Shown here: positions 1-7,129 of the stretch, piece after piece
Position numbering within the stretch: position 1 is the first letter of the stretch
Layout of the letters: each line of letters begins with the position of its first letter
Translations under genes and position numbers: made by a program
Notes under the pieces: model-generated
The model's input: only the letters and a program-made list of their open reading frames with translations
What the model was told of the DNA's origin: nothing
The model's database searches: none
IMG/VR virus record: IMGVR_UViG_2671180543_000002
Length of the DNA stretch: 7,129 nt
Reading direction: 5' to 3' (one strand)
Origin: a virus
Taxonomy: Duplodnaviria > Heunggongvirae > Uroviricota > Caudoviricetes

Positions 1-11
1 CAGATGGCTGC

Positions 12-257
12 TTAAAAAAAGAACAAATGGTAGTGTCCGCTATTGCCAGTACACCTCAATTCTTTGGCATTTTTTACCTCGTTACGCGCGTCTGTGGCTT
101 TGCCAACGGATACTTCCGCGTGCGCACGAGTGAACCAGTGCGTGGCAACGTCTTCCTCCACAACATGACGGCCTTTAACAAACTCGCGCCGAGAACCGTC
201 GGGAAGCGTGAGCACAAACGGGGTATGTACGTGTATTACTGCATCATTTTTTGCCAT
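12..257 (-). CDS. Hypothetical phage head-module protein (81 aa), first gene downstream of the major capsid gene; function unknown
   Basis: ORF from the track. ATG at 255..257 (minus sense) is preceded by AAGGA about 7 nt upstream. It is co-oriented with and 41 nt downstream of the capsid gene. The stop at 12..14 sits directly on an A7 run (14..20) at the window edge, so the true 3' end is uncertain. Confidence 0.5.
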   Translation of the reverse strand: MAKNDAVIHVHTPFVLTLPDGSRREFVKGRHVVEEDVATHWFTRAHAEVSVGKATDARNEVKNAKELRCTGNSGHYHLFFF

Positions 258-272
258 CGGGTCATCCTTAAT

Positions 273-289
273 GGCCCCGCCAGGGGGCC
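273..289 (-). promoter_or_regulatory. GC-rich stem-loop (6-bp stem GGCCCC/GGGGCC, 5-nt loop) in the 41-nt spacer after the major capsid stop
   Basis: Seen directly: 273..278 GGCCCC pairs with 284..289 GGGGCC. No U-run follows on the mRNA strand, so it is not a canonical intrinsic terminator; an mRNA-stabilising or attenuating hairpin is more likely. Confidence 0.35.
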
Positions 290-298
290 ATGTGGCTG

Positions 299-1240
299 TT
301 AAATGCCATCAACGTACGAAATGGTTTCTTTGTACACTGGCTCGACTGCACCCAGCTTGCCGTAGTAAGTGACGATCTGATACAGACCGCGATACTGCAC
401 CGGCACGCTCTGAAGCGGAACCAGCGGGTAGCGGACGTATTTTTTATCGTTGGTGTACGCAACTATGCGATCCTTATTCCCCACACCACGGCCTTTCAGC
501 CATTTAACCGCGCGGATATTCAGCGGAACACCGTTCTGGTGATAGCTGATGGTGTTGGTCTGAAGGTTCGTCAACAGGGACTGGTTACCTGCAGATGAAA
601 CGATGATGCTGGACAACAGAGCAAACTGCTCAGGCGGGATCAGCAAATCACGCGGAACCACAGAGTAACCAGAAGCGGCCCACGCATCAGACAGCACCTG
701 GTTAATGCTTGCGCGGATTTCGTCCGGTGTTGAGGTTGCCCACGTTTTGGCAGCGTTGTTGACAGGCACGCCGTCCAGGGTAACAAGGCCTTTCAGGTTT
801 AATGCGGAATCGCCAACATATACCTGTTCATCGTTATCCATCTGCCATTTCAGTTGCATACCGTCATACTTCTGCGTATCAATCGGGCGGCCGACCTGCT
901 GAGCAGCCTGCAATTCTATGACCGTCCAGCCAAGTTCCATCCCCCACAGGTTCAGCGGGTTACCGGATTTGCCGATATCCACGTTCACGCCAGCAATAGC
1001 GGTTGAGTCTTTGCCTACCCAGTTTTTTCCATTCGGATTTGCGCCAGTACCCGCAGCGGCGAAGCTGGTATTCGTCCAGCTGGAAATGTCATCTGCGATG
1101 GAGGCGTCTTCACGCAGTTGAATATCGCGGCTCCAGGTGTACCCCACCAGTGGCAGGTTCAGCGTCTGGTCGAGTCTCTCCAGCTCCCCGATGAGAAAGG
1201 CACCAGAGCTGTCAACGGTTGCCTGATCAAAAGTAATCAT
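299..1240 (-). CDS. Putative major capsid protein (313 aa)
   Basis: Position immediately after protease/scaffold and decoration-like genes in a terminase-portal-MuF-protease operon; size typical of HK97-fold capsid proteins; strong SD (AAGGA) 9 nt upstream of the ATG at 1238..1240. Family assignment is by context and recollection, not by a search. Confidence 0.7.
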   Translation of the reverse strand: MITFDQATVDSSGAFLIGELERLDQTLNLPLVGYTWSRDIQLREDASIADDISSWTNTSFAAAGTGANPNGKNWVGKDSTAIAGVNVDIGKSGNPLNLWGMELGWTVIELQAAQQVGRPIDTQKYDGMQLKWQMDNDEQVYVGDSALNLKGLVTLDGVPVNNAAKTWATSTPDEIRASINQVLSDAWAASGYSVVPRDLLIPPEQFALLSSIIVSSAGNQSLLTNLQTNTISYHQNGVPLNIRAVKWLKGRGVGNKDRIVAYTNDKKYVRYPLVPLQSVPVQYRGLYQIVTYYGKLGAVEPVYKETISYVDGI

Positions 1241-1384
1241 TCGTCTGTTCCTTAAATCTTCCAGGAAATTTCTGCATTGCCGTCAGCATCACCGGCACCT
1301 GTGAATTCAGCGTTGGTCAGCACCACGTTTTTGCCACTGACTGACGTGGACATGAATCCACCCAGAGGCACTTTGATGGATTCA

Positions 1385-1741
1385 TCAGTGGAGATCGCCT
1401 TTTTTGATAGTGCTGGCATCAAAATCAGAACCGAGATTAACGGTCACGTAGCCACGCTTCATGGCGTCGCCCGGGAAGTTCTTGCCTGTTCCCACCTGGC
1501 GAACCATGTCCGGCTGCGACGTGGTCGGATAAGGGCGCACGTAGATCCCCTTCACCTTGTCTGCGGTATCACCATCTGCCAGCGGCACGAAAAAACCGTC
1601 ATCATCGTATTTACCAGCCAGGCCATAGGCAGCGAAGGCGTTATCGGATTTAAGGACCACCGGTTCGACGGTTAAGTCCTGCGGGCGAGAGACAGCCCCG
1701 GCAATGCCAACAGGCATCCGGTACAGAAATACATTATTCAT
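1385..1741 (-). CDS. Small head protein, decoration-like (118 aa as called); probably frameshifted, with the coding frame continuing to 1252
   Basis: ORF from the track, 3 nt downstream of the protease/scaffold stop. An A6 run (1400..1405) lies just before the called stop. A different frame stays open and protein-like to a TAA at 1252..1254 that overlaps the capsid SD. Confidence 0.55.
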   Translation of the reverse strand: MNNVFLYRMPVGIAGAVSRPQDLTVEPVVLKSDNAFAAYGLAGKYDDDGFFVPLADGDTADKVKGIYVRPYPTTSQPDMVRQVGTGKNFPGDAMKRGYVTVNLGSDFDASTIKKGDLH

Positions 1742-1744
1742 TTT

Positions 1745-2413
1745 TTACCCTTTACGGTTTGCCCAGAATTCAGCGTTTTGTTTGTTCAGGGAAGCGATAC
1801 TGGTCATGCCCATGTTTAGGCGCTGTGCATCGCCGGTGGTGGCGCGGGTGTTTCGCCCTTTGGCAACCTCAGACACGGCATTAAACGCCATGTCGACCGA
1901 TTGTTTCGGTAATTTGCGGATATCCGCATCACCGACTATCTGGCGAACCAGCGTTTTGTCAGCAGAAGCCAGAACCTCGCGTTTGAACGCGGTCGGTTTC
2001 ATCTTACGGCTCAGATCGATACCCGGAACGATAACTTCGGCACGCCAGGCTGAGTCACCAGTAATCGTGGTTTCCTCTTCATCGTCCTCGCCGTCACCGG
2101 TCGGATTATCGTCAGGCTTATTATCGTTATCGCCCGTGGCATTTCTTTCCAGCTTAGCCAGCAGGGCTTTCAGTAATGTTTTGAGGTCATCATCACTGTC
2201 GCCGGTTGGATCTCCGCCCATCTCTGGTGCTTTGTCCGGTAGTGGTTGCTGCGGGGACAGGTTGATGTTGAGATTAACGCCCTGCGGCAAATCCCCCTCA
2301 TCTCCTGTAACCGATGCGGGAGCCGACTCCACCAGTTCGTTCATGGTGTCGGCATCTCCTGTCTTGATGGCCGCACGCATGCGGTTCCACCAGTTTTTCT
2401 TTTGATTTGCCAT
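1745..2413 (-). CDS. Candidate nested in-frame scaffold protein (222 aa) initiated at the internal ATG 2411..2413 (Met185 of the protease ORF)
   Basis: Internal in-frame ATG preceded on the mRNA strand by GGAGACAGAGACACA (GGAG about 11 nt upstream); it falls exactly where the N-terminal domain ends and the acidic region begins. Inference by analogy to Mu I/Z and lambda C/Nu3. Confidence 0.3.
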   Translation of the reverse strand: MANQKKNWWNRMRAAIKTGDADTMNELVESAPASVTGDEGDLPQGVNLNINLSPQQPLPDKAPEMGGDPTGDSDDDLKTLLKALLAKLERNATGDNDNKPDDNPTGDGEDDEEETTITGDSAWRAEVIVPGIDLSRKMKPTAFKREVLASADKTLVRQIVGDADIRKLPKQSVDMAFNAVSEVAKGRNTRATTGDAQRLNMGMTSIASLNKQNAEFWANRKG

Positions 2414-2965
2414 TGTGTCTCTGTCTCCAATTGCACAACGATTTCCGGCTCTGCCTTTAGGGACAAGAGCCACATGGTTTCCGGTAATATCGACCTGCTC
2501 GGCTTTACCTGGCTCGGTCTGCTCGTACTCCGCGTCATAGCCGCACGACACTTCGCGCAGGCCATCTTCGATAAGCTGAATGGCGCTTTCGTCTTTGACG
2601 ATAAGGTCAGCCAGCATCAAATCAGACTGCTCACCCGTCCCGCGCCGGACATTCTGGAGGTGCCCGACAGCAAGCACTTTCCAGTTCTCGGGATTTACCA
2701 GCCGCACATTCCCGTTTTCATCTTCAGGATGCAGGATCGTGATGCTCATCCCTTCGAATGAGGCAAGCGTGGCCGGATGGAATACCTGCTCAGGAGAACG
2801 CGTGACGACTATTTCAACGAACTTATCGGGTTTCAGTTTTGGCAGGTCATCAGCACCATAGAGCTGCTTACCTGTTCGTCCTATCGGCACGTCTTTGCAC
2901 AGCAACGAGCCGTCAGCCAGGCGGTATCGGGTTTCCCCGAGCCTGGTCTCAAAAAAGTATTTCAT
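1745..2965 (-). CDS. Putative prohead protease / scaffolding protein (406 aa): N-terminal globular domain, acidic low-complexity linker, C-terminal scaffold-like region
   Basis: Position between the MuF-like gene and the capsid gene; strongly acidic D/E/G/T-rich stretch (roughly residues 200..300) typical of scaffold proteins; architecture analogous to Mu I/Z or lambda C/Nu3. Confidence 0.65.
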   Translation of the reverse strand: MKYFFETRLGETRYRLADGSLLCKDVPIGRTGKQLYGADDLPKLKPDKFVEIVVTRSPEQVFHPATLASFEGMSITILHPEDENGNVRLVNPENWKVLAVGHLQNVRRGTGEQSDLMLADLIVKDESAIQLIEDGLREVSCGYDAEYEQTEPGKAEQVDITGNHVALVPKGRAGNRCAIGDRDTMANQKKNWWNRMRAAIKTGDADTMNELVESAPASVTGDEGDLPQGVNLNINLSPQQPLPDKAPEMGGDPTGDSDDDLKTLLKALLAKLERNATGDNDNKPDDNPTGDGEDDEEETTITGDSAWRAEVIVPGIDLSRKMKPTAFKREVLASADKTLVRQIVGDADIRKLPKQSVDMAFNAVSEVAKGRNTRATTGDAQRLNMGMTSIASLNKQNAEFWANRKG

Positions 2966-2968
2966 GGG

Positions 2969-3751
2969 TTATGCTGCCCTTTTCATTGCGAATGGAACGC
3001 GAACAAACACGATCTCTTTATAGCAGCGGCAGTTTGGCAGCTCGCCCGCGTGGCCGGTCATGCCGTCCAAAGTTGGAGGTGAATCCCAGCGGACGAATTT
3101 ACCTTTCATGTGATCGTGGGAATCTCGGACATCGCCATCATCGGCTGTACGCCAAATATAACCATCCGAGCCAATAGCTATCGCTCGGGCCATATCCAGC
3201 GCGCCCGTTGCTCTTCCCAGTTCCGTTCGGGCAATCAGATCGGCCCTAGACTTAGCAACATCGCCGGTAGATGCAATCTCTTTAGCAAACTGCTCCGCCC
3301 GACCACCGGTGACAACAGCCTCTATCGCTTTGTTCTGGATGTCGTACACCCTGTCTGCGGCCTCGAGAGGCAGAGATTTGATGTACTTGACCTGTTCGGC
3401 GATGATGGATTGCATCACCTGGCCCACAGGAGCGCTTTCCACAAGATTGCGGAGCTCGCGACTGATGTTCTTGCTGTGTTGCCGCCAAACTTTCTCGTTC
3501 TGCCGGGTTAGGTCCGCAGTAAAGTTTTCCGCGACCTTTGTCGCCCAGGGGGTGATGATTTCACTGTAACGCTCCAGCGCCGCAATAATTTCCGTGATAC
3601 TGTCATTTGAACCATCGTAGCGACCATTTACGATGTCTCCGACCGCCCTCGCTATCCTGCGTAGGCTGGTTCGATACCGGATTTCCGCCTGACGGCTCCT
3701 GCGGTTCGTCATCAGGTTCGCCGATGCCGGGCGGCGCTTCATCTTCGGCAT
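2969..3751 (-). CDS. Phage head morphogenesis protein, Mu F / SPP1 gp7-like (260 aa)
   Basis: C-terminal region contains ...WRTADDGDVRDSHDHMKGKF...GELPNCRCYKE..., matching my recollection of the conserved VR..H and CRC signature of Mu F-like domains; located between portal and protease. GAGGA SD 8 nt upstream of the ATG at 3749..3751. The start overlaps the portal 3' end by 149 nt. Confidence 0.8.
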   Translation of the reverse strand: MPKMKRRPASANLMTNRRSRQAEIRYRTSLRRIARAVGDIVNGRYDGSNDSITEIIAALERYSEIITPWATKVAENFTADLTRQNEKVWRQHSKNISRELRNLVESAPVGQVMQSIIAEQVKYIKSLPLEAADRVYDIQNKAIEAVVTGGRAEQFAKEIASTGDVAKSRADLIARTELGRATGALDMARAIAIGSDGYIWRTADDGDVRDSHDHMKGKFVRWDSPPTLDGMTGHAGELPNCRCYKEIVFVRVPFAMKRAA

Positions 3752-5069
3752 TCTCGATGTCCTCGTTGGTAATGGATGCCCCTATGCCGGTTACGTCAGA
3801 ATTTTCTCGCAAATCAGTCATAGCGGCTTTCAGTGTCATCAGACCATCACCCAGCGCCGTACTGATTGCGTTGGTGGTGTTTAACGCCACCGTTGAGCGA
3901 TCGACATCAGACATTTGCCAGAGCGGGTTAAACTCAAACGTGAAATCGTCCGGCAGCGGCTTGCCAAGTTCCGAACGATGCATGATGTCCAGTATCCGCC
4001 GCACCGGAAGACGTAAACGCCTCTCCTGCAACGAACTGATGCGATCGTAATAGTTGGCAAGGTCTGCATCACCGGTAGAAAATCCTTTCGGGGACTGTCC
4101 GAACAACCGCACCAGTGGGATACCAACAGCGCCACTAATCTGTTCTGCAAACTGCGAAAGGATGTCATCCAGACCACTGAAGCTGTACTGATGGGTTTCA
4201 AACTTATCCCGCGAGTCCATGAGCGTCATGCCTTCATTACTCTGGAACTGTCGAATCAGGTCGATATTCTTCAGCAACGCTTCATACGCAGGACCACCAA
4301 GTGCGATAAGCTCGCGTAGCTTCTCCACGCTGTAGGTACGCAAATGCGCCTTGTAGACCAGCTGCGCCGCGCCGACAGTAGCGCTGTCGAACGCGGTAAG
4401 ACGATCCCAGATACGCTCTACAACCGACATTCCCCATTCGTTCTCGGTCATCTTCTGCTGAAATGGCAACGTGACGCCATCAAAGCGAATCAGGCGACTG
4501 TGATGAATGCGCCAGGCAGGAATTCCCGTTGCTGTGGTCACCACATCGTAAAACTCAGGTTTACCCAGGTCCGGCCCCATATCTTTAATGCGGCGGGTCA
4601 GTGCCGGGTCGACCATCCAGCGGTCGAGCGGGAGAATCCCCTTAAACTTGCCCTTACCGATGGTTTCGGGTCGCAGCGGGGTCATTGGTGCCTGCCCCTC
4701 AATCATGATGAAACCCACCGCGCCGCCGTAGAGGCGCGACCATTTCAGCACGTCATTCAGCGCATCCCAGATTTGCAACTCATCCAGTTGTGATTCGAGA
4801 ATGCCACGATCTTTTGCATCAATTTCCGAAGTGATGCGAATGCCTTTGCGGGTCATATCATCCGGGATAGCATCGACTGCTTCGCCGATGATCCAGGATG
4901 AACGATAGGACCATTCCACCAGCATGCGGTTACGACTGGTGAAATTAGCCCGGTAGGTGGATGCTGAGTGCTGGTTAGGTGTCTGCATCCCTACTCGGGC
5001 AATAAAATTCTCATAACCATCAGCTGTGGCCTGCACAGTTCGCCGCAGGGCTTGTTTGTTTCGTGCCAT
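3603..5069 (-). CDS. Putative phage portal protein (488 aa) with an acidic, proline-rich C-terminal tail
   Basis: Size and position directly downstream of, and translationally coupled to, the terminase large subunit (ATGA overlap at 5067..5071) and upstream of the MuF-like gene. Family inferred from context. Confidence 0.7.
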   Translation of the reverse strand: MARNKQALRRTVQATADGYENFIARVGMQTPNQHSASTYRANFTSRNRMLVEWSYRSSWIIGEAVDAIPDDMTRKGIRITSEIDAKDRGILESQLDELQIWDALNDVLKWSRLYGGAVGFIMIEGQAPMTPLRPETIGKGKFKGILPLDRWMVDPALTRRIKDMGPDLGKPEFYDVVTTATGIPAWRIHHSRLIRFDGVTLPFQQKMTENEWGMSVVERIWDRLTAFDSATVGAAQLVYKAHLRTYSVEKLRELIALGGPAYEALLKNIDLIRQFQSNEGMTLMDSRDKFETHQYSFSGLDDILSQFAEQISGAVGIPLVRLFGQSPKGFSTGDADLANYYDRISSLQERRLRLPVRRILDIMHRSELGKPLPDDFTFEFNPLWQMSDVDRSTVALNTTNAISTALGDGLMTLKAAMTDLRENSDVTGIGASITNEDIENAEDEAPPGIGEPDDEPQEPSGGNPVSNQPTQDSEGGRRHRKWSLRWFK

Positions 5070-5801
5070 CAGGCCTGTCTCCCCAGCTGTTCCCAGATAT
5101 CCAGCGATGTATCGATTGGCGCGAAGGCCATAATGAATGCATCAGCAACGTTTGGTGACGGTATCTCGCGTTTTGCGAGGTCTTTTTTACTTTCGACCAT
5201 CACACGTCCGTTACGGTCGAAATCACGATGAGGTGTTGTCAGTTCCAGTTTCAGCTTTTCAAGCAACGGACAACGAGAATCTATGCTGATCAGCTCATCC
5301 ACAGGATACTGTTCTCCGTTGTTAATGGCGTTAAACGTATTTCTGAAACGGTCAGCCACCATGCCTGAGCCTTAAGATTTGCGAAAAAGTCTTTGTTGGG
5401 GATGCCGTTGTACTCGTCATCTGGCTCATGCACACCAGCACCGGCGTTAAACCTCTGGTAATTCACACGTCGCGCGTATGCGTTCTCGCTCTTCCGGTCA
5501 GCGTTAATTTCAGAGAATTTAGCACCGGCAGACGCACCAACACCGATAGAGTCGTAAACAATATCTGCTTCACGCTCCAGCGCCGCCTGATAAGTACGCT
5601 GGCAGCTCTTCAGTAATTCATCTTCTTTGGCCTTCCATTCGTCGGCCCAGAAAACAACGGATCCGTGACGGTAAACGTTAGCGCACTTATCTGTACCACT
5701 GTCAGCCACGTCAAAGCCAATACGCTTTCTTCCACTGGGTTCGAAATTTAACGTTTTGTGCGCATCCACTGCGGCTTCTATCCAAGACAGTTTGATGATT
5801 G
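5069..5801 (-). pseudogene. Terminase large subunit, 3' half only (nuclease domain), with an internal frameshift near 5350..5362 and 5' truncation at 5802 by an IS2 end
   Basis: ORF 5290..5829 contains ...RIGFDVADSGTDKCANV..., resembling the RNase H-like nuclease motif of terminase large subunits. ORF 5069..5362, in another frame, looks like the terminase C-terminal end (...ESKKDLAKR..SPNVADAFIMAF). The first 9 codons of the 5290..5829 ORF (MSGNIGANP) are read out of the IS2 terminal repeat. The ATPase half is absent. Confidence 0.8.
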
Positions 5802-5860
5802 CTGGATTTGCCCCTATATTTCCAGACATCTGTTATCACTTAACCCATTACAAGCCCGCT
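5802..5860 (+). mobile_element. Terminal 59 bp of an IS2-like (IS3 family) element, outermost end at 5802, running into the N gap
   Basis: TGGATTTGCCCCTATATTTCCAGACATCTGTTATCACTTAACCCATTACAAGCCCGCT is identical to 6942..7000 and matches my memory of the IS2 right terminal inverted repeat. Confidence 0.75.
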
Positions 5861-5870
5861 NNNNNNNNNN
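5861..5870. other. Run of 10 N: assembly/scaffold gap of unknown true length
   Basis: Literal n characters in the sequence. Confidence 0.99.
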
Positions 5871-6941
5871 AACACCAAAGGCGATGCCATGATTGGCGTC
5901 AAGCAGCCTTTACCAAAAGCAGTTTTAAGAACTCAGCATGACAAAAATAAAGAAGCAATAAGTATCCTGGATTTTGGTGTTATTGATGATGGTGTGACAG
6001 ATAATTACCAGGCAATACAAAATGCTATAGATGCCGTTGCTTCACTACCCTCCGGCGGGGAGCTGTTTATCCCTGCGAGCAACCAAGCGGTGGGGTATAT
6101 TGTTGGATCCACTTTGCTTATTCCTGGCGGTGTTAACATCAGAGGAGTTGGTAAGGCATCGCAACTCCGAGCAAAAAGCGGACTTACAGGATCTGTGTTA
6201 AGGCTGTCTTATGATTCAGACACTATCGGCCGTTATCTGAGAAATATACGAGTAACTGGTAATAACACCTGCAATGGTATTGACACAAACATTACAGCAG
6301 AAGACTCTGTCATCAGACAGGTTTATGGCTGGGTATTTGATAATGTAATGGTGAATGAAGTTGAAACCGCATTATTTAATGCAAGGGCTCTGGCACTCAA
6401 AATTTATAGCATGTCAGGCTGGAACCTGTAGAGTCGGTCTTCACTTTTTAGGCCAGTGCGTAAGTGTTAGTGTCAGCTCCTGCCATTTCAGCAGAGGAAA
6501 TTATTCTGCTGATGAAAGCTTTGGCATCAGGATTCAGCCTCAAACGTATGCGTGGTCGTCAGAGGCAGTTAGGTCAGAAGCAATAATTTTAGACAGTGAG
6601 ACCATGTGCATTGGTTTTAAAAATGCCGTCTATGTTCATGATTGCCTTGATTTGCATATGGAACAACTGGATTTAGATTATTGCGGCTCAACAGGCGTGG
6701 TTATAGAGAATGTAAACGGAGGATTTTCTTTCTCAAACTCATGGATAGCAGCAGATGCCGATGGCACTGAACAATTTACGGGGATATATTTTAGAACGCC
6801 GGCCTCAACGCAGTCACATAAAATTGTCAGTGGTGTTCATATCAACACTGCAAACAAAAACACGGCTGCAAACAATCAAAGTATAGCGATAGAACAGTCG
6901 GCGATCTTCGTCTTTGTAAGTGGTTGTACGTTAACTGGTGA
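5871..6941 (+). pseudogene. Right-handed beta-helix, pectate-lyase-like protein (possible glycan depolymerase or tailspike-type enzyme); frameshifted between 6355 and 6431 and 3'-truncated by the IS2 end at 6942; 5' end may lie in the gap
   Basis: N-terminal ...ISILDFGVIDDGVTDNYQAIQNAIDAVASLPSGGELFIPAS... resembles the signature start of pectate-lyase-3-type beta-helix domains. The reading frame is open from 5871 (ATG at 5889). Two overlapping ORFs in different frames (5889..6431 and 6355..). Everything after 6941 in the second ORF is IS2 sequence. Low GC compared with the phage genes. Confidence 0.55.
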
Positions 6942-7129
6942 TGGATTTGCCCCTATATTTCCAGACATCTGTTATCACTTAACCCATTACAAGCCCGCTG
7001 CCGCAGATATTCCCGTGGCGAGCGATAACCCAGCGCACTATGCGGATGCCATTCGTTATAATGCTCGACCGCCTCTGCAAGGTTCTTTGCTGCCGTTAAC
7101 CCGTCTGGTTTGGGCATGATACTGATGTA
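6942..7129 (-). mobile_element. IS2-like element, right end (partial; the element continues past the window end), with its terminal inverted repeat starting at 6942
   Basis: Same terminal sequence as at 5802..5860, here continuing into the transposase coding sequence. Confidence 0.8.
6953..7129 (-). CDS. insD: IS2 / IS3-family transposase OrfB, 3' end only (5' part outside the window)
   Basis: Minus-strand translation ...[54 protein letters not shown], stop at 6953..6955; the HYNE..HSALGY..P motif is typical of IS3-family integrase C-termini. Confidence 0.7.

Follow-up and report, generated by a model that had tools for sequence, protein, structure and literature searches.

We find that the capsid cement (decoration) protein gene that spans positions 1252..1741 of the window (the whole 7,129-nt stretch of viral DNA analyzed here) is very probably an ordinary pseudogene, fixed in the Shigella flexneri lineage and made by a microhomology-associated 17-bp deletion in a decaying prophage remnant. 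The original prediction had placed a frame change at an A6 run in this gene and offered a pseudogene, a 1-nt assembly error and programmed frameshifting as explanations; alignment to intact relatives and the recurrence of the same sequence in other assemblies favor the pseudogene and speak against the other two.

Direct reading of the minus strand reproduces the layout from which that prediction started. The 5′ part of the cement gene is a 118-aa ORF (1385..1741) that ends ...STIKKGDLH with a TGA at 1387..1385, and 144 nt (1241..1384), an unusual gap for such a tightly packed operon, separate it from the gene for the major capsid protein (299..1240, minus strand; 313 aa; DUF2184/PF09950, Pfam 286 bits), which looks intact and is equal in length to the capsid gene of annotated homologues. 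The A6 run, which supplies two Lys codons, lies at 1400..1405 on the same strand. The frame one base further on reads AISTDESIKVPLGGFMSTSVSGKNVVLTNAEFTGAGDADGNAEISWKI*, with its TAA stop at 1254..1252 falling inside TAAGGAACAGACGAATG (1238..1254, minus strand), an ancestral gene junction that comprises the cement stop, the ribosome-binding site and the capsid ATG, and that is identical in all four aligned sequences. The 3′ remainder of the gene (1252..1392, minus strand) thus consists of 46 codons (STDESIK...ISWKI) and the TAA, one base out of frame; its protein sequence is identical to residues 123-168 of the intact 168-aa E. coli protein, and its sole nucleotide difference from the prophage of E. 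coli VL40, at 1366, is synonymous (CCT vs CCG).

Pfam profiles connect the two frames. The 118-aa ORF scores 79.1 bits against PF23982 (XM1_gp53_minor_capsid; profile positions 1-112 of 154) and 47.2 bits against PF22758 (Phage_cement; E217 gp24/Pam3 gp6), above the Pfam gathering cut-off of 27 in both families, and the downstream frame matches both weakly, at positions 118-153 of 154 in PF23982 and 108-144 of 146 in PF22758. Since the downstream frame recovers the missing C-terminal profile positions, we read the two frames as pieces of one domain and the downstream frame as no chance ORF, in agreement with the earlier suggestion that it encodes the rest of the same protein and not a separate 32-aa gene. 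The intact allele gives 105 bits for PF23982 (1-153 of 154) and 76.6 bits for PF22758 in one frame, whereas in the window positions 1-112 and 118-153 fall in different frames and the complete domain is not present in either. The order DUF2213 gene, cement gene, PF09950 capsid gene is found in the window and in annotated homologues alike. With family-level sequence similarity and gene position both in place and a full-length single frame missing, the locus is therefore a predicted pseudogene of a cement family member, not a functional member. When the intact protein is compared to PDB chains by single-sequence phmmer, only one spurious match (E = 0.53) comes back, so the structural family assignment comes from the Pfam profiles alone.

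The characterized proteins of this group, gp24 of Pseudomonas phage E217 and gp6 of cyanophage Pam3, form beta-tulip trimers at the threefold and quasi-threefold axes of the capsid, where an N-terminal arm contacts capsid proteins and the trimers tie capsomers together (PMC10329688, PMC9942802). The ORF studied here resembles them, and Vibrio phage XM1 gp53, in its significant Pfam matches and in being the gene immediately before the major capsid gene of a myovirus head module, but differs in that its domain is divided between two frames and the full-length protein cannot be made. Gene order (portal, Mu-F-like protein, DUF2213, cement, capsid) is likewise shared with the elements that carry intact orthologues, namely E. 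coli prophages (WP_001066732.1), phage vB_EcoM-606R2 and Salmonella phage SEN34 (Brunovirus); compared to these relatives, the element in the window lacks the 17 bp as well as neck, tail and lysis genes, and its terminase gene is broken.

A megablast search with positions 1200..1800 (601 nt) finds the region in 339 complete E. coli genomes, and every full-length E. coli match listed is 618 nt long, as are those of the four closest phage records (vB_EcoM-606R2 and its relatives). Over this query, which includes flanking sequence, identity to the closest E. coli and phage copies is 96.3-96.9%, counting the 17-nt gap, and identity to SEN34 is 79.5%. The homologues examined (E. coli prophages, vB_EcoM-606R2 and SEN34) all consist of one ORF, 165-168 aa long: E. 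coli FDAARGOS_943 and VL40 each carry one 507-nt CDS (168 aa) named 'structural cement protein Gp24', vB_EcoM-606R2 one 507-nt CDS annotated as 'hypothetical protein', and SEN34 one 498-nt CDS annotated as 'virion structural protein', with 11 nt between the end of the cement CDS and the capsid CDS in the annotated homologues. Aligned to these relatives, the two-frame translation is contiguous within one ORF, and none of them ends at ...GDLH with an independent small gene downstream, so that the reading of one gene, broken, stands.

A four-way MAFFT alignment of the window with FDAARGOS_943, vB_EcoM-606R2 and SEN34 opens a single 17-nt gap in the window, immediately after GGCGA: following ...ATCAAAAAAGGCGA, the window lacks TCCGGTATACGTTGTCG on the minus strand (GACGACAACGTATACCG on the plus strand) and resumes at TCTCCACTGATGAA. 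Alignment and blastn place the junction at 1392..1395, where the window reads ATCAAAAAAGGCGATCTCCACTGATGAATCC and the intact gene AAAAAAGGCGAYCCGGTATACGTTGTCGTCTCC; a 2-nt GA/TC microhomology (GA on the plus strand) leaves it placeable anywhere from 1392|1393 to 1394|1395. The deletion lies five bases 3′ of the A6 run in the direction of the gene. All three intact genes, that of SEN34 among them, carry the identical run with their frames unbroken, and the run is therefore not the lesion; the frame change must be moved from the A6 run, where the original prediction had put it, to the 17-bp deletion just downstream, although its claim that the gene is disrupted holds. The intact protein reads ...TIKKGDPVYVVVSTDESIKVPLGGF...ISWKI, and the ancestral sequence at the junction is TIKKGDPVYVVVSTDES, not the predicted junction peptide TIKK/AISTDES. 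The deletion takes out PVYVVV and shifts the last 46 codons by one base, which is why deleting one A seems to restore the frame. Residues 1-116 of the 118-aa ORF (MNN...TIKKGD) are ancestral, and its final LH codons and TGA are out-of-frame read-through past the deletion.

Apart from the deletion, the 504-nt gene segment differs from FDAARGOS_943 at one base only. Across 5.7 kb, blastn aligns the window to the intact VL40 prophage at 99.3% identity; 16 mismatches separate the two, and the sole indels are the 17-bp cement deletion and another of 7 bp in the terminase gene. Of the 339 matching E. coli genomes, 60 were sampled at even spacing, and none of the 59 full-length matches has the length of the query that a copy with the deletion would show; the excess over the query is 17 nt in nearly all of them, or 15 nt for a match of 599 nt, and all copies are annotated as cement protein or hypothetical protein. 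One sampled genome, H92 (NZ_CP191552.1, 2833574..2834192), has a match of 619 nt, 18 nt longer than the query, compared to 618 nt elsewhere, which may represent a 1-nt indel in or beside its cement gene. We regard the opposite polarity, a 17-base insertion in the other lineages, as unlikely: these bases are found in the distant SEN34 too, and the Pfam profile extends across them.

When one genome per species was searched for exact copies of the junction, matches came from S. flexneri SFBU1023 and 'E. coli' ECMA0423. Positions 1..5860 of the window are 100% identical to the SFBU1023 chromosome, and positions 1..5340 are 100% identical to the 4.44-Mb chromosome of ECMA0423, up to the end of that locus. 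The exact 118-aa protein occurs in 3048 indexed blocks of the assembly collection and on at least 1000 contigs, under the name 'putative bacteriophage protein [Shigella flexneri 2a str. 301]'. Each of the ten long contigs with this protein has the junction, among them AE014073, which we take to be the finished chromosome of S. flexneri 2a 2457T; with SFBU1023 and ECMA0423 added, the identical junction is present in 12 further assemblies besides the window. The whole 504-nt segment is identical in nine of the ten long contigs and in 11 of these 12 assemblies. Because the same junction recurs across many assemblies and its product on so many contigs, the deletion is judged to be real, inherited and fixed in the S. 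flexneri lineage, and no assembly error. The sequence has been in public reference genomes for two decades.

The gene sits in what its content identifies as a head-module remnant of about 5.8 kb from a SEN34/vB_EcoM-606R2-like myovirus prophage, both bounded and interrupted by IS elements. The VL40 prophage has an intact 467-aa PBSX-family terminase gene and lysis genes ahead of its head module, and neck and tail genes behind it. In the window, the terminase large-subunit gene is a 3′ fragment (5069..5802, minus strand) with a 7-bp deletion near 5353, the loss of one copy of a tandem CAGCCAC relative to VL40 and FDAARGOS_943, which yields frameshifted ORFs of 179 aa and 77/97 aa and is common to all S. 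flexneri loci that reach the site. The fragment is cut at 5802/5803 by an IS2 end (5803..5860, followed by N at 5861..5870), IS2 being annotated at the homologous sequence, and in the S. flexneri loci too IS genes lie between the two terminase halves. At the other end, homology to the intact prophages begins at position 59; positions 1..58 are the end of an IS3-family element, presumably IS600-like, which truncates an STY1053-like gene and replaces the downstream neck and tail genes. IS ORFs lie directly to the left of the window in loci L005 and L008-L017. No neck or tail genes are found past the capsid module in the window or in the S. flexneri loci, compared to their presence in VL40; beyond the IS3-family element come Mu-like transposase remnants and then the chromosomal genes dcuC, pagP, cspE and crcB. 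The locus thus combines an out-of-frame lesion in the cement gene with independent inactivating lesions and missing essential modules, and the element is predicted to be unable to package DNA or build virions. A search of the literature for a named description of this S. flexneri remnant returned general genome papers only.

Several further features of this neighborhood are recorded here. The STY1053-family gene, 73 aa when intact, has had its 3′ end exchanged for the IS3-family end, giving an 81-aa chimeric ORF (12..257), and the DUF4054 gene that overlaps it, with everything downstream of DUF4054, is absent. The Mu-like genes near dcuC, pagP, cspE and crcB (L005, 1..1460; L008-L017, about 12945..15471) comprise a transposase gene (HTH_Tnp_Mu, DDE_2, Mu-transpos_C) and small Mu-type regulators, and seem to represent another prophage remnant, unrelated to the first. 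The E. coli relative that comes closest, FDAARGOS_943 (L007, 5928..6671 and 8028..10767), is decaying independently: an internal stop interrupts its head-morphogenesis gene, and its terminase gene carries an IS2 at a site that differs from Shigella's. The cement gene of this relative is intact.

Toward the far end of the window, the same IS2 end is present in two copies of like orientation, at 5803..5860 and at 6939..7129; between them stand ten N (5861..5870), then 1068 nt of unrelated sequence. IS2 continues directly past 5860 in the complete SFBU1023 chromosome. Because of this, and of the IS2 end repeated around the N run, the window looks like a scaffold joining contigs that were broken at IS2 copies, and the sequence from 5871 onwards is probably not truly adjacent. 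Positions 5871..6938 come from the interior of a phage tailspike gene whose product has a pectate-lyase-like fold (PF12708). Of 5426 complete E. coli genomes, CFSAN061762 alone has this fragment, at 99.6% identity, on a P22-like prophage beside an acyltransferase gene and near ybhB. In the window, a 1-nt insertion, one A too many at 6371, breaks this copy into two ORFs (5889..6431 and 6355..7119), and the copy is interrupted by IS2 at about 6939; this fragment is, on its sequence, a second putative phage pseudogene in the window.

Other explanations for the split cement gene were weighed against these data. That the A6 should be an A5, and the gene truly intact, is a reading to which we give essentially no credence. 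It draws on the long ORF that formally results from dropping one A, and on the nature of the window as a draft sequence containing a run of N, but A6 is the length of the run in every aligned intact homologue, with no difference in run length to account for, and the actual difference is 17 bp, which no homopolymer error yields. Recurrence of the junction in independent assemblies, one of them a finished chromosome, refutes the proposed 1-nt error further, and the A5 'repair' would give a protein without GDPVYVVV, unlike any homologue. Programmed +1 (or -2) frameshifting, or transcriptional slippage, at AAA AAA G to produce short and long isoforms is also highly improbable. tRNA-Lys on AAA AAG could in principle re-pair one base forward, and the downstream frame is indeed open as far as the ancestral stop; however, an A6 run is short for appreciable transcriptional slippage, the frame change maps to the deletion and not to the slippery site, and inspection around AAA AAA GGC reveals no Shine-Dalgarno-like stimulator and no slow, stop or hungry codon. 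The two-frame layout is not conserved, all homologues examined being single ORFs with the same A6; a recoded product would have the eight ancestral residues GDPVYVVV replaced by AI; and an isoform of a virion protein would be without a role in an element that has no working terminase and no tail genes and makes no virions. The likeness to programmed frameshift genes (prfB, +1; dnaX, -1; the phage tail chaperone G/GT) is superficial only: what they share is one protein encoded jointly by two overlapping frames close to an A-rich run, whereas here the split is not conserved, the frame changes at a deletion and stimulatory elements are not seen. The +1/-2 isoforms of the original prediction are rejected on these grounds.

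Two genuine genes, a 118-aa decoration protein and a small gene of 32 aa from the ATG at 1353 or 56 aa from the TTG at 1422, are a vanishingly improbable arrangement. An ATG-initiated ORF does start at 1351..1353, and small ORFs are annotated at this site (33 aa in L017, 55 aa in L012), yet the small ORF encodes the C-terminal end of that Pfam domain and of that conserved protein, identical to residues of a contiguous 168-aa protein in hundreds of genomes, and the split layout is found in no homologue examined; an independent small gene is rejected accordingly. Retention of the truncated 118-aa protein, which keeps the N-terminal arm and most of the beta-tulip-type domain, for a new role beneficial to the host is very unlikely too: the truncated allele is identical across many S. 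flexneri genomes, but S. flexneri genomes share a very recent ancestor and the remnant as a whole has diverged little, which explains that identity, and the neighboring genes decay likewise. There is a very slim chance that low-level +1 tRNA-Lys slippage on AAA-AAG, or RNA polymerase slippage on A6, yields a little near-full-length TIKK-AISTDES... product, or that the host has co-opted the 118-aa fragment, in which case the broken cement gene would not be entirely dead; trace spontaneous +1 slippage on AAA-AAG would have no biological setting in this remnant.

The favored explanation remains a deletion that fixed by descent. The ancestor carried a single 168-codon ORF with its TAA abutting the capsid ribosome-binding site. 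A 17-bp deletion between two short TC microhomologies (GA on the plus strand) then took out the PVYVVV codons and put the final 46 codons out of frame by one base, so that translation now stops after ...KKGD-LH at 1385, and this allele became fixed in the S. flexneri lineage. The sequences show the deletion itself, where it lies, its recurrence across independent assemblies, the intact homologues and the other lesions; that it arose by microhomology-mediated deletion or by replication slippage is our inference, and the truncated 118-aa product probably represents a loss of function. Since the remnant can apparently make no particles, nothing would be selecting for the gene. The gene carries no further damage beyond the deletion, with its one synonymous difference from VL40, so that sequence decay alone is no proof of lost constraint; this low damage is itself uninformative, because overall divergence (16 mismatches in 5.7 kb) is too low.

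The correct annotation is thus one frameshifted capsid cement pseudogene, rather than a short 'bacteriophage protein' followed by a gap or a small ORF, and the split gene is not to be 'repaired' by trimming the A-run. The general lesson is that a nearby homopolymer can be a tempting yet wrong culprit where intact orthologues are available for comparison. With its small out-of-frame deletions, IS2 and IS3-family insertions and truncations, all fixed across assemblies, the element is a typical example of the IS-riddled defective prophages of Shigella, with no unusual feature relative to them; otherwise it is one more case of the well-known decay of Shigella prophages by IS insertion and small deletions.

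What the first reader, a model, noticed from the sequence alone, without database searches (positions are those of the whole stretch)
1745..2965. Possible nested in-frame scaffold gene inside the protease/scaffold ORF (Mu I/Z or lambda C/Nu3-style)
The 406-aa ORF has an N-terminal globular region of about 180 aa, then an internal Met185 (ATG 2411..2413) with an upstream GGAG, followed by a highly acidic low-complexity stretch and a C-terminal region. This architecture suggests two products from one frame: a full-length protease-scaffold fusion and a shorter scaffold from internal initiation.
Basis: inference. Interest (0 to 1): 0.45.

Follow-up and report, generated by a model that had tools for sequence, protein, structure and literature searches.

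The report
Hidden scaffold gene inside phage protease gene
A prophage head-assembly gene of E. coli very probably makes two proteins from one reading frame, a rare full-length capsid protease and an abundant shorter scaffold started at an internal ATG: a well-known phage trick that has not been annotated in this large gene family.

Summary
A 406-aa ORF lies on the minus strand (1745..2965). Met185 is at 2413..2411, with GGAG 11 nt upstream.

Comparative evidence for internal initiation is strong:
- 96% of 131 homologs at 35-60% identity have a Met in the variable 10-residue linker after the protease domain. Other windows show about 1-44%.
- In 16 diverged DNA lineages the start codon keeps an SD-like motif even when it moves. 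One lineage uses GTG.
- Across 92 distinct close sequences, the only long invariant stretch (46 nt) runs from -39 to +7 around this ATG.
- The Gly180 codon that supplies GGAG is GGA in 92 of 92 sequences.
- The full-length start has a weaker SD and sits 3 nt after the upstream stop codon.

No experiment was possible. This is the lambda C/Nu3, Mu I/Z arrangement in a different protease family, so a new member of a known kind. Interest is moderate.

The parts
1745..2965 (-). Full-length ORF of 406 aa (44.4 kDa), stop codon included: the inferred prohead protease fused to a scaffold-type C-terminus.
   Evidence: PHROG 1961 matches over the full length, and phrog_530 and phrog_12864 are annotated 'head maturation protease'.
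2963..2965 (-). Primary ATG of the full-length product. It has a weak SD-like motif (AAGGG, then 11 nt) and lies 3 nt downstream of the TAA stop (2971..2969) of the upstream Mu F-like gene, so translational coupling is likely.
   Evidence: Anti-SD duplex energy is -4.4 kcal/mol here against -6.4 at the internal start.
2423..2920 (-). DUF2213 domain (residues 16-181), which has the fold of the herpesvirus and T4 gp21 capsid-maturation serine proteases.
2729..2731 (-). Codon of His79, a candidate catalytic residue.
   Evidence: Invariant in 55 sequences at 34-60% identity.
2546..2548 (-). Codon of Ser140, the candidate nucleophile in the motif EVSCGYD.
   Evidence: Invariant in 55 diverse sequences.
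2474..2476 (-). Codon of His164 in the motif GNHVALV, a candidate third catalytic residue. The order His-Ser-His matches herpesvirus assemblins (from my own knowledge).
   Evidence: Invariant in 55 diverse sequences.
2407..2452 (-). A 46-nt stretch invariant in 92 distinct homologous DNA sequences. It runs from -39 to +7 relative to the A of the internal ATG and is the inferred internal translation-initiation region.
   Evidence: It is the only invariant run of 20 nt or more in the gene. The longest run in 10,000 codon shuffles was 23 nt. Synonymous entropy is zero for codons 172-196.
2425..2428 (-). GGAG Shine-Dalgarno core, formed by the codons of Gly180 and Asp181 (GGA GAC).
   Evidence: The Gly180 codon is GGA in 92 of 92 close sequences. 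It is GGA or GGG in 18 of 19 lineages, although GGR makes up only 8-45% of Gly codons in those genes.
2411..2413 (-). Internal in-frame ATG (Met185), the inferred start of the nested scaffold gene.
1745..2413 (-). Nested ORF from Met185 to the stop: 222 aa, 24.0 kDa, pI 4.8. This is the inferred scaffolding protein.
   Evidence: The PB1 and Pa193 homolog supports a scaffold role (PMC11456595). No other scaffold candidate lies between the portal and capsid genes.
2087..2305 (-). Acidic, largely disordered middle region (residues 221-293). It carries four of the seven T-G-D motifs of the C-terminal half, at residues 254, 277 and 289 plus the one straddling its start at 220-222. It also encloses a short amphipathic helix.
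2144..2191 (-). Helix at residues 259-274 (LKTLLKALLAKLE). It aligns with the helix of PB1 gp22 that appears to correspond to the Pa193 gp24 'interior helix', which forms a pentamer under the capsid five-fold vertex. The correspondence was judged by residue offset and is approximate.
   Evidence: (BLASTP E 0.022, weak), and PMC11456595.
1754..2068 (-). Confidently predicted helical C-terminal domain (residues 300-404). It ends in the conserved motif N-x-x-N-x-x-F-W.
   Evidence: pLDDT above 90; N394, N397, F400 and W401 invariant.

Best explanation
The gene is a nested protease/scaffold pair of an E. coli prophage head-assembly module. The gene order is TerL, portal, Mu F-like, this gene, cement protein, major capsid protein.

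Two products are inferred:
- Ribosomes that start at the first ATG (2965..2963) make a 406-aa protein. This start has a weak SD and lies 3 nt after the stop codon of the upstream gene. The N-terminal 181 residues of the product are a herpesvirus/T4 gp21-fold serine protease with candidate catalytic residues His79, Ser140 and His164.
- Ribosomes that bind the internal GGAG-N11-ATG site (Met185, 2413..2411) make a 222-aa, 24-kDa acidic, helical protein identical to the C-terminal part of the protease. This is the scaffold.

The two products share a C-terminus. A few protease molecules would therefore co-assemble with many scaffold molecules inside the procapsid. After shell assembly the protease would digest the scaffold and itself.

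Shown here:
- the domain architecture;
- the protease fold;
- conservation of the putative catalytic residues;
- conservation of the start codon and SD;
- purifying selection on synonymous sites around the internal ATG.

Inferred:
- that both proteins are actually made;
- their ratio;
- proteolysis;
- the scaffolding role, which rests on homology to the Pa193 gp24 fragment seen bound to the capsid interior.
For: 1. Domain boundary.
- Pfam DUF2213 ends at residue 181.
- pLDDT dips at residues 181-190, between a beta-rich domain and a helical or disordered tail.

2. Protease fold.
- Foldseek hits in the viral structure library include prohead proteases.
- H79, S140 and H164 are invariant.

3. 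Linker Met.
- Among 131 cluster representatives at 35-60% identity, 95-96% have a Met in the 10-residue variable window 181-193.
- The figure is about 1-44% for 10-residue windows clear of the linker.
- The Met's position shifts, but it is retained.

4. DNA of 16 diverged lineages.
- Each linker start codon has an SD-like purine motif 5-11 nt upstream.
- Where the Met lies about 10 codons further downstream, a new AAGGAGA motif accompanies it (L151, L154, L156).
- L163 has GTG after GGAGAT-N6.
- Anti-SD energies fall in the top 0.5-27% of in-frame positions, Fisher p 6e-8.

5. Synonymous constraint.
- Codon entropy is zero for codons 172-196.
- A 46-nt invariant run spans -39 to +7 around the ATG in 92 distinct sequences. 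The permutation maximum was 23 nt.

6. Codon control.
- Gly180 is GGA in 92 of 92 sequences.
- The Gly codons of the seven other x-G-D motifs in the same gene vary.
- Gly180 is GGR in 18 of 19 lineages. The exception has its own SD further downstream.

7. Relative strength of the two starts.
- The internal SD is stronger than the primary SD in 15 of 16 lineages.
- The primary start abuts the upstream stop codon.
- mRNA around the internal start is unusually unstructured.

8. More distant family members. PB1, S1249, Magia, GZ7 and pKp383 all have a linker Met. It is preceded by an SD-like motif in the three where that was scored (PB1, S1249, GZ7).

9. Scaffold role.
- PB1 gp22 is a DUF2213 protein.
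- Residues 286-326 of its Pa193 homolog gp24 form a helix-turn-helix pentamer on the capsid interior (PMC11456595).
- Our helix at 259-274 aligns with that region.
- The module contains no other scaffold gene.
Against: - There is no direct evidence (Ribo-seq, N-terminal proteomics, western blot) for a 24-kDa product in this or any DUF2213 phage in the literature I could search.
- The GGAG-to-ATG spacing of 11 nt is long.
- The SD is partly encoded by the conserved I-G-D peptide, so part of its conservation is protein-level.
- The compared lineages are not fully independent, so the p-values are optimistic.
- The invariant stretch reaches further upstream (to -39) than a minimal initiation site needs.
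- One distant subfamily lacks a linker Met (Chaseviridae PYps23T gp55).
- The alignment to the Pa193 scaffold helix is weak (E 0.022).
- P2 gpO shows that a protease-scaffold fusion can work as a single translation product.
- The prophage in this window looks defective, so the element may not be expressed in this particular strain.
Confidence: 0.78

Rival explanations
1. The gene makes a single product, a protease-scaffold fusion of the P2 gpO type. Only the 406-aa protein is translated. It acts as both scaffold and protease and removes its own scaffold part by autoproteolysis. The linker Met and the GGAG would be incidental or conserved for protein-level reasons.
For: - Every database record annotates a single CDS.
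- The GGAG is encoded by the conserved I-G-D peptide.
- P2 gpO is a precedent for a single-product fusion (cited in preprint 10.64898/2026.09.13.751334).
- The Pa193 authors treated gp24 as one 51.8-kDa protein (PMC11456595).
Against: This reading does not explain several observations:
- a residue as rare as Met is kept in 96% of otherwise variable linkers while its position drifts;
- GTG replaces it in L163;
- an SD reappears next to relocated Mets;
- synonymous sites are frozen only here;
- Gly180 is always GGA while other x-G-D glycines vary.

Stoichiometry also argues against it. Hundreds of active protease domains per procapsid would be unusual (my own knowledge of lambda, Mu and HSV).
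Confidence: 0.12
2. The nucleotide-invariant stretch is some other DNA or RNA element that happens to coincide with the domain boundary. Candidates are an internal promoter for a separate scaffold mRNA (as for HSV UL26.5), a regulatory RNA hairpin, or a recombination junction between exchangeable protease and scaffold modules. The Met itself need not be used as a start.
For: - The invariance extends to -39, more than an SD plus ATG requires.
- In the window sequence a hairpin that pairs the SD and the AUG is predicted, z = -2.3.
- Phage mosaic joints often lie at domain boundaries (my own knowledge).
Against: - No sigma-70-like promoter lies near the site.
- No RNA structure is conserved across 16 lineages, and the SD and AUG are mostly predicted to be accessible.
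- A recombination joint does not predict the linker Met, the GTG substitute or SD co-movement in lineages down to 35% identity.
- An internal promoter would still imply a nested scaffold gene.
Confidence: 0.05
3. Internal initiation is real, but the 222-aa product is not the assembly scaffold. It could be, for example, an inhibitor or chaperone of the protease, or an internal or ejection protein. Scaffolding would be provided by the major capsid protein itself or by another gene.
For: - The C-terminal half matches no Pfam or NCBIfam family.
- In Pa193 the fragment persists in mature virions, which is atypical for a scaffold (PMC11456595).
Against: - The capsid protein is only 313 aa and has no delta-like N-terminal extension.
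- No other unassigned gene lies between the portal and capsid genes apart from the cement protein.
- The helical-plus-acidic composition and the capsid-interior binding of the Pa193 homolog fit a scaffold (PMC11456595).
Confidence: 0.05

Closest known systems
Phage Mu genes I (protease) and Z (scaffold), including the Pseudomonas Mu-like phages such as PaMx73 gene 27
   Same: [quoted passage not shown] PMC4378225 describes the internal sites as lying at the same relative positions in the two genes (Val177 in PaMx73).
- The gene sits between a Mu F-like head-morphogenesis gene and the decoration and capsid genes.
   Different: - No sequence membership: only DUF2213 matched in Pfam at E<=10.
- The portal and capsid proteins belong to other families (PF06381, PF09950).
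Phage lambda genes C (protease) and Nu3 (scaffold)
   Same: A nested, in-frame, C-terminally co-terminal scaffold lies within the protease gene. The products are a few protease molecules and many scaffold molecules (my own knowledge; cited as a precedent in preprint 10.64898/2026.09.13.751334).
   Different: - Lambda C is a ClpP/SppA-type (S49) protease with an unrelated fold (my own knowledge).
- Here the fold is that of T4 gp21 and herpesvirus assemblin.
Herpesvirus UL26 (assemblin precursor) and UL26.5 (scaffold); also OsHV-1
   Same: - The scaffold is the in-frame C-terminal part of the protease precursor (PMC11565193; preprint 10.64898/2026.09.13.751334).
   Different: - The herpesvirus scaffold comes from a separate promoter and transcript, not from an internal ribosome-binding site on the same mRNA (my own knowledge).
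- Sequence identity is only 17-20%.
Haloferax tailed virus 1 gp17 / gp17.5
   Same: [quoted passage not shown] The architecture is also a globular N-terminal domain plus a helical or disordered C-terminal domain.
   Different: - It is not a DUF2213 protein: no Pfam hit and hhalign probability 0.4%.
- Its N-terminal domain is 292 aa rather than 184 aa.
- It uses the archaeal translation apparatus.
Phage P2 gpO
   Same: A protease domain and a scaffold domain are encoded in one reading frame.
   Different: gpO is reported to be made as a single protein that cleaves itself, as summarised. Here the comparative data indicate a separate internal start.
Pseudomonas phage Pa193 gp24 / PB1 gp22
   Same: - A true family member: PB1 gp22 matches DUF2213 at E 5.5e-29.
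- The synteny is the same.
- It has a linker Met with a GAGGG motif upstream.
- A C-terminal helix-turn-helix was seen bound under the capsid five-fold vertices (PMC11456595).
   Different: - Full-length identity is low. Profile alignment succeeds only over the protease domain.
- The authors described it only as a putative scaffold and noted neither a protease domain nor an internal start.

Membership tests
Pfam DUF2213 (PF09979) | HMM score above the curated gathering threshold | tested here: met
   141.9 bits against a cut-off of 22, E 2.5e-41, residues 16-181.
Herpesvirus / T4 gp21-type capsid-maturation serine proteases (MEROPS clan SH, from my own knowledge) | Shared three-dimensional fold | tested here: met
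   [not shown]
Herpesvirus / T4 gp21-type capsid-maturation serine proteases | Conserved Ser nucleophile and His general base (plus a third residue) in the order His...Ser...His | tested here: inconclusive
   H79, S140 and H164 are invariant in 55 sequences at 34-60% identity. Their spatial equivalence to the catalytic residues of gp21 or assemblin could not be checked, because the tools return no coordinates or residue-level structural alignment.
Herpesvirus / T4 gp21-type capsid-maturation serine proteases | Sequence membership in a curated protease family (S21, S77, S78 or S80 Pfam models) | tested here: not met
   Pfam scan at E<=10 returned only DUF2213. NCBIfam returned nothing. PDB sequence search returned no hit at E<=1.
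Herpesvirus / T4 gp21-type capsid-maturation serine proteases | Proteolytic activity on capsid or scaffold proteins | not testable with these tools
   This needs biochemistry.
Nested protease/scaffold gene pairs (lambda C/Nu3, Mu I/Z type) | An in-frame start codon at the boundary between the protease domain and the C-terminal part, conserved among relatives | tested here: met
   Met185 is invariant in close relatives. A linker Met is present in 95-96% of 131 diverged cluster representatives. L163 has GTG instead.
Nested protease/scaffold gene pairs (lambda C/Nu3, Mu I/Z type) | A ribosome-binding site upstream of the internal start, under selection | tested here: met
   - SD-like motifs are present in 16 of 16 lineages, Fisher p 6e-8.
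- A 46-nt invariant run with zero synonymous entropy surrounds the ATG.
- The GGA codon is fixed.
Nested protease/scaffold gene pairs (lambda C/Nu3, Mu I/Z type) | A separate C-terminal polypeptide is actually produced, in excess over the full-length protein | not testable with these tools
   Only indirect evidence is available: the internal SD is stronger than the primary SD in 15 of 16 lineages, and mRNA structure is weak at the internal start.
Nested protease/scaffold gene pairs (lambda C/Nu3, Mu I/Z type) | The C-terminal product acts as the scaffold, and the module has no other scaffold gene | tested here: inconclusive
   - Synteny shows no other candidate.
- The homolog Pa193 gp24 binds the capsid interior (PMC11456595).
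- The function of this protein has not been tested.
Mu-like prophage protease I and lambda C (S49) sequence families | HMM match to the family model | tested here: not met
   No Pfam hit other than DUF2213 at E<=10.
P2 gpO-type single-product protease-scaffold fusion | Only one translation product, with the scaffold part released by autoproteolysis alone | not testable with these tools
   The comparative signals for an internal start argue against this, but the products themselves were not observed.

The most novel reading that the evidence does not exclude
The nested scaffold gene may be a family-wide, unannotated feature of DUF2213 head modules. The family has more than 6,000 clusters at 50% identity, spread across many phage groups.

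Two further layers are possible and untested:
- The invariant block is unusually long (46 nt at the nucleotide level, about 75 nt at synonymous sites). It may be a dedicated ribosome-loading or ratio-setting element rather than a plain SD.
- The T/I-x-D motifs repeat seven times in the scaffold half, and D181, D204 and D304 are conserved across the family. These may be the cleavage code of a new branch of herpesvirus-fold proteases with Asp at the P1 position, including a site (I-G-D181) that separates the protease from the scaffold.
Probability: 0.25. Interest if true: 0.55.

Novelty: new member of a known kind. Interest (0 to 1): 0.42.

Why it matters
- **Function for a DUF.** The result gives a working function to a widespread domain of unknown function. 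DUF2213 would be a capsid-maturation protease of the herpesvirus/T4 gp21 fold. One paper even discussed it as an 'essential bacterial domain' (PMC8770471).
- **A missing gene.** It predicts a gene absent from every annotated record examined: phage GenBank records and PGAP-annotated E. coli genomes. In this module type, the scaffolding protein would be the nested 222-aa product.
- **Structural work.** It bears on the cryo-EM study of Pbunavirus therapeutic phages, where Pa193 gp24 was interpreted as a single 52-kDa scaffold.
- **Evolution.** It adds another independent lineage to the nested protease/scaffold strategy shared by bacterial, archaeal and eukaryotic members of the HK97-fold virus realm.
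- **Method.** The synonymous-constraint signature is a reusable way to find nested starts.
- **Limit.** None of this overturns current understanding.

Tried and rejected
- **RNA structure.** In the window sequence a hairpin pairing the SD and AUG is predicted (z -2.3). RNAalifold on 16 sequences, and single folds of 16 lineages, show no conserved structure over the SD or AUG. It was not adopted as part of the mechanism.
- **Internal promoter or terminator.** None lies near residue 185.
- **Overlapping alternative-frame ORF.** A 74-aa ORF at 2341..2565 on the minus strand could in principle cause the synonymous constraint. I rejected this because the constraint covers only about 46-75 nt of its 225 nt.
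- **Met208 as the internal start.** It has AGGAGA upstream (-7.4). However, the position is Leu, Met or Phe in homologs and synonymous variation there is high.
- **T-G-D repeats as a nucleotide-level (SD-like) repeat.** Rejected, because their Gly codons vary among GGC, GGT and GGA.
- **Sequence homology to solved structures.** No hit.
- **NCBIfam.** No hit.
- **HFTV1 gp17 as a family member.** Rejected.
- **Scan of genome contigs with the diverse alignment.** It failed because no conserved stretch was suitable, so the DNA analysis relies on IMG/VR loci and GenBank phages.
- **Literature searches.** Searches for DUF2213/PF09979 and for protease-scaffold nesting in this family found nothing specific. 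Liu & Mushegian 2004 is not held.
- **P0144.** This database protein starts exactly at the linker Met. I did not count it as evidence, because it may be a gene-caller artefact on a truncated contig.
Full report
**What is there**

The window carries, on the minus strand, part of a tailed-phage head module:
- a terminase large-subunit fragment (5290-5829);
- a portal gene (3603-5069, PF06381);
- a Mu F-like head-morphogenesis gene (2969-3751, PF04233);
- the ORF in question (1745-2965, 406 aa);
- a cement/decoration gene (1385-1741, PF23982 and PF22758);
- a major capsid gene (299-1240, PF09950).

The region is 95% identical to Escherichia phages of the vB_EcoM-689R2 group. It is 79-85% identical to Citrobacter phage Omnitron, Salmonella phage SEN34 (Brunovirus) and Hafnia phage yong1. 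The ORF occurs in 339 of 5,426 complete E. coli genomes, always on the chromosome, so it is a prophage gene. Every record annotates it as one CDS, either 'DUF2213 domain-containing protein' or hypothetical.

**Check of the observation**

- Met185 is encoded by the ATG at 2413..2411 on the minus strand.
- The upstream sequence reads TTGGAGACAGAGACACA-ATG, so GGAG lies at 2428..2425 with an 11-nt spacer.
- Pfam DUF2213 covers residues 16-181 (E 2.5e-41).
- An AlphaFold2 model was built on an alignment of 55 homologs at 34-60% identity.
  - Residues 1-180: a beta-rich domain with pLDDT 95-98.
  - Residues 181-190: a confidence dip.
  - Residues 182-213: helices.
  - Residues 221-258 and 275-293: disordered acidic segments flanking a helix at 259-274.
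  - Residues 300-404: a confident helical domain.
- Residues 243-300 are 33% Asp+Glu.

**What the two halves are**

The N-terminal domain:
- Foldseek against predicted viral structures returns DUF2213 proteins and proteins named prohead or capsid-maturation protease.
- PHROGs labels related families 'head maturation protease'.
- His79, Ser140 and His164 are invariant across the 55 diverse sequences. Their order, His-Ser-His, is that of herpesvirus assemblins (my own knowledge).
- By sequence the protein belongs only to DUF2213. No S21, S77, S78, Mu-like or S49 model matched at E<=10, and no PDB sequence matched.

The C-terminal half:
- It has no Pfam or NCBIfam family.
- PB1 gp22 is a bona fide DUF2213 protein in the same gene order.
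- Its close relative Pa193 gp24 was identified by cryo-EM. Residues 286-326 form a pentameric helix-turn-helix bound to the capsid interior at the five-fold vertices, and the authors proposed it as the scaffold (PMC11456595).
- Our helix at 259-274 (LKTLLKALLAKLE) aligns with the corresponding PB1 helix (ELISQVKAILARLEG), though weakly at E 0.022. The mapping from PB1 to Pa193 numbering is approximate.
- The 313-aa capsid protein has no N-terminal scaffolding extension, and the module has no other scaffold candidate.

**Is there an internal start?**

Five independent comparative tests all point the same way.

1. Linker Met.
   - An exhaustive HMMER search found 6,186 clusters at 50% identity.
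   - In an alignment of 131 full-length representatives, the linker after the conserved R-[AC]-G-x-x-C-[AS]-I-x-D motif varies in sequence and length.
   - 95-96% of the proteins nevertheless have a Met within the 10-residue window 181-193.
   - The figure is about 1-44% for 10-residue windows clear of the linker.
   - The Met is typically followed by A, T, S or K and then by lysines (MAKK, MTKK, MSKK).

2. SD motifs in diverged DNA (34-67% identity, IMG/VR loci).
   - Each linker start codon is preceded by a purine-rich SD-like motif.
   - Where the Met lies 2-5 codons after I-G-D, the motif comes from the I-G-D codons themselves (ATT GGA GAY, ATA GGG GAT).
   - Where the Met lies about 10 codons further on, a new AAGGAGA sits 6-8 nt upstream (L151, L154, L156).
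   - L157, L159, L160 and L162 have their own motifs.
   - L163, which lacks a Met, has GGAGAT-N6-GTG.
   - Anti-SD duplex energies are in the top 0.5-27% of all in-frame positions of the respective genes, Fisher p 6e-8. The lineages are not fully independent.

3. Synonymous constraint.
   - Among 92 distinct DNA sequences at about 80% or more protein identity, normalised synonymous codon entropy averages 0.2-0.4 along the gene.
   - It is exactly zero for codons 172-196.
   - The longest nucleotide-invariant run is 46 nt (gene nt 514-559, window 2407-2452), from -39 to +7 around the ATG.
   - No other run reaches 20 nt, and 10,000 codon shuffles never exceeded 23 nt.

4. Codon control.
   - The Gly180 codon that provides GGAG is GGA in 92 of 92 sequences.
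   - The glycines of the seven other x-G-D motifs in the same gene use GGC, GGT and GGA with synonymous variation.
   - Across 19 lineages the site is GGA or GGG in 18, although GGR is only 8-45% of Gly codons in those genes.
   - The exception (L159, GGC) has its start 12 codons downstream with a separate SD.

5. Relative strength of the two starts.
   - The primary start has a weaker SD (-4.4 against -6.4 kcal/mol here).
   - The internal SD is stronger in 15 of 16 lineages.
   - The primary start lies 3 nt after the TAA of the upstream gene.
   - The 60 nt around the internal start fold less stably than most windows of the gene, at a median around the 10th percentile.

More remote family members also have a linker Met: PB1, Aggregatibacter phage S1249, Burkholderia phage Magia, and Klebsiella phages GZ7 and pKp383. 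It has an SD-like motif upstream in the three where that was scored (PB1, S1249 and GZ7). A Chaseviridae member does not have one.

**Mechanism proposed**

Low-level, probably coupled, translation from the first ATG would give the 44-kDa protease with a scaffold-type tail. Efficient internal initiation at Met185 would give the 24-kDa scaffold. The shared C-terminus would take the protease into the assembling procapsid, where the protease then removes the scaffold.

The fold, the residue conservation and the selection on the initiation site are shown. The existence and ratio of the two proteins, the proteolysis and the scaffolding role are inferred.

**Rivals**

- A single-product fusion of the P2 gpO type cannot explain the drifting-but-retained Met, the GTG substitute, the co-moving SD or the frozen synonymous sites. 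I give it about 0.12.
- A different nucleotide element (promoter, RNA structure or recombination joint) has little support. There is no promoter motif and no conserved structure. However, the invariance extends further upstream than a minimal initiation site needs, and this remains unexplained.
- A non-scaffold role for the nested product cannot be excluded but is less economical.

**Comparison with known systems**

The arrangement is the one known from Mu I/Z (PMC4378225), lambda C/Nu3 and herpesvirus UL26/UL26.5. It was recently shown by Ribo-seq in the archaeal virus HFTV1 (preprint 10.64898/2026.09.13.751334).

This gene is not a sequence member of any of those protease families. HFTV1 gp17 is not a DUF2213 protein. 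Structurally the protease is closest to T4 gp21 and the assemblins. I found no publication or database record describing a nested scaffold in DUF2213 genes (annotations).

**Verdict**

It is a new member of a known kind. It is useful for annotation and for interpreting structural work on related therapeutic phages, but it would not surprise a specialist. Interest is 0.42.

Noticed in passing
window 1252-1741 (- strand): The cement/decoration gene carries a 17-nt deletion relative to vB_EcoM-689R2. The deletion shifts the frame, so the ORF is 118 aa instead of about 168 aa, and the remainder appears as a separate 56-aa ORF (1252-1422) with a weak Phage_cement match.
   Followed up: yes
window 5069-5890 and 6939-7129: - The terminase large subunit is only a C-terminal fragment, and it is split over two reading frames (5290-5829 and 5069-5362).
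- It ends in a 61-nt sequence (5800-5860) that recurs at 6939-6999, next to an rve_3 transposase fragment (6953-7117, minus strand), with a run of N just after 5860.
- This looks like an IS end plus an assembly gap. The prophage in this window is probably defective or the sequence is a scaffold join.
   Followed up: partly
window 5889-7119 (+ strand): Two overlapping ORFs lie between the N gap and the IS end. The first has a pectate-lyase-like (PF12708) N-terminal match, typical of a tailspike or depolymerase. They are unrelated to the head module and appear frameshifted.
   Followed up: partly
window 1745-2413 (- strand); residues 202, 220, 254, 277, 289, 302, 377 (T-G-D) and 179-181 (I-G-D): - T-G-D occurs seven times in the 222-aa C-terminal half, against 0.14 expected from shuffles. 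These motifs are invariant or nearly so in close homologs, while the sequence between them varies and even duplicates.
- T-x-D tripeptides (TKD, TAD, TGD) are among the commonest across the family.
- D181, D204 and D304 are conserved in distant homologs.
- These may be protease cleavage sites with Asp at the P1 position. This is untested.
   Followed up: partly
proteins P0001 and P0004 (homologs; alignment A1 columns 232-271 and 327-365): Some close homologs carry tandem in-frame duplications of 39-40 residues inside the acidic, T-G-D-rich region. This shows that the segment tolerates length changes, as expected for a flexible scaffold linker.
   Followed up: no
protein P0197 (263 aa): This homolog has the protease domain followed only by two copies of the extreme C-terminal motif (INKRNAEFW), with no scaffold body. 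The conserved N-x-x-N-x-x-F-W tail (residues 394-401 here) may therefore be the capsid-targeting peptide, and some phages may encode the scaffold separately.
   Followed up: no
window 2342-2344 (Met208, - strand): A second in-frame ATG, 23 codons downstream of Met185, also has a good AGGAGA motif upstream (from a T-G-D codon triplet). The position is not conserved as Met, and the surrounding synonymous sites vary freely. It may still give a minor product in this particular phage.
   Followed up: partly
window 2969-3751 (- strand): The Mu F-like gene reads as 260 aa from the first ATG here, but it is annotated as 176-202 aa in related phages (SEN34, yong1, 689R2). Its true start is therefore uncertain.
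   Followed up: no

Follow-up and report, generated by a model that had tools for sequence, protein, structure and literature searches.

An IS2 insertion and a 7-bp repeat loss in the large terminase gene of a decayed Shigella flexneri prophage

The window analyzed here (i.e., the whole stretch of 7,129 nucleotides of IMG/VR record IMGVR_UViG_2671180543_000002) is almost certainly part of a draft Shigella flexneri genome and carries the head-gene module of a decayed prophage. With the same high confidence, we interpret this module as an S. flexneri prophage remnant in which the gene for the large terminase subunit was inactivated by insertion of IS2 and by loss of one unit of a 7-bp repeat, and which has been inherited clonally. 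Both the IS2 junction and the 7-bp deletion are real and are fixed in the S. flexneri genomes sampled here. Finished public genomes already contain the locus, which represents ordinary, known IS-driven decay, with nothing new to it.

The window is a scaffold of two contigs, which are separated by a gap without sequence, a run of 10 N (5861..5870, unstranded). The first contig starts 58 bp inside IS600 and ends 58 bp inside IS2; such bounding by IS elements at both ends is the usual signature of collapsed repeats in short-read assembly. The existence of a contig of about 5.9 kb ending in IS600 and IS2 is thus explained by the collapse of multi-copy IS elements in short-read assemblies, and the same signature fits the many 5-10 kb contigs that bear the chimeric product described below. 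The sole assembly effect is that the draft halts 58 bp into IS2 and is bridged by 10 N to an unrelated contig. As the end coordinate given for the terminase lesion in the original prediction (5860) is the last base before the 10 N, only 58 bp of IS2 are present at the junction. The base calls of the isolate itself were checked solely by identity with finished genomes.

The large terminase of this module is of the type represented by phage Sf6 gp2. Among complete E. coli genomes searched with megablast, 43 bear the region, and the portal-adjacent gene in these genomes is annotated as a large terminase of the PBSX family; the intact allele in E. coli VL40 (locus L002) encodes 467 aa. As the two terminase fragments of the window matched no family in a Pfam search, domains were mapped through the intact E. 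coli allele and through PDB sequences. The intact VL40 terminase carries the Pfam Terminase_3 ATPase domain (PF04466) at residues 24-213 and aligns to Sf6 gp2 (PDB 4IDH) over residues 10-449 (E 2.5e-79). Structures of the nuclease domain (8DKR, 5C10 and 5C12) align to residues 212/213-449/453, with E 1.3e-66 for 8DKR and E 1.9e-24 for Sf6 5C10, while Pfam PF17288 scored 20.8 bits on the intact protein, under its cut-off of 26.7. The intact E. coli allele therefore shows the same two-domain layout as Sf6 gp2, i.e., an ATPase at 24-213 and a nuclease from about residue 212. Unlike Sf6 gp2, the terminase copy in the window (5069..5802, minus strand) consists of the nuclease part alone; alignment to intact genes, domain mapping and codon positions identify it as a 3' fragment comprising codons 221-467 of 467, including the RNase H-like nuclease domain; the cut lies at codon 221, and the frame shifts at about codon 371. 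The statement that only the nuclease half is present is thus right for the window, where what remains of the gene begins past the ATPase domain. PF04466 is absent from the window and is found, in finished genomes, on a 227-aa fragment across IS2 (residues 24-213, E 7.9e-39), so that the 5' half of the terminase, which the original prediction had proposed to recover, has been located. Because IS2 is inserted at codon 221 and 7 bp are missing at about codon 371, the two terminase domains do not share a single uninterrupted frame; this copy is a pseudogene of the Terminase_3 / PBSX family and not a working member of it.

The match of the terminase gene to the intact VL40 gene ends at base 5802, after which the sequence continues as TGGATTTGCCCCTATATTTCC..., the right terminal repeat of IS2. 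The junction thus lies between 5802 and 5803 (junction string GACAGTTTGATGATTGC followed by TGGATTTGCCCC) and cuts the gene at codon 221 (AAIIKL..., nt 663), just past the Pfam ATPase domain (24-213). Both the alignment with VL40 and the finished genomes bear out the claim that the terminase is cut by an IS2 end at 5802. Comparison with the intact gene and with finished genomes identified 5803..5860 (minus strand) as the first 58 bp of the IS2 right end (IRR), which extends to the end of the contig and supplies the ATG and 9 codons of a 179-aa ORF. IS2 is represented in the window by right ends alone, i.e., these 58 bp (5803-5860) and 188 bp at 6942-7129. The full element is found in the finished locus L003, where it spans 1331 bp (8697-10027, from TAGACTGGCCCC... 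to ...GGGGCAAATCCA) and is flanked on both sides by GCAAT, a 5-bp target-site duplication of the kind that had been suggested as a check at the far IS2 end; the intact gene contains a single GCAAT. As IS2 is flanked by the duplicated GCAAT, the insertion represents a genuine transposition event.

The identity of the element as IS2 (IS3 family) agrees with its length of about 1.3 kb with IS2 terminal repeats, the 5-bp duplication and two overlapping transposase frames. These frames comprise orfA, with a helix-turn-helix (121 aa, PF01527), and orfB, with a DDE integrase core (301 aa; HTH_21, rve and rve_3). In some records, the transposase is given as a fused product of 408-409 aa, with a programmed frameshift noted by RefSeq, and the matching E. 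coli copies are annotated as IS2 by RefSeq. In ten finished chromosomes, the gene order is terminase N-fragment (227 aa, PF04466, E 8e-39), IS2 orfA/orfB, the 179-aa chimeric ORF, a 77-aa remainder, portal and the remaining head module. A separate IS2 copy was observed in the same terminase gene of E. coli FDAARGOS_943 (NZ_CP065615.1, L001 7226-8556), i.e., an independent 1331-bp insertion at nt 448 in the same orientation with the target-site duplication CCAGC; this copy differs from the S. flexneri terminase IS2 at 5 positions. The FDAARGOS_943 prophage also has an internal stop in its head morphogenesis gene.

The second lesion is a loss of 7 bases. The references VL40 and FDAARGOS_943 read GGT-CAGCCAC-CAGCCAC-CATGCC, where the window has one CAGCCAC; alignment and string checks place the lone unit, of which the intact gene has two in tandem, at 5353..5359 (minus strand), with the frame shifting at about codon 371. 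The frame break predicted near 5350..5362 thus corresponds to one missing CAGCCAC, the remaining copy being at 5353-5359. After ...KAQAWW, the shifted frame runs through 26 out-of-frame residues to a stop at 5290, and the true terminase continuation, (L)VADRFRNTFNAINNGEQ..., is found in the ORF at 5069..5362. The upstream ORF (5290..5829, minus strand, 179 aa) starts at an ATG inside IS2, and its first 27 nt (5803-5829) encode 9 IS-derived codons (MSGNIGANP), as had been noted from the reading frame. Alignment to solved structures indicated that this ORF loses, through the frameshift, the conserved C-terminal ...SPNxADA... segment of the nuclease domain. The 179-aa ORF, with its IS-derived start, and the 97-aa ORF are pieces of a pseudogene and should not be handled as proteins.

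Either lesion alone would be expected from gene structure to abolish packaging, because ATPase and nuclease must share one chain and because, after the frameshift, the nuclease fold lacks its C-terminal portion, SPNxADA included. The element would thus be unable to package DNA.

To assess how widely the two lesions are shared, the window was compared with other genomes. Positions 1-5860 matched the finished S. flexneri chromosomes at loci L003, L004 and L006 without a difference (100% identity) and six other finished chromosomes at 99.9% or better; four of the matching accessions appear in PMC9455713 as chromosomes of S. flexneri serotypes 2a, 2b and 3b. By string checks, every one of the 12 carrier loci (10 finished chromosomes plus 2 other complete genomes) has a single CAGCCAC unit together with the IRR junction, and both E. 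coli comparison loci, i.e., VL40 and FDAARGOS_943, have the two-unit allele. Among the sampled genomes, none was seen with only one of the two lesions (IS2 or the 7-bp deletion). Moreover, the exact 179-aa chimeric product was present in 1402 blocks of a public assembly collection; the longest carrying contig exceeded 1 Mb in 32 of these blocks and measured 5-10 kb in 1123. An exact scan for the junction in the assembly collection returned S. flexneri SFBU1023 and ECMA0423, a genome labelled Escherichia coli. The latter (CP178302.1, L020, 4.44 Mb) carries the exact S. flexneri IS2-terminase junction together with the 7-bp deletion and could belong to Shigella or EIEC despite its E. coli label.

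Two of the carrier loci show additional changes, so that decay is ongoing in single strains. At L010 (LR213452.1, about 8240-8790), the junction between the left end of IS2 (IRL) and the terminase N-fragment is missing, which is consistent with an IS2-mediated rearrangement and with a locus that is still rearranging in some strains. At L012 (CP026792.1, about 13644-14909), an extra IS3-family insertion was observed in the DUF2213 gene, with a 3-bp overlap at 2186-2188.

Under the reading favored here, the remnant derives from an old prophage of lambdoid type that has decayed. IS2 transposed into codon 221, at the boundary between ATPase and nuclease, duplicating GCAAT and parting the two halves of the gene by 1331 bp, and one unit of the tandem 7-bp repeat (CAGCCAC x2) was lost at about codon 371, for which replication slippage is probably the simplest explanation. 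Both lesions would be older than the split among the S. flexneri lineages sampled and would have been passed on by clonal inheritance thereafter.

Other explanations were weighed against this history. That IS2 entered the terminase gene twice independently, in the same orientation, might reflect selection for disabling packaging or a preferred IS2 target rather than chance, although the second insertion (FDAARGOS_943) is one post hoc case; that either of these applies, or that the nuclease ORF started by IS2 is expressed, is jointly very unlikely. We regard as highly improbable a recent, strain-specific transposition of IS2, in which the lesion would be private to the isolate and the prophage would have been active until lately. 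IS2 is active in Shigella and its relatives, and both the independent IS2 in the FDAARGOS_943 terminase and further IS insertions confined to single strains (e.g., the one at L012) could be read in favor of such an event; on the other hand, the identical junction and deletion recur in strains from several continents and of several serotypes, and the remainder of the prophage has already disappeared, with no tail genes and an IS-interrupted lysis cassette.

It is also conceivable in principle, with a probability close to nil, that the chimeric ORF, in which an IS2-derived start precedes the terminase nuclease domain, is expressed and retained because it serves the host in some way (e.g., as a nuclease). 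The ORF does take its ATG from the IS2 end, and gene calls in the assemblies that contain it give exactly this product. However, it is frameshifted at about codon 371 with loss of the conserved SPNxADA segment, scanning the IS2 end in front of the ORF for promoters revealed no outward promoter-like site on that strand, and its conservation is explained by clonal descent, given 100% nucleotide identity. Substitutions in neighboring genes relative to VL40, small in number, also mostly alter the amino acid, as would be expected of drift without constraint, the numbers being too small for a test. Finally, an assembly artefact, in which an IS2 end was mis-joined onto an intact terminase and the frameshift is an indel error, might be suspected from the 10-N gap right after 58 bp of IS2 and from a post-gap contig that is not a true neighbor, but is rejected, with hardly any probability left to it, because both lesions are shared base for base with finished S. 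flexneri chromosomes (the junction, the whole IS2, the 5-bp duplication and the 7-bp deletion being present in the 10 finished chromosomes and 2 complete genomes), because the exact chimeric product recurs in the 1402 collection blocks, and because loss of a whole 7-bp repeat unit would be atypical of a base-calling indel. Of the two readings left side by side in the original prediction, i.e., defective prophage or assembly artefact, the former was therefore retained and the latter discarded.

The genes beside the terminase were examined as well. Relative to VL40, the window shows 16 substitutions and two deletions (7 bp and 17 bp) across 5744 bp and no other differences; identity is 99.3% over 5.7 kb. 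The portal gene (3603..5069, minus strand, 488 aa; PF06381, Pfam E 3e-106) is full length, and the adjoining gene for a Mu F-like head morphogenesis protein (2969..3712, minus strand, 247 aa) encodes a protein identical to that of VL40. The gene for a DUF2213 head protein (PF09979; 1745..2965, minus strand, 406 aa) is full length by comparison with VL40, as is the major capsid gene (DUF2184 / PF09950; 299..1240, minus strand, 313 aa), which shows 3 amino acid differences from VL40 and no stops. Conversely, the cement / minor capsid gene (1252..1741, minus strand) is a pseudogene when compared with VL40, in which a 17-bp deletion between 1392 and 1393 reduces the product from 168 aa to 118 aa; this deletion is also present in finished S. 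flexneri genomes. The last gene of the module, a small STY1053-like phage gene (12..257, minus strand), has its last 7 codons replaced by IS600 at the junction between 58 and 59, and its translation differs from that of VL40 starting at residue 67. The view that the downstream head genes look intact thus holds for capsid, DUF2213, Mu F-like and portal genes and fails for the cement gene and for the gene cut by IS600.

The IS600 sequence itself (1..58, plus strand) is the right end of the element, consisting of the last transposase codons (...QMAA and stop) and the terminal repeat, and forms the left boundary of both the first contig and the remnant; it was recognized from the loss of similarity to the intact E. 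coli prophage at positions below 59 and from the full IS3-family IS600 in finished genomes. Structural genes that lie beyond the STY1053-like gene in VL40 are gone in S. flexneri, where remnants of a Mu-like transposase are found past IS600. No tail genes remain in the prophage remnant, and the lysis region in finished genomes comprises only Rz1 and IS elements. With terminase and cement genes broken and the block ended by IS600, this is a block of phage genes without the genes needed for particles, i.e., a defective prophage. As terminase, tail genes, most of the lysis cassette and an intact cement gene have all been lost, we regard the element as a dead remnant rather than as a satellite-like or helper-dependent phage. 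Prophage-calling tools that register "intact head genes" at this locus would overrate it.

Intact relatives of the module are known. The E. coli VL40 prophage and its relatives show the same gene order (STY1053-like, capsid, cement, DUF2213, Mu F-like, portal and terminase); in intact prophages of the VL40 type these genes are uninterrupted, and VL40 has further structural genes past the STY1053-like gene. The head module keeps this order, without interruptions, in the isolated E. coli phages vB_EcoM-689R2, 611R5, 683R1 and 606R2, whose head genes are 95% identical, and in the related Salmonella phage SEN34. When compared with L002 (1243-7673), the E. coli phages (ON470582.1 and others) were observed to share the head module up to the boundary between portal and terminase and to carry a different terminase thereafter; a Wanchaivirus record matches the terminase alone, at 82%. 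These alignments mark a mosaic joint at the portal/terminase boundary.

The cryptic prophages of E. coli K-12 (DLP12, Rac, Qin and e14) are of lambdoid origin, have been stripped of essential modules by deletions and IS insertions, and no longer form particles. The element described here is likewise a lambdoid remnant, but it is a separate prophage located elsewhere. No description of this particular terminase lesion was found in the literature, where a search returned only general papers on IS-driven genome decay in Shigella. The expansion of IS elements in Shigella involves IS1, IS2, IS4, IS600 and IS911 (Hawkey et al. 2020, PMC7373316), and among S. flexneri pseudogenes, 22% are attributable to IS alone and a further 24% carry an IS together with another inactivating mutation (PMC7373316). 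The terminase resembles these IS-driven pseudogenes in that an IS3-family IS2 lies in the coding sequence with a 5-bp duplication and a second inactivating mutation in the same gene, that the lesions are fixed in the species, and that short-read contigs break at the IS copies. It shows no difference in kind from them; the paper gives genome-wide counts, and the word prophage does not occur in its main text. Overall, the biological weight of the locus is small, as it adds a further case to the thoroughly documented decay of Shigella genomes by IS elements, and its practical value lies in annotation and scanning.

The contig beyond the gap is not part of the terminase locus. It contains an internal piece of a P22-like tailspike gene (5871..6941, plus strand, 1071 bp), which is split into two ORFs by a 1-bp insertion at 6371, and the match to this piece in E. 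coli CFSAN061762 begins 394 nt into a 623-aa gene. The tailspike fragment is cut by a second IS2 right end (6942..7129, minus strand, 188 bp), which includes the last transposase codons and was identified through Pfam rve_3 and genome comparison. An exact-product look-up of the 254-aa tailspike/IS2 chimeric ORF found none on record in the assembly collection; the location of the tailspike in finished genomes was found through the exact product of a 180-aa upstream ORF. The possibility that the N gap hides the rest of IS2 and the 5' half of the terminase was also considered and was rejected, as the sequence after the gap is this tailspike fragment, which lies inside cusB.

By record coordinates, the tailspike contig and the terminase locus are about 210 kb apart in CP058589.1 and CP026788.1 and about 48 kb apart in LR213455.1. 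Given these distances in finished genomes, the closeness of terminase and tailspike in the window is not physical, and no inference should be drawn from their adjacency across the 10-N gap. In finished genomes, the tailspike piece is flanked by an IS3-family element on one side and IS2 on the other, all within the copper-efflux gene cusB (L015 5427-11099), which is split into pieces of 257 aa and 167 aa. Its position between two IS elements in a chromosomal operon suggests that this phage fragment underwent an IS-mediated relocation.

Follow-up and report, generated by a model that had tools for sequence, protein, structure and literature searches.

Shigella chromosomes carry 229–348 IS insertions, among which IS2 and IS600 are expanded, and IS1203 as well in S. 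flexneri (PMC7373316). The DNA analyzed in this study, a stretch of 7,129 nt that is referred to as the window at its full length, contains the ends of two IS2 copies on either side of a run of Ns, and was compared with four described situations. The first is IS2 of S. flexneri 2457T (AE014073.1) and other finished genomes, with which the window copies share the terminal sequence and flanks that are 100% and 99.9% identical. In contrast to those complete elements, however, the window holds only the outer 58 and 188 nt of IS2, and carries a C at position 7069 unlike the 22 copies examined.

The second is the tailspike of phage Sf6 (Lederbergvirus Sf6), the beta-helix domain of which is matched by a protein encoded in the window. 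Unlike gene 14 of Sf6, however, the window fragment sits between two IS elements inside cusB, and not in an Sf6 prophage. The third is the composite transposon, which the window resembles in having two direct IS2 ends around a 1.07-kb passenger, while it differs from one in that the left IS2 comes from another locus and the real flanks of the passenger are IS2 and a presumably IS629/IS1203-like element. The fourth is the repeat-induced mis-scaffolding of IS-rich short-read assemblies, with which the window shares contig ends in a multicopy IS, a short fixed run of Ns and an origin of the pieces in distant loci; compared with the usual misjoin of this kind, the only oddity is that the left side of the second contig carries no repeat overhang. 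The results presented below lead us to conclude that the junction is very probably a scaffolding artefact, which joins two known IS2 insertion sites and pieces from distant loci.

Layout of the window and the repeated IS2 ends

The window consists of 5860 nt (piece A), ten Ns and 1259 nt (piece B). Piece A (1-5860) is a prophage head module running from an IS600 end to an IS2 end, and piece B (5871-7129) is an Sf6 tailspike fragment followed by an IS2 right end. The scaffold gap between them (5861..5870), which contains the only Ns of the window, is flanked on the left by position 58 of IS2, and on the right by nt 394 of Sf6 gene 14.

Direct string comparison showed that 5803-5860 and 6942-6999 are an exact direct repeat of 58 nt (TGGATTTGCCCC...AAGCCCGCT), and a repeat finder extended the pair to 5800-5860 and 6939-6999 with a sole mismatch, C at 5802 vs. 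A at 6941. Given that an exact 58-nt match is found within 7.1 kb, while the second-longest direct repeat of the window has only 30 nt at 70% identity, the pair is not due to chance. The two IS2 copies share one orientation, each starting at the outer tip of the right inverted repeat and proceeding into the element. These results bear out the first-pass annotation in that two IS2 right ends in the same orientation lie around a 10-N gap, that the first copy directly meets the N run (5803-5860 abuts 5861..5870), and that the gap is followed by a low-GC segment, as 42–44% GC was found in 5871-6941 vs. 51–56% in the head operon (1-5000). Its coordinates hold only in part. The repeat, which had been given as 5802..5860 and 6942..7000, is genuine over 58 nt, but the two 59-mers are shifted against each other by one base, and the IS end starts at T5803. 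Similarly, of the bases reported just outside the two IS ends, GGTGA is located at 6937..6941 as claimed, whereas ATTGC is present but occupies 5798..5802 rather than 5797..5801.

To relate the window to finished genomes, 20 closed S. flexneri loci were used, ten for each piece, with L003-L012 as the loci of piece A and L013-L022 as those of piece B. The first IS2 copy (5803..5860, - strand in the transposase sense) is the outer 58 nt of the right end (IRR side) and constitutes the right repeat overhang of contig A. The second copy (6942..7129, - strand) is the outer 188 nt of the same end, contains the C-terminal codons of the transposase and reaches the end of the window. The terminal inverted repeat of the IS2 right end (TGGATTTGCCCC...) is present in both of them. 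Both stretches correspond in E. coli RefSeq to sequence annotated as 'IS3-like element IS2 family transposase', and the RefSeq entry for the E. coli IS2 transposase homologue carries 'programmed frameshift'. In the closed loci, 5803-5860 extends into a complete 1331-bp IS2 (L003-L012), and so does 6942-7129 (11054-12384 in L013-L022), that is, both copies have left and right ends in the homologous loci, while the window itself contains only 58 + 188 nt.

The 188-nt right end is identical among all 22 IS2 copies examined in the fetched closed loci. At position 7069 of the window, which is position 128 from the right tip of IS2, a C is found where 22/22 right ends have an A; this C could be a strain-specific IS2 variant, a base of a minority copy, or an error near the contig end. 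Assignment of the IS2 tail of piece B to one particular copy was ruled out, as the 22 copies have the same 188 nt, and the base of the window at 7069 is found in none of them.

The head module and the interrupted terminase gene

Piece A starts with an IS600 end (1..58, + strand), which comprises the end of a transposase ORF and the terminal inverted repeat (...CCAGTACACCTCA) and forms the left repeat overhang of contig A. The 25-mers taken from 1-40 had 15–20 occurrences across the 20 S. flexneri loci vs. 10 for unique sequence, and the count was 10 from position 41. The full element at this site in L003 is designated 'IS3-like element IS600 family transposase' in E. coli RefSeq, with 99.6% identity.

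The remainder of piece A (59..5802, - strand) is a head-morphogenesis module of a relic prophage, as recognized from its ORFs, Pfam families and E. coli RefSeq names. All of its genes lie on the - strand, and they encode the major capsid protein (PF09950, 299-1240), a cement protein (1385-1741), a Pa193_gp24/DUF2213 protein (1745-2965), a Mu-F-like head morphogenesis protein (about 2969-3712), the portal protein (PF06381, 3603-5069), a small ORF (5069-5302) and the 3′ (C-terminal) part of a PBSX-type large terminase (5290-5802). The closed genomes have identical copies of these genes, in which the Pfam families PF09950, PF22758, PF09979, PF04233 and PF06381 were found. L003, L004, and L006 match piece A from end to end at 100% identity, and the remaining A loci match it at 99.9% or more.

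An ORF of 179 aa (5290-5829) spans the junction between terminase and IS2, and therefore provides a junction-specific probe. It was found on at least 24 contigs, many of which are chromosomes of 4.46–4.70 Mb. The ATTGC at 5798..5802 is one copy of a 5-bp target-site duplication from the IS2 insertion into the terminase gene; its reverse complement, GCAAT, borders both ends of the 1331-bp IS2 in 9/10 closed A loci. The N-terminal part of the terminase (PF04466) is located on the far side of IS2 in closed genomes, and when IS2 and one duplication copy were excised in silico, the terminase reading frame was open again over 430 codons. This insertion is a simple transposition with a 5-bp target duplication.

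Among E. coli complete genomes, no IS2 was found at this terminase site, though the terminase flank is common there. E. coli FDAARGOS_943 gave the only apparent full-length match, but was rejected as the source of the junction because its IS2 lies 233 bp further into the terminase. This element (7237-8556 of L001, NZ_CP065615.1) is an independent terminase IS2 in the same orientation as the one at the S. flexneri site, and the same terminase gene has thus been struck twice by IS2 in different lineages.

Some variation was observed among the closed A loci. In L010 (LR213452.1), the far flank of the terminase IS2 (8687-8696) is TAATGCTGAG and not ...GCAAT, and the neighbors beyond the element are Phage_ASH/pRha genes in place of the N-terminal part of the terminase; this far flank suggests a strain-specific recombination between IS2 copies. 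In L012 (CP026792.1), an additional IS3-family element (13645-14908) breaks the Pa193_gp24/DUF2213 head gene at about 2186-2188 of the window, and the alignment pieces overlap by 3 nt there, consistent with a 3-bp target duplication. The terminase IS2 of L004 (CP058589.1, 8699-10027) has 1329 bp instead of 1331 bp, and its transposase is called as one 408-aa ORF; an indel error of long-read assembly is the probable cause of the shorter length, or else two bp have really been deleted. Past the IS600 that bounds the head module in L003, Mu-type transposase genes (PF02316, PF02914, and PF09299) are present at 17033-19559, and the relic prophage may be Mu-like, or a Mu-like remnant may abut it.

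The Sf6 tailspike relic and its location in cusB

The sequence at 5871..6941 (+ strand) is an internal fragment of gene 14, the tailspike (endorhamnosidase) gene of phage Sf6, covering nt 394-1463 of 1872. It is 99.5% identical at the nucleotide level to 14112-15181 of Sf6 (AF547987.1), from which it is distinguished by four substitutions and by a frame-shifting insertion of 1 nt (A at 6371). With nt 1-393 and 1464-1872 absent, the fragment has neither the N-terminal head-binding domain nor the C-terminal quarter. A 180-aa ORF within it matches the solved Sf6 tailspike structures 2vbe, 2vbk, and 7sg7 (E=1e-102). Because the +1 insertion at 6371 shifts the frame, the fragment is a pseudogene relic, and not a functional Sf6-type gene. 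The first-pass annotation had named a 'beta-helix gene' here; in place of a gene, there is an internal pseudogene fragment of the Sf6 tailspike.

Piece B shows 99.92% identity to ten closed loci (L013-L022). Many closed chromosomes contain the 180-aa tailspike ORF, among them that of S. flexneri 2a 2457T (AE014073.1; PMC11296952). The search for the tailspike fragment in E. coli complete genomes returned only a single match, to an intact tailspike of an E. coli prophage.

In all ten closed loci, the left neighbor of the tailspike fragment is a 1306-bp IS3-family element ending in ...GGGGCGGTTCA, and GGAT (4 nt) separates the end of this element from window position 5871. From its terminal repeat, we take the element to be IS629/IS1203-like. 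On the other side of the fragment, the IS2 in L013-L022 is flanked by GGTGA (11049-11053) and CCTGC (12385-12389), without a target duplication. Since these two flanks differ and no 5-bp duplication is found, a past rearrangement at this IS2 is implied, namely, a deletion or a recombination associated with IS2, in which the tailspike gene lost its 3′ part.

Comparison with E. coli K-12 showed that a 4448-bp block is inserted at one point of cusB. In L022 (AE014073.1), this mosaic extends over 8138-12585, and is composed of a 535-bp integrase end, the IS629/IS1203-like element, the tailspike fragment, IS2, and 201 bp of prophage. The structure is the same in 10/10 closed loci, and for this reason cusB, which encodes a copper/silver efflux adaptor, seems to be inactivated throughout the lineage. 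Matches to prophages adjoining sbcB in other E. coli were obtained with both the integrase end and the 201-bp piece. Sf6 was also considered as the origin of the integrase fragment and rejected, as only gene 14 of the mosaic matches Sf6. The two IS2 copies of the window, previously described as occupying two distinct insertion sites, indeed do so: the terminase copy is bordered by the duplicated GCAAT/ATTGC, and the tailspike copy, in the cusB mosaic, by GGTGA and CCTGC.

Distance between the two pieces in closed chromosomes

The distance between A and B was measured from window 5860 to window 5871, with locus coordinates converted to record coordinates, in the five closed chromosomes that were found by both the A-junction and the B ORF look-ups. 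The two pieces were 211.4 kb apart in CP058589.1 and in CP026788.1, 180.7 kb apart in LR213452.1, and 180.6 kb apart in CP055132.1, on the same strand in each case, while they were 48.4 kb apart on opposite strands in LR213455.1. In 4/4 same-strand chromosomes, B lies upstream of A and not downstream. The scaffold order (B after A) occurs in 0/5 closed chromosomes carrying both pieces. Further, a pattern representing the join, that is, IS2 nt 42-58 followed by 0-30 of any bases and the tailspike start, had no match in the genome or metagenome contig collections. The caution that the position of 5871..6941 beside the head operon is not trustworthy is thus fully warranted, given that both pieces are ~100% identical in the same genomes, yet located 48–211 kb apart.

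Assembly signature and origin of the join

The contigs of the window end in multicopy repeats, which are IS600 at 1-58, and IS2 at 5803-5860 and 6942-7129. The repeat overhang of contig A is exactly 58 nt long on either side (IS600 1-58, IS2 5803-5860). These equal overhangs suggest that contig A is a contig of a k-mer (de Bruijn) graph broken at repeats, from an assembly at k=59 (k-1 = 58). In public assemblies, contigs of 5-10 kb account for most occurrences of the A-junction ORF (1123/1402 blocks), and contigs of <2 kb for most of those of the B ORF (796/969 blocks), and these typical contig classes fit the sizes of the repeat-bounded pieces in the window. Unlike contig A, contig B has no repeat overhang on its left side, where, in closed genomes, an IS ends four nt away from 5871; trimming at the gap may account for the missing overhang. 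The window is probably a whole small scaffold of two repeat-bounded contigs, from a short-read draft assembly of Shigella flexneri.

Contig A is the head module of a degraded prophage, with IS600 on one side and the terminase IS2 on the other, and contig B is a defunct internal piece of a tailspike gene of the Sf6 type with a second, independent IS2. The true place of contig B is very probably the 4.4-kb IS-riddled prophage relic within cusB, tens to hundreds of kb from A. The way in which the false join may have arisen can be pictured as follows. IS2 repeats of ~1.3 kb would have been left unresolved by the assembler, and the first 188 nt of IS2 would have been attached to contig B alone. Read pairs with their anchor in the terminase flank of A and their mates in IS2 may then have been mapped to the IS2 tail of B, which could attract such pairs because the 188 nt are alike in all 22 IS2 copies. 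Given a link of this kind, with like-oriented IS2 ends and a distance nominally below zero, the scaffolder would have set B after A with the smallest gap. Ten Ns is a minimum gap used by scaffolders, and the route from mate pairs to a false join is likewise familiar from assemblers in general. The gap conceals more than IS2, as the real left neighbor of the fragment is another IS, presumably IS629/IS1203-like.

The first-pass annotation had offered either a scaffolding artefact or an IS-mediated rearrangement. The 58-nt overhangs, the shared IS2 tail and the unmatched join all argue for the artefact, and the rearrangement is less favored.

Alternative explanations

The adjacency could instead be real in this strain, by IS2-mediated recombination or by movement of an IS2-tailspike′-IS2 unit, with the gap hiding the rest of the first IS2; we regard this as improbable. 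Two direct IS2 around about 1.07 kb resemble a composite transposon, yet the left neighbor of the fragment in 10/10 closed loci is the IS629/IS1203-like element, with no IS2 left end. The tailspike-side IS2 is without target duplication, so it was involved in a past rearrangement, but a simple IS2 × IS2 recombination would link the terminase to cusB, and not to the 5′ side of the tailspike fragment. That the terminase IS2 is a site of rearrangements is indicated by the different far flank in L010, and S. flexneri strains vary by IS-mediated rearrangement, LR213455.1 having A and B on opposite strands and 48 kb apart. Nevertheless, the source of the window is a very close relative of the finished genomes (A 100%, B 99.9% identity), the two pieces are 48–211 kb apart in 5/5 genomes with both of them, and the join pattern was unmatched in the genome and metagenome collections.

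A strain-specific IS2-passenger-IS2 composite unit, generated by an IS2-driven move of the Sf6 tailspike relic together with its IS2, is very improbable; if it were true, IS2 would still be shuffling prophage debris in S. flexneri. As a composite transposon, the IS2-passenger-IS2 arrangement was rejected, because the true left neighbor is another IS and no target duplication is shared. Two copies of the same IS around the passenger on one molecule were not found, as the IS2 of 5803-5860 is 48–211 kb away, nor was a common outer target duplication, as ATTGC is on the left (5798-5802) and CCTGC on the right (in closed genomes). It is hardly credible at all that the sequence is contiguous and the ten Ns mask or replace ten real bases, for although some collections mask short stretches as N and the run is short, this was rejected on the non-collinear flanks, IS2 beyond nt 58 reading GCCGCAGATATTCCCG... 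(7000 onward) and 5871 onward being Sf6 gene 14 from nt 394, and it requires a 68-nt IS2 stub fused to mid-tailspike, which was seen in 0/20 closed loci and in neither collection scanned.

Implications for S. flexneri genomes

With a scaffolding artefact as the very probable origin of the junction, the value of the finding is one of quality control only: IS-rich genomes yield misleading scaffolds, and a look-up of junction ORFs in closed genomes settles such cases. The order IS2-gap-tailspike-IS2 is without biological meaning, and the succession of head operon, IS2, tailspike, and IS2 should be read neither as a module of a prophage nor as a composite transposon nor as a rearrangement. Finished S. 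flexneri genomes, including that of 2457T, the reference genome of which dates from 2003, are already known to have both IS2 insertions, together with the tailspike relic from Sf6 and the interruption of cusB, as standing features. The IS2 insertions themselves are real, old and fixed in S. flexneri genomes.

Follow-up and report, generated by a model that had tools for sequence, protein, structure and literature searches.

Intact tailspikes of the Sf6 type are homotrimers. Each has a head-binding domain at the N-terminus, a right-handed parallel beta-helix for binding and cleavage of the Shigella flexneri O-antigen, and a C-terminal domain. For phage Sf6 itself, the tailspike protein (TSP) is described as a trimeric endorhamnosidase of the parallel beta-helix type, its active site lying between subunits, and E366A/D399A as the mutant in which hydrolysis is abolished (in passages of PMC6116271 that cite Muller et al. 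2008). The published numbering of Sf6 TSP omits Met1; the offset was checked on six published mutant positions. The attP of the Sf101/2851 type has the 13-bp core CGTAATCGTGAAA (PMC4159516). The Sf101 authors reported that 8 of 10 S. flexneri genomes have an Sf101-like int close to sbcB, and proposed IS-mediated mobilisation of oacB from sbcB-located prophages (PMC4159516). The cusCFBA operon is non-functional in S. flexneri, which has been attributed to IS insertion (PMC6393483). A literature search on tailspike, cusB and S. flexneri in combination found no paper.

The DNA analysed here (the window) is one entire NCBI scaffold of 7,129 nt, made from two contigs. An earlier reading of the same DNA, made without database searches (the sequence-only reading), had drawn attention to 5871..6941 as a low-GC gene for a beta-helix polysaccharide enzyme, inactivated twice and lying next to a phage head module. 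The region was compared with intact phage genes, with finished S. flexneri chromosomes and with other assemblies, and is described below in relation to the Sf6 and Sf101/2851 systems.

Organization of the window

The first contig opens with an IS600 end (1..58) and carries a phage head module on the minus strand (299..5802), made up of major capsid (PF09950), cement/minor capsid, DUF2213, Mu F-like and portal (PF06381) genes and the C-terminal part of the large terminase. It closes with the first 58 nt of the right end (IRR side; 5803..5860, minus strand) of an IS2 copy inserted in the terminase large-subunit gene. Between the two contigs is the scaffold gap, a run of 10 N (5861..5870). The second contig holds the fragment under study (5871..6941, plus strand), followed by the first 188 nt of an IS2 right end (6942..7129, minus strand) that cuts the tailspike gene after codon 488 and contains the C-terminus of the IS2 transposase (6953..7117, minus strand). 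Both IS2 ends have the same orientation, 5803..5860 being identical to 6942..6999, and 6942..7129 was 99.5% identical to elements annotated 'IS3-like element IS2 family transposase'; IS2 had previously been placed at 6942, and the element's end begins exactly there. Rfam and tRNA scans of the whole window were empty.

The tailspike fragment

The fragment corresponds to nt 394-1463, codons 132-488, of a 623-codon Sf6-type tailspike endorhamnosidase gene. Aligned to Sf6 gene 14 (14112..15181), it was 99.5% identical at the DNA level, and its translation after repair of the reading frame equalled gp14 residues 132-487 except for T442A (355 of 356 residues). Searched against known structures, the repaired translation matched the crystal and cryo-EM structures of the Sf6 tailspike (2VBE, 2VBK, 2VBM, 4URR and 7SG7) over all 356 residues with E~1e-239. 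In a megablast search of 5,426 complete E. coli genomes there was a single match, at 99.6% identity, in E. coli CFSAN061762, the only one of these genomes with an Sf6-type receptor domain. The matching gene, of 1,872 nt and annotated 'phage tailspike protein', closes a complete P22-like virion cluster, and alignment to this intact gene revealed three substitutions and one inserted base across 5871..6941. Its product (WP_116335596.1) differs from the relic in being complete at 623 aa and in belonging to a full P22-like virion module, followed by an acyltransferase gene, at the bio/ybhB locus. The intact homologue matched PDB 7SG7 over residues 1-623 and 2VBE, 2VBK, 2VBM and 4URR over 110-623; Pfam placed Head_binding (PF09008) at 1-113 and Tailspike_C (PF21519) at 552-623, both outside the fragment, which spans most of the parallel beta-helix receptor-binding and catalytic domain. 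Judged by this degree of sequence identity, 5871..6941 is a broken internal piece of an Sf6-type O-antigen endorhamnosidase tailspike gene.

The 180-aa open reading frame within the fragment (5889..6431) scored 30.1 bits with PF12708 ('pectate lyase-like'; gathering cut-off 27), while the full-length homologue scored 25.1 bits, slightly under that cut-off. The relic belongs to the same fold class as PF12708 enzymes and the AlgE4 C5-epimerase (2PYG) and has in common with them the motif capping the helix at its N-terminal end, ILDFGVxDDGVTDNxxAIQNAI. Similarity to the pectate-lyase superfamily and AlgE4 is only distant (E~1e-5 to 1e-7 over ~80-105 residues), and the ancestral substrate and catalytic arrangement of the relic are those of Sf6 TSP and not of pectate lyases. 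An origin as a pectate-lyase or glycan-locus gene of the chromosome, or as a capsule depolymerase, would explain the PF12708 match and the weak matches to alginate C5-epimerases; set against the near-identity to Sf6 gp14 along the whole fragment, and against intact homologues that have a P22 head-binding domain and end P22-like tail gene clusters, such an origin has next to no probability. The candidate of a chromosomal glycan locus or capsule depolymerase was accordingly rejected, the sequence being essentially that of the Sf6 O-antigen endorhamnosidase gene.

These results uphold the sequence-only reading in its call of a beta-helix polysaccharide enzyme (PF12708 above cut-off, Sf6 tailspike structures at E=1e-239), and so in the pectate-lyase-type similarity on which it had staked that call. 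They also uphold one of its options, the remnant of a receptor-binding phage gene, which can now be named as an Sf6-type tailspike at 99.5% DNA identity. Its other options, a capsule-degrading gene or a surface-polysaccharide locus, are excluded by the near-identity to the Sf6 endorhamnosidase gene. Of the checks it had proposed, the protein search of the repaired frame led to the Sf6 TSP structures (E=1e-239, 356 residues), and the comparison with intact orthologues gave the O-antigen as the substrate class and a phage tail cluster as the native gene context.

The GC content was 43.0% in the fragment versus 53.1% in the head module, and hand counts of about 33% and 60% in two 60-nt segments were exact when recomputed (33.3% and 60%). 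Low GC had been taken to indicate an origin different from that of the phage head genes. The difference in origin was borne out (an Sf6-type tailspike versus the head module of a SEN34-like prophage); the low GC is no sign of a non-phage origin, since it is normal for a tsp gene within its own phage (Sf6 genome, 47.5%; Sf6 gene 14, 44%).

Lesions and residual reading frames

Relative to Sf6 gp14, the relic retains the same part of the right-handed parallel beta-helix domain (residues 132-487, one substitution) and the codons of both catalytic residues, Glu366 (GAA, 6577..6579, plus strand; codon 367) and Asp399 (6676..6678, plus strand; codon 400), each downstream of the frameshift. It differs from gp14 in several respects. 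The 5' 393 nt (codons 1-131), encoding the head-binding domain (PF09008; residues 1-113) and linker, are absent, and the sequence starts at codon 132 directly after the N run. At the other end IS2 cuts it off at codon 488, so that it lacks the final 135 residues and with them the C-terminal domain PF21519 that completes the trimer. An inserted A at 6371 shifts the reading frame by +1 after codon 297 (GCTTATTT -> GCATTATTT in the alignment to the intact gene). Finally, the relic is flanked by IS elements, whereas the Sf6 gene is flanked by genes 13 and oac. An uninterrupted reading frame is thus absent, given the extra A and the truncation at both ends. The extra A is no read error, since all the finished S. 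flexneri genomes that were compared have it.

The gene is inactivated in at least three ways: by 5' truncation, frameshift and 3' truncation. Two of these had been recognized from the sequence alone, the frameshift being placed in 6355..6431, where it proves to be the single extra A at 6371, and the IS2 cut; the count of two inactivations stood in these respects and failed in overlooking the 5' truncation. The supposed N-terminal motif was likewise misplaced, as the ATG at 5889 is the internal Met139 of the 623-codon gene. On the evidence of its lesions, the relic is a pseudogene derived from a member of the Sf6 tailspike family and is predicted to be non-functional. Being without a start, a head-binding domain and a C-terminal part, and frameshifted as well, it would be unable to mount on a virion or to assemble the active site of the trimer, and it is expected neither to bind O-antigen nor to act as an endorhamnosidase.

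The 180-aa frame on the plus strand (5889..6431), from Met139 to an out-of-frame stop, is a product of truncation and frameshift. It carries the database names 'bacteriophage protein', 'Pectate lyase superfamily protein' and 'glycosyl hydrolase family 28-related protein', and the exact frameshifted product was present in 969 index blocks of the assembly collection and on at least 1000 contigs. A 246-aa frame (6379..7119, plus strand) follows the native tailspike frame from Met301 and reads through into IS2; its exact product was recorded on only one contig, 7,129 nt long. For the 254-aa frame 6355..7119, exact matching gave no hit, because gene callers begin that frame at 6379.

Other truncated Sf6-type tailspike alleles occur in Shigella and E. 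coli. One (P0018; 529 aa, 32 contigs) opens by read-through from IS629 near codon 100; another (P0020; 406 aa, 11 contigs) is uncut by IS2 at codon 488 and shares T442A. Independent truncated alleles of this kind fit an ongoing decay of Sf6-type prophages in S. flexneri.

The locus in finished genomes

Each of the 10 finished S. flexneri chromosomes inspected has the relic within its copper/silver efflux operon, in the arrangement cusS cusR cusC cusF cusB'-insert-'cusB cusA pheP. The relic is carried by most S. flexneri genomes, and 2457T (AE014073.1) is among the many finished chromosomes with the exact 180-aa product. The window was colinear with 2457T and the other finished loci over 5871..7129 with one base different (7069), and the tailspike/IS2 junction at 6942 was the same in all 10 loci. 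An exact scan for this junction in a contig collection that probably holds one genome per species found none. The base at 7069 is C instead of the A found in all 10 finished loci; it is inside IS2, 128 nt into the element and 60 nt before the contig end, and may derive from another IS2 copy pulled in by the assembler.

Compared with an uninterrupted E. coli cusB, the S. flexneri gene has a clean break at one point, with an insert of 4,448 nt (2457T, locus L011, 8138..12585) and no loss of cusB sequence. In the 10 finished chromosomes the order of the insert is attL-int'-IS629-'tsp'-IS2-attR, its parts being a 538-nt arm that includes the first 324 nt of int, an IS629 (identity confirmed), 1,075 nt of tailspike gene, IS2 and a 201-nt arm. 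The 538-nt left arm was 99.6% identical to the integrase end of sbcB-adjacent prophages in ~580 E. coli genomes, 98.5-98.7% identical to the int/attP region of phage Sf101 and 99.4% to Stx phage 2851. The 201-nt right arm matched the opposite prophage end, beside dacD, in ~536 genomes and was 91.7% identical to Sf101 DNA just before attP. In Sf101 these arms adjoin, with the attP core as their overlap. An origin of the int stub from Sf6 itself was rejected at 28% identity to Sf6 Int.

At the break, cusB reads CGTGGTAGCGAAA, which matches the Sf101/2851 core at 9 of 13 positions. Both attP arms are joined to host DNA at the 13-bp core in the native locus (2457T, L011), outside the window; the junction sequences are AACGTGGTCGCGAAAGAGGAAGG and GCGCGTAATCGCGAATTCAGGG, the left junction having the hybrid core CGTGGTCGCGAAA|GAGG and the right one CGTAATCGCGAA|TTCAGG. 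The junctions were also checked for IS termini with target-site duplications and are not of that type. The Sf101 layout, tailspike(+) - oacB(-) - attP - int(+), implies the prophage order attL-int(+)...tailspike(+)...attR, and the int and tailspike remnants in cusB have the same order and orientation. The relic thus resembles the Sf101/2851 module in its bracketing attP arms (98.5% and 91.7%) and in this order. It differs in its integration site, cusB in place of sbcB, and the tailspike of Sf101 diverges from the Sf6 type after the head-binding domain, the receptor domains being unrelated at the DNA level. No part of the Sf101/2851 integration module is inside the window.

The sbcB-dacD prophage of E. 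coli ET776 (L024, 1..14900) was considered as an intact tailspike carrier and rejected as uninformative, being a 14-kb defective mosaic with baseplate genes. It has the same integrase/att module, and an exo-alpha-sialidase gene beside attR, and illustrates how phages with unrelated tail types share one integration module.

The head module and the scaffold join

The head module was 95% identical to vB_EcoM-689R2-type phages and ~82% to Salmonella phage SEN34; by these similarities it is assigned to a SEN34-like/vB_EcoM-type, myovirus-type prophage unrelated to the P22-like tailspike phage. Positions 1..5860 were 100% identical to the finished chromosome CP058589.1, where the IS2 runs on to its full length and gives way to the N-terminal half of the terminase. 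The terminase gene of finished S. flexneri chromosomes is split by a complete IS2, beyond which lies the N-terminal half (Terminase_3), not a tailspike.

In S. flexneri the head module is itself an IS-riddled relic. The C-terminal terminase part (5069..5829, minus strand) is also frameshifted, with 179-aa and 97-aa frames overlapping at 5290..5362; this frameshift is not universal, as CP026810.1 (L016) has a single 255-aa terminase frame. CP026765.1 (L014) has an extra IS3-family element in the DUF2213 head gene (12887..14335), continuing the IS-driven decay. Beyond IS600 lie Mu-type transposase genes (HTH_Tnp_Mu, DDE_2, Mu-transpos_C), which suggest a second decayed element abutting the head module.

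Colinearity of the left part of the window with finished genomes ended at 5860, and that of the right part resumed at 5871 at a distant locus. In three finished S. flexneri chromosomes carrying both loci, relic and head module were 209.9, 214.5 and 179.9 kb apart, and the relic was upstream of the head module in the window's orientation, opposite to the order in the window. At both ends, the first contig stops exactly 58 nt inside an IS element (IS600 on its left, IS2 on its right), as is typical of short-read contigs that break at repeated sequence. The second begins 4 nt inside the relic, without IS629 sequence, which is unusual for the end of a de Bruijn contig; in other draft assemblies the relic was found on ~1.25-kb contigs reading in from IS629. 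When relic and head module were examined as parts of the same prophage, an N gap and an IS2 end lay between them and they belonged to different phage lineages. The adjacency is most likely a scaffolding artefact joining two contigs, the scaffolder's join having possibly been caused by IS2 sequence on both. The description of the gene as next to a phage head module therefore holds only across the N gap.

Discussion

Considered jointly, the observations very probably describe a dead Sf6-type tailspike relic of a prophage that had integrated in cusB and was gutted by IS elements, its adjacency to the head module being artefactual. The history would have begun with a P22-like prophage (Lederbergvirus-type temperate podovirus) combining an Sf6-type tailspike with an Sf101/2851-type integrase in an ancestor of the S. 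flexneri strains compared. The hybrid att cores at both cusB junctions argue that this prophage entered a secondary attachment site inside cusB, a step that we infer from the finished genomes. Insertions of IS629 and IS2 with adjacent deletions would then have removed nearly all of it; the order of the IS insertions relative to the deletions we likewise infer. The residue would consist of attL with 324 nt of int, IS629, 1,075 nt of tailspike gene, IS2 and 201 nt beside attR. In the window, IS629 would be missing as the true left neighbour, and the fragment would have been joined by 10 N to an unrelated prophage contig. None of the sequenced phages in the collection combines an Sf101/2851-type integrase with an Sf6-type receptor domain; the parental mosaic phage is postulated.

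Two elements of this account could be replaced by IS-mediated movement. With respect to the window, the fragment might truly lie beside the head module in the source strain through a rearrangement: Shigella genomes are IS-rich and rearranged, both loci have IS2 in the same orientation, and in 9 of the 969 index blocks the relic is on a contig of 5-10 kb. Recombination between the two IS2 copies would, however, join tsp'-IS2 to the N-terminal terminase half and would not link terminase-C/IS2 to the left (IS629) end of the relic, and homologous IS2-IS2 recombination was rejected as the cause, as the order and orientation in finished genomes would not yield the junction. Since the join itself is an N run, the exact junction product occurs on one contig only and the loci are ~200 kb apart in three finished chromosomes, such a rearrangement is unlikely. 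With respect to cusB, the IS629-'tsp'-IS2 unit might have arrived as a composite transposon or by another IS-mediated translocation, for example from an sbcB prophage, as its two bounding IS elements, the mobilisation proposed for oacB and the frequency of Sf101-like int near sbcB would allow. The outermost sequences of the insert are attP arms meeting cusB at hybrid 13-bp cores, not IS ends; no cusB sequence was lost, and the int and tsp remnants retain prophage order and orientation. Arrival by translocation is on these grounds distinctly unlikely, and slightly more so than the rearrangement.

A different question is whether the truncated frame has been kept for some residual role, e.g. as an O-antigen-binding decoy or in superinfection exclusion. 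Its conservation with the exact frameshift in at least 1000 contigs, together with the intact catalytic codons, might be read in that way. Recent common descent predicts the same conservation, with 99.9% nucleotide identity across genomes that extends to the IS parts, and the conservation of the relic in S. flexneri is attributed to recent common ancestry because the IS parts are equally conserved. The relic also has no native promoter, start, head-binding domain or C-terminal domain; the active site requires a trimer, and other independent truncated alleles exist, as decay predicts. A retained function is therefore highly improbable. Under the preferred account of prophage integration followed by IS-driven loss, the silencing of cusCFBA probably had the integration into cusB as its primary event, with the gutting by IS629 and IS2 coming later. 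Such a prophage origin is a refinement of the published account in which the operon was inactivated by IS insertion.

For the interpretation of draft genomes, the window illustrates that an N run and IS ends in a scaffold can produce false gene neighbourhoods, that a tailspike beside head genes is here not to be taken as one prophage, and that truncated relics give open reading frames whose first Met resembles a true N-terminus. For biology the finding matters little. The Sf6 tailspike is a textbook enzyme, and the relic is already known as a pseudogene fragment of this structurally characterized protein, with annotations on at least 1000 Shigella contigs. As a small side result, the inactivation of the Cus copper/silver efflux operon in S. 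flexneri can be described more cleanly, as probable prophage integration at a secondary att site followed by IS-driven decay. If the proposed history is true, the tailspike relic would be a widely shared fossil of the integration into cusB and of early predation on S. flexneri by phages of the Sf6 type.
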